Of a stretch of DNA of 64,000 nucleotides, positions 1 to 64,000 are shown piece after piece (the stretch's first letter is position 1; each line of letters opens with the position of its first letter). This stretch comes from Orbicella franksi (lineage: Eukaryota): contig OZ116698.1 of assembly GCA_964199315.1 (NCBI GenBank), positions 9,610,001 through 9,674,000 of the forward strand, in the 5' to 3' direction. The notes under the pieces were generated by a model. The model saw only the letters and a program-made list of their open reading frames with translations, did no database searches and had not been told where the DNA came from. The translations under genes and the position numbers were made by a program.

Positions 1-1133
1 CCTCTTTCCTTCTCTAAAGGCCTTGGCGAACGGATTGTTGTCAATTTTCAGTTGAGTCATGCGTGGGTTCTGGTAACTAGTGACCGTGATGAACTGGGTC
101 TCAGGGAAGTTGAACACCCATCTGTCACAATGGCCCATACCCAGTTTAGTTACAACGAGCTTCAGCCGGTACTTTTGCATGGAGCTGACCACCACCTACA
201 ATGAAACACATTCGGGGTCAAATCTGGTAGGAAAAATTAAATAAACTGTTACAGAAATGAGTATTCTTGTCTCCATCGGCGTTCTCTTTTAGATGGGAGC
301 GTGCGAAGAAAAATTCACCCGCGCAAGAGAGCATGGGACAAATTCTCTCTTGCGCGAATTGTTGTCGATTCTTGCGCTACAAAACACGAGAGATAATATG
401 GGCAAGCTGATAAACAATTATGCTACGAAATCCAGCAGAAAATATAGAGGAAAAAACTAACTGAAAAGGATTCCCAAACCGTATCCGGGAATGGTGGCTT
501 AAAAAGTATTTCAATTGATTCATAAAATGCATTTGACAACAAATATACCATACACTCTTTTTTTATATAAGTATACTGTTTTTCTGACCCAAGCTAAATT
601 TTGTTATTTTGTGCCGATTTTAGGCTAAAAATATTCTTATGAGTATTCTTTGATTATATATATATATATATAAATGAAATTTCCGTTTCACTGACTTTGA
701 TGGCTTTGAAGTAACTTTGGAGCCCAGCTGCAAGCAATAAAGCCCGATATGACACACGTAACTTCTTGCAGAAATGTTATTAGAGAGGTTAAGCATGACG
801 TTAACGGCAGACGGCAAACGGCAAAGATAATTTCTGATTATGAGTTCGTTTCTTCTAATCCGTAAATAAAGCACACAAAAATGGAATAACGTCTCTTACT
901 ATTCATTGCAAATATAAATAATTTCACTCTACTGTACACACAGCTGAAGAGAGACGGCAAAAGTTTCATTTTTGCCGTTTGCCGTTTGCCGTAAACGTCA
1001 TGCTTAACCTCGAACGTACGGCTGGTGCTGTTTTTGTTGTTGTTTTTTTTTTTGGTTAGTTTTGCCGCCATTTAGAGAAAGAAATAATTTTCCCGGTTTC
1101 GTTGGTATTGAAAAATTTCTAACACACAAAATG

Positions 1134-1165
<32 letters not shown>

Positions 1166-3013
1166 GTCTTCAAATCATCTTACAAATTCGCGAATGTCAA
1201 CCTCGATATTCTTATAAAATGCAAAAAGAAGAGTGTAACGTTGATTGTACGCGAGTCGCAGATCACTTACGTTATCACTGTTTGGAACGATGTGATTGGA
1301 CAGTTTCAATTTGTCAAACGTTGCTCCTTGCGCCATCCAGTACTGCCCCAAGCTGGCCGAGTTGACATGCAGGTATTTGCTGTGAGTGTGGTCCAACTGA
1401 ATTCCTTTCCCAGCAGAGACCCACCCTTGGTCGGGCTTGTGGCGGTAGCGGTTAGGATCAACGGCGACGACTTCCACTGAACAGCCGTAGTACTGGTCGG
1501 GCTCGAGTCCGGCGAGACAGAAGTCTGGCACAGGGAACATTCGCCTAAAAACGTTTAACATAGAGACATTAGGTAGGAATGAAAAGCAATATGGGTAAAA
1601 TGTAAGAAAAATATTGAAATATTTCACGTCTCGTCTAGCCTGTACGTAAAAATATAATAGGTGAAAAACGCACCCAACAGGCAAAAGAAAGGAGGGAATA
1701 TTGAAAAATCTGGCTGCTTTCAAACAACACCATGAAAATTTGACAACGCAATTTCAATGACCACTATAGATTTCCGAAATGAAATGTTTAGTAATCCTGC
1801 CGCCCATTTTCTCTGGTCTGCTCGAAACTCGAAACAAAAGTATTGAAACTCCACCCAAATGCTTATTAAAAAGCGCACAAACTTGAGACAAACTTGAACA
1901 AGGCTCGGTTGCCCATGCTTCCGGAATTTTAGTTTAGCGACGACGAAAACAACTTAATAACTTATTTTCGCAGACTCTTTGTAAAGTTTTGAATTCCAGA
2001 TAAAGGCATTTGAATGGACCATTATTTGTGTTCTTGTTTACTAGCTGTTTCATCGGACAAAACAATAAAACACTTTTTTTAAGAAGGTTTGTTCACGGCG
2101 AAATTTCATATGCAGGACATGCTTTTTCAAAACTGTGTTTTGCCCAATTACAGCTCTGCGGACCTCCCAGGAGATGTTTGAGTCAAAACGAGCACGACCA
2201 TTGAAAAGAAACTTTTTAAGTAAACAGAAAACTATTTGCATAAATTCTACTTTGTAGGGAAAAAATCCGGAATTGTTTTTTGGCTTTCTGGTTAGCAAAG
2301 GATTTTCAAAAATTTAAAATTCGTTTTAGCTTCCTTTCAAACGTTAAGAGTCATAACTGCTTTCTAAGCTGCGCGTTGCGGTTTTGTAGTTGGTGTAAGA
2401 AGATCAAAAACCAACGAAAACTTATTTTATTCAGTCTCGTATGCAAATAATTGTTGTTTTGCGCTGGAAATTGTTTGTGCAAGGTTAAAATCGAACTTTT
2501 ATCCTCTACAAGGTAAAAATCAGAGTTTGTAATGTCCCAAATAGAGATGGCCAGTCACGGAAACAAAACTGACTTATCCCTCCCAGACCCGTCATGTCAC
2601 CAACAAACAACGAATTCTTTTGGGATGTCATTCTATACCCATTTAGTTTCTACCCTTAAAACGTACAAATTGAACGAGAACACAAACCTCCCAGCCTTAG
2701 TGATAATCATTTCTGTTTCCTCACGATGAAACGTCATCCAGAGTTCCTGATTTCGGAGACGCGCTGAAATCGTTCTGCCCTCGCCCTCCATGGCCGTTCT
2801 GTTGGTTGCCGAGGCTTTCTTCCTTGGGGCCTCGCAACGTCTTTTGGATTTGGAATTCTGATCCTGCGCATCTGGGTTCGGCTTTGAAACTTGGACCCGT
2901 GAAGAATGTGTTTCAGCTACCACAGTTTCGGGGCACGTGTCTGATCGAAGCGTGGATATCGGAATCTCACCATCGGCTTGTTTACAAATAGACTTCGAAA
3001 TCGACTCATCCAT
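1..3013 (-). CDS. T-box transcription factor, divergent; 3' end lies outside the window
   Basis: Phase-consistent GT-AG exons 3013-2688, 1544-1271, 195-1 encode [19 protein letters not shown]|RMFP...FDKLKLSN...N|VVVSSMQKY...[14 protein letters not shown]...[14 protein letters not shown], a complete T-box domain. Subfamily not assignable by eye. Confidence 0.95.
785..1011. mobile_element. MITE-like palindromic element in T-box intron
   Basis: Terminal inverted repeat (TIR) GAGGTTAAGCATGACGTT / AACGTCATGCTTAACCTC with inner ACGGCAA repeats mirrored as TTGCCGT. Confidence 0.8.
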
Positions 3014-4264
3014 TTCTGAAAAGCTGCACAACTAGCGTAAAAAGTCTTCACAGTAAACGATCAAGCTTAGGCCAGGACGTGCAAAGACTGAATCTGGACA
3101 ATGATCACCAAACTTAAATAGCGTGGATCAAGACAATAAAGATGTTTTACTTTAATTGGTTTTTATTTGGACGCGTCCTTTCAAAAAGCAAATATCTCAC
3201 CTTGAATCAACCAATTAGCCAAGAAAGCAATGTCTTTTGTGATGGATTCTCCGTTCAGTCTGTGAATTTCCTTTAGTGCTTTCACCTTAATTCTTTTGTT
3301 TGTAATTTCTTTTTAAAAAGCATCAAAAGCGATTATAATTTACCCCTGATAGTTTAAGCCCGATATACTGTCAAAGCAAATCACTATGATGAAAAAAGCT
3401 CTGGCTAAGTTTGTTGGCTGAGATCTTGAAAGTGTTTAAGCTCGTTTTAACTTGAAACTTCCGATTTCTAAATAATTCCGTTAGGTAATCAAACCGGAAA
3501 CGTGACTGTTTATAAAAAAATATCTGAGTTTGTTCCATTCAGGAGTGATCATGAGAGTGATGAATTTTTAGCATGCTTAACAGTTGGAAGTGATCATTAA
3601 ATACGCTCGTAAAAGCTTGGGCGGTATCCTCTCAAAAGATGTTCAAGTTGGAAGTTAGTAAAATTCTTGATGCAAAAGAAAATTGTTGAAATTGTAAGCG
3701 AGCGACAGTGAATAAACAACAAATTCACCTGAAAAGCGTCCATACAGGAGTTCATCTTAGTGGCAACATTTGACAGATGCGTCAAATTTGAATCTTGTAT
3801 CATTGCCTATTTTCTGAGTGTTCCATTCATTTAAGGTGTTTCTCTGAGATATACTTCTCGAAAGCCTTTTCACATGCTAATTCTTTGAAAAACGATCAAT
3901 TATCCGGCTAATTTTTCGGCAGCCTAACCGTTGCATTGCGGATAGCGAAAAGAACAAACAGCTACATCTCGCGCAGAAATCATTACCCTGAATCTCCGAT
4001 CATACTTCGCGCACGAGTCAACAGTTCATTGCAGTTTTTACTTGCAAGCCGTTTATAATTTACTAAAGGAGTGCAAACACTCAACATAAAAGCTTTTGTC
4101 ACCTATTATGTGTGACATTTGGGTTTGGGCTCCACCCATGGGAAATCAGTCTGTGCACCGCCCATGCAATTCTTATGAGTCATAACTTCCTTTTCACGTA
4201 CTGAAGGTTAATTTAAAACAGCACGGCGTCGCTTTACCTTCTTTCCTATAAAATGTACTAAAAT

Positions 4265-4451
4265 TAGTCTGCGAACAGTCTCTTTTTTGCTCGAAAAAAC
4301 CGTGGGGAAGAACGCAGAGAAGAACGCAACATAACTAAGCAGTCGTGAGCGTGATACGCGAAGCCGCGAGCAGTCACGTACGCTCGCACGCTCACTTGTT
4401 TTGCGTTCTGTCCCACGCTTTTCGAGGAAAAGAGAGACTGCTCGCAGTCTA
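4265..4451. mobile_element. MITE
   Basis: Imperfect TIR TAGTCTGCGAACAGTCTCTT / AAGAGAGACTGCTCGCAGTCTA. Confidence 0.75.
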
Positions 4452-5448
4452 TTCCTAAATCGGCTCTACCTTATTTTTATTTGATAAAAAAGGCGCTCAA
4501 TTTTGACGTTCGTCATTGCAGATCAACTATGATTTTTAGTGAATGGACAATCGTATTGTGATATATTTTTTCGGTATCTAACAACAGCTTCCTTTGTTAG
4601 GACGCTAAACCGGCATCACTTTTTCTGTTTTATTTCATCTGTATTGTTTTCGTTTTAAAATGCTTTTATAAATGGCATGACGCCTTTTCAGGTTTTATAA
4701 CACTAGTGTCGAGTCCAAACATGCGAAGGCCGGGCAAGTGCGAAAAGCGGAAATCGAGTGTTCTGAGCATTTTTAAAACATCGTGTGTTACGGCGTCCGA
4801 ACTGGGTTGTGTTATTCTCTAAATGCACATAAGCAAACAAGGACAAATCCGCCTGCAAATCTCCAAGTTTTGCCAGACAGTTTGACATCGCTTTAGTAAG
4901 ACATCATTTTTCATGTTTAAAAGTCTGAATAAAGTTAACACCGAGAAATCACCTTTTTGGTAATGACAACTGTGCTCAAGAAAGAAACGAGAATTAAACA
5001 GCGGGCGTGTTTTTTAAAAACACGAAAGAGTGAAATGACAAAATGGCACTACGGAAAGAGTCAACGAGGATTACGAGCTAACCACTTTCGCGTCATGTGA
5101 TATTCAGGCTAACCTGAGCGCTATTTAGCCTAAAGGAAGTGCTATTTCGTCAATTAATTGAGAAGCAAGCAATTCAAAAGCTCGCGGCACGACGTACAGA
5201 ATTCAACGAGTTCACTCCCGACTCTCAACTAACCATTCTTAACTGCAATACTAAATTATCGAGAGATCAGCCAACCAGGTTCAGAGACGAGGAATTTGAG
5301 GTTAATTAAAAATAACAGACTGGCCATTCTACATGCTTACAACCTTGGCCTACACGCAATCAGTGCAGGCGCTGAGTAGTGGCAGCGCTCTAAGTCAGCG
5401 TCCACACCACGCCGGGAAAATTAAAAAACGAGAGTTATTTCTATGGTT

Positions 5449-5777
5449 AGGCCGTCCACACTAATCCATCAAGAAAACGGAGCTCTTTCGAAAACGCTCT
5501 TTTCGCTGTTCAAACCGGAGGAATTTGAAAACGTCGGCTTTGCGTTTCCGTGTGGACGGAAAACATTTTCAAAACTGAGCTTTTCGAAAACGATGTAGTC
5601 ATGGTAATCAAGTGATTCTCCTCCTGCCGAAGTTTTTCTTAAAAACATATATCTAAAATGACCGGTGATTGTTGCGTATTTAAATTCCTCCGGCGTAGTG
5701 TGAACGGAAAACTTTTGATGCGTCCACAGAGGAAAACCTCCGTTTTCAAACTCCTCCGGCGCAGTGTGAACGGGGCT
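5449..5777. mobile_element. MITE, AGGCCCCGTCCACAC family, copy 1
   Basis: Ends AGGCC(CC)GTCCACACTA / CAGTGTGAACGGGGCT; internal TTTTCGAAAA and CTCCGGCGTAGTGT motifs shared with the copy at 33020-33288. Confidence 0.7.
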
Positions 5778-6735
5778 CGAGTAGAAGAATTTGAGTTTCT
5801 TTTAACTATATTATAGGAATAACCTGGGTATTTTTTTCTCCTTGCTCATATTTTACATCAACTCTCTACGAAGATCATATTGGAACCCCGATCTTTCAAA
5901 CCTCCATCAGTAAGCAGTTTCTCTCACCTCCCTACTTTTCGAACTAATTTCCGTTTCCCTTGGTGGTTCGAAACATTGAGATTCCACCATAGTACTTAGT
6001 GAAAACCAGCTGTCGCCGTATGAATCTTTGACGAGTTTCATTTTTCTCGTGACGGGTAGTCTGTGTAAATCCGCCCCCTTCCCCGGAAGAAAAGGTCAGG
6101 GAGAGAGGGGAGGGGGCAGATGTACACAAGCTAGCGAGGGGCCACAAAAGCGTTCAGAGAGGGGGAACTATCTGTTTTGATACATAAAGGAAATGGACCA
6201 GCCTGAAAACCACCTGAGGGTGAGGTTGCCTCTTGGTTAAAGATATATTTTTTTATTTTTAAGGAAATCACCCAGTTTTGACATATGAGGGAGTCAAGTT
6301 GATTCATCCGACCAAAAGAATATGTATTTAAAATAACGCCTTAGTGACCTAAAACTACTGCTTTTTGACTCCGTTTCAGAGATTTCGTGCGGTATCACAA
6401 AATAATAACCTATTTGTGTTGTGCATTGAAAATCAACAAAGCACTTTAAACTTCAAACAAATTTGAACTAGTACATGAAGTGATTCAACTCCACCGTGAG
6501 TTGTCAAAAAAACAGGCTATTCCAAAAAATTTAAAAATTGAAATGTAGAAAATCAGTATATGTAGTTTTTGGAAAAACAGTGTTCAAGGAGATTTTGTGT
6601 GCTAAAGATTTTCTGACACTTTGATTGTCAGACTGACAACAAAGTCTTCTTTACAAGACACATATATCTTCAAGTCTAACAGTTTTGCTTCTTTGAAATA
6701 AATACAAAATATAAATGTTTTTTTAAATCAGTCCA

Positions 6736-9700
6736 TTACGCTTTAGCAGCAGCTTTGGTAAGTAGCTGTTGATATTGCTGCTGTAGCTTGGTGAGTATCT
6801 CTTGGCTGGCACCTCGCTTCTTTTCCACATCTTTGATGTTAACATCGTTTCTTTTTCTGAAAAGAACAGAGCTAAGATTAATCTTCTTTGCTGGATTTTG
6901 GGTTGCCATGCAATCTTTCTAGGGACAGGGGTTGTCTGTAATGACCTTGATGTGTATTTAAAGAGAGTTGCATTATGCGATCTTCAGTGTGATCAACATG
7001 TGACAGGAGCAGATCCAGGAATTTGTCAAAGGGGAAATGGCTGGTACCTTGAGGTTGTCAATCCATGGAACATGCTCACAAAATGTTGCATTTTAAGAAT
7101 TGGGACCTAATTGAAAACTGTTACACTGGGAAATTCTGGCAATGCCACAAAGTAAAAATTACAGTGAGGTACCTGTGCAGGGTGTTTGCCTTTTCTGTTA
7201 TATTATTCACAATCGTTTTCTATTTCTTTATTTTTTGCTTAGAACTCTAAAAGGAGGGTGGTTAGCCATCCAATCCACCCTCCCCTCCCTAAATATCCCC
7301 CTCTGTGACTTATCATTACAACATGAAATATATTGACACTCAGACATAACAATTAGTGAAACTATGAACTAAGAGAACTCATCTTCATGGAATTTTATTA
7401 TTGAATTACAAACATAAAAGGAAATGTGTGACAATCAGTCTGAAGGAGAACTGTGACACATCAAAATATTTAGTGAAAGGGAGAGTAAAGAAGGAAGGAA
7501 AATGAGGAAGAGAAGTGTTCAGAATTCTCTCTCTTCCTTACTAATGATACCATCAGGGCTGGAAAAAAAAATTGAAATCCACTTACCTAGTGGGCAAGTA
7601 AATTTCAGTTTTCACTTGCCCCCATATAAATATTACTTGCTGACGTGGTAGCCAGTACGGAAATCAGAGGACAAACAGGAACAAAGTATGCTTGGATTCC
7701 TAACTAATCCATGCTTTCAACCCAATGGTTAACTAATCTTGCAGTCTTAAGTTTTGAAATAGCTTCTGACTGGAAATTATTATTTATCAAGCTGACATTT
7801 TTATTCAGACTCACAAGACCACTGAGGCTAATTTCACTTGCCCACCAGGCCACTGAACTTTTATTTTCACTAGCCCAAGAGCAAAATTTACTTGCCTCAG
7901 GCAGTCGGACCTGCCTGCGTATTTTCCTACCCTGACCATATATGTGTGCCAGCAAGTCACAGTTGGCTTTGGTTTTACAGATTGGATGATAAAGAGGTAT
8001 GAGTTTTTGAAGCTGATCACTTTGCAAAGAAATGCAAAATTAAAGCAAGTGTGAATTATTTTTGACAATCAATTGAAAGGGCTCTAAACACAAGAATAAT
8101 GAATGCTGATAAGTCATTACTCCTTACATTTCTGCAGTGATGTACTCTATTCTTTTTAAAACAGTTTGTTTCGCTTCTTCCAAATCTTGTTTCACTAGAA
8201 CAGGGCCCATGAGTTTATAGACGTTCCCATCAGGTTCTATTACATCAAGTTCCTAAAACACAGAATAAAAGAAGTCATTTTCTTAATCAAGAACTGTAGG
8301 TAAATAGGTCAAGTCTATCTTGGTCCTAAGGGTCCCATACCGCCAGATCTTATACCAGTTTCAGAAGCATTAAGTAAGTAGGAGTATTTCCAATGGTTTC
8401 TGGATGGAATGTTAGTCCATCACAGGGTTTCCACTAGCATCAATAATTTCACAGGTACCCATTTAAATACCTACAATCATGGACAAATGTGTTGTCACAT
8501 TTGAGCAAAACAAATGCTTTCTATCGGCGTCCTTCCGTAATTGAAAAAAACATCTTTTTTGTTGATAACCAAACCCCCCTCTCCCCCTTTTCAATGTTGA
8601 AATATGCTCTGTGGACACTGTCACATGGTTACAACATTGAAAAGGGGAGAGGCGGTTGAAATGTAAAAATTGGAGATGGAAAAACTCTCACGTTCAACGA
8701 AACAGGTTTTCTTTCAGAGAGCGTCTCAACTGTTTTTGTCCATGATTGTAGGTGTAGGTAAACACTGTGAGAGTACATTCTCTTGCCTAGGATCACAGAA
8801 CATGCACTAGTCTAGTCGAGTCATAAGAGAACCTAAGGCATAATTTACAGCATATCACTAGTTCATTTTTTTCAACTCCTGACACAAGCTTGAACAACTG
8901 GTCCAAACTCATAAACCTCAAGTTAATGATGTCAATGACAATAATCAGTTCAAGCTAGTGTTACCTCTTGTACAACTTTATTCTCATTCAGCTGAGCATC
9001 TAACTGCTGTCTTGTACTGACCAATTTTGTCATATCTGAAGAGAAAAGCATGTTATTAAACAAAGTGAAAAAATAATCACTTTTGCTTTGTATTGCATTA
9101 TTTTGCACTGACTTCGAAATATTTTTTCTGCATTTGATCTTCTTTCCCTTAGTAGGCTGGAAAACAAAGTGAAATCTTTTAGAATATTGTTCCCTATGTA
9201 TCAGGAGAACAAAAGTGAAACCCAGCTTTATCTCATATCTCAGTCAATTTTAAACCTGCCCACCTCCACCCCTCCCTCAACCTTCTCTCCTCTCCCTTGC
9301 CACAACATTTCTAAGCACACTTCCGCATTTTTGTGAAGCAGTCAATATTTTGGAATCAGAACATTGTAAATGCCCCAATGTCAATTATCCTTCAGGGGTT
9401 TGGAATGGCTGAGAATTTCCAGCCCGCATTAAGATTAAAATCTAACGTCTTGATCAGTTACTCTCCTACAGTAAAATTAAGTAAAAATTTCTTTTCATTT
9501 GTAAATTTGAACTAAGAATAAAGTCGAGGGACCGTGACAAACTTCACATCCATCAAAATCAACCATGGATATGTTTTAGTTACCCGCCATTTTTGAATCT
9601 ATGTAATTTACGCATGACAGAAGGAAAGAGGATTGTAATCTATGGGTGAAGTGGGAGACTCTGGCAGAGAACTTAAAATGCGACTCAAATCTGTCTGTCA

Positions 9701-9933
9701 ATAAATTAAGTTTATCGTAAAACTGAAAACAGACATTGCCCATGCGAGGAAGTAATAGTTTGTTTCCAGTCTCAGAAAAAATGCTCTCAAAAATGTGTCT
9801 TCGAGGAAACTTCGCAAAAGACCTTAGAGCGGCACATAACGAGCAAATTACCTTTCTGAATGGCTTTAAACTTCTCCAGTTCTGACTGCATTTGCTGCTG
9901 AATTCTCTCGATGTTGGCCGCCATTGCCGCCAT
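6736..9933 (-). CDS. PFDN6: Prefoldin subunit 6, 132 aa
   Basis: Exons 9933-9852, 9035-8965, 8252-8128, 6856-6736, all GT-AG and in phase; protein includes ELEKFKAIQKD...RQQLDAQLNENKVVQEELD...VYKLMGPVLVKQDLEEAKQTVLKRIEYITAEIKR. Confidence 0.97.
7554..7934. mobile_element. Non-autonomous hAT-like transposon with 5-bp TSD
   Basis: Ends CAGGGCTGGAAAA / TTTTCCTACCCTG; ACCAT directly flanks both sides (7549-7553, 7935-7939). Confidence 0.8.
8474..8748. mobile_element. Tc1/mariner-like MITE (TA TSD) inserted into a degenerate SINE
   Basis: TIR CAATCATGGACAAA / TTTGTCCATGATTG flanked by TA; SINE sequence stops at ...catttaaatacc and resumes ggtg...cactgtgagag on the other side (SINE ~8320-8820, minus orientation). 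Confidence 0.75.
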
Positions 9934-10240
9934 CTTTGATTTTGGGTGTAATCCGATTAGGCTTGCAGGCTCAAGTAGAGTTCGAGAGGACTGGGACTGG
10001 GTAGATTTGTCAGTGGAACGCCTGACGGAAATTTGCACGTATTACGCTGAAAACGCGGAAGATGTCCTTGTGAAAAAAGTAACTTGGCAGGACATAATTT
10101 CGGTGACTTTTGGTGATTTCCAAATAGTCCTTCTTTCTCTGAAACACCGAAATCGACGTCGTGCTTTGCAAGACTTTTGTTGTACTAATGAAGCTTATTT
10201 TGTAGGTTGAGTTTATTACTGCTCACCACAAAGTACAGAT
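9934..10240. promoter_or_regulatory. Bidirectional promoter region PFDN6 / SURF1
   Basis: Divergent start codons 307 bp apart; YY1-like AAGATGGCGGC overlaps the PFDN6 start. No transcription data. Confidence 0.65.
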
Positions 10241-13200
10241 ATGGGATTTTTAAGAATCATAAACAGACGCTGTCAAATGCTTGTTTCATCTGGAAGGACC
10301 AAAGGTAATTAAACAATACTGTCTCAGGAGATTAAAGCTAAGTAAGACAACAGGTTCATGTAAAGTCTTGAAGTTGAGACTGTGTCATTTCCCACCGGTA
10401 TTTTAAAATGAAGTTTGTTTGAGGTCAGGGGTGATGCAATTTTTCGTTTTTGTTTTTAAAACCAGATTGATTTAATTAAGAAATACTTCTAACTTGTTTA
10501 CTACTTGACAAAATTATTTTCTTATTGATTACATAACACCATCCAAGACATCCAACTGTACGTTTTCAATTATCTTTCCAATAGTACTTCATCACCTTCT
10601 AAAGTCCTGCTCCATGTCAACAGCAGACACAGCAGTTAAGGAATCCAAAATGCACTATGTTTTGTTGATGATCCCAATATCAACATTTGGCCTTGGAACA
10701 TGGCAGATCAAAAGACTACAGTGGAAGAAAGGCTTGATCAAAGAGCTTGAGTCGAGAACAAATGCCCCAATTCTAGATCTTCCAGAAAAGTAAATTTCTC
10801 AATCATAAGTACTGCTATCTTAGAGCTATTTAAAGAACTCAGTCTTCCTCCTAGGGGTTACAGTGGCGGATCTGGGTGAGGGGCCCCTTATTTTGGGTAA
10901 AAAAAGAAGAAATCACAGAACGAAGAAAAACCGGCAGGGCAAGCAAAACAAAACTGCCTCCCCCCCCCCCCCCCCCCCACCTTCCTTAGCTCAAGGTCAG
11001 GATCGGCCACTGGGTTACTCTCTATAGTGGACGAAATGGAGGGGCTACAGCTAAAAGGAGTCCTTTTATCAGGCTAGAGGTATATCAAAGGGCAGGGTCA
11101 CGAGCTGAAGTATAGAAAGGTATTTAAAAGTACCTGTTAGTTATAACAAGGTGTGATTAAATACTTTTTAAATTAACCATTTGGGGAATTTTACTGTGGT
11201 AGAATTTTTCTGGTGGACCTTTTTTAGGAAGAAAGATTTCTGCAGGACGTTTTTTAGGGTTAGTGAAAGCATACTGTTAAAATGTGAAAGGGGCACAATC
11301 TTCTGTGAATGGTATATGGAAGGGTTACCTTTTGTGTCAGAAATGATATATTGAATGGTAAGGGTTTGGACAACCATCCCCATAAAATGTTTAACTGAGT
11401 ATCCTGCCCATCAAGGTTTTCCATTTAAAATCTGGGAAACAAGAAGACATGGATCAAAATTTGATTTTTCATACTTTTAAATGCTCGAATGATTACAATA
11501 GCAGCTTTATCTTCTGTCTTTGAAAAGCCTAATTAAGGATTCATTTCTTATCAATTATAGCATTGACAAACTGAGATCAAAAGATCTGGAGTATCGACGT
11601 GTCATATTGCGTGGAACATTTGAACATTCAGAGGAATTCCATGTATATCCAAGGTCACTGAATGAAGGTGCACATGGTGGAGGGGGCTTTGGAAGGCAGC
11701 CAAAATCTGGTGGGCATATCATCACACCATTTAAAATCACTGATACAGGGTAAGGTGAAATAACTTAATATTATCCCCTTGTCCAGGAGGAATTATCATT
11801 TTGCTAACTGGATATCTACATTTAACTATCGACTGCAGTGACCATTTATGTGTGTCTTGATTTTCATGTTAACTTTTTCTTAATAGGCAAAGAATCTTTG
11901 TCAACAGAGGATGGGTACCAAAGGATAAAATCAAACCAGAGAAAAGACAAGAGGGACAGGTTAATATTCAAGGATGTATCCATAGTCATAGAATGCTCTC
12001 ATTTTGTCTTAATTTCTAGTAAACTTTCGGCCTAAATCTTCTGAGGAAATAAAGTTCAACAATTATTCCACAAGCATGTGCTAGATATGAGATGACAGAT
12101 TGCCAATGAGGCACATAGAGTTGGCTATAATCATCTCATATTCAACAAGCACAAATGGAATGGGTTTTTTAATTATTAAAAATATCCCCAAATTATAGGA
12201 TTAAACTCCCCCAAAATTGAAACCTCTTGAATTGCATTGTCCAATGACTCAGTTTTTAATAACACCTATTACTAAATTTTTGGTTGATATTTAGTCTTTT
12301 TGTTCTCCATTCGTTTTTAAAACTAATGAGAAGTTTAATGTGAGTAGGAGGTAGAAATAACTGATGATCACAGCAACGCTATCACACTTACTTGAGAAAG
12401 GATCTTTGTACAATGTAAACCAAATCAATTGAGGTGATGTATTTCTCGTGAAATTATACCACTGATGTATCTTTGACATAGCGGAACCCAGGTTTATGAC
12501 CCACATGTACTGTGCTTTGACAACTACATGTCTTTGCAACCAACACTGGTTGTATTAACAGAGTTTTACTGCACTTTTGAATTTGCAGATCGAAGGAGAG
12601 GTAGAGATGGTTGGCTTCATCAGACAAGGAGAAAAGGTTCTTACTGGATCCTAATATCACACTGTGAAAAGACCAATCATATCTAGCACCCCCTCCTCCC
12701 TGGGTTAGGAATTATCTCAACAAAAACTTAACTATTATGAGGCTGAGATTGATGATGATGGTTATGGTGGTGGTGGGGATATTGACAATTATGATTGCTC
12801 TGACCAGTGTCAAATCTGTTATGATTATAGAGGGCCTCCCCTTTTAATAAATTCCATTGTTCCCTTGGCTAAAATATTTTGTTAAAGTTTCCGTTAAAGG
12901 TAGAGATATTCCATGTTCCCTCAGAAATATCCCTTGTTCCCTTTAAACAAATGATCACGTTCCCTTGTTTCCCAAAACGTCTGGGAGGTCCTCATTTTAC
13001 TGGTATTTATATTGAATTTATGGGGATTTATATGTTTTCTTCAGAGACAGCCATTTCAAGGCAAAAATAGACCAGAAAAGAACCACTGGTTTTCAAGGGA
13101 TTTGGATGCTATGGCAGAAGTCACAGGCTGCCTGCCGATTCTAGTAGATGCTGATGCTGGTAAATGCTAATCACCTATTAACCTTATTCATGCTTTCAGT

Positions 13201-14564
13201 GTTATAAGTTCTCAGTAAATTTTTGGGTGTTTTTTCTCTGCTGGGACTCTAAAACCCTTAGCCTATATGAGACCATTGTGAGCATTTTACAACCTGTGCT
13301 AGACAAGATGCCATAACCTTATGGTTTTCAGGAAGTCGCATTTTTATTGAATTACAACATCTTCATTTTTTTTTGTATTTCATTAAACAACATGCAATCG
13401 ACAAGTAAAAACAACTTACAGAGATGTAAAACACGCTAATCAGTGTCACCCTATGATTTATAATCTCTTTGCCTTTTAGCCAGCACAGTTCCTGGAGGAC
13501 CGCGTGGAGGTCAAACACGTGTGTATCTTCGCAACGAACATCTTCAATATATAATTACTTGGTATGTAATTGAGCTATTTTATCTTTGCAAAGTTCGAGC
13601 CCTGGCCGGTTTCCTTAAATTGCGTTTTTGGAAAGACAGTCCTTTCACTCGGTCCTTCTGCCGACGAGTGTAAATGGGGTACCTGCAATGAACTAGCATC
13701 ACATCCAGTGGAGGTAGAAATACTTAAGCTATTTCGGGCTGACGAGACACCTACCGGTATTAAGTATTTATGAACTTGAAGTTGTTCAAGGTAAATTAAC
13801 CACCATACGTAGCAAGTTTGTGAAGTTGACGTTTGGAGCGTCAGATCAAAGTGGTTGGTTGTTGGTTGTTGGTTGTGAGCGTGTATATAGCGTGGAGTAG
13901 GGTCAGCTATTGGTAGAAAAAATACCCCCTCGTTGGGCCCATGGGAAGCCAAGATACCGAGTTGAAAAACACATATTAATATGCCCTGAATTTTTGCGAC
14001 TTTCAGCACTGCCTAGATGAAGTAAATATCTTGCGAAGAATGGTCGAAAAGTTTGAAATGTTTGCAGACAGGTTTATAGCGTCTTTGTCCTATCCCACCA
14101 GCAACCCCCCCCACCCCCCACCCCCCAACTCAACAAAAAAATGAACCGTACCTAAAGGACAACACTTAATGGCTGAAATTTACGCCTTATGGAAAAAAAT
14201 ATGCAACGTGTTCTTTGTTATTTTCTTATCACTTTCCCCTGATGAAGTCTGAAGTTTTTGCCGAAACGTCAAGATTTTAAACATTAAAATTTTTATTTAC
14301 TTTTGTTAACCAGAGTAACAGACAGCACTGAACACTAAGAATTAGGTAGATAATCGCTTTTAATTTTGTTCGTATAAAACAAAACCTTGAAGAGCGATAC
14401 AGTCATGAGTATTCATGAAATGCTGTCACTCAATTTCTCGAGATTTCTTCTATAAATCCAACAGTGCTTCTGTTTCATTTTTTTCTTTCAGGTACGCGTT
14501 GTCTGCCTTCACCGCGTACATGTACTACAAGCTCAGGAAATCCCCAAGGAATATCATCCCTTGA
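10241..14564 (+). CDS. SURF1: Surfeit locus protein 1 (cytochrome c oxidase assembly factor), ~282 aa
   Basis: Exons 10241-10304, 10585-10789, 11561-11749, 11887-11959, 12589-12636, 13045-13159, 13480-13561, 14492-14564 in phase; motifs [59 protein letters not shown]. First exon is the least certain. Confidence 0.96.
10861..11012. mobile_element. hAT-like MITE with 5-bp TSD
   Basis: TIR CAGTGGCGGATC / GATCGGCCACTG; GGTTA at 10856-10860 and 11013-11017. Confidence 0.8.
14239..14276 (+). ncRNA. Degenerate Penelope-type minimal hammerhead ribozyme motif
   Basis: CTGATGA-AGTCTGAAGTTTTTGCC-GAAAC-GTC core in SURF1 intron 7; stems I and II poorly paired. Confidence 0.45.
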
Positions 14565-15344
14565 CCTGCCACTGATGACTACAGCAACGACAGAAATGTT
14601 CTGTTTGTTAATTTAAAACTGCTGTTAAATCTTCCAGTTTCACGACAAATTTGAAAATGCTAGTTCAACAAAGATACGCCATGTCATGGCAAAAAAAACA
14701 CATTTATTTCAGAAGGAGTCCAGCATGAAGACCATGAATGGGTGCCATGTCAATAAAACTACGGAAAAGATAGCAAATAAAGGAATAGGTTCGATGCACA
14801 ACTAGCCGCTCATTTGTTGTATTCTCTTACTTGTTTTTCGACTGTGACGGATGCAGGTATGCAGTGATTTACCACCAAGCTACAACCGATATCGTATTGA
14901 ATGAACGGAAAGAGATTCTCGTCTGCTCCTCTGGTAAATCTTCGTCATTAAGTCGGACGGGAAATACTAAGAGGCCCTAACTCCCCCCTTCCCCCCCTCC
15001 CTCCCTCCCTCCCCTCACCGACTTGTCCTCAGCCTTTCGATTTCCAGTACTTAGAGTCTTTCCAGACGGCTGGCAACGAGTCACCTGTGATCCCGTTCGG
15101 TCTCTAGCTGGGCAGCTAGGTAAATACGGAAACTGAACTATTCTATAACATGAAATATTTCTGACAGCTTAAGTTGTCGATTTTCAAAAAGCGATTAATC
15201 AAATTTAAATTTGACCACTTTGGTTTAAGATTTCAGTCATTGTAACACATACAAGTGAATTTCACTTAGTCAAAATGACTAAGGACTAAGGAATGAATGC
15301 TCGAGATGAACTGGAAAGGAACTGAACAAGACGGCCAATTTTCT

Positions 15345-15587
15345 TTAAAGGAGCTCAGTCACGGTTTGCACATTTTGAGAAGTTTAGCCTAAATTTTTCA
15401 GATTCGTATGTAATCCGTGTCAATCTTCGCCATCCTTCACCATCCTTGTTCGGTTATGGTTTATTATTGTCTCTTTGATGTTTTTCTATCTTAGTGAACT
15501 ATTATTTACAGGTTTCCTTCCATTTAAAGGAGATTTTGTACTTGGCCAAAAAAGCAAAAGACAAAACACCGTGACTGAGCTCTTTAA
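15345..15587. mobile_element. Kolobok-like non-autonomous element (TTAA TSD), copy 1
   Basis: TTAA-AGGAGCTCAGTCACGG...CCGTGACTGAGCTCT-TTAA; related copy in opposite orientation at 40862-41097. Confidence 0.75.
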
Positions 15588-18514
15588 GTATGTTGTTCTT
15601 ACATTCGCTTGCATACTTTGAGTGACTATACTATAATGATTATAACCGTCAGTCATTTTATAGAAATGAGTGGCTACTTATATACGGGGCAAAATTAAAG
15701 AAGGTTCAAACGAACATTTAACAAATTGACGTCAGTTTTTCATGCATCTGCCCTGTTATTGATCAAGTGGATCCACCAGGAGCCGGACATAAGGTATAAC
15801 CGAGTGCAAAGGACATATCCTAAGCCATCTCCGACTCATGAGAATCTAACGCTAAAAGAAATTACTACAGTACGAGTTCTTAGTCCGGGCAACTTGGGAC
15901 AAATCCACCCAATCAAAACGTTAAGCGAAACAAAGGAAAGCGACCTTTATCGTAAAAGCAACCAACAACGTTAAGAATACAAACAAACAAATGTAGAAAA
16001 AATGACTAAAGCAAAAAATTCTATCAAAGCAGGCCAAATGACTTTCCAATAAGCATTTTTTCATTCTTTATCATTGATTGATTGTCAGGCAAGCATTTAA
16101 CCTAAAGTGAAGTAATGATCGTTGAGGGGGTCTATAACCTCATGCAATTCTGCTTTTTTATAGACTTCTCGTCCCTTTTTGATTTTAAAGCCTGTTTGTA
16201 AGAATATGTATGATATATTGATTATAAAAGTGATGGAAGTAATAAAGTTGAAAGTTCTGAAACAATAAAATTGCGCCATGTTGAGGACTTTTAAACAAAA
16301 CTTTGTCATTCTTTGGTTATTTTTCGTTTTGATCCTAAACTTTTAGCGATCGACTTTCTAAGGTTTCTCTTTGGCGGTCACAAAACGAAATTTGGAGCTT
16401 ATATTTCCGTGTTAATGTTTGCGCTACGCGACCACTGGCGAGGAGTGGCAGGGGATGCAAAGGGCTGAAAGTACCAAGGTTTGGTCTGGGGGCCTGAGAG
16501 AAGGGTTAATAATAATAATAATAATTGATTTGTATTTGTAAGGGTTAGGTGCTTGGACGGTTGCTATGGAAACCGCTAAGGAACGGGGAAAAAAAGGGGG
16601 AGAAAAACCTGGCGAACAACAGTTACGCGTAGAGAACCAAACGCGGAGACGAACGACGCCCCCAAACGGGCCTTTTGGCAAGAGCGAGATTGAAAAGAGC
16701 CGAGGCCTGGACGCTGCTTCGCTAAACATTAACTTCTGCCAAAGAACTAGGCTTAGTCTCCAGAGGATCGCAGAGACACCGAAACACCCACGTCTGGAGA
16801 CTGAGCCTACCAAAGAACTTGACACCAGGGAAAGCTTTGTCTGGAAGCTTCAACGTCGCTAGTTCGTTTACGAGAGAAATCGGCAGCTTAGGCATGAGAA
16901 AGTGAAGGGATCATTATTTCTTCTGTCCCACTCCTTGAGAGGAAGAGAGATCCTGGGACTGACATTGTCACACACACGGTACACAACTGACTTCCGGCGC
17001 CTTTTAATCGTCGTGACCACATTCTATGACATTTCGCATCAAACGAGTCAAGACTTTACCACCCTTTCTTCGTGCCAAGGTCCCACTGGCTAAGAGGGAC
17101 AGGTGGCTCTGGGAACGAGAATGGAGCTCTGTGGGAATTTGTATGGATTTCAAATTGGATTGAAAATTCTTAAAACTCTCTCCAGTCTTCCTTTGACGAG
17201 CTACCATAATGTTCAAAACCTTAGTGTCTTTTTTTCGGTTGTTCCAGCACTTTTGGCGATTTTTGGTTTTAATGGCACATGACTGACAGACAACGAAAGT
17301 TCTTCCAGATTGAACTCAATGCAGCACCTGAGTCACAAATAATTTTGCTTTAATATTAACTTCAAAGTTCTACTTAGTAAGTTTATAGTACATTCACGTT
17401 TTTTAGTCCTGCAAGGATTGCTCAGTATCCATTCCAATACTGCCCAAGAATGAAAATAACAAACTTCAAAATTAGGCAAAATTTTTGGATTCCTTTTCCA
17501 AAGAGAGTAAGCTTGACTTCCGCCACTCACTCAAGTCCAGTCTATGTTGGGGTGCAGGCTCCTTTCTCGAACAGCAGCTAGTAATCAAGCCTAAAGAAAG
17601 AGGAACTGGAACCAATTTGTGGAAACGTCGCAGTACATAACTTGTTGTAAGATAAATAATGAATTACACAGTCTTAATTCACAAAAACCTTGTTCCACAA
17701 AATATTCTCTTTTTGGTCACCTACGGTGACAGAGGTTTTTGTTGGACTTTGAAAATTAGCTTCCTATACATGCCAGAGAACGAGCAAGAGAGTTAACAAT
17801 GAGCTGTGTGGAATGCTTAGCAAATGAACAAAAAACCTCTGGACCCAGGGCTATTTAAGGCCCAATCCCAAAATATATCTAAGTTACGATTGCAAATTTA
17901 ATACCTAAAAATAATAGTAATTTATTAGTTATGCTAAAAGAGGATTGTAAAAATACAAGGCAAATAAAACTAACAATATGATCTTAATTAGAAAATACCG
18001 AGTGCAAAAATGTTGAAGACAAAAGAGAACAATATATTACATTCAATTTGTGTTTTCAACATAAATATACACCTTACCATAACAATTAACCCCGTGTCAA
18101 ATTCTATACATGCATATGTATAAGACATCTGTAGGAAGTTCTAAACATTTATCAGAATGTTCAAAAATAATCAATTCATTGCTTTATGAAGTGATGAGAA
18201 TAATTATCATTATCAGAAATTTGTTACTGTCCGTTGTAAATCTGTGGAACTATTTGACTCTCCAAAGCCATTTCCAACTTCAGGTGACAGTCAATAATTG
18301 TGCCCACGATTTGTCATAGACTTCAAACTTCCACGAGTGGAATCCATTACATTAAAATTTCTGGTGTGAAGACAAAGTGACCTTGTTTCACAATTTACGT
18401 GGGATTAAACTATTTAATAACATAATGAGTGACCACGAGTGACTGGCAAATTTGTTTGCTCATTGAAGACTTGAACTTGCTGTCTAAATATAACATTTGA
18501 AGTCCTAATTGAAA

Positions 18515-21500
18515 TTACTCAAACTTAGCAATTAGGACCATCATTAAAACTCCAGTGAACAATCCAAGAATTTCTTTAATGGACTGTCCTAGTTTTGTGT
18601 CCTCAAGTAATTCAGGGATGACAGACACTGTGGCAATATAAATGAAACCTCCTGCTGTGAAGGGCAAGATCCATAGTGTTGCAGAATCCCCAATGTTTTC
18701 TGCCAGTAAGCCACAGACTGTGCCAGCTAAGGCTCCTGTGGCTGTTGTCAATTGAAGAAACATTGCCTGGAAAAATAGTCAAGTTTGTCATTCGTACATA
18801 TTTAAAGCCTTGCAACAAATTTATAAAGAGAAATCTCCATTTGGTTCAAATTATTATTTTCACCTAATGGACGTTATCTGTTCAAAAAACACTGACAAAA
18901 TCCCAAGAGAAAAGTTTGACTAAAACTGTGAGCTTCAAGGAATAGATTAGGTCCAAGGGCAAAATACCCCTACATATTTTGAAACTAATAATAATATATT
19001 CTGTTCATTATTCTCGGTTCTCCCTGGCTGCAAGATCTTAACAAAGCTGTCACATGTTAAAGTGATTTTGTTCGCATTAAAGATCTTGCTGTCCGTTCAA
19101 AACAGTGAGCTTGAACTTACATTAAGTACAAAAATTACACAAAATGTAGGCAAAATTTGTTTAAAATTTTGACAACTAGGTGATATCATTGGGGCATTTC
19201 CTGTTACAGTATATCTCAGGTTTGGCTGCACCATGCGACGTGTTTAAACCACTTCTATACCAAATGCATCCACTGCACTCACAACAGAATAGAATGAACC
19301 TCTGATATGACATTTATAAAATTAATGAATGTCATTCAAACATACAACTTATGCATATAAAGACGTTGATGGGACAAATGGTACAGTGGATAATAGAGTG
19401 TAAGATTTTTGATCAGTGACGCAGGAACTGGCAAACTCTCCTGAAGACTACATACCTTTCTCTTGTTGCATCCAGACTGTACCAAGATAGCAAAGTCTCC
19501 AATCTCATGAGGAACCTCATGAAGAAGGATTGTGAGAGTAGTGATTATGCCGAGATTGCGACTCACAAGAAACGAGGCGCCAATGGCCAGTCCATCAGTG
19601 AAATTATGAGTGAAGTCTGCAGCAAGATTTAAGTAGCCTGCCACCTTAATATCATCCTCATGACCATGTGGTTCTGCAAGAAAACAGCTTTGTCAATTTT
19701 TTTGAAAGAGAAATAAATTTTGTTAGATTTGTCACAAGTTGACCTTCACTTAACCATCACCTTGTCACTTTGCTCGAGGACGATCTTTGAGCAAAGAAGT
19801 CATGAGAGGTTGCCTTTTTAACAGTGAAACCATCAGGAAGTACTATTGGAAACGACTTTCAGAAGGTCTGCAACTATGAGTTTGTTCTCTCATAAAATCA
19901 CAACAAAATTCTGTCAAATCAAAATTGCCGATAGCTACATGTATCTTACTATCCCACATGAAGCAAGAAATCTGAGTAAATAGAATCATTTGGTAGATTT
20001 GAGGAGGGTACTGGAGACCATTCTTATCTTATTTCGTCGCACCCTTTTTCAACTGAACCATGTATAAGGTCTGAAGGACCAAAATGTTTTATCCCCATCC
20101 CCTTTATTAGAGGAAGAATAGATCCTTTTCATAAATGGCTGCCAATTATAAATTCTTTTGTAAGTATTAAAATTAACCTTTCTAACCTCGTTTTTAAGTT
20201 GATAAATCAAAAGATTTTTTTCTCTCAAACAAGGTTTAAGAGAGGCTAGTTTAAATGCATACAAAATAATTTTAAATTGGCAGCCATTTATAAAGTGTCT
20301 ATGGACTGAGCCCTCCTGTTGGTCCCCTTCTCAAATCAAATGGCCTCATCTTCATTTCCCTCATTTGGCTATCAACACCTCTAGATCTTATAATGTTAGA
20401 AATACAGTAAACAAATTCCAGTTCAGCGTAGAGTTTTATTTATGCAGAAATTTTAAGAACACGAGAGAATAAATAAAGAAGCATAAGGTGTAACCAAGTG
20501 TTCTTTGAACTTCTCAAGCATTCTTAAAAATTCCCAAGTGCTTACGTTGTACTTACAACTTAGCAATAAATCACAAGATACTCTCTTGTCATGAACATTT
20601 TATGAATAAATATATTTTTTTTTCTTCATGTAAAGGACAAAATGAAATCCAGAAGGCCAGCCAGCTGCAACTTGCTCGGAGAAATGAAAAATTTGCCTCG
20701 CTGTAAACTGAATTTTAATTTTCACACTATAATGGGAATGATAAATTCACGTTGTCAAAAAATCATGAACTGAACAAAGGGATAGCATTTGAGTAGAAAT
20801 GTCGCTACAACAACCATGCTAACCAGGTCAAATAGACTGTTTCTATGATTAGGTTTTACTGTAATGAGAGAAAAAAGATTGCTTGGCCAAAACGGTTAAA
20901 TCATCTCAGTTCAAGAGAGAAAACCCTCTAATTTTCGATAAAATGATCAGCAAAATATATTATTTATAGCACAATAAAAATATTGAAAAAAAGCACAAAA
21001 ATTGCAACATCAAAATTTTAAATAAATTTATCTCGATAATCCACAAATTGTCGCTTAAATCATGTCTAAGATAGCTAAAATAACGATTTTAACACGAAAT
21101 ACTGCGTCTTTGTTTGAGGAAATTTATTCAGTCACAAAGATCAATTTCACACTGACACGTAGACGAAGACAGAAATTTGCATACGGATGATTCGCGCGTC
21201 ACAGAGATCGGATTTATATTGATTTAAAACTCGAAAGTCTCGAAAAAGCTGAAAAAATACACTCCAAATTAATGGATTTTTGTTAAAATAAAAACAGTAC
21301 CGTGGGAAACTAAAGCTGCCGAATAAAGAACTGTGAAACTGTTGTTAATGATTTGCGCACCGAATCAGAAAATTTTAAGATCTTGGAAATTAATTTTTTT
21401 TCGGAGAGTGGAAAGCGTGACAGAGGAATAATGATGTTGGAAAACAAACATTCAGACAGTACAAATTGAATAATATTCGTTGAAACCTACTTACGTGTCA

Positions 21501-22485
21501 AATAATAGTTCGAAACGATTAAAAAGGGTTTTTGAAAAGACAGCAGACTTTGTTTTTCTGGAAAAGCGAAATTAAAAATTTAAGAAACGTGACCTGAAAA
21601 CCAAGCTCACATTTTCCACAAGCTTATAACATGAAGGATTTTCTGTCTTTTAAATATTTTACCTGAGGCTGTCTCCGTTTTTGTTTCCTTCTCTGTCGCC
21701 TCGTCTGTCTTTTTCCTTCTCCGCAACTCCTTATCACTCTCCTCGGGTAGAGAATCTTTGGTTTCGCTCTCTGTTTTAGTCGCGACGTCTCCATTCTTAG
21801 CTTCAACTTTCGGGGCGCCATGAGAGTGTCCATGTCCTCCTTTAACTAGCCGAACAAACTTCTCTACCATGAGAAAAGCTATCAAGCCAGCTAGAACCCA
21901 GAGACCGACTACCATTTCTGACGAATGATCATGATGGCCGCCTGCTTCGTGGCTGTGTGAGTGCGAGTGAGAATGCGAATGTTCATGGCCGTCTTCTCCT
22001 CCGTGTGAATGCGGTGAAATCGCATGAGGAATTAAATGGAGAAATGCATCCCCCAAGAGGCCTCCTGAGGCAAAAGCCAGAAGAACCTTCAACAGAGGTT
22101 GCTGTTCGGCCGAGTTGCTTTGTAGTGGAATGAAAAACAAGATGAAGAACGGTGCTGCGCTGATCAGCAGAGTGGCGGCAATAGCTTGAAGCCACTTGGA
22201 CAGGTTTCCGCCTTGATCAGATAGCTTAGGAGAGGTCCCAGTCCCGTGATGAGGCACTTTCATCTTAACATCTTCCGAGTGATGATCGTGGCTGTGCCCG
22301 TGATGATCGTGGCTATGGCCATGATGGTGGTGGCTGTGATCATGATGATGGTGATGATGCTGTTTTTCGTGAGGGTGTTCGTGAACATGATCGGTTTCGT
22401 GTTCTCCGTCACTATGCATACCATTTATTGCTGAAAAGAGGAAAAGCAAGAGAAAAACACAGTGCATCCTTCCTCTTAGAGCCAT
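18515..22485 (-). CDS. SLC39A7: Zinc transporter ZIP7, ~430 aa
   Basis: Exons 22485-21663, 19673-19456, 18766-18515 in phase; signal peptide, His-rich N-terminus, [80 protein letters not shown]. Confidence 0.97.
20117..20302. mobile_element. MITE
   Basis: TIR ATAGATCCTTTTCATAAATGGCTGCCAATT / AATTGGCAGCCATTTATAAAGTGTCTAT. Confidence 0.7.
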
Positions 22486-22843
22486 TGTTAGGAGAGCCAC
22501 AGATCGATGACAACTTGTTTGCCGACTTGCCGGTGACTGTGTCGGTGACTTTTACCGGTGTCTACGCCTGTCGTACCTCTTGTCAGCTGGTTGACGTGGC
22601 AAGCATGCGCAGAGCTAGGTAAACTTTCAAAATTCTCCCCAGTGTAACTCGCTTATAAAAAATGCGTAACTAAAAGAAACTGGGGATGAACTAAAATACC
22701 CAGAAACCCTTGCAACAAGTCAGCGGTAATCCCTTAAAATGTCAATACATGAAATTAATTTCACACTTCATGTGCAATCTTTCACCATCTTCGGAGCACG
22801 TTGAAATTCTTGAATGGCTGTTCGCCAAGGGTAAGATGTATTT
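22486..22843. promoter_or_regulatory. Bidirectional promoter region SLC39A7 / makorin
   Basis: Divergent coding starts ~360 bp apart. Confidence 0.6.
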
Positions 22844-25800
22844 ATGATTTCTGCTTTCTTGTTTTCTTCTCAGTTCCTTACGATCGTTTGTCTCCCAAGG
22901 TCAACGTCGGCAACCAAACAAATCTTGTGCAGGTACGATTCCGGGTTGTTACCGGCGGATTTCTATTTTTAAGTTATTTGAGGATCTTGTCTTTTTTTTT
23001 TTTTTTTTTTTTTTTCTGTACGGCAGTCTATTATGAAGGTCCTAACGATAGAAATCTTACGTGCCCACAATGGACAAGTTAATATATCTTGTCACCGTCA
23101 GAAGTTCCCGTTTTCTGTTAGTAGTACCCTTCCATCCAAATTCCTGGGCTTTATCTAAAATAATCATTTAGAGGTTAAGTTTAATTAAATTTATCTTGCA
23201 TTTTTCCCCGCTCACTGCCCTGTTATCTTTTGACCTTAGCCTTGTAGCTTTGTAGGGTCTTCTCACCAGGATCCTGGTCCCTGCAATTGTGCCTCCCCCC
23301 CACCTCCAAACACACACACTTCACAAGAGAGTTGTTAATTAAACTCTTTATGGAAATAACAAAATAGTTTTTGAGTAAGGTTACATGGAATGGATCAGAG
23401 GGCACACCATGTCTGCGCACTTTGCTAAGAAGGAGTGTGCCTAGAAGTGACATAAAGAAATTAAGGCCCAGTTCAGACGTCATGCTCTTGCCGTGCCGAA
23501 CTAAATTCAGGATTTAAGTCCGAGAAAAGCACAGCAGAAGCACGGTGTCTGAATCAAACTTTTGCATTAAGTTTGGCAAGCAATTAAGCTCAACAAGCTC
23601 TGCCATGCTACACGACTCTGGCACGGCAGTGATTCAGACGTTGTGCTTTTGCCACGCTAAACAAAATTCATAAATTATATTAATATATTTTGGTGAGATT
23701 GTGTTCCCACGGGGAGTTAGGAGGAGAATTGCTACGAGGCATCAGTAAATGCTGAATTTGGTTCGACTCTGGCACGCCGTCTGAATCAGAGTTGTTTCTT
23801 TCCCGTGCTATAGTCGAACCAAATTGCAATTAAGTTTGGTACAGCAGAAGCACGACGTCTGAACTGGGCCTAAACTGCAGCATCATTCAGTAGGCCTAAA
23901 ACAGGGATGAGGGATGAGATTATTACAAGCTACCTATAAACATGTTAACCTGAGCATTGTTCAGGTTTACTGGAGTGGTATTCAGGCTAACCCACCACCT
24001 CTTACCCCTCACCCCTCACTCCTCACCCCTCACCCCTCACCTCTAACTCCTCACCCCTCACTCCTTACCCTCTCTCCTCACACCTCACCCATCACCCCTC
24101 ACTTCTTATCTCACTCGTCAACCATCACTCTTCACTCCTCACCCTTTACCTCTTGCCCCTCACCCCCTCACTCCTCACCCCTGGCCCCTGGCCCCTCACC
24201 TCTCATCCCCATTTTTGACTGATTCCTCTTCCCAAGTTGTGTTCAGAGGTGATGCAAGATCACTCTGAATACATGTAAAGTTACGTCACTCTATATTTTC
24301 CCGCTCCCCACAATGGCAGTTACCGTATGTAGGAAGTAATCTGTCGGGGACTCAGAATTTTTCTTTGTCCCACGCTCGTGTCATGTTGATTAATTCACCT
24401 TCACATTTCATTACCGAGCTTAGAATTCACCATCTTTATTAACTTATCACTACTCACGATGAATTCGATAGCGTTGATCCTAGCAGTATGCAGGACACCT
24501 ATCATATATGAACTCAGTGAAATGACCTTGCTCTCCATGAGTTCTCGTAGCTCAGTGGATAGAGCGCCTGCCCGGTGTTCAGGAGGTCATGGGTTCGATT
24601 CCTGTCGGGGACTCAGAATTTTTCTTTGTCCCACGCTCGTGTCATGTTGATTAATTTCACCTTCACATAGGAAGTAATCTGTTATTAATTTAATTAAGGT
24701 ACTATGTGCATGGAGTCTGCAGGGAAGGAGAAAACTGCCAGTATTCACACGACTTAAAAGATAAACCGTCAATGGTATGTCATCTTTGTAATTTATGGCA
24801 TTTTAGTGTTATTACTGTCAAAATATTTCCACAAGTCGAAGAATGCAGCCGCCCAGTTCCAATTATTGCTTTGACTTTGTTTGTTTCCTGAAAGTGAAGG
24901 TAAAGGTGACTTGCACTAGGGTCTCAAATTGTCTGTATCTTAACATATTATGGCTTGTAGTAAACAATAAATTGATTAATGCTTTAGTATGCATGGCATC
25001 ATCAAGTTATGATGCAGATGGCAAGATGAGAGAACACAAAAGAAGCATAAGAGTTTCATGAGGTACAGCCGAGATCAACTTAGCTTCTTGAGTGCTCTCC
25101 AAATGTCTTATAATAAGCGTGTTGTAACTTGATAATGCACAGTTCAAAGTTTCATAACATTACCAATAGAAATGACGAAGCCAAGTATGCTTTGCTCAAA
25201 CCATGAGTGTGCATGATTAGATTTTATAAAATACGTGAGATACTATACATGCTCCCATTGGTTGATAGGTGTTTTCAGGTGAGAGTATGTAAACACAGTT
25301 GTGACGTTTTAGATTTGAGAAATATTTTATAAAAGGAATAGAGTACTTAAATTTCAGTGTTTACAAAGCCTCATAGCCTCATCTAAACACTGGGAAGGAG
25401 TGTTGGGAAAATTCTTGAGATGTAGTCAAGGGCTTGCATAAGTGTCTTGAATTCTCTGAACGCCCCTTGTGTTTAGAAGAGGCTATGTAAACACAGAAAA
25501 AGTGCTCTATTGCTTAAATGGTGCACACTTATGTATACTTAGTTTGATAGCACAACTTTTATGGCTATGTTATAGTGTCATTCTGGCAGAACTTTTTAAC
25601 CCAATAACCTGTAATAAAGAGACACTTTTACAGTATCATTGTAATATTTTCAAGCATAATTTGGAGTGTTTATTTCATAGATTTGTAAGTATTATCTACA
25701 AGGAGCATGTTCCTATGGAAACAGTTGTCGTTTTGACCATGTCAAGCCACCATCTGGAAGGTACTGTATACCTGATTTGATAAACATCATTTTACTAGTC

Positions 25801-28800
25801 AGATCCATATTTGCTTTATTAATAGTCAAAAAGTTGATTATTATAAGTTTTATGCCAAAATTAGTCTATTCTCATTAATTCACTTTTTGTTGCAACAAAA
25901 CCTGCAGTGAATCTTTTGCTGAATAAAGTCAGATTAGTCTCAATACAGTTGTGCAATCATGCAAGTCCTCTTACTTTGTCATGCTTAGTTTGAAACAACC
26001 CACCTTCCCTCCAAGAGCAAATCAAGCCAATTTTCTAAACAGGAGTATGAATGTTTTTTTTTTTAGAGTATTTAGTATATCCAATACATCTTATGCCATG
26101 CTGTTGAAACTACCTGATTATGATTTGAAATAATCACATCAAAATTGAGGGCTCTGCATGCGATGTAAACCATAGTAACTTGTTAAGAATAAGAATAACA
26201 TAGTAATAACATGTTACAATTTATATTTCCTTATTTAAGGACCAGAACTTTATCTGGCCCCAAGCCAATACCATTAATACCAGAAAATGATCAAGATAAA
26301 AACAAGGTACTAAATGTATTAATATCTACAGACATAAAGTTTTGAATAATTCTGACATTACTAATTTTTTAAAGAATAATTGTTCAGTTACATAGATATG
26401 TAGCGAAAGGTAAATCTTATTAAGTAGGTTTATCCTGGTAACATATAAATTAAAAGATCAGAAGTAAGACAAAATTTTTATTTTTTCATTATCAAGATTG
26501 TGGATCAAATATTTTTCTATTTCTAAGATGTTCAAGGCAGTAAATTTCAGAACAGAGTAGAAGCCTTTAGATCAAAATAATGAATCATACAGAATGTTTC
26601 AGAATGTTGTGATTCAGGATGAATAGACCTGTGTATGTTTTGTCTGAGGTTGAATGTTATTTTGGTTAGGATATCACCATGTTATTTGGTACATGTGTAT
26701 AAATGACCTTGTTTCAACTTTGACAGATGGTTACCCTCACAAAACAAAATAGGAAACATCCAAGCAGCTGGGTGGATGCACCTGTGTTTGTCCCAGTAAG
26801 TAATAAGACCAAAGTGTCCTCATTGTATATCCAAAATTATCCCTTAATGATAAGTTATTTGCTCTCATGTAAAATTGGGTATGATGTCACAACGTTGCCA
26901 TATGCCTGGTAACTCAGATCTTGGTGAAATATCATGTCATTTGAAACTTTTATCTTTCTCTAGCACACCAGTAATGTTCGAGTTTCTATTGGATGGATTG
27001 GTCAGGCACTCTAGTCGCTCAAAGTTGAACAGTAGCATTACTCAAAAATCCGATCTAGCCACCTTAATATTAAGTTATAACTAGCAAATAATACAATTCT
27101 GTCAATAATGCAATTTTTGAATGTTGTTCTCCAAAGGGCAAAGCATATCAGGGCTCGAGCTCATCAGAAAGGGAGGCGGAAAGTATAACAGATCCTGTGA
27201 GTATTCCAGACCCACATAAAGCTTTGAACGTGCCTTATACACTCATTATGCATGCATCCATGAATGTGTATAGCAAGGCAGGCTATCAGACTGGTCACCA
27301 CTAAACTACATTGTACATGATGTGAAACTGTTGTATGGTTACTTTATAGGATGGTGGTAATCTGTCATATTCTGCAGCAGCTCAGAGTGGGGTAGAATTT
27401 GTTGATGACCTTACTGATGAAGAGGCTTCTCAAGTGGTGGGTAATGAGTCTGTCAGCTTTATAAGATGTTATAGTAGCATACTTAATTATTCACTAGAAA
27501 CATTGAAAAGTTTCATAGGCATGCATTGCATGTAGAGAGTACAGATTAATAGCCCTTCACATTTACATGTATTACATGTCTATCATACTATGAAAAAAGG
27601 TTCAACTGTAATAATATTGATTAAAAGTATTATCGTTTGTCTCATGACGTGGTCACCTGTGTGACTAGCTATCCATCACTTATAAAGCACTGTGTTCCAC
27701 TATGATTGGTTGGTGGCAGTAATACATGTAAGTGACGCATAAGCGGTCAACCTCATCACCTGACGAAGAACAGCAGTATCCAGTAGAAATGTCACGATGT
27801 ACATCACAAGTGACCACATCGTGGAACAAATGAAAAAACTTTATTTTTGGTTGTACTTCACTACGACGATCAACTACAACTTTGAACAACTAGAACCTTT
27901 TTTATGACAAGTACAATTTATTGAATTTTCAATTTATGGGTGTGGTCATACGTTTTTTAATTTGTCTGTTTTGTGCATTTTAGCTCTGTCCATTTGCTGC
28001 GGCAATAGGAGATTGCCCTTTAAGTGAAACGTAAGTTTATTTTCTTGGTATCTGACTTTCATTTTGGAACGGCTGGTGACCAAGGAAAAAAAAGTATCCA
28101 TTTTCTTGCTTTACAGCTGTAGTTACTTACATGGTTTGGAATGCGAGTATTGTGGCAACAAATGTCTTCACCCATTTAATGTGTCTCAACAGGAAGGTAG
28201 GGTGGAGATTATACAATTTAGATTTATTTCATAAGAATTTTAATCAATGAAATAAACATTGTAAATTGCTTAATTATCATTCAGTTTATCCTCTCTACGT
28301 TGGATCTGCTGAAAGACCCCATGCATCACAGTCTGTTTACTTGTGTGAACCGAAAGTCCCTATACCCACAAAAGTAGCCTATATGCATTTTACCAAGTGC
28401 TCGTAACATGCTGGTTTGATTGTGATGAATTTGTTAATTATTCACTCCAATTTCTTCTTTCAGAACATCGCCAGCAATGTATCGAATCCCATGAAAGAGA
28501 CATGGCACACTCATTTGCAGTACAAAGGTAAAGAAAGCTTGAAATTGAAAGTTAAAAAGGTAAAAGGCTGTATGCTTTGGCATGTTACAGATGTTTTCAA
28601 GCCCCTTCACCTTGGTGTTATGTTCTGTTCTTCATAATTTGTTTATTATCTCCTTGTTGCAGGAGCGAGGGTGTAACTTGTGGAATCTGCTTAGAGGTTG
28701 TCAAGTCAAAAGCAAATCCCAGTGAACAAAGATTTGGAATCCTAAGTGAGTTTGTTTCTCTTTTAGTTGTGTTCTACTTTCTTGACATTTTCACACCCAA

Positions 28801-29240
28801 AGCTGTCGAACGTTAATTATGGTTAACAATAATCTTTTGAAAATGACAATTCCGAAACGTCGTTTGTTCTTATCGCTAATTTTTCCTTGCTTGTGGATAC
28901 TGGTAATATTTTTATATAACAACAGAAAGATATGAACACCTAGAAACTGAGAAATCAATGCAGAATAGTATCTTTTAACAAGACTAAACTGGATTTATTA
29001 ATTAACCGTTAAGTGACCTTCTCTGAGTTTGTGGCACCAACAGCATTAACACGAAAACAAAAACAAAAAAAAAAACGGTGTTTATTTTTCACGTAATGTA
29101 ATTGTATGTAATTTGTTTACCCACGGAGCACCAAGGAGTTCACAGTTCACAACTCGTTCAGAAATGTCCCCGCATTCAAGGATCGAATTGGAATTCGAGA
29201 AATGTTGGTTTTTGAGGAGAGGGGAAAACCGGAGTACCCG

Positions 29241-29284
<44 letters not shown>

Positions 29285-32179
29285 AACCCACATATGACGC
29301 CGGGTCCGGGAATTGAACCCGGGACACATTGGTGGGAGGCGAGCGCTCTCACCACTACGCCATCCTTGCCCCCAAATGGTGGTAGAAATGGTAGAAATGG
29401 GCAACTTGAGAGCGGTAATATTGCAGGATAAAAAGTACACACCAATTTCGTAGTATACTAAATCAGTTGTAACTCTATGACGATAGTTATGTTCGTGCAT
29501 TTATTTAGAGTAAATACGATTGAACTTTGAATTTTCACAAAAGTTCTCTTCTTGTTTTTGTTAATCTAGCCTCAGACTTAGATCGCTATGTCTTTGAGAC
29601 AGGGAGGGAGGCTAACCTCATTGAACGGAAGTCCATCTTCAGCCGTTTGGTCACACTATGTGTTTACATTTTGTGACTGATCGCAGTGTAACTTACAGCG
29701 TTTATTCAAAACCCTGATTCATTTTCAATCTTGTTTTAGCTGATTGCAACCACGCCTTTTGTCTGGCTTGTATCCGTCAATGGAGAAATTCGTCACACGC
29801 TAAAAACAAGGTCGTCAGGTAATGTTAAAATCCATCGATATTAGGAAGATGCATATTTTTTCAGATTTATAGGTATTTATTTCTATTACAGACATGAGTG
29901 TTTTACTAGCAGTCGAACCGACTATCGAATCTCCCGTAAGCGACCACCCAAAATGTCAGGCCTAGGTGGTAGCTTAAGGGAGGTTGAAAACAAAAGAAAA
30001 TTTCAAACTTTTAGCGCGGTCTCTTACGAGAGGTGCCCGCTTACAAGTGGTTCCAAATATAGTGATCTGACTTGAAAACTTTTGGTATTTTGGAAAACTG
30101 GTCGCTGAGGAGAGGTGGTCGCAACCGGAGGTTCGACTCTACTTAACAACATCCGAGACCCGAGTGGAGTATTTTCCGTATCCTCATTAGTGAGGATATA
30201 TCGATGACGTCATTTCCTTCTTATATCATGGCTGTTTGTGCAAACACTCAGTTGTGAATACAGCTATTTCAATAGTAACATTGTCGGAGCATTCAAGTTT
30301 ACGCGACAACAACAAAAGTTAAGGTGGAAGTAGAGAGCTGTGCAAAGAAAAGCTATAGAAAAATACTCGTATGAGTGGAAAATCTTATGTATCCTTGCTC
30401 ATACTTCACGTGCAAAAATACAAATTTGTAGATTTTTGTCTTTTAGCCCGTTGGGTTGTCTGTGTCATTGCTTTGGCCATTTTGCTTCCTGCATGTGTTA
30501 TTATTCTATGGCTTGAGGTATCTCCTTCAAGTTATGCCTATTAATATTCTCTGTCTTGATCATTGATTTGATGGTTTTTTTTTCCAGAATGTGTCCGCTT
30601 TGCCGAGTGCCATCAGCGTTTGTTACTCCGGTACGCCATTCATTTTTCGAGTTTTCAGTGTGTTTTAACACTTTCAATTTTGTTTTGATTCAGCAGTTTC
30701 TTCGCAAACAAAAGAATTAAACCAAGGGAACTTTCATTGACATTTATCGTTTTTCAAACTGATACCGAGATGCTGTCACAAAATGAACGTTTTTCACCAT
30801 GGTTTTGGTGCTTTGAATTCAATGCTTGAGGGACTTCTTTTTGAAACGATTCAAATCTTTACAACAATAGGGTTGTTTATGTTATTACATTTCGCAACCG
30901 CGACCACAATTTGCCTGATTCCAACTGAGTATTTTCTCGTAATTAATCGATAAAGAAACCAATCACAGAGCTTGCTTTCATTTAATTTTTTTAGAGTGAA
31001 GTCTGGATTGAAGATCCAACAGAAAAGAAGAAGCTCATAGAAGAGTACAAAACCGCCCTGAAGTAAGCTGTTTTAATCAAGTTCGGGATCAGATTCAATC
31101 TGTGCATCCTGTATAATGCTCATTGTCTGACAATCCTGTTTTGCAGGGAAAAGCCCTGTAGATATTTTGCGGCAGGAACAGGAACGTGTCCGTTTGGCAG
31201 CAGCTGTTTCTATAAACACGGTAGGTCACAAATAACAACTTTCGTGAAGATAATGGCGGTGTTGTAGCAGGAGTACATGTGGTCTTCGGTTATAAGAAAG
31301 TTTTGCGACGTGTTTTTTTCTCGTTTTCTGTAACCACGTTAATAGAAATTCACGACAAATTGCGTTCGTGAGAAGATCAAGGAATATGAGCTATTTGAAT
31401 CGTGACATAAGACATTACATTGTAGCGAAAATTTCTGCAAGAAACGTTGTTTCGAAAGAGAGGTGACCGCTTGGCTGTGGGAGTTCTATTGTAGGTTCGA
31501 GATAAGGTGTTGACAGGGATTGCCAGTGAAGCTTGAAGAAATGTTTACTCCAATTATATTTCAGTTGGTAAAAAGATGTTTTGGAAATGAAAAAATAGAG
31601 GAAGATAAAACAGGGGAAGAGCTAAGAACCTTAGTGTTTGTAGTCTCCTGTACCATTACTGTACATTACATTTTTAGCTTATCCAGATGGAAGAGTGGAG
31701 GAAGTGAAGTTGAGGCACTGTAATACTTCAGAGGGTGTTACGAAGATTGTGAACACTTTCAGGTCAGTTACAATAACAGTGCAATTGCTGTGAAATGTGA
31801 GTTACTTTCCAGTCAGAGATGTTTTCATTTCGACGCTGAGGTCATAAGCAAACATTTCTTTAAATATTTGTTTTACACATCAAGTAGTCCACAAACTGAC
31901 GGATTTGTTTATTTTTCGTATTTTTCACTGTACCTCTACTACCAGGGACACAATACTCAATTGTCGCATTTGGATGCTTAGAAATCATGTCTTCTTTCAC
32001 TACTGTTTACTTAAAGAATAAGATATCATTTCCTTGTTTTTTTCATATGTTTTTACTTGGCTCTTTTTGTGTCCTTTCCCACCAGACTATGGGACTTTCT
32101 TGAAGTTCACGAGGATGAAAGGATTCGTGAAGAATACGCTATAATTGTGCTGGAAGACTCGGATTCAGATTCAGATTGA
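22844..32179 (+). CDS. MKRN: Makorin RING finger / C3H zinc-finger E3 ligase (MKRN1/2-like), ~414 aa; start codon uncertain
   Basis: 17 in-phase exons: 22844-22932, 24699-24774, 25681-25760, 26240-26306, 26727-26795, 27137-27196, 27350-27436, 27984-28030, 28117-28196, 28464-28527, 28663-28745, 29740-29818, 30588-30630, 30995-31062, 31147-31220, 31678-31762, 32086-32179. Motifs [26 protein letters not shown] (PAM2-like), CGICLEVV...[42 protein letters not shown]. Confidence 0.95.
23465..23870. mobile_element. PIF/Harbinger (Tourist-like) MITE
   Basis: TIR GGCCCAGTTCAGACGTC / GACGTCTGAACTGGGCC flanked by TAA on both sides. Confidence 0.85.
23995..24210. repeat. Degenerate 7-bp tandem repeat (CCCCTCA/CTCCTCA)n
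   Basis: About 30 imperfect heptamer units in makorin intron 1. Confidence 0.9.
24330..24682 (+). mobile_element. tRNA-like-module retroelement, ~1.25 units of a 261-bp repeat, 15-bp TSD
   Basis: TAGGAAGTAATCTGT at 24330-24344 and 24668-24682; 66-bp direct repeats at 24341-24406 and 24602-24668; A box 24548-24558, B box 24592-24602, cloverleaf 24541-24613. Confidence 0.85.
27754..27799 (+). ncRNA. Degenerate Penelope-type minimal hammerhead motif, homologous to 38576-38629
   Basis: CATCAC-CTGACGA-AGAACAGCAGTATCCAGTA-GAAAT-GTC-ACGATG; flanks (GTCAACCT..., ...TACATCACAAGTGAC) align with the 38.6 kb copy. Confidence 0.6.
29103..29372 (-). mobile_element. tRNA-derived SINE with V-SINE-like central domain
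   Basis: Minus strand GGGGCAAGGATGGCGTAGTGG (A box)...GGTTCAATTCC (B box)...TTCTCCGGGTACTCCGGTTTTCCCC. Confidence 0.85.
29910..30139. mobile_element. Tc1/mariner-like MITE nested in another repeat
   Basis: Ends CAGTCGAACC / GGTTCGACT(C)TA with repeated CGCTTACGAGAGG-like subterminal motifs. Confidence 0.55.
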
Positions 32180-33019
32180 AGGCTTAAACAAGGACACAAA
32201 TGTACAGAAGGGAAGACTGTGTGAAACTACTTGTTTCTGATGCTTTAACTACAAATTATATCGTTGTGAAAAATATATACTTTTTGAAAATGTAAGTAGC
32301 AGCTGCTCTTGAACGCCTAACTCGTTTACAGTGTGACCCAGCAGCTCCTCAGTTTGATATGACATTAGCGACTGTTTTCAGCGTAAGTCAAGATTACAAC
32401 CCGTCCCTCAGTTGACATTTATAATCTTAAATGGTTAGTAAAATCAACGTTAATCTAACTGCTTTCACTTATCTTCATTCATGTGTTCTTGCACTTTGCA
32501 GCTCACTTTGTTATGAATTTGATAAGCCATCTGATACACTGGAGTGAGATGTAAAATCGAAAAACAGTGAAGAGAATTTGTACAAACAAAATAATTTGTA
32601 ATTTATTTAGACGTGAATTGTATTGTACTTTCTCATTACACTGTAAAAGTCATCTTAAAATATTTTTGATGATTTTCTCTTCAAAGAACTCCCGTTTAGA
32701 TGTAATTTGTTGCTTATGTCGGAAACTGACAACACTAAACACGCTACAAAAAGTTTGGCAAAATTTGCAAGATCCGCGCGTGATGGCGTCTGTATTGTCA
32801 CCACCCTTAGGTTTCTCTTTCTGCCCCAATGATGTAATTTATTTGAGTTAAAGTATCACATTGTAAAATACTTTTGAATAAATGATTGTGAGAATTGTAG
32901 GTGTGAACTTTTTACGAATATTAAATTTTCGGAAATTTAAGGTGGCTCTTAACCTTTTCGTCACAGCTCATAGAGGGGGATGGTTATCAAACGTAGAGAA
33001 AAAGAGCAAACAGATAGCG

Positions 33020-33288
33020 AGGCCCCGTCCACACAATGCCGGACGAATTTGAAAATGGAGGTTACACTATGAAAACGTATCAATTGTTTTCCCTCCACGC
33101 TACGCCGGGGGAATTTAAAAACGCAACAATCATCGGTCATTTTGGATATGTTAGACTATGTGTTTGTATTAGGACGCCATCGTTTTCGAAAAGCTCCGTT
33201 TTCATGACGGATCAGTGTGGACGGTTGGCCTATCCGTAGAAATAAAGCTACGTTTTCAAATTTCTCCGGCGTAGTGTGGACACTGCCC
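33020..33288. mobile_element. MITE, AGGCCCCGTCCACAC family, copy 2
   Basis: Ends AGGCCCCGTCCACAC / GTAGTGTGGACACTGCCC; homologous to 5449-5777. Confidence 0.7.
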
Positions 33289-35214
33289 AAGAGTTATGTT
33301 GAAAGGGCCACTATGCATGACACGCAGCTACTGGTGAGCTGCTCAAACAGAAATCGACAACTCTTGTGTCTTGTGCACGGTCAAGGTTTAAAACTGTTTG
33401 CTAGCAAGAGCAACATCAGAAATCTAACAAGTTATTGAGCAGGGAGGAGAGGAGGAGCTTACTTCTACAGGCCTTCGTGAAGCAAACCTGTGAACGAACG
33501 GAGAGACAAAATACGTAAAGCAACCAGAAGAAAAACAGAGTGGAAGCCAGGAAAAGTGGTCGGGAGAGGGGGGTGGGGGTGGGGGTGCGCTGGGTGAGAA
33601 CGTTGTCCTGCAATGAGTTTCACCAAGATCAAACAAAATGTTTGCCTGCAATACTCTTATTTTGAGACAATAAAGTTTTATTGATTCGTCTGTGCGGTTG
33701 ATCATTCACAATCTAGACACACAAAAAACAGACCAGCCAGTTCAACGAAATACCTAGTAATTAAAACCTGCATCGGGAAAAAAATATAATTTATTATTAG
33801 TAAAGTACTAATAAATACCTCAACGGACAAGATAAAATTTTTACAATCTTCTTTACGTGATTTTGTTTGAATTTAATTTTTACGAAAAATAACTGCAAAA
33901 TTATCTGCTATTCTGTGAAATCTCGCATGCCAGTTCAAACTCCCAAAAGAAAATCGCTCAAGTAAGATTTTAACATTGTTTGTTGTTACACCACACCCCA
34001 TTACCTGTCCAACTATAGTTATACAGCGAAATATTTTCTATGCCCCGGTGATGCCGTCGATCGGCGATTATCCAATATGCCACTGAATTACATTAAACGC
34101 TTCGGAGTTTTCCTATTGGCTCCACAACCCAGTGACAAAATTAAGTGAAATCAAAAATAGGAAAAAGATATAAAACAACGTGGAAATCAATATAGACTTG
34201 TTTAAAAGACGACATATTAAATGTGCCTCAAAGCTGAAATTTGTTTTTTTTGAGCGTCAAACCAGCTGACTAATCTGTTTTGAACTATCTTTTTTTACTT
34301 TACAACGCTAGATTGAACTGTTTTACTAGAGCAATCTGTCATGTCATGAAAGAAAGAAAGAAAAACCTGTAATGCAATGAAGATGGCGACTAGGAACCGA
34401 GTGTGGTGACGGTGTGCTACTGACTTTGTAGGGCGAATGCCTCTAAATGTTTCGAGTAGAGGATTACAGAAAAGTTAAAAAAGCAAAAGGGAAAGAAAAG
34501 CGAATAAAACGTTTTGCCCTAAAACTAGTTCTTAATTGGTTGTTAATCACCTCGTCCTCGTAGCCAATATTTCGGAGGTCTCGCAATGCTTCTCACCACG
34601 AGTAGCGTTGCGTGACACACCACAGTTAACGTGACAGCTGAAGGTCTTCATACAAGTGGTCGCTAAGTAACAGGACGTGTTCTTATTATGATAAGCAAAA
34701 GAGCCATCTTTAGAAACAGTGCTTACAAGTGTTGCTGCAATTTTCTGATAGGTTATTAAATAACAAAGTGAAGTCTGTAGTAGTCGCTTCCTTACTGTAA
34801 ATAACTTGCTTAGTGCGTGTAAAATTATTAAAATATCTGTCTATAAAAACCGAGCATTATCACACAAGTGTTTTTCTCCTCCAGAAAATCGATGGCGCTG
34901 TTTCTGGCATTGTTTGGTAGACGCGTTAAAGGTCAAAATGTTGCGGGCAAAATTACTCGTATGTAAGCTTGTTTTCAAAGTTTTTTTCCCTTCGCGAAGT
35001 TGAAAACAAGATCCAACCAATGCAGCCCCAGAAGCCACCTGTTTGCACACCCAAACAATCCCAGACATCCTTGCGCAGCACTTTACTTGTGTCCAGTCCT
35101 GCAAAAGTTTCAGGAGTGGAGAACGTTCTTGTCTGATTTTCAGGTCCTTTTGGTTTCTACGCAAGGAAAGAAGTCTGGAGGAGCGGAAGATTAGGGCTCA
35201 GAAAGTGAAGTGTG

Positions 35215-38200
35215 TCACGTGTTGGGGTGAGAGAGCATGTCCCATGTTTTGAGCCACTTCCGTCGATTGATCTCAGCAGAGGAGAGAGCCACGTGACCGT
35301 ACGTGAAAGGACTGTAGAAATGAAATCCCCACAGCACAATTACAACCAAGAACGCACAACACCCGTACAATATCTGACGAAGCACTTTGTATCTGAGGAA
35401 AGAACAGAAAAGGTTAAAAACATTTGTGAAAAGCTATCCAGGTAAATTTTTCCCAAAGCTTCTTCATGGAACCTTTGACTACTTCATGAACATTTGCACT
35501 TGCACTAAATCATTTATCGGAAAAAAAATAAGAAGAAATGCCTTCTATTGAAATAGAGTGGACTGCCTAAATCGTTGTGTCAACGAAGTAATACAATACG
35601 ATACAACACGATACTATACAATACAATACGATACGATGCGATGCGATGCGATGCGATGCGATCACAAACGATATCTTACGTGGTTCCTCTATTTCCCAAA
35701 CGAATCAAGGTTGTGCGAGACAATAAGAGGGGAAGGGAGGCAGCTTTGGAGCAGTTTTGCTTTCAGGTGGAACGTGGCTCCGATTTTCGATGGTAAGTGC
35801 TAATTCTCTTACCAACTCTTGTCGAAAGTTGTTGCTCCCTGCACTTCTTGACTTTGCACGACACATGATCTCTAACGACTCCCTCTGTGTTTGCACTGGA
35901 ATCCCTCTGGACCGGCACGAGTAACATACCCTCTCCCCTCCCCTAGGGTGTCCTGTGTGGACTTACCTAAAGATTTCTTGATGAACATGCTCTAACATCA
36001 CTGGTAAAAGAACAATTTTAAAGAACAGCGCGGGAAGGTAATGGTGAATAAACAATGTTCTCTCTAGCGGGAAGAATGTGGCGAAGTGAAGAAGATATCC
36101 CATTACAACAGCTTCACCGCAGAACACGAACTGCTGCCATGAATCTGATCAAAAGGACACAAAGATGTTAACAAAACTTTTTTCATCGGAACGTCATCAT
36201 CTTAGAAAAGTGAAAATGAAAAAAAAAAAAAAAAAAAAAAAAATGAGGAGGGCAAAGAAAAGTTTACATCGGACTTCATGTCCTCATTCCCAGGCTCATA
36301 TCTCCTCACTTTCTCGAGGAAGGAGGAGAACGGACCCTGGGAACGAGGGTGCGGATTGTTGAGAGCTACGATGACGTAAAAGGGGACTCTTTGCCGACGT
36401 CATAGTTAACAGGTAAATTAAAAGCATATTTCCATAGAGAAGGCTCTACACTAGAGACCACTTGACTCCAAACTTGACACACAAATTTGTGAAACTTAGA
36501 AATTGCTGACATTCTTAGCTCTCTGGATGTAATACTGAGCGAGGTATTGTCTTGCAAAAAAATGCAAAATGTTTGGGTGTCAAATGCCCTATTGAGCCTG
36601 TACATTCTTTGCAAATGATGATTTTCTCAACCAGCGTTACGCAAAAAGTATTTAGTACATGTTAAATTACTTCTTGGGACACCTAATCATGCACTGCCTT
36701 TTCAGAGTTGATATTTCTGTAGCTTGACCACAGTTTGAAGCGCTTAGGCTAATAAACAAAAATTGTAAACAAAGATTCTCCAATAACCCGTTTGTTGGAC
36801 TCGTTTGTGGAGACCTGCGATGGACTAGCACCCTACTCACAGGGAGTAAAGACAATCCGGGCTGCTTCATGATACGGAAACCGCAGTCAAGCGCCAACCT
36901 CGAGCCAGTAGGCTTCGTCAAACTGGAGAACAAACCAGTTTCATTGTTCTCTTAACTCAAATCAAACTCTAAAAGTTTTGAAAGCATACCTTTGGACAAG
37001 TCGTACACCTTCCTTCTTCTCCTCAATAAATAAAATAGTAAAAGCCCGAAATACACCGGCAGTGACAGTGTAGTCGCCCACCACACAAAAGGATTACCAA
37101 TGCAAAATATTTGAGCCTGAAAAGACAATTTAAGGCCACATTTAGCTGTGCTTTCATATCAGGGTTTGGTGAAAATGAGATGAAGTGAATCTCAGTGCGG
37201 TAAACCTTACATTGTTGTCTTTAGCAATCCAAAATGCCACTCCTCTTCTCATCAGTGGCCACCAAGAAGGACGCGAACCAAACGTGTGCTCGTTAGCAAG
37301 TTCCTTACTGGACTCTAACATCTTGAGCTGAAGTGAAGAAAAAGATAGATATATCGGTTTTGTAAGAACTACTGACAGACTAAAGTAATCAATCAAAATA
37401 TCAGAAAAAGGGAGGGGAAACAATTTAACAAACCAAACAGATTTCCCAGAATAATTCTGTTAAGCGCCCTGGTGCTAAGGGAAAACTTGCTGTTGGTAGC
37501 GATGTTTACAAGTTTTCCCACGCTTGATAAACGCGAGAAAACGTGCAGCTGGGGTCAAGCGCCAAAAAAATTAAAATAAAATAAAATCAACACTAAGCAG
37601 GGGAAATATGCAGTTGGCTTTAACTAAGCATGGGAAAATACGTCAGTAGTTGGTGCGAAGCGGAAAGAAGAAAAAAACTTACTTTGCAGAGTCTACACGT
37701 ACCTGTATCTCCCAAAATTTAGAGAAAAAAGGCATCGGCTTAAACGCTCTCTCCAGTGGCTCAGGTTTCTTTTCAACCTCTGTTGGACCTTTACCTTCAG
37801 CTGGTAAAGAGAAAGACAGATTTGAAAAGGAATAATAATGACATGAGAGCACAAGAAAGGACATGGACTACCAGAGCTTGACCCGACTTGAAGGATTGGA
37901 CAGATTAGGAGTCTGGACTGCAGTTTAAAAATCAAAAGTCTTACGATAAAACTTACGATAAGTTATGTTTTGCTGATGTTCCTCTACGTTCCAGATTGTG
38001 TTAGTCTGTTTGATGGATTTATCCGTGCAGACTTCAAGTTGGTGAAAACCCCAGTCTGGCAACTGCATCCCCGATATCTAAACAAAATATGAACGAAAAT
38101 TAAGCAATGTCCTCTTTCTGTACATTTAACCTTTATGCCTCACTTCAGACAGTGGTAGAACTACTGTAACTTTGTTTCCTAGTAAATTCATTTTCTCTGC

Positions 38201-41200
38201 CTCTATAGAGTTTTTTATAAAATATGTCGAATTGTTCATTTTGATTGAGTCTTACCAATGACCTATTGGAGGAATTTTTTTGTTCTCTATTACATAAAAC
38301 AAATAGATTCCATGCTGCCACATAAGACGTCACATAAGACGTCAAAATGTGGGAAAGAGCAACAGTGACACACTCGACCATCGCCTCGTGTGCCACTTTT
38401 TTTTTTTTTATCTTACCACATTTTCACGTCCTCTGTGATCTATGACTGAACAGACGCACGAAAACATGGAATCTATTTCAATGTCATTAAAGATGCGTAC
38501 ATTATTCATCGTGGTGTAAGACTGGATAGATGAATTTTCACTCGTTTGTCTCACGATGGAGTCACTTGAGATGTAGATAGCGACGTTTCGACTGCTATAC
38601 AGCTACATTGTAGTCTTCATCAGGCGATGAGGTCAACTGTTGCGTGTCACTATTTGTAAAATCTATTTGTTGAATGGAAACACGATTGGAAGTTTGGGAA
38701 AACGAGAAGCAATAAGGGAACACGCCTAAACGTTGACGAGTGTTTTTGATTAATTTTGATTGTGTAGTTATTAGTAACTTAGTAATTTAAGTAATTGTTC
38801 CTGAAAAGCCCCATTGGGGAGGTAACAATAAAGTATGTATGTAAAGTATGTATGTATGGAAACACGAGAAAATGCTGCCTAAAGAATATGTTTTAGAAAA
38901 GACTCCAAGAAAAAGAAAGGAACATCGTCCTGCTCTGTGTTTCTATCGAATTAAAGACGAATGGCTTTCAGCAAGCGCTTCCTTACAGCGCTTCCTTAAA
39001 TACTGTACCTTTACGGCCTGAGAAGTATTAACATGAATCAGTCGGACTTGCGAGTGGATGGTCTTCCAAACGTTGCTGCTGTCTGGGTTAATTATTTCCT
39101 GTTGGTGATAGTAAAATGACAACAGTTAGTGATCCCATGACAAACAATGGAGAAATTGGTCGACATCTTTGTGCTAGCTCGAAAACTCGGAGGGTGCGAA
39201 GTCAACGTCGATTGGATGCAAAACCTCCAGAGTTCTATTAGCTTCATCGTGTTTTGAATCGGGAACCAGATCCATATCATATTACAAAACAAAGCAATAT
39301 AGCTTTTGTGTGATAAATTTTAACGCACATACAGCCATACATACCACTTTCCACAGGTTCTGAGCAGCCATGGAAATGTTGTAGTCAATGTAACAGGAGA
39401 CTTCCTGGTTGGCCGGGTTCAAAGGAGCGGCAACATCATGGCTAAAAATTGACAGGGAAAGATAACATCTTAATCAGGAATTACATAGGAAGTACTGTTT
39501 ACTAAGGTGGGCAGCAAGGTGGGGCGCTGGACTCTGGATTCGAGTCATGGTTGGGGTCACTGTGTTGTGTTCGAGACACTTGACTCTCACAATGCTTCTT
39601 TCCAACCAGGTGTAACCCTTCGATGGGATAAGGGGGCGGGGGGGGGGGGGGGGGGGGAGAAAAACTTTTGGTTGCTTCATGCTACAGAGACCTGAGCTCA
39701 TTGGTTCGAATACGGACTTTGCCTATCTCACGGTGGTTATCATAGATTTTCTGTTGTATGAATCACAATCAAATTACACAATGACATATCTGTGGAAGCT
39801 TAAGCAACAACAACAAAAACGTTTTACCTGTTTAAAGCTCTACCAGTCACTCCATGAACAATTTGAATGATGTCACCATTGCGCACGGGTCTTGGCGGGA
39901 AATCTACAGAAAGGGCGTCTCTGAAATGATATCAGTGGAATATCTATTAGCATGACCTAGATGGATTAAAACCTATCACATGTACAACATCAAGGACAAG
40001 TAATAAAGTACAACTGCCGTTAGTAAAGCAACACAAACAAACAAACTTGAAAAACTTGTTCTAAATCAAAGACTTACATTTTAGGGTCTTTGACAATCCA
40101 CCAGTTATTGACATCCTTAAAGCCATAGCAAGTGACCTGCTGCTGTGCTGAGCTGCCACGCCCATCAGGGTACTTGACGGGGTAGGTGTGTGTGTGGGAG
40201 TGGAGCCAGCATTGTTTGCCAAAGGTGTTCCGCAGGGTGATCTGAGAACCATATGCTACCTCTAGTGTCATGAAATCAAAGTTAAAATGCCATTAGCATG
40301 ATCTAGATAAGCTAAAAGTTGTCACAAGTACAACGTACGGGACATGTTATAAAGTACAACCAAGACAAAGGGAAAATACATGTGTAATGGGGTGGTACAA
40401 GAAGGGAAAAAGTGACTGGTGAAATGGGTGGGAGCACATCTAATCAGTACCAACTGTATAATAATTGTACACCAAAAAAAAAAAAAAAATGAAAATTTAA
40501 TTTTTATTTGTAGCCACAAAACAAGGAAGAGCTCTCGTGAACTTGTTATAAATTGTTCCTGCGTAGAGAATGGATTTTGAACCTGACAGGGTACAAAACA
40601 AAAACTGTGCATTTGATATTTTGGCAAAAAGCAGTTCTAAAGTAAAACTACCTAATCCCAAAAATCAGGCTGGAATATTAGGGATAGGATGAACTGTTTA
40701 ATTCATTCTCCACTATAATTGCTTCTTTACATCTCTGGGGATCAAAGGAAATGACTATTGTACAGCCAGAACTTACCAATTGGTTGACCATGTGTAATCT
40801 TAGCCAGTCCTCCCTAAAAACAAAAAAAGAAGCTTACAATCAGTAGTTACATGCATCAAATTTAAAGGAGCTCAGTCATGGTATTTTGAGTTATTGTGGC
40901 CATGTACAAAATTACCTTTAATGGTAGGAAACCTGAAAATAACAGTTTAATAAGATAGAAACACACCAAAGAGATAAGAATAAACCATAAAGGAACAAGG
41001 ATGGCTACGGATGGAGTCAATTAACACGGATTACAGATGATGAATTCGAAAAATTGAGACTTTTCAATAGACGCAAACTGTGATGTAGCTCCTTTAAGGA
41101 AAACAAAATTCTAACAATGAGGTGACAACAGTGTATAATTGAAACCAAACAGAATCAGAAGACCTGCATTTTAGTTATACCTCAAGACTGGCTTGGAATG

Positions 41201-44200
41201 CACTTGACATCATGTCATCATGGGGACCAGTCTTTCTTGCAACAGCAAACAGAATGTAAAACTGTAACAGGTAGAGCATGCTGGGAATGACAATGAGACA
41301 GGCTACTCGGCTTATCACATGTCTGGCAAGTTTTCTCTGCAGGGAAGAAAAGGCAGAAGAGCTTTAATATTATTACTTAGTAAATTACTGTTTAATAAAT
41401 TTGATTAGACTCCTAGCTGAGGATTTCTTTCAAGCCTGTGAAACTAAGAATGAAAAATGTTCCTCTTAGTTAAATTGCACAAGCTAACAGGGGATTCTCT
41501 CTAGCTTAGCATAAGCTGAGAATTAATATTTGAGAAAACCAGTATCTCTTTATTTCTAGCATGAATGCATGCAGTTGTCATCTATGTTTATCAGTACACT
41601 GCAGTGGAAACTGTCAATGGCAGATGATTGGGATACAGGTTAATCAAAATGTCAAGCAATTTGGTTCATCATGTAACTAGAATGTCAAGTAACTTGCACG
41701 TATATTTTATTACCAGTTTATTGCAAAATGTGATCTGAATCTTGAAAGGGAAGTGTTTGTCCTAAACAGCTTTACTGCTTGTCGTACTGACTTAATGACA
41801 TTGCTACTTACTGATGGAAGAGAGTGGTCCCCAATAAGTTTCCACAAGTCACGGCCAGTTAAAAATCCAACAGCAAAAAAGGTGAAGATGCCAGTGTATT
41901 TAGTGCTAAAGGAAAATGAGCAGCTGTGTTGAATCATCTTTTGTTGCTAACAATATTATTGCCAAAAAACCCTCTCAGAGAAACCACACCTTTCAGCTGA
42001 GAAGAGTGAAGGGATCATACACATTTACAGCTTTATGGATAATTGATCACAAGTACACGGACCAGATTAATGGTCAAAATAAAATGTAAAATTTTGGCTG
42101 AACTCTTTGTCACATCTAATAACTATGAACTTGTTTTGACCCACACAAATAGGGGAGAAAATAAAAACATTCAGACAAGTAAGGATCTGAGACTGTGGGA
42201 CACTGTGGTATTTAAATCTTTTCTTTCTGCAAGCCTGAGACTTGCAAAAGAGAAGACTAGACTGTGGATCGAGCAGTCCAGATTTGAGTTCTGACTAGAG
42301 TTGTTGTGTTGTGTTGTGTTGTTAGGTAAGACACTTGATAACTCTCTCTATCGGTAACTCTCCCCACTCATTTGTATAAATGAGTATTGACATGTTTGAT
42401 GCTGGGGGGACCCCTGGGATTGTCTAGCATTCCATCTAGGTGAGGAGGAATGAGGAATACAAACACTTCTAGCCACACAATGCTAAAGACACTGTCAGTG
42501 ATAAACTTTTGTAGTATGGTAATTTAGCTCAACACAGCTTTGCATTACAATATGTAGCTTTTTAAATGTGTGCATTGGCTCACCTGTAAGCACCTAGCAG
42601 AGCAATTCCTGTCAAAAACAGCCACATCCACCACACACATGTGAATGGTCTGCGAGGAAAGTTACACATAAATTAGGCCATTCATTAATCATAATTCATC
42701 AATCATTGCATTAACTTTGTCATGTAAATTATAGAACACAAAGGCTAGATTTTGTCTGAATTGTGTGATACACACAGGGCTGTGCGCTATAAATGCTGGG
42801 GTGCCACAGATGACTAACTTTTGCCTTTGGGCGACTGGAAAAACAAATAAGTGCTGGGCACCAGGATTTCATTGTTAGGAACCTTTGTGCTCTTTGTTAT
42901 TTTTCTTCGACCACCACCTTGCTCTATTTAGTTGTGACAAGCTTCAACAATAATAATGTTCTTCTGTACATACATTTTGCTTAGTGGTGTTGGCTTTTGA
43001 GCATAAAGGTATCTATGATCATTATGTTTCCAGCCAGAGCTGCTGGTCCGATGCACAATCTTCCTTTCTTCACTGAGCTTCAGACTGAAATGGCTTAGCA
43101 ATAGAGGCTCAAAAAGGCTGCATGGAAAATCACTCACTATCATAACCTGGTATATTATGAAAGCTGGTAACACAAGCTCTCCCAGGTGTCTTTAGGCTAC
43201 TGCTACTGCTACTGCATATATTAGGACAGGGGACTTGAAAAAAATTAATCAAACTACAGTGTATTCATACCTCTTACATTCTTTGCGGAACTTGAGGTAG
43301 CAGAGAAGGGATGCAGCACTGAAAAACAGGAGAGGGGAATCTAACATAACAAGTCTACTTTGTACCACAAACATGTTATCTGCAACAAAAAGGAACATCA
43401 AGGAATGACAGTCAGAAACTGGTATAAAATGATCTTGTGCAAACAATGTTACAGTACAACAGCCACTTGCTAATGATGATTTTTGGTATGTTTGTGACAG
43501 TCAGTTTCATAACAAACTGCTGATAAGTAAACAGGTTATCTTTTCATTTTTCCTGTCCTTCCCTTATCTTTCAAAAAGATAACAAAAATCCAGCAAAAAA
43601 TATCATGATCTTAAATTGAACATCTACAACATCACATGTTGTAGATATTCAAAAAAGACACAAAAAAACACAAGGGACTACATTTATGTTTTGTTAACAA
43701 GCGCACACCGCTATGCTACTCACTATCTATTAAACAATTAGATTATTAGCTCCAGATTTCTATTGTGTGATAAAAATCGAGAGTGAATAATCTAATTGTT
43801 TAGTATAAATCTACTAGTCGTTCAAAACTTAATCAAAACCCTCTTCACAGACACTTAAAAAACATCGTTAAGCAGTCATTATTTTGTTAGCAAGGGCACA
43901 CTGCTATGCTACTGCTGCTGCTACATGTAGAAAATCAATGGATAGTTTCTAGTTGATGCAAGTGACCTATTTTTTCATAGTCATTAAATGGTTATTATAA
44001 ATCATAAATATTTTCATAGGTTTTAAATGTTAGTATCATAAATACATTGTGTACTTGTAATTTTTCCTCAAGAGGATTTGTTTAACCGGCCTGGACGTAG
44101 TTAACAGACAAAGTTGTTTACATGCACATTTTGTGACAAAAAGTTCCAAATTGATTCCCAACTCAGTATCCTGAGATAAGAATACATGCTTTATTTACAT

Positions 44201-47200
44201 GATTAAAAACTTACAGGTGAAGTTACTAGGAGTTAGCGACTGCTGAGCTATGGGAGACTAAACTGAAAATAAACATCTCACCAAATGTAGCCAAAAATCC
44301 ACCCAGAGCTGCTGCCCAGTGAGAACAACCAAGCTCTATAATGACCTGAGAAGGGAAATAACAATTTTTAAACCTGAGTATTAATTAAATAGAGTAATTT
44401 GACACAAAATTCTGCAGCTTTGGGGGATCATGCCTATTAAAGGCATCCGTGGTTGAGTGTTCCCTCGATTGAACCTCGATCAACATCTTGATCAACTCTT
44501 GATCAACACCTCCATCAATACTCCGTCAACACTTGATTGACATCTTGGCCATTAGTCGGCTGAGAGTCAACTAATTTTTGCAGACACGCCATAGAGTGTC
44601 GATCGCTACACATGAGTCGGTCAACACTATGGCAACTATCAACCAACTGTTGATCGAGTGTGGATGGATTGTCAATTGAGATATCAATCAAGCGTCAATT
44701 TAAGCCTGGTTCACACTTGTGAGATAAGCATAACACAAGTGAAATAACCATAAGTGCAAGCACAAGGAAAAAGGAACATGTTTCTTTTTCTTGTGCTTAT
44801 GCTTGTGCTTATTTCACTTGTGTTATGCTTATCTCACAAGTGTGAACCAGGCTTTAGAGTCAACTGAGTATTGATTGAGATGTTGACCAAGTGTCAATGA
44901 AGATGTCAATGCAGTGCTGATGGAGGGTCGATCGAGAGTATCGATTGACACTTGACCGCAGATGCCTTTAGTACACATGATCCACTTTTGGTAAATCAGG
45001 GCTCGAAAAAAGTGCCATCCCATCGTCCCAGACAAGTAGATTTTCCTTCTGGGCAAGTAACTTTTCACTCTCACTTACCCGATGGGCAAGAGATCAAGCA
45101 AGTCATCTGCCAACTAAACCATTAAAAGAGCAAACTAAGACTTGCTCAAGGCAAGCAAAATTTGGGGAGCTACTTGTCTCAAGGGCAAGCTTTATTTCAA
45201 TTTTTTTTTAGCATTGTAACTGCTATCTGTTAAATATTACAAGAAAAAACTCTTCTCAATACTATGTAATAAGGGGCAATGTTATGTGTCTGAGAGCTAT
45301 AACAGTACATGCATATGAAAGCAAGCTTAAACATACACTACACTCAGATGGGTACATGAACAATAGAGCAAAACATTTGGTAGATCTTTTCTAGTAGACA
45401 GAGTGAATGGTTCATGTCTACACTACCAGAAATATGAATTGTCTGAGTAAGTTAACAGGAACTGTACAATTATGTACATGTGTACATTGTATATGCTTTC
45501 TGCAGAGTCCAAAACATGTCTAGCAGTCCATATTTATGTGATGACTGTATTAACTACAAATGGATGTCTTTTAAGCAGGGTTTGACTGTATGCCACCCCT
45601 GATAGTACTTAACTATGAAAAGTATCTTTTGCCCCCCATCCACCCCAAAAAGCTTCACTGAAGTCATTTCAGAATTTAAGAACGTTTTAATATGACTAGT
45701 ACCCTGTTTAATTACCAGCATAGGCTACACTGTTAACCCTGTTCCACTGTAATTTGAATAAATGCAACTACAAAGATAGCATCACACACATACCCACCTC
45801 ATAGACAATTGGCACAACAAGACTTCCAAGAAATGCTGAGACAAATCGTAAATACCAAACATGCTGCTCATATTCGCCAAGATCTGAGGAAAGATTTGTA
45901 AAGATGCAAAGTGTCAGTTGAAAGCTATGGCATTGTGTCAACACGTTTTCTAGGATGCAGTGTGCAGTGCTGGGCTATTTTCTATCATTTTGCGACATAA
46001 CTGTAATCAACACTCTTGGCAAGTGGCCTTCAGTATGCATATTTAAAACATAATTATATATGATTGAATTGAGAGGTAGAAAAAATCATAAAATGCAAAA
46101 GGGTGTTTCTATATCAAAGTATCACAACTGTACCTTGTCCTATATCAGCAAATGAAAACTGACCATCATATCCAGAAACATAAGCTGAAATTCAAACAGC
46201 AATGAAGGATTTGTCATTCATGACATTCAGTCTATACACCTGCCAGTTGAGCTTCACTCTTGTCAGTGATTGTTATTATTATTCAGACTGTCTGATCAAA
46301 GTCTGAGAGAACCAATTACTGTGAATTATGTTTTAGAACACAAAGGCAGGTCTGGAGACCATGTACAAGACAAGTATTCATTTGTTAGCTGTTAGTTAAC
46401 AAGAGCAATGAATCCAAATAATTTGTGGAGTTCATGCTAACCATTAAGAATAATCAAAAAAAAATTAATAATCATGATGCCTCGCATTACCTGCTAGAGC
46501 AAACATGAGTTTTCCTAAGGGTGGATTGACATCATAGAAGAATTGGTTTTTCATGAAAAAGTTAGTAAACTGGCCAAAATGTACTTCATCAAATCTGTGA
46601 ATTAAAAACAAATCATTCAATCAATTCAAACAATTTCATTCATTCCAGTCAATTTACTATTGCAGTGCCTCTCTCTGACACCCAGGTGTATAAATCTGTA
46701 TCGGTAAATTTAATGCTGGGGGTAGCCCTGTGATGGACTAGCATCCTATCCAGGGGAAGTAAAAATGCTGTCTCCTAGTTGCTTCATGCTACTGAAACTG
46801 GAGATAAGTGCCGGACTGATGAGCCACTTGGCTCATATGCAGACTTTAACTTACCTACTTACATGTAATTTTGGGCTTTTTGTATGATGCTTTAGAAAAA
46901 GAAGGGAAAATCAGCCACCTAATCCAACAATAAGGCTACCTCCTTCAAAACTTTGTATCTGACTTGAGATGAATCATGGTAAATCCTAAATTTTTTCAGT
47001 TCAATTAGACTGGAAGTGGTGGATTAAATCTTGGAACAAACTAAGACATTAGTTACTACAAAAGAAACTGTTTGGGCTGTGTTGGTGGGCAAGTAAAACA
47101 CTGTGCAATTTCAAGTGGATAAAGGTAAATTAACCAGTAACAGTCTGAAGACAATGTTTTGAGCATTGGCCCTGCATCAGAGCAAAGTGCAAAAAGTGGT

Positions 47201-49158
47201 CTCTTTTTAAATGCTTGAAATACAAAGCATGAAAAGGTTATGTTCACTTTGCTCTGATGGAAATCACCCGATCCATTTAGTACATGTAATGTTACATCCA
47301 TACTGTTAGGTATACAGACACTTTAACCTAACACGCATGATACTGGAAAATGTACCATTGTACCATAGTTTACCATCAGTTGTACCTAAGCACAAAAACG
47401 CGATTAAAAAAAAAAAAGATCTAATTGGGTATTGAATGACGCATGACTTACACTTCAACTGTCGCAACTGCCGGCAATTAATGCCAATGCATCTGATATG
47501 CAATCAAAATATGAATTTGCAGACCAATCATGCAACCTACGATTCCCAATAAGATCATATATTTTCTTCATAAGTTCATACCTAGATGCGACCAGTGGTA
47601 GGTTTACTTACATGACATGTTTAGGAGTGGTGAGTTGCCACATCCTTGTACCAAATGACAAGCCCACTAGAATCAGCCACACAAAATTCAACTCAACATT
47701 CATTGCAAAAGGGGGCAAAGCTTCTCTTTCACTTTGTTCTCTTTGCGCTTGCTTTTCTTCTAACTTTTCCTGTTGGTAAATTTTCCAGAATTATCTCTCA
47801 AATTATTGCCTGTAGCATGCTGAACTGACACATAAATTTCACCTCTGGCATGGAGTTGCTTTCAATTGAGTGTTAAAAGTAATCAGGCTTTGGTTTTGGT
47901 TTTACTGTGATTTGAGATTTGGCTGAGTAGTCTAATTGGTAAGCAGGGATGGCAGAGCATATTTTGAATTGAGGGGGGGGGGGGGAGGAGAGGGGGGAGG
48001 AGAGGGGCTTACAAGCGAACACCAGGGGTCTGGAGATATTTGTAAAATTATTATTTTATGCCTTTTTTTTTTGGCTTGAAATTCCCCCCTGGCTCTGCCA
48101 TCCCTGGTAAGTGATTGGTTTGGTTCTGGTTTTATGACACTCAATTGAAAACCACTCTATGAATTTTAGTCAGGAGATTCCCAAGGAATATTTTTAGGGT
48201 TTGGCTTCTGAGCCAGAACCCTGCTGGGCAATAACACTTAATCATTATCAAATACCTTTTAAAAATAGTTGGTCATTTGATGGAGCAATAAATTTAATTA
48301 ATAACAAGAATAGTTGGTTATGTTATGAAGCAATCAACATGTAAGTTAAGTTACATTTTGTTCCCACTTCAAATCTCTGAAGAAAACTCTGTTGTAAATG
48401 ATTTTAAAATACTAACGGACGCAAACAATGAGATAGAATTTTGATCATTTCTTTCATATTATTTCAGGGCATCTTCACTTGTAGCAAAAAAAAAAAAGTT
48501 ACTACAAGGGTTCTACAGTATTAACACGACATAAATTCGAATTAGAAATATAAGGAACATAAAAATATAAGCTTAAGCTTAAATAAGCCTAGAGCTGAAT
48601 TTTAAACCAACTTGAGTAGTAAGCTCAAATCTAGAAGTAAGCTTTCGAGTAAGTTCATTTGAATTTACACTTTCAAAGAAAAAGCAATTGAAGTAAATAT
48701 GCCTTTACCACCCGGGCTTTAACAATCGTTATTGACAGCATTTTACACAGCAAAAAGCTGGTAAATTGGGCAAATTATATGGTATACTGTCAGCTTTAAT
48801 ATGCAAATAAATTTCCCAATATCGATCCATAAATTTAATTTTTCCTTGTAGCCTCTAGCCTTAATTTCTCTCAGTTGTTCTCTTAATAAAGAAGTTCGGA
48901 TACAAAACAATGTTTTAGAAATCTGCTGAAAGAAATGTACCACGAAAATCGATCATATCAGACAAAAAAACACACTCTCGTTATAAAACAATTTACATAG
49001 CTGGACGAAGATCCAAGAGCTACAGCTTCTGCATTCTGCTTCAAATTAGGTCTTACCTGAACTTCAAGACCCTTGAGAGGTTCGCCAGCTTTGCGTTCAA
49101 AGTCGCGCTCACTTGGACTGGTGTGGACGTCACTAGAGTTTGCCAACTCACTGGTCAT
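35215..49158 (-). CDS. POMT1: Protein O-mannosyltransferase 1, ~769 aa
   Basis: 21 in-phase exons: 49158-49057, 47769-47612, 46594-46491, 46184-46134, 45883-45798, 44345-44282, 43379-43271, 42649-42584, 41905-41812, 41336-41181, 40813-40777, 40261-40078, 39920-39828, 39441-39345, 39098-39009, 38077-37957, 37800-37703, 37327-37211, 37116-36990, 36144-35967, 35392-35215. Motifs [70 protein letters not shown]...[14 protein letters not shown] and HHYLPAL match POMT1 rather than POMT2. Confidence 0.96.
35589..35662. repeat. Pentanucleotide microsatellite (ATACA/ATACG/ATGCG)n
   Basis: Directly visible tandem pentamers in the last POMT1 intron. Confidence 0.9.
38301..38478. mobile_element. Palindromic MITE
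   Basis: AAATAGATTCCATG / CATGGAATCTATTT ends plus inner inverted pair GACGTCAAAATGTGG / CCACATTTTCACGTC. Confidence 0.75.
38576..38629 (-). ncRNA. Penelope-type minimal type I hammerhead ribozyme motif
   Basis: Minus strand CATCGC-CTGATGA-A-GACT[18 nt]AGTC-GAAAC-GTC^GCTATC: intact core, 4-bp stem II, palindromic ACGT stem III, stem I 4/6 paired. Confidence 0.75.
38750..38857 (+). mobile_element. Probable 3' end of an L2/CR1-type LINE
   Basis: CCTGAAAAGCCCCATTGGGGAGG hairpin, AATAAA, then (TATG)n tail; no coding remnant seen. Confidence 0.45.
40862..41097. mobile_element. Kolobok-like non-autonomous element (TTAA TSD), copy 2
   Basis: TTAA-AGGAGCTCAGTCATGG...GTAGCTCCT-TTAA; inverse homolog of 15345-15587. 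Confidence 0.7.
44425..44983. mobile_element. Foldback-like element with TCGATCAACA-type subterminal arrays
   Basis: GGATCATG..TAAAGGCATC..GG..AGTGT at left is the inverse of ACACTTGACCGCAGATGCCTTTAGTACACATGATCC at right; interrupted by 44703-44853. Confidence 0.75.
44703..44853. mobile_element. PIF/Harbinger MITE forming a near-perfect hairpin
   Basis: AGCCTGGTTCACACTTGTGAGATAAGCATAACACAAGTGAAATAA and its exact inverse; TTA on both flanks. Confidence 0.85.
44997..45216. mobile_element. hAT-like MITE related to 7554-7934
   Basis: CAGGGCTCGAAAAAA left end, GGGCAAGT subterminal motifs, degenerate right end; flanks TAAAT / TAACT. Confidence 0.65.
46670..46862 (+). mobile_element. 5'-truncated tRNA-derived SINE (ACCTT-tail family)
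   Basis: Homologous to the 3' two-thirds of the full copy at 49821-50139. More degenerate copies at ~39519-39730, ~42283-42470, ~13640-13760, ~36810-36885. Confidence 0.8.
47944..48106. mobile_element. hAT-like MITE with 5-bp TSD, inserted into another repeat
   Basis: Perfect 15-bp TIR CAGGGATGGCAGAGC / GCTCTGCCATCCCTG; GTAAG on both sides; empty paralogous site at 61177-61181. Confidence 0.9.
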
Positions 49159-49382
49159 TATATTCAAAACGTAATTACCATGGAAAACTAGAGGTTCCTT
49201 GGTAAAAATGCATACTTGTAGCAGGTAATTACATTCGGGAGAGCGAACGCGCGTGTAGCTTTGTAGCCGCGCTTGTCTAGGAATGATGCCACATGCAGCG
49301 CACTCTAAGGCTGCGAAAACTCATGCAAAGCAGAATGTAGCACAGGATCTTTAAAATTTTTCAAGCTCTGAGTCCCGGGAAG

Positions 49383-49516
49383 TAAGGTAAAGTCTGCGTA
49401 CGAGCCAAGTGGCCCATCAGGCCGGAGCTTATCCCGGTTTCTGTAGCATGAAGCGACTAGGAGTATTTCTACTCCCCCCTGGATGGGATGCTAGCCCATC
49501 GCAGGGTTACCCCCAG
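49383..49516 (-). mobile_element. SINE 3' fragment (ACCTT-tail family)
   Basis: Nearly identical to 49845-49975; abuts a MITE starting GGTACTCCCAG at ~49518. Confidence 0.85.
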
Positions 49517-49820
49517 AGGTACTCCCAGTAAATTGGGTGGGGATGTGCAGCCCGCTTCCCAAAATCCTTACCCTATTTATGACCAAAATCGGCAATTTTT
49601 CCTACCCTATTCAAAATCTGACCAAAAATTTGATATCCTATGCAGCTGGTACAGTTACCTTAAACATAATTTATGAAGGGCTTTTGTTGGTATTCCTATC
49701 AGTAATGATGAAAAAGTAGTTTCTGCTAAAAATCTTTCTTAATAAGACCAGGGTACAGAAAACCATTCCCTATTTGAACCAAAATGGCCAAAATCGATAC
49801 CCTATTAATTTTATGACCAA

Positions 49821-50139
49821 GGTAAGGTAAGGTAAGGTAAGGTAAGGTAAAGTCTGCATGCGAGCCAAGTGGCCCATTAGGCCGGAGCTTATCTCGGTTT
49901 CTGTGGCATGAAGCGACTAGGAGTATTTCTACTCCCCCCTGGATGGGATGCTAGTCCATCGCAGGGTTACCCCCAGCATTAAGTTCGCCGGTACCCATTT
50001 ATATACCTGGGTGGAGAGAGGCACTGTGAGAGTAAAGTGTCTTGCCCAAGAACACAACACAATGTCTCCGGCCAGGACTCGAACCTGGACCGCTCGATCT
50101 GGAGACGAGCACACTAACCATGAGGCCACCGCACCTCCC
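49821..50139 (-). mobile_element. Full-length tRNA-derived SINE with (ACCTT)n tail and 14-bp TSD
   Basis: Minus strand GGAGGTGCGGTGGCCTCATGG (A box), GGTTCGAGTCC (B box), (ACCTT)n tail; AATTTTATGACCAA at 49807-49820 and 50140-50153. Confidence 0.92.
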
Positions 50140-52400
50140 AATTTTATGACCAAAACGGCTGAAAATCAACTTCTTTTTGCAGGTATATTAGTTTTGTCCC
50201 GCTTTCCTCCAAAAATCAACTATTCAGGTTTGTTAAACTATGAATTCACTGGAAAAGATTTTACAGCTAAGTGGGGGAGGGCCTAGATAGTACGATCCTT
50301 CCCTTACAAACAAAGATTTTCAATAGAGGTAGATATGGAAGTATGAGGGAGTAGTTATAGGTAAGGTATACATATATGTACAAAGGTAGCACCCCCCACT
50401 CCTCTAAGCCCGGTCTGCATAAACACGTAAACAAGCTTTCTCTTCAATAAGGCTAATCACAAGGGTATTTTTCTGGTACCACACAATAACAATTTGATAA
50501 CAGAAGTGGTGAAAGGTAGACTAAAGGCTAAAAGTCTCACTACACAGGTGCACTAATCTGAGGGTCTGGGTTGGGTTTATCTGATGGCTGAGAATTGGTC
50601 AAAATTTTAACCTTCAGTGGACAAGTGATGACTGGAATTTAACTGATAGCTCAGAAATCACCAAAACTTTGGCTGTTTACTGGGATTCCAACATCCCAAT
50701 CCACTAGACCCTCTAGTCTACCCTGCCAAAATGCAAAAATTCCATTTTGTTACCATGTACGGTTTAGTGAGGAAACAATGAGCGCAACAAACAAGTTTGA
50801 ACTTTATTGATTATCAATAAAGTTGAACTGTCAATGTAACTAATCATTACTATATAATCTTTCCTTATGACAAAAAACTACCAATTTCCTCAGACTTGAG
50901 TTACTATCACCATCAGTGATTGAAAATGTACTATTCACATTCAATATGTACTATAAACTGCAAAATTAATACTGACTGGTAGAAATTACATAATGCAATA
51001 ACTTAAATAAATTTTAAATAAGTTTAATAGCATAGAAAATTTCCCTTATGTTTAATTTATTTTACATATTTTGTGATAAAATCTTCAAATACACAGCAAC
51101 ACTTGAACAAAAATAAAAACAACAACTACAAATAATTTTTTTCCTTTAGTTCAGGGACATCAGTCCATTCTTTGATTGCTTATTTGTGTATTTTAAAAGA
51201 GAACATGAACTCAAAGCATATTTGTGTACATAGATTACAATATTTTATATTACTTCCTCAGGAAATTACAATGAAAGATCTCTTTAAGAACCGAGTATAT
51301 ATATTTACTGGGCTTTACAGCTATAAAATTAATAATATTAAAGAATATTGAGTCATCTTATCAAGTTACTGACATATGCCAATTTTCCTAACTAACCTGG
51401 AATATGCCGTGTGCACTTAAATCCAAAGGTATTAAAGAGTTTCGTTAAACACTATTACACATTAATAAGTTTCATGGACATCTTCTTTGATAACATTTGA
51501 CAGCCTACGTGAAAATTACGTCTGTTACATTGCATTTGTTCACAAAGTTTGTGAGCTAACTCATATCTCAACTACATAGTGCTCATCCATTCAAAATTCT
51601 GACTTGTAATTCAAATTATATTCTTACATAACCTAATAAACATAATTACTAATAGTTGATTTGAACCAACAATGTAATGCTCATTATAATAATATTTCAT
51701 ATTTCATATTTTGATACTATCATTCTCTTTGACTATCATACCACAATTTCACTAGGAAAGAACTCCTATTGTTGGTACAATGGTTTAGCCCCCCTGCTCT
51801 ATTGAACAATAAATAATTATAATTCAAACTACCAGTATATATGCTTCTCAGTTTTCAAAGAAATCAAATCATCTTCTTTGGATCTACATGACTGGATAAA
51901 AAAGGTTTGGTGTTGATTCTTTGATTCAAATTTCAAAACTGATACTGAATATATATAAAAAAAACCCTGATCATTCAACCATGGCCTCTAAATCAAGGGA
52001 AGCATTAAATTTTCCATTACATGCAGACTGTTCTATATTTTGATCACCTCTAAATATTATCATTTTATATTGCAAACAAAGAGATTTCCAAGCAAGAGAT
52101 ATTGAATTATTGTGTTACATGATAATTATATTTCATGGAGGTTTCCTTCCATAATTTGCATTTTTCATTTGAACATGTGAAACAAGATCACAGAATCTAA
52201 CCCACCATTAAGTTAAAATATTAACCACCATTTTTTAAGGACAATGCTTCAGTCATTCTTACTGTGACAGATTTGCTAGCTTACCCTGTACATTGTAAAC
52301 TATATTTCGACCATAGAGTACTTGGCATCTCTGCCTTAAGCTTACATAATATACAAACTTAAATAAACCACAAAGATATTCTTAAGTAAGATTTAAGACG

Positions 52401-54968
52401 TCACACAAAGTAAGAAGCGAGTTGGGACATCTTGTCCTTTGGCCTTCCTCTACCCTTTCCTCTTCTGCTGCCTCTACCTCGTCTTCCTCCTCTGCCTCGC
52501 CCACCTCTGTACATCGGATGCCTTGATGCCGCATGCGACATTTTGACCAGTGGTGCCAGAAGTGGATCACAGAAAAGGCATCCTAGATGTTGAGTTTTAT
52601 CATCGGGCAATGGTGACTTGGTACGGTTGAAATCAACATTCAGAAGAGTTGTCCCACAATCACACTCTTGATCAGTGGCACTCACTCGGAATGCATCCTC
52701 AAAAACATGCACTACAAGATTGCACTTGTTACATGCAAGTCTCCATTTAGGCGCTGATGTTGGATCAAGTACAAGGCTTCCATCATCGCACTCAGTGCAA
52801 TCTGCAATGCCAAGACTTACCTCAGAATGGGAACAGGTTGGGTGAGTGCACTGATTGCAACCCATGCCTTTCCGCATTTCGGGGAAGGGTGGGTGGTTGT
52901 AGCAGTAAGGGCAGACTGGGGTACTCTTTCCCTTTCCACCAGTGGACCACAACACTAACTCAAACTCATCCAAGGGACACTTTAGTTCTTTGTAGAGTTT
53001 GATGCTACCATTCTGTGGAAGGCTGTAAGTCTCGTCGCACTGAGCACAGTGCAACCGAGTTGGCTTAGCATTGATGTACTTCATATACCGGTTACATTTC
53101 CCGCACCTTGACAAAGGTTTTCCAGTGTCTTTTAGCGGAGTAAATGACACCTCAAACAGTTCATCCATGCTTGTGACAGTCTGTACAAAATAAATAAACT
53201 TCCTGGTGAAGATACCAAGGGCATGTTGCAAAACAGAGTCAAATTCGGCTTTGCCAAGAGCAATTAGGTTGAGTTGCTGTTCAACAGCAGATCGCATAGT
53301 TGGAAGGACAAGCTGTGGATCGATCTTCTGGTAACCATGCACTAGCACAATTCCAAGTGGTGTTGGCTGAAGCTTTCGACCACTCATCACTTGCACATAG
53401 TTCCTCTCACAGATATTATTGATGTGAACTGAAATGCTAGCATCTGTGCCAATCCCATGCTTTTCCATCAAGGAAATCAGCTCACTCTCTGTGAGATAAT
53501 CAGGTGGCGATGTTTGTCGCTCCTCAAGTTTCACTTCAGCAATTTCATACGCATCATTCTGTTGGCAATGTGGCATGCGTTCATCACTGGAAATTGCCTG
53601 CCAGTGCATGACAGAAGTGAAACCTGGGCTGGTGACAGTTTTACCAGTGAAAGAAAAAGTCTCTTGATCAACAGTGAATTTCACTGTTGTTTGCAAGTAT
53701 TTGCAGTCATAGCTGATACTTGCTATGAAAGATCTTGTGATAAACTCATACAGTCTCCATGCATCACCTCCAAGCTCAGCTTCGCTTGCTGGTCTCATGG
53801 GTGTTATGGGTGGATGGTCACCAGCGTCATGCCCCTTTCTCGGCTTGTTGATCCCCATTTTCAGAAGTTCTTGGACTGATGAGCTCCAGCTGGGGTTTGT
53901 TTGTTGCTGTCGGAGAGTTCCATTGAGATCAAAATTCTCTGGATAATGAGTTGTTTCAGTCCTAGGGTAGCTTATGTACCCTTGTGTGTAGAGCTTCTCA
54001 GCTATCTGCATACAGTGCTGTGGACCCATGTTGAGCCCTGAAGATGCCATACGCAACATTTCAATAGTGTTTAGCGCCATGGGCCTTTGCTTGGCTTTCT
54101 CTTTTTTGGAAACACCAATCACAGTTGCCGTTCGTGATGATTTGACAGTTCTTTGAAACATGACAGCCACCTCTTTGTCAAACAATCTACCCCTGTCCCA
54201 CTCAAGGTGCATTGTTTGACCACTAGGGTGGAGTACCTGGGGCTTGAGAACCCAGTACGGTTCAGCTTTAAATGACTGTATCTGGTCATGGCGTTCCACA
54301 CAAAATCCAAGAGTGGGTGTCTGGCAGGGACCATAAGATATCAACGCACTATCCAGGTCACCATATTTACCCTGGAAGTATTTAGTCTGAAATCTTGTAA
54401 ATGCACAACCAATCCTCAAGTCCAGTTCTTGCCTGGCATCAACAGATCTTGCCTCATTCTTGTTGGGTTCACTGAGGCGATGCATAGCACCACAAATGTC
54501 AGTTTCAGTGATTGCAGAAAACTTGGCACGGAAGACAGTCTTGCCTCCTGATCTCTTGTTCATGACAGGCCTGACGCAATCCAGCACCTCAAAACAGATG
54601 TTCTCTCCTTCCTTGTCACAATCAAGCCAGAGAACAATGAAGTCAACCCCCTTGCCCTCATGCTGCAAAAATTTTGGCATCTGCAGCTTCTCATTGGCTT
54701 CTTTCTTCAAAGTCGTGGCCGTGAAGAGCTCTTGAGGATTAACAGCATCCCAGTTGTTGAACTTGTGATGGAAATCCAAGGTCATTACATGGCCGCACAC
54801 AGAGGTCATTTTAAATCTCGCCGGCTCTTTGTTGAACTGTCCCGTGTACTCGTGCACAGAACAAGCTCCATTTAGTCCCTTCCGGGTGGTCATCTGGCCC
54901 TTGGAGAGAAACTTTGCGATGGACTGCGCCAGAGAAGGCTTCTCTGCTACCATTAAAACAGTCTTCAT
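52401..54968 (-). CDS. TOP3B: DNA/RNA topoisomerase III beta, 855 aa, single coding exon
   Basis: Uninterrupted ORF: MKTVLMVAEKPS, TOPRIM LWLDCDKEGENI, ISYGPCQTPTLGF, catalytic GYISYPRTET, C-terminal CXXC zinc-finger repeats and RGG-rich tail typical of TOP3B rather than TOP3A. Confidence 0.98.
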   Translation of the reverse strand: MKTVLMVAEKPSLAQSIAKFLSKGQMTTRKGLNGACSVHEYTGQFNKEPARFKMTSVCGHVMTLDFHHKFNNWDAVNPQELFTATTLKKEANEKLQMPKFLQHEGKGVDFIVLWLDCDKEGENICFEVLDCVRPVMNKRSGGKTVFRAKFSAITETDICGAMHRLSEPNKNEARSVDARQELDLRIGCAFTRFQTKYFQGKYGDLDSALISYGPCQTPTLGFCVERHDQIQSFKAEPYWVLKPQVLHPSGQTMHLEWDRGRLFDKEVAVMFQRTVKSSRTATVIGVSKKEKAKQRPMALNTIEMLRMASSGLNMGPQHCMQIAEKLYTQGYISYPRTETTHYPENFDLNGTLRQQQTNPSWSSSVQELLKMGINKPRKGHDAGDHPPITPMRPASEAELGGDAWRLYEFITRSFIASISYDCKYLQTTVKFTVDQETFSFTGKTVTSPGFTSVMHWQAISSDERMPHCQQNDAYEIAEVKLEERQTSPPDYLTESELISLMEKHGIGTDASISVHINNICERNYVQVMSGRKLQPTPLGIVLVHGYQKIDPQLVLPTMRSAVEQQLNLIALGKAEFDSVLQHALGIFTRKFIYFVQTVTSMDELFEVSFTPLKDTGKPLSRCGKCNRYMKYINAKPTRLHCAQCDETYSLPQNGSIKLYKELKCPLDEFELVLWSTGGKGKSTPVCPYCYNHPPFPEMRKGMGCNQCTHPTCSHSEVSLGIADCTECDDGSLVLDPTSAPKWRLACNKCNLVVHVFEDAFRVSATDQECDCGTTLLNVDFNRTKSPLPDDKTQHLGCLFCDPLLAPLVKMSHAASRHPMYRGGRGRGGRRGRGSRRGKGRGRPKDKMSQLASYFV

Positions 54969-55403
54969 GGTTGCTGGGCGATGTTTCTGGGCTGTAAATG
55001 AAGCCTCAAAGTATTCAACAAAGACGAAATTTTTAGCATTCCTCCACGTGGCAATTAGTACTCTTTGAAGCGGTTGCTTGATGAAGTGTCATGCGTTTTA
55101 CGGAAGTTGAGCCTCGACTTTGTACTTGTCAGAGGCAGTCTTCAAAGGATTATGCTCAATAACGAGCTCCTGCCCAGGTTCCTCTAATCTGTAATTCAGT
55201 GCTTCAGATAGCAATGATAACAAACGCACATTCAGCTGTTGATTTTTAAACTTTACTGGAAAATGACGATAAAATTTCGCGGAAAGACAGCTGTTTCGTG
55301 ATAATTTGGCTCCAGCAGTGATCTGTCAGTCATTGTCGGTTGTATTTTCTCCCTGAATGAGTGATAAATTTGTGACTACATTCGCTGTCAAGGAAAACAA
55401 AAC
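54969..55403. promoter_or_regulatory. Bidirectional promoter region TOP3B / unidentified gene
   Basis: Divergent ATGs 435 bp apart. Confidence 0.6.
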
Positions 55404-58400
55404 ATGGCTGAAGTTGCAAGAGACGCGAGTCAGAGACAAAGACGAAGAAAAAAGCGAATGTCGAGAGACCTAGACGATCACACAAACGAGAGCTTAGAAT
55501 CACCAAGTTCTTTACCAGAAAGAGTTCCGTTACAAGAAGTCGTAGACGGAGAGAAAGGTGGCGTTCCTCACAGTGCGTCGAACAACTCCGGTGATCAAGA
55601 AGGGAGTTCTGGGATTCAGCAATCTACTGGGGAAAGACGAAACCGCGCCAGAAGACCTAGAAGGAGATCTAGAATGGAAAATGGTGAGAAGATTGAATTT
55701 CCCAGTGCTTATAGTGTGAAGAATTGAATTAAGTTTGATAAAGTGCTTTTAAAGTGGCTTATATAACCAGACATAACTAATCGATGACATCAATGACATT
55801 AATGAAATCAATGAGTAATCAATAGGTGATCGATAGGTAATCAGGTGATTGGTCATTGATTATTGGCGATGATCAATGAGTAATCGATGGGCCACAAAAT
55901 TTTTGGTCATCGATTAGTCATCGATTGCATTGATTAGTCATTGATTGCACTGATTAGTCATTGATTTCATCCATTACTCATCGATATCATCTTGTGGCTG
56001 CAAATGTATCTGGCGAAGAAAAACAAAATTAAAACAACTTAAATGTAAACAGATGTTTCCAGGTTTATTCTTTTCAGCTTAAGTAGCAGTGTTTCAGCCA
56101 GAAAATTTTTCTTGAGGGCCAAAGTGGCCTCTGAAGACCTTTTTTAGGGGCCAATTTTTTAGGAAAGGGGCCAATAAATTGAAAGCTACAGAAGGAAAAA
56201 TGCGTCAGGGTACCAAGGAAAATAAAGCAGTATATTAGGATCTAGGATAAGATTTAATAGTAAGTGCTTTTTGAAGTGTTTCTACTCAATAAATTTCTTT
56301 TGAATCAGATACTAGTATGATCCGTGTATTACAAGAGAACAGTCCTTAGGCATACATGACATAGTCAATGATCAAGGGTTTGCAATGCATTATAGGGCGA
56401 TTTCAAACTTGGAAGTTTTCCGATGTGAGATAATCAATGCAGCAGAGCAAAAGGATGGATTGACTTCTTATCTTATGTTGAATGTTTTAGAAGCAAAAAT
56501 CTTTCAATATGATTGTCTAGAAGGACATAATGTGAGACAAAATAACCGGACTGATCGTCAACACAGAGAAATGTAGTCGCCATTATGGTGACTAAACCAG
56601 AATTTTTGCCTAATTTTGGTGGCCAAGGATAAAATGTTAGTTACATTGGTGACTGTATCGGTGGCCAAATTGGCCCTTTCTTTGTTTTTCTGGGGGCCAT
56701 CTCTGATTGGAACGTGGGATTCCCGCAATGGCCCACTGTGGCTGAAACACTGAGTAGTACATGGAAATTAAGCTTCAGAAGGTTCTCCAGTATATCTTTG
56801 CCATTTGAAACAGGGACCTGCCGAAAATATGACAATAGCGGTTCTAAAACAACTCTTGAAAGATAAGGAATCGCGTTTAGCTCAAATGCCAAAAAATCGG
56901 AACTTGTACAAATATTCAATACTGAAGCTGGTTATGTAACTGCTTATGATGGATGTTTCCCTAAGCTGAAGCAGTTTTACTTTGCTGACAAACACCCACA
57001 AAAAAAAAATCGATAACCACATAGTCAATTCTTGTCAGCGTACTTGTTAGTTTCATTTTCAGACTGGTTGGTTACTGTTCAGTTGTTTTGTTATTAAAGA
57101 AAGAGTTGGGTAAAGTGAAATATTGCACAATTGAGAATCATCTGTATTTGTGATTAGCACTTTGCGTCTCGACATCGTCAACAGGAACTTCAGATACAAG
57201 GAAAAATGCGTCTAACACAGATAAAAGAATCACAAACGAAAAAAATGGTACAAGAAAACAAGAAAAGTGTCTTTCGTGTGCAGTATAATAGTTGATGAGT
57301 AATCGATGGGTCATCGATGAGTAATCAATTACATTGATGAGTAATCGATAGGCCACCAAATGTTTGGGCTTCGATTACTCATTGATCATCGCCAATAATC
57401 AATGACTAATCAACTGATTACTCATCGATTACTTGGTGATTACCAACTGATGTCATTGATCATCGATTAGTTATGTCTGGATATAATCATAATGCATGTT
57501 GTGGTTCAATTTTACCCTTGGTACAATTTGGCCGGTACTTTCCTTTGTTTTTATGTAGGGTAATATTTTAAATCTACAACTAGTAGTAATCGTAGATTAA
57601 AGAGTGTGTTCGAGTTTTCGTAGGTTTGGTATGTTAAAAAAAACAAAAATTCTAGGTACAGCATTTTGTGCCTGAGCTGTTAGATAGGTGTGAAATTGGT
57701 CTTCCTTCATCAGGGGTGAAAATAAATGAAATGATCGCAAAGGACGTGCATACGAGGACGGTTTGTTCTCGTTTATACACGTGTTATGTAATATTAGTTA
57801 TGACTGGGTCAGTAAAATACATGGACTGCAGTCAGTAGGCCGCATTTAGTCTGCAGTTCTCATTTTATACCTGAGTCCACATTTTATGCCCAGTCCGTAA
57901 TGTTTAGTCTGCATTTTATACCTCTGTTCATGTTTTGTACCCAGTCCGTAGTCCGTAGTCCATAGTCTGTAGTCTGCAGTCCCCAGTGCATGTTTTATAC
58001 TGACCATGTAAATCAACACCAATCATGCTTGTTCTGTTGGTTAGTGAGATGACCTGCTTTTATTACCAAAACTAGGACAATTATTTTGTTTACGAACACA
58101 ACTTTGAATCGCCTTGGTTTTGGGGTAACAGCTACCTGGCATTTTCACTTCCGAAACAATGGAACAGAGGACATGTTCAGGGCTGTCATTAAGTTTTGAA
58201 GCAGCGGTTGCATGTAAGTTATCACCGTAGCAGTGAAACACGTGGCCAACGGCCACATGTTCCGAAGGCCCAAAAGGGCTTGAGCATCTAGGGGGTCTGG
58301 GGCATGCCCCCCAGAAATTTTTTTGAACATGAAACCCCTGGAAATGCATTTTCCTGCTTTCTAGGGCATGAAAATGGCAATTTTCCTAATCAAAAATGCT

Positions 58401-61400
58401 GATAAAACAGAGTGATATGTTATAGTACATCATCAGCAAATAGTGAAATAACATCTTTGTTGCACCAACCTATGCAAGTGGTCCTTATTTTAGTACTGTT
58501 TGTTTTTCACAGTGCATAATTTCAAATTCATGCACCTTAATTTACAGAGATCAAATGAATAAAGTTATAAAATATCTCCAACAGACTTGACTGTTCTTTG
58601 TTTGAAAAAAAAAAAAAATGGCAGTCCATAGTCAGCAATATGGTTTGATGTTTGCTAACAGTTGTAATAATTCGTTATTATGGTCAAATGAATAAAAGGG
58701 GAGTGAAACCGGAAATAAAAATTATAATAACATCTCTACCTTACCAAGCTATCTTACCGTTAGAGGAGCTCAAATAAGCTGGATCAGACATTGAACATCT
58801 CTGTCCATTACAGTGGTAATAAGAATGAAATGCTTTACCATTTCTAGACTCGGGAAATTTTTCTTCCACTCTTTGTAGCATAATACTCGGTTCTACAGGC
58901 TGCCCATGTGCGGCTGAAGTACTTGCAGTACTTGAAGCTGTGATTGCTGGTATTTGTCGACCGCCTCGACCGGCTGTTTTGTGAGCTTCCTCATTTCCAT
59001 CGGTCCGTTGGGATTTTGAAAAAAATCTGCCGATCCCAGGCTGTTTTGACGTGGGTTCTTTTCTCTTATTCATATTAAAACATATCTTTCTCTACACACG
59101 TGCGGGACCAAACATGATCAATCAGCCTGGACAGCACTCAACATCGGTCGGCGGAATTTCTCAAGAGGTAGGAGCAACGCATTGCGTAATAAGTTCTGCT
59201 GCTTAAAATGGCGTCTAAATGTAATTCACGGTGATAAAGCAAACTGAAAGTTCATCTCCAGAGTAAAATATAAATAGTAGAACCAAGGAGGCAAGACACC
59301 AAGAAACAGTTATGTTTATTTCAATAGGTAAATGTTTAAAAATAAATTAGGTAAGTGTAGCATGTTCGTACCATCAATCGACATCTTCACCCGTAACATC
59401 AAGTGAACTCAGCCATAACAGGTGTTGTAGGTTACGGCCCTTAATGACAGCCCTGATGGTGGTGTACCAGAGCACTCCTGTGGGAGTTGAACTCTTTTCC
59501 TATGTAAACACTTTCCTCGCATGTTGGGTTTACGTTACACATTTTGTGCACAGAAACCTAGGTGAGAGAAGTGAAACTACACATTTCCTCCTTTGATTTA
59601 TTCAGCATAAAGCAGCATTGGTTTTGGTCGAAGAGAAGAGGGTACACAACACACAGCCAAGCTACAGCTTTCTGTTCATACGAAAAGTCGTACACATTTT
59701 GTCAAGACATGCTTGCAAGGTTTTTAAATGCCATTAACACTGACTTTGAGCTTTAAATAAATACTTATCTGCTACAGTCTTCAATAAGCTGCCTTGAAAA
59801 GTCTTACACCATTCGTGAAGACATGTCTGCAATGTTTTCAAATGCCTTTAACACTGATTTCGAACTTAAAAATAACCAACTTCAGTATCCGCTACAGTCT
59901 ACAATAAGCCGCCTCGACACTCGAAAGTCCACAATATTGTGCAACACTCGAAAGAAAGCACATGAATGAACAAAGAGATGACATCATTCGCCCCTGAAGA
60001 ATTTTTTTTGGGGGGGCCAAATTGGTGTCCCCCGATAGGTAGATAGATAGATAGATACACAGATCTCGAATTTTTATGCATTACATGATTAGAACTGCAT
60101 TCTGTCGAATGCAATTATACTATATGAAACAAAGAAAAATACCAAATTGTACCAAGGGTAATTTTGAACTAGAACACATATATAAATGGGCTAAGGTGTT
60201 AGGCTGGTGTGACTTATGTGCAATAAAATTATTGGATGAGGTTGAGCATGGTTACAAGAATTATCAATCATTGCTGAGGTTTGTATTATCTACAGAAGTT
60301 AAAGGTTGAAGTGGATAAGACAAACCATGGCCTCAATATCTTTGCTGTGATGCTAAAACTGAATCCTATATAATTGTTTTAGTATATTAAAAGAGTAATT
60401 CCTTATTTTCGGGTCAGCTCTGGGTGTCTTGTAGCTTTTTCTGTCATGGAATGTGAAGTCTTGCAATGTCTTTCTTGTTGTTGTAATGAAATGGATGACA
60501 TGTTGTGAGAGTTATGATGCTATAATTACACTCTATTATCTGTAGCATATTTATTGACATCGGCTCTGCCTGCATAAATCCTATTTGTTTGTCTATATGA
60601 CATCGCAATTTAATACCAGCATGAATTGGCTTTATGTTCTCAGCCAATCAGAATAGACCTAAATGTGTTACACAAGTGCTGGAGTAGAATACGTTGGTCT
60701 TTTGTTTTGAAAACTGAGAGGGCAAGTGGGTGTGGGTGGTGCAAACTCACATGATTGATATGTCACAATTACAGTAATAAGATTATTAACAGTACCCAAA
60801 TGAGTTTTTAGCCAGACTATTGTTTCTCCATATAGGAATACAGGGAACTTGATCATAACTTTTGTTTACAAGGGGATAATAATTTTGGAAAGTTCAATTT
60901 ACGGGAGATACTCTATCATGGGAATACAGACGCAACCCCATCACAGTTTTTAATGTTGTAAATAACTCATAATGTAAGATCTCCCTGTCTTTTGGGAAAA
61001 TAACAAAGTTTGGTAATAATCTAGCAATATCTCTAGTCACCCCTAGGATTTTATCACTACTCAATACTCAATGTAGTAACAGTGCTGGTTTTAGTCCATC
61101 TGACAGCATTGTGTATTATATCATTAGTTGGAGCAGTTTTCAAATGAGTGTCATGAAACCAAAACCAAACCATTTACTTACGAATTAGACAACTCAGCCA
61201 ATCTAAAACTGTACTTAAACCAGAACCAAAGTTATTACCTGATTACCTTTGATAATCATGTCTGAGTATTGGGGACCTTATATCACTTATTCCCTCTTAG
61301 GGGATGTGTATGATGGAATGGAGACATCAAAAACACTTGATATGCCAGAAAAGAAAAGATATAAACGGCCTTCGTCTGGTGGGGTAAGGCATACGAGAAG

Positions 61401-63602
61401 ATCTGCTAGTGCTGAAATGATTGATAGAGAGGATGATGAAATGATGGGAGACAATGAAAACTTGAGTCCAGCAAGAAGGAGACCAAGACGAAAGAAAACC
61501 CATGGTCAGTTAAGTTTCCTTGATTTGGTTTTAACACTGATGGTTTCTTTCGATACTCCCCCGTGGTTGGGATGCAGTATTGTCCCCTTATTGCTAGCAT
61601 TTTGTTTCCCAGTACCCATTTGAAGGAGTGTGGAGAATAAGGACCTTAGAAGTGACTGTTGATGTAAAGTCAAACCCTCCTTGTGTCTCACAGGAGAACT
61701 AAGGCAATCTGAAATGAGATTCTAGCAATTTATCAGAAGTCTCTTAAGGTTACTTCAAACCTTCGCGGGAGTCCTCCAGAAAAAAATTTGTACGCGCGCT
61801 GTTTTCAAGGAAACCCCCACAAACTATATATCAACAGAAAGGTTATAAAATGTACAATTCGGTAAAATTATGTTTTGTTTTGGATTTGGCCTTCCAAAGG
61901 TGGCAGAGGCCGTCAACTCCAAAATGACCGACTGACGTTCCAGTGAATTAATCGGGTATCAAATGCGATTGTTCATGCAACAAACTGTGCAGTGTTGATA
62001 ACAAAGCCTCAATCTCCAAAAACTTGTCAGCATTTTCTTTTATTTCTATTGGTTATCTTTTTATAGATCTGTCAAGTTTGACTATCGAAAAATTCGTGTA
62101 ACCTGTTACGTTAAAGGCCGCCACGAGGAAAGTATTTAAAATAAAGGAATTCACCGACACGATTTTGTTCTATATCTATCAGTGAATGTTCTGACCAAAT
62201 TTCATGGAAAACTGTCAGATCTGCATACCCTATTAATTCATTTAAAGAGAAGGGATTCTCTCGAAAAATGAGTGCAAGTTTTCGCCTTCTAAAAATTTAT
62301 AAACATATCATGCCTTGACAGAGGAATGTGTCAACTTGAAAGCCACGAGCCAATGAAATAACAGAACCCCTAGCATTCACAGTATGTAAACTTGTGCTTC
62401 GCAGACATTAATTTTCTTGACCAAAAACAATCGACCAATATAGCCCCGCGAAGGTTTGAAGTAACCTTAAGGATGTTTTCCAGGCAGCCCTTCATTTATA
62501 CACCTAGGTGGAGAGAGGCACTGTGTCAGGGGCTACTGCATGCATAATCAACTAAATAAATTATTGTTTCCAATTTTCTCATATTTTACGAGGATTTTTG
62601 CTTACAAATCATGTTTCCCTTGGCAAGTAACTTTTACCAAACTTATCTCAAATTAATGAAATGTGTCAGACCCATTGCAGTATTTCCAGCCTAATCAAAC
62701 TGTTTGTGACTTAAACAGAAACGATTATTATATATTGTTTTAGGCTCAAGAGATGTTGTCGATGGAGAAGAATACATTAACGATTATGATGGATATGATG
62801 GCCCAGGAGACCCAAAGAGGTTGAGACCAAAAAAACATAAAACAAAGAAATTGCAAAGGTATTTATTACATAGCATTCATTAGGGTTTGTGAAGATGTCA
62901 TCATCACTTTATTTTAGCCGGGATTTTACTTCTCATGAACTTGTATTTGTTAGTCTTAATTTCTACTGTGGAAATTCATTATCTCAAATTTCCTCAGAAA
63001 TGTTCTGCTGCATGTCATATTTTCAACAGTCTTCCTATGTGTTTGAAAATGTTGAACATTACACATGGTCTCTCAGGTTTGAAATATTACCTGAAAAATG
63101 TTAGAATTGAGTGTAATCAATAATGTTATATAAAATACATTAATGTATACATATATGAAGGTAGGTAAAGTCTGCATATGAGCCAGGTAGCCCATCAGGC
63201 AGGAGCTTATCCTGGTTTCTGTAACTTGAAGTGGGTAGGAGTATTTCTACTCCCCCCTGAATGAGATGCTAGTCCATCACAGGGTTACCCCCAGCATTAC
63301 CTTTGCTGATATCCATTTATACACCTGGGCAGAGAGAGGCACTGTGAGAGTTAAGTGTCTTGCCCAAGAACACAACACAGTGTCCCCGGCCAGGGCTCAA
63401 ACCCGGACCGCTCTATCCGGAGACGAGTGCACTAATCATGAGGCCACCTCACCTCCCACTTATTCTTATATGTATGTAATATATGAATTTATTTCAGTTG
63501 TCAGTTCAATTAATTAAATATCTAGTAACTTAAACATTTCCAGACAACAAAATGGAACTTCAGCAGAAGAAGATAACTATAATGCAGATATTGATGGAGA
63601 AG
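55404..63602 (+). CDS. Unidentified protein, low-complexity charged N-terminus; continues beyond the window
   Basis: aacATGG start; in-phase GT-AG exons 55404-55683, 61301-61504, 62744-62858, 63544-63602; repeated basic clusters (QRRRKKR, RRPRRRSR, RRRPRRKK) alternating with acidic tracts; no folded domain in the visible part. Confidence 0.85.
55767..57480. mobile_element. Foldback-like non-autonomous DNA transposon with 6-bp flanking duplication
   Basis: Perfect 21-bp TIR CCAGACATAACTAATCGATGA / TCATCGATTAGTTATGTCTGG; ~200-bp subterminal arrays of GATGAGTAATC-like units; ATATAA at 55761-55766 and 57481-57486. Confidence 0.85.
56087..56752. mobile_element. hAT-like element with 5-bp TSD nested in the foldback element
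   Basis: Perfect 14-bp TIR CAGTGTTTCAGCCA / TGGCTGAAACACTG; AGTAG on both flanks. Confidence 0.85.
57807..58005. mobile_element. MITE with internal AGTCCGT/AGTCTGC repeats
   Basis: Imperfect TIR GGTCAGTAAAATACATG / CATGTTTTATACTGACC. Confidence 0.7.
58178..59455 (-). mobile_element. Internally deleted hAT-like transposon with a 110-aa ORF remnant (58741-59073)
   Basis: Perfect 16-bp TIR CAGGGCTGTCATTAAG / CTTAATGACAGCCCTG; flanks ATGTT / ATGGT; ORF starts MNKRKEPTSKQPGIGRFFSK, resembling the basic NLS-like start of many hAT transposases (no catalytic motifs present). Confidence 0.75.
59685..59915. repeat. Diverged tandem duplication, ~112-118 bp unit
   Basis: Two copies of AAAAGTC.TACAC...AAGACATG...AAATGCC.TTAACACTGA...GCTACAGTCT.CAATAAGC.GCCT. 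Confidence 0.75.
61744..62470. mobile_element. Kolobok-like non-autonomous element (TTAA TSD)
   Basis: Perfect 22-bp TIR GGTTACTTCAAACCTTCGCGGG / CCCGCGAAGGTTTGAAGTAACC, TTAA on both sides. Confidence 0.88.
63158..63457 (-). mobile_element. Full-length tRNA-derived SINE (ACCTT-tail family)
   Basis: Colinear with 49821-50139 over its whole length, with scattered substitutions. Confidence 0.88.
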
Positions 63603-63607
63603 GTAAC

Positions 63608-63809
63608 TAATAGGCCCTTTGTACGATCCGGTCACATGGTACAAAATCACGCATGCTGGTGAGCAAGTTGCGCAGTGGGACTTCCAATACAATGCAACTC
63701 GTACCAGTCCACCTGGACCTGCCTTTGTTTTGGAAGTCCCACTGCGCAACTTGCTCACCAGCATGTGTGATTTTGTACCATGTGACCGGATCGTGTAAAG
63801 GGTCTATTA
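63608..63809. mobile_element. Palindromic MITE with ~80-bp arms
   Basis: TAATAGGCCCTTT...GTGGGACTTCCAA and inverse TTGGAAGTCCCAC...AAAGGGTCTATTA with few mismatches. Confidence 0.88.
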
Positions 63810-64000
63810 TGCTTTATATTTTAGAAGCTAGTGGGTGAAAATCTTATCTTGATATAATCTTGTTTTGACTACTGAACTAGAAATATCTGTAGAACTTATA
63901 GGTTTATGGGGGTTTGTACTAGAAACAAAGTCTTATCTCTGTACAACACCGTAGTGTAAATGGTACTGTCTCAAATATTGGGTTAACGCTTTCATCTCAA

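Follow-up and report, generated by a model that had tools for sequence, protein, structure and literature searches.

A 261-bp coral retroelement with a tRNA-like module and the insertion scar of Penelope-like elements

A non-coding retroelement that is non-autonomous and has a unit of 261 bp was recently inserted at positions 24345–24667 of the window (the whole stretch of 64,000 nucleotides from Orbicella franksi that was analyzed); its lineage was named type I. It is probable that the insertion is a recent copy of an element that is mobilized by Penelope-like elements (PLEs), that it was copied from a reiterated unit-length RNA template, and that its tRNA-like module has been retained as an RNA fold.

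The insertion in the window

The insertion is flanked by two copies of the target site duplication (TSD) TAGGAAGTAATCTGT, which are identical at 15/15 positions (repeat family D3). The sequence between them comprises 1.25 copies of a unit of 261/262 bp (Table 1), and a stretch of 55 nt is present twice, at 24341–24395 and at 24602–24656, with 100% identity and a spacing of 261 nt. Both the coordinates and this identity verified a preliminary description made from the sequence alone, which had reported a 15-bp TSD bracketing about 1.25 copies of a 261-bp unit. The true length of the TSD is 10–15 nt. Its final CTGT is also the end of the T-stem of the unit, and its first T is also the last base of the unit, and thus microhomology is present at both junctions. 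The absence of a poly(A) or microsatellite tail, which had also been described, was confirmed for the window copy. The majority-rule unit was used as a yardstick for difference counts only.

The host exon starts 17 nt beyond the TSD, and its translation contains a CCCH zinc-finger motif. The position of the 3′ splice AG shows that the insertion is intronic and has the same strand as the host gene. The duplicated target preserves the original final 32 intron bases of the zinc-finger gene.

Table 1. Features of the insertion and its surroundings (window positions; U, unit positions).
Feature	Position	Strand	Remarks
Left TSD copy	24330..24344	.	final 4 nt (CTGT) ambiguous with element
5′-truncated first partial unit, U200–U261	24345..24406	+	begins in acceptor 3′ strand of tRNA module, stops at site A
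One full unit, U1–U262	24407..24668	+	last T common to TSD; 5 differences from family majority
Start site B, U43–49, ...CTTATCACTACT	24449..24455	+	unused in window copy; outer end of one arm in every mappable two-armed copy
35-nt leader upstream of tRNA	24506..24540	+	kept across lineages I–IV
tRNA-like module, full cloverleaf	24541..24613	+	A box TAGCTCAGTGG, B box GGTTCGATTCC, non-canonical loop CCGGTGT
Trailer hairpin	24606..24635	+	second copy at 24345–24374
Start site A, U259–262, ...CCTTCACAT	24665..24668	+	3′ junction of window copy; internal copy at 24403–24406
Right TSD copy	24668..24682	.	repeat search
Host exon, CCCH zinc finger	24700..24774	+	3′ splice AG at 24698–24699
Start-site motifs for comparison with PLE start sites			CTTCAC / CTTATCAC

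Family size and distribution

The 497-Mb stony-coral genome contains at least 448 exact type I modules, and a search of the genome with the unit yielded 119 scored matches with identities of 90–100% from 1111 candidates. The number of superfamily modules in the genome is about 2,400 (448 + 1965), and further copies were found in many coral metagenome contigs. Four related lineages (I–IV) have the leader, the tRNA and the T-run in common; the superfamily that includes type I comprises four or more lineages and is coral-wide. No paper describing such an element was found in the literature searched.

Architecture of the insertions

The copies at the 25–26 independent loci that were mapped are short, seamless head-to-tail arrays of 1.25 to 6.6 units. 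About two thirds of them (17 of 25–26) have a second, inverted arm, and the arms of these copies are arranged head-to-head, each of them reading outward in the same sense. The ends of 15 two-armed copies could be mapped, those of L030 by eye, and every one of these copies has one arm that ends at U41–57 and one that ends at U259–262. The outer ends are located at two fixed internal sites, namely site A (...CCTTCACA) and site B (...CTTATCA[CTACT]), which are separated by about 44 nt. Counted downstream from the tRNA, site A is at 54 nt and site B at about 100 nt. The TSD adjoins the terminal ...CCTTCACA or ...CTTATCA of the copies without intervening sequence. The ends of type I copies in coral metagenome contigs are at the same sites A or B. 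TSDs of 9–18 nt, with 1–4 nt of microhomology, were found in 16 loci. The inner ends, i.e., the 5′ truncation points, are scattered over the unit with a loose excess at U192–235 and no peak at U135 or U207. A recurrent indel scar was not found at any unit position, and the unit joints are seamless.

No 5′ end, 3′ end or unit joint maps to the tRNA boundaries, and these were therefore rejected as element ends or joints. The module would thus not set the ends of the inserted DNA, and the mapped ends do not support the earlier idea of a tRNA fold that makes unit-length RNA. The scattered breakpoints that had been envisaged for a circular or multimeric template were found for the inner ends only, whereas the outer ends are fixed at two sites. 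The inverted arms and the two fixed outer ends agree with the proposal of a permuted, partly tandem retro-insert of the PLE kind.

PLE copies are characterized by tandem pLTRs, an inverted 5′-truncated copy and a tail of 30–40 bp at one end only (PMC8557442). The tail is the distance between two internal start sites of reverse transcription (RT) in an AC-rich region, both strands being cleaved and extended, and the internal RT start sites arise without RNA cleavage, via internal initiation on multi-copy transcripts (PMC11167929). If the outer ends of the 261-bp element are two internal RT start sites, they are thus explicable by the published PLE enzymology without any cleavage of the RNA (PMC11167929). 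Two RVT_1+GIY-YIG copies, L075 and L076, served as an in-genome control; both have inverted arms, and in L076 a tail of about 25 nt is present at one side only, together with a TSD of about 9 nt. The scar of the 261-bp element matches this “one-sided tail” scar of PLEs.

A comparison of the unit with 30 GIY-YIG loci and 4 longer PLE loci (34 sampled of more than 1000 candidates) revealed no similarity, and the same was true for a comparison with 12 hammerhead loci. A recurring match of 20–22 nt (82–85%) just downstream of the GIY-YIG domain was treated as noise (E 8.5). No tRNA modules were found inside the sampled PLE loci, and the ORFs adjoining modules in metagenome contigs, which encode GPCR, CHAT, HEPN and similar domains, included no PLE ORF. 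This lack of similarity among the sampled loci is a point against the main explanation.

The mapped architecture also bears on two other explanations. If the element were a conventional SINE of tRNA origin that depends on a LINE, with copies rearranged through twin priming and local duplication, the tRNA-related module and its A and B boxes would be accounted for, and TSDs of 10–16 nt together with 5′ truncation also arise during target-primed reverse transcription of LINEs. However, neither poly(A) nor a microsatellite terminates the copies, the tRNA never forms the 5′ end and follows a conserved leader, the two fixed ends are always distributed one per arm, and inverted arms as well as arrays of up to 6.6 units are present at the frequencies given above. 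The mapped copy architecture already contradicts this explanation, which is very unlikely; that the element is no normal SINE had been recognized before, and the missing tail, the internal tRNA and the scattered inner ends bear this out. A process at the DNA level, in which a small satellite or an eccDNA is amplified by rolling-circle replication and reintegrated, would also yield permuted partial tandems and homogeneity at the level of the monomers. It is nevertheless extremely improbable, because random breakage of a circle would scatter the outer ends, whereas these are fixed at two sites, are accompanied by staggered-cut TSDs, and are combined with head-to-head arms and a tail that is strictly one-sided, features that match the scar of bona fide PLE copies in the same genome.

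The tRNA-like module and the trailer hairpin

ARAGORN and Rfam both called a tRNA at 24541–24613/4, which by position is a Thr-GGT tRNA; the score for RF00005 was 48.8 bits at a gathering score of 29 (E 4.6e-9). A T5 run (24619–24623) starts 6 nt past the discriminator. The complete cloverleaf of the preliminary description was recovered with its acceptor stem GTTCTCG/CGGGGAC, D-stem GCTC/GAGC and T-stem ATGGG/CCTGT. The anticodon stem CCTG/CAGG is indeed present in the window copy, but it is specific for this copy, and the majority of the family has CCCG/CGGG. Similarly, the non-canonical sequence CCGGTGT was found in the loop, but tRNA positions 31 and 39 never form a pair, and thus the anticodon “loop” effectively has 9 nt. 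The T/A anticodon-stem pair of the window copy arose via two CpG transitions and is present in 1 of 448 modules. It was rejected as a case of compensation, because about two such doubles are expected by chance, as estimated from single changes of about 7% and about 6% among the first 100 listed modules.

Across 19 copies of four lineages, both partners are altered in 11 of 21 pairs, including 7/7 pairs of the acceptor stem and 4/5 of the anticodon stem. In the cloverleaf 91% of the cells are paired, compared with 30–52% when the partners are slid; this covariation rests on about four lineages, and the search pattern had fixed the D arm, the loop, the T-loop and the 5′ strand of the T-arm. A lack of covariation had been named as an outcome that would speak against the fold; the cloverleaf does covary between lineages. 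All lineages have an intact A box, B box and T-run. The cloverleaf was not recovered when the complete unit was subjected to MFE folding. From the pattern of sequence changes we infer that the tRNA-like module has been kept as an RNA fold and not merely as a Pol III promoter.

The 3′ strand of the acceptor stem can also pair with GTCCC past the T-run, forming a trailer hairpin that includes the T5 run and competes with the acceptor stem. The hairpin is present in 15 of 19 copies, and its sequence differs between types I/IV and types II/III; the predicted structure is thus conserved in its architecture. In read-through RNA it would open the acceptor stem, and therefore, as we propose, long templates would be shielded from RNase P/Z.

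The RNA template

Comparison of the units within insertions revealed 15 variants that are common to all units of an insertion and 19 variants that are present in only some units. The variant U23A>C is absent elsewhere in the genome and is present in 3/3 unit copies on both arms of L012. U136T>G and U50A>T were each found at 3 loci; at L024 and L028 they are present in every unit, while of the remaining four loci three carry the respective variant only once and the fourth carries it once per arm. L009 and L010 are duplicated loci, and one of them has one unit more than the other. Insertion-private variants in every unit of both arms point to a reiterated unit-length template. Within-arm homogeneity could partly stem from unequal crossing-over after insertion.

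It could be envisaged that PLE machinery was used, but that the template was a linear multimeric Pol II read-through transcript of arrays, with units homogenized by crossing-over and with the tRNA as a Pol III cassette or passenger that has no role at the RNA level. The published PLE model indeed operates with multi-copy transcripts and internal initiation and needs no cleavage (PMC11167929), the 19 variants restricted to some units would be expected, the one-unit difference between L009 and L010 shows that arrays change after insertion, and the intact A box, B box and T-run are in accordance with a Pol III cassette. However, crossing-over cannot homogenize inverted arms, and therefore the genome-unique variant in every unit of both inverted arms of L012 counts against a linear template. 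In addition, the acceptor and anticodon stems covary, which a promoter function does not require, and the unit joints are seamless. Such a linear template thus seems unlikely. In accordance with the preliminary description, the best explanation for the copies, in view of the variants and the seamless joints, is a template RNA of unit length that is reiterated and possibly circular.

A run-off or read-through RNA of Pol III was rejected as the template of multi-unit arms, because a start at U135 and passage of one T5 would limit the arms to at most about 177 nt. The T-run right after the tRNA suggests that the module is a complete Pol III gene. A Pol III transcript would stop at this T-run before the RT start sites, as a tRNA-like RNA of about 85–90 nt with the U-run at its end, and the main explanation leaves a product that lacks these sites unaccounted for.

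Proposed mechanism

According to the preferred explanation, a PLE enzyme would nick both DNA strands and use sites A and B to prime the reverse transcription of RNA in the tRNA sense. The template would be one unit that is read round and round, most likely a unit-length circular RNA; seamless copying of many identical monomers could alternatively have the same outcome. The tRNA-like module precedes the start sites, as does the hammerhead in a studied PLE. Its most likely role would be that of a cis-acting structured domain, which could be handled by proteins of the tRNA pathway, by the PLE ribonucleoprotein, or by both, and which might help to make or stabilize the unit-length template.

It is tempting to go one step further, although the following scenario is rather unlikely. 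The tRNA-shaped RNA might have functionally replaced the hammerhead, and host enzymes of tRNA processing or ligation, or the telomerase-related PLE reverse transcriptase through binding of a tRNA-like “tag”, might convert transcripts of arrays to a circular RNA of unit length that is reverse-transcribed round and round. The conserved hairpin of acceptor strand and T-run would then switch the RNA between a tRNA-like form that is processed and a template form that is protected.

Significance

Small PLE-dependent elements have so far been recognized by their hammerheads, and motif-based searches miss the superfamily of about 2,400 modules. PLE passengers that are free of ribozymes can be found by means of the Penelope scar, which consists of tandem units, an inverted arm and a one-sided tail. 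The element also bears on the purpose of the hammerhead, which is dispensable here, with a compensatorily maintained tRNA fold in its place. Furthermore, the unit is a compact natural substrate of 261 nt for studies of internal initiation by the PLE reverse transcriptase, and it is equally suited to ask whether a tRNA fold can yield small circular RNAs.

Comparison with known systems

Animal non-LTR retrozymes are hammerhead-bearing, PLE-dependent tandem repeats of 170–400 nt, and the repeats of Acropora millepora have 220–240 bp (PMC7229834; bioRxiv 10.64898/2026.07.22.740005). The 261-bp element resembles them in having small, non-coding, AT-rich units, which occur as dimers to multimers, and TSDs of more than 4 bp, and it may share with them the proposed copying of unit-length circular RNA and a dependence on PLEs, which we infer here. 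In contrast to the retrozymes, it has no type I hammerhead in each unit, and instead a tRNA-like cloverleaf and a T-run are located upstream of the RT start sites. An Rfam search of the unit on both strands at E values up to 10 yielded only the tRNA and no ribozyme, and a CUGAUGA...GAAA hammerhead core was absent from the unit upon inspection by eye. Together with the retrozyme-like architecture of the insertions, this fits the earlier characterization as retrozyme-like but ribozyme-free. Hammerhead families are present in the O. franksi genome; the top Rfam hammerhead loci are single degraded copies and not arrays, and the 261-bp element has no similarity to the sampled hammerhead loci or to PLE pLTRs.

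Cassandra, Helenus and Ajax are LTR retrotransposons that are non-autonomous and carry 5S- or tRNA-like stretches within the LTRs (PMC10886601). As in the coral element, a module from a small-RNA gene was recruited by a non-LINE retroelement and is repeated at both sides of the insert. LTR elements use LTR/integrase mechanics and have TSDs of 4–6 bp, a primer-binding site and a polypurine tract. In contrast, the TSDs of the coral element have 10–16 nt, its ends would be RT start sites, and it has inverted arms and variable unit numbers.

With tRNA-derived SINEs the element shares intact A and B boxes, the non-autonomous lifestyle and a high copy number. It differs from them in that the tRNA is internal behind a conserved leader, a LINE-like tail is missing, insertions are tandem and inverted, the T-run 6 nt past the tRNA would halt Pol III before the RT start sites, and the cloverleaf appears to be maintained by compensatory changes.

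The insertions also resemble those of autonomous PLEs, which encode a reverse transcriptase with a GIY-YIG domain (Anolis Poseidon, PMC11167929; L073, L075 and L076 in this study). L073 has a long intact RT+GIY-YIG frame of 796 aa at 4180–6567 on the minus strand. Partial tandems, an inverted 5′-truncated arm and a one-sided tail are common features, as are a pair of internal RT start sites in an AC-rich region and TSDs of about 10 nt. Unlike these PLEs, the element has no ORF, a unit of only 261 bp and a tRNA module instead of a hammerhead. Its tail has about 44 nt, compared with 30–40 nt in published PLEs and about 25 nt in L076.

The window copy and its surroundings

The preliminary description of a tail-less insertion with a target-site duplication (TSD), about 1.25 units, a full cloverleaf and a T5 run was found to be accurate. 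A 261/262-bp unit, present 1.25 times, fills the 323 nt between the TSD copies. The cloverleaf was called by both ARAGORN and Rfam (RF00005, 48.8 bits, gathering score 29, E 4.6e-9), the T5 run begins 6 nt past the discriminator, and the 3′ junction is devoid of poly(A) and microsatellite sequence. The last four bases of the TSD (CTGT) and its first T double as element sequence, resulting in microhomology at both junctions, and therefore the true TSD is 10-15 nt long. The insert is intronic and in the sense strand, and it ends 17 nt ahead of the AG of a CCCH zinc-finger exon; the duplicated target retained the original last 32 intron bases beside this exon. DNA and RNA sequencing runs under several coral labels hold parts of the window, and the element itself is not resolved by them. 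An open frame on the minus strand looks, by eye, like an exon of a ZIP-type metal transporter.

Features of the window copy, of further loci and of the competing hairpin (unprefixed numbers are window positions; L, fetched loci; G000, genome assembly with its contigs C1 to C5)
Feature	Location	Strand	Details
TSD copies	24330-24344, 24668-24682		TAGGAAGTAATCTGT
Identical 55-nt stretches	24341-24395, 24602-24656		offset 261 nt
Complete cloverleaf	24541-24613
Unit numbering	U1 = 24407, U262 = 24668		tRNA U135-206, discriminator U207, T5 run U213-217
Degenerate 7-mer/14-mer repeat	23972-24223		~250 nt, CCTCACC-type, just upstream of insertion
Open frame	21607-22500	-	297 aa, long His-rich runs and hydrophobic stretches
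Type I insertion nested in type III (250-bp) array	L079:595-1196 (G000:C1:5953000-5955200)		plus-strand coordinates, ~2.3 units, own 10-12-nt TSD (GTATGGGTAT), 9-nt inverted stub
Type I array within tRNA gene cluster	L029 (G000:C2:27907611-27910930)		Gln-TTG, Gln-CTG, Gly-TCC
tRNA-like module adjoining type I insertion end	L025:2718-2789	-	Ser-TGA by position, without long variable arm
Repeated insertion	L010 (G000:C5:15389137-15389954), L009 (C5:15415869-15416425)		identical flanks
Four near-identical copies	G000:C3:8859409, 8878190, 8904718, 8940080		identical flanks
Twin-armed PLE copies	L075:3769-6371, L076:3486-6358		hammerhead-like motif (TGATAATGACCGAAGAGCGGTCGAAAC) ~60 nt ahead of ends; end motif CCCTTACTGAT loosely like site B (AACTTATCACT)
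Hairpin strands, types I and IV			GGGGAC...GUCCC
Hairpin strands, types II and III			(G)AAGCC(C)UGA...UCAGGCUU(C)

Insertion architecture of the type I family

The 323-nt insert yielded 119 scored matches with 90-100% identity, out of 1111 candidates, in the source assembly of 497 Mb, and 448 modules were counted genome-wide with an exact 27-nt pattern spanning the anticodon arm. Thirty loci were fetched, which represent 25-26 independent insertions, and were mapped onto the unit. The arrays are seamless and head-to-tail with 1.2 to 6.6 units, and 17 insertions have an inverted second arm in head-to-head orientation. The comparison of breakpoints and TSDs, which had been put forward as a check for all copies, revealed for these insertions that the inner arm ends are scattered across the unit, and that the outer ends are confined to U259-262 (...CCTTCACA[T], site A) or U41-49 (...CTTATCA[CTACT], site B). 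Each of the 15 two-armed copies with mappable ends paired an arm terminating at A with an arm terminating at B, among them one (L030) that was resolved by eye because a deletion masked its B end from BLAST. TSDs of 9-18 nt were present in 16 insertions and shared 1-4 nt with the element ends. In other samples, represented by coral metagenome contigs, type I copies terminate at A and B, too. A LINE-driven SINE is not supported, as had been anticipated: the copies are tail-less, the tRNA never forms the 5′ end, and the two outer ends are strictly paired.

Several individual loci had additional characteristics (see table). A type I insertion lies inside a type III array, and therefore these two lineages had separate periods of activity at this site. 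Another type I array lies among clustered tRNA genes that appear to be genuine, each of which has its own T-run. The Ser-TGA-like module next to a third insertion may belong to another tRNA-derived repeat family. The repeated insertions on contigs C5 and C3, which are spaced 19-35 kb apart, are segmental duplications carrying the element.

Probable Penelope-type mobilisation

A combination of partial tandems, an upstream inverted 5′-truncated copy and a "tail" of 30-40 bp at one end only has been described as typical of Penelope-like elements (PLEs) (PMC8557442). A purified PLE protein was reported to cleave and extend both DNA strands and to initiate reverse transcription internally, at a pair of neighbouring positions within an AC-rich region; the tail corresponds to the interval separating these start sites, and hammerhead cleavage was unnecessary in vitro (Frangieh et al., PMC11167929). 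Sites A and B are AC-rich and 43-49 nt apart, and thus fit the description of two start sites. Two 5′-truncated PLE copies with RVT_1 and C-terminal GIY-YIG frames, L075 and L076, served as in-genome control. In both, the arms were head to head and a hammerhead-like motif was located close to the end, and in L076 one arm was about 25 nt longer than the other and the TSD comprised about 9 nt. Because the insertion scar matches both the published PLE scar and this control, mobilisation of the element in the PLE fashion is well supported. Neither similarity to the element nor a tRNA module was found in 34 sampled PLE loci, and no PLE frame was present beside the modules in the coral metagenome contigs.

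The tRNA module and the ends of the inserted DNA

The ends of the inserted DNA had been suggested to result from tRNA processing. In the 25-26 mapped insertions, the tRNA 5′ and 3′ boundaries matched no outer end, inner end or unit joint. The inner ends showed only a loose excess from U192 to U235, and about 60 unit joints were free of recurrent small indels at any unit position. Multi-unit arms span several tRNA modules without a cut. Because the template RNA has the tRNA sense, it includes the U-run; a Pol III transcript from the tRNA would normally terminate 6 nt beyond the module, ahead of A and B, and a single read-through of the T-run would limit the arm length to about 177 nt. Therefore, tRNA processing as the end-setting step is not supported. 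Judged from the sequences, the template must have been a longer or reiterated RNA.

Every unit of each insertion was compared with the family majority, and an overall unit divergence of 1.4% was found. The majority of differences (168) were changes in a single unit, as expected after insertion. Fifteen variants were common to all units of an insertion, and several of these occurred on both inverted arms. Genome-wide pattern counts revealed only three occurrences of U23A>C, all at L012 and on both arms, while U136T>G and U50A>T were found at three loci each, with L024 and L028 carrying them in all units; some all-unit variants are truly private to an insertion. At L021 and L025 the variant sets differed between the arms and were uniform inside each arm, and 19 variants were common to some, not all, units of an insertion. 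The duplicated loci L009 and L010 differed by exactly one unit, and therefore arrays also change after insertion. A mutated genomic array, once transcribed, would transmit a variant in one unit only, and crossing-over is unable to homogenise inverted arms. Most simply, the data would be read as a bottleneck through a single unit in each round. Such a bottleneck could be caused by a unit-length circular RNA that is copied round and round; seamless switching among identical monomers would have an equal outcome. The 19 variants common to only some units and the alteration of arrays after insertion are caveats to this reading.

Related lineages, covariation and a competing hairpin

Only a 35-nt leader and the tRNA can be aligned between type I and a 253-bp family (type II, L077), with 75% identity. 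A loop-based pattern detected 1965 further modules in the genome, including the 250-bp type III (L078-L082), and a longer pattern retrieved modules of types I-III and of a type IV from at least 120 coral metagenome contigs. The order of leader, tRNA, T-run and pyrimidine/AC-rich end motif is common to all four types, and the end motif is located 55-80 nt past the tRNA (CCTTCACA, CATCTTTCACA, CCATCTTTTCTTA and AACTTCACATCA).

The proposed covariation check was performed with 19 copies of the four types, which represent only about four independent lineages. Changes on both sides were observed in 11 of 21 cloverleaf pairs (acceptor stem 7/7, anticodon stem 4/5). The fraction of paired cells was 91%, versus 30-52% when partners were slid by 1-3 columns, and these controls had at most three pairs with both-sided change. 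Because the D arm, loop, T-arm 5′ strand and T-loop were preset by the search pattern, information comes from the acceptor and anticodon stems alone, and these two stems indeed covary between lineages. A covariation signal was absent inside the young type I family. The T-A pair in the anticodon stem of the window copy was discarded as a compensatory change, since it occurs in 1 of 448 modules and represents a chance double CpG decay. Pair 31-39 is mismatched in all 19 modules of the four lineages. Genome-wide, about 2,400 modules carry the loop CCGGU(G/A)U (alignment columns 32-38), which is devoid of U33; since this loop was part of the search pattern, its conservation does not count as independent evidence. 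The stems are maintained though promoter function does not need them, which argues for selection on the RNA fold itself.

The acceptor 3′ strand of every lineage is also able to pair with the sequence right after the T-run, thereby enclosing the T-run. This hairpin was found in 15 of the 19 copies, and for three representative copies its stability ranged between -11 and -12.5 kcal/mol, and comparison with dinucleotide shuffles gave z-scores between -2.3 and -4.3. In predicted structures of 105-nt contexts it displaces the acceptor stem. The hairpin can only form in RNA that extends past the T-run. We propose that it might shield long template RNA from tRNA-processing enzymes, a role for which the lineages offer essentially one deep contrast, types I/IV versus types II/III.

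Comparison with known systems

Full-text literature searches yielded no description of a tRNA-bearing PLE passenger. The element departs from a tRNA-SINE in two defining tests. Among known systems it comes nearest to the animal non-LTR retrozyme, a PLE-dependent hammerhead tandem repeat that occurs in Acropora and a wide range of further animals (PMC7229834; bioRxiv 10.64898/2026.07.22.740005); the element behaves alike, yet lacks the hammerhead that defines these retrozymes. Non-autonomous LTR elements bear tRNA-like or 5S-like modules (PMC10886601), showing that small-RNA genes have been recruited by other classes of retroelements as well.
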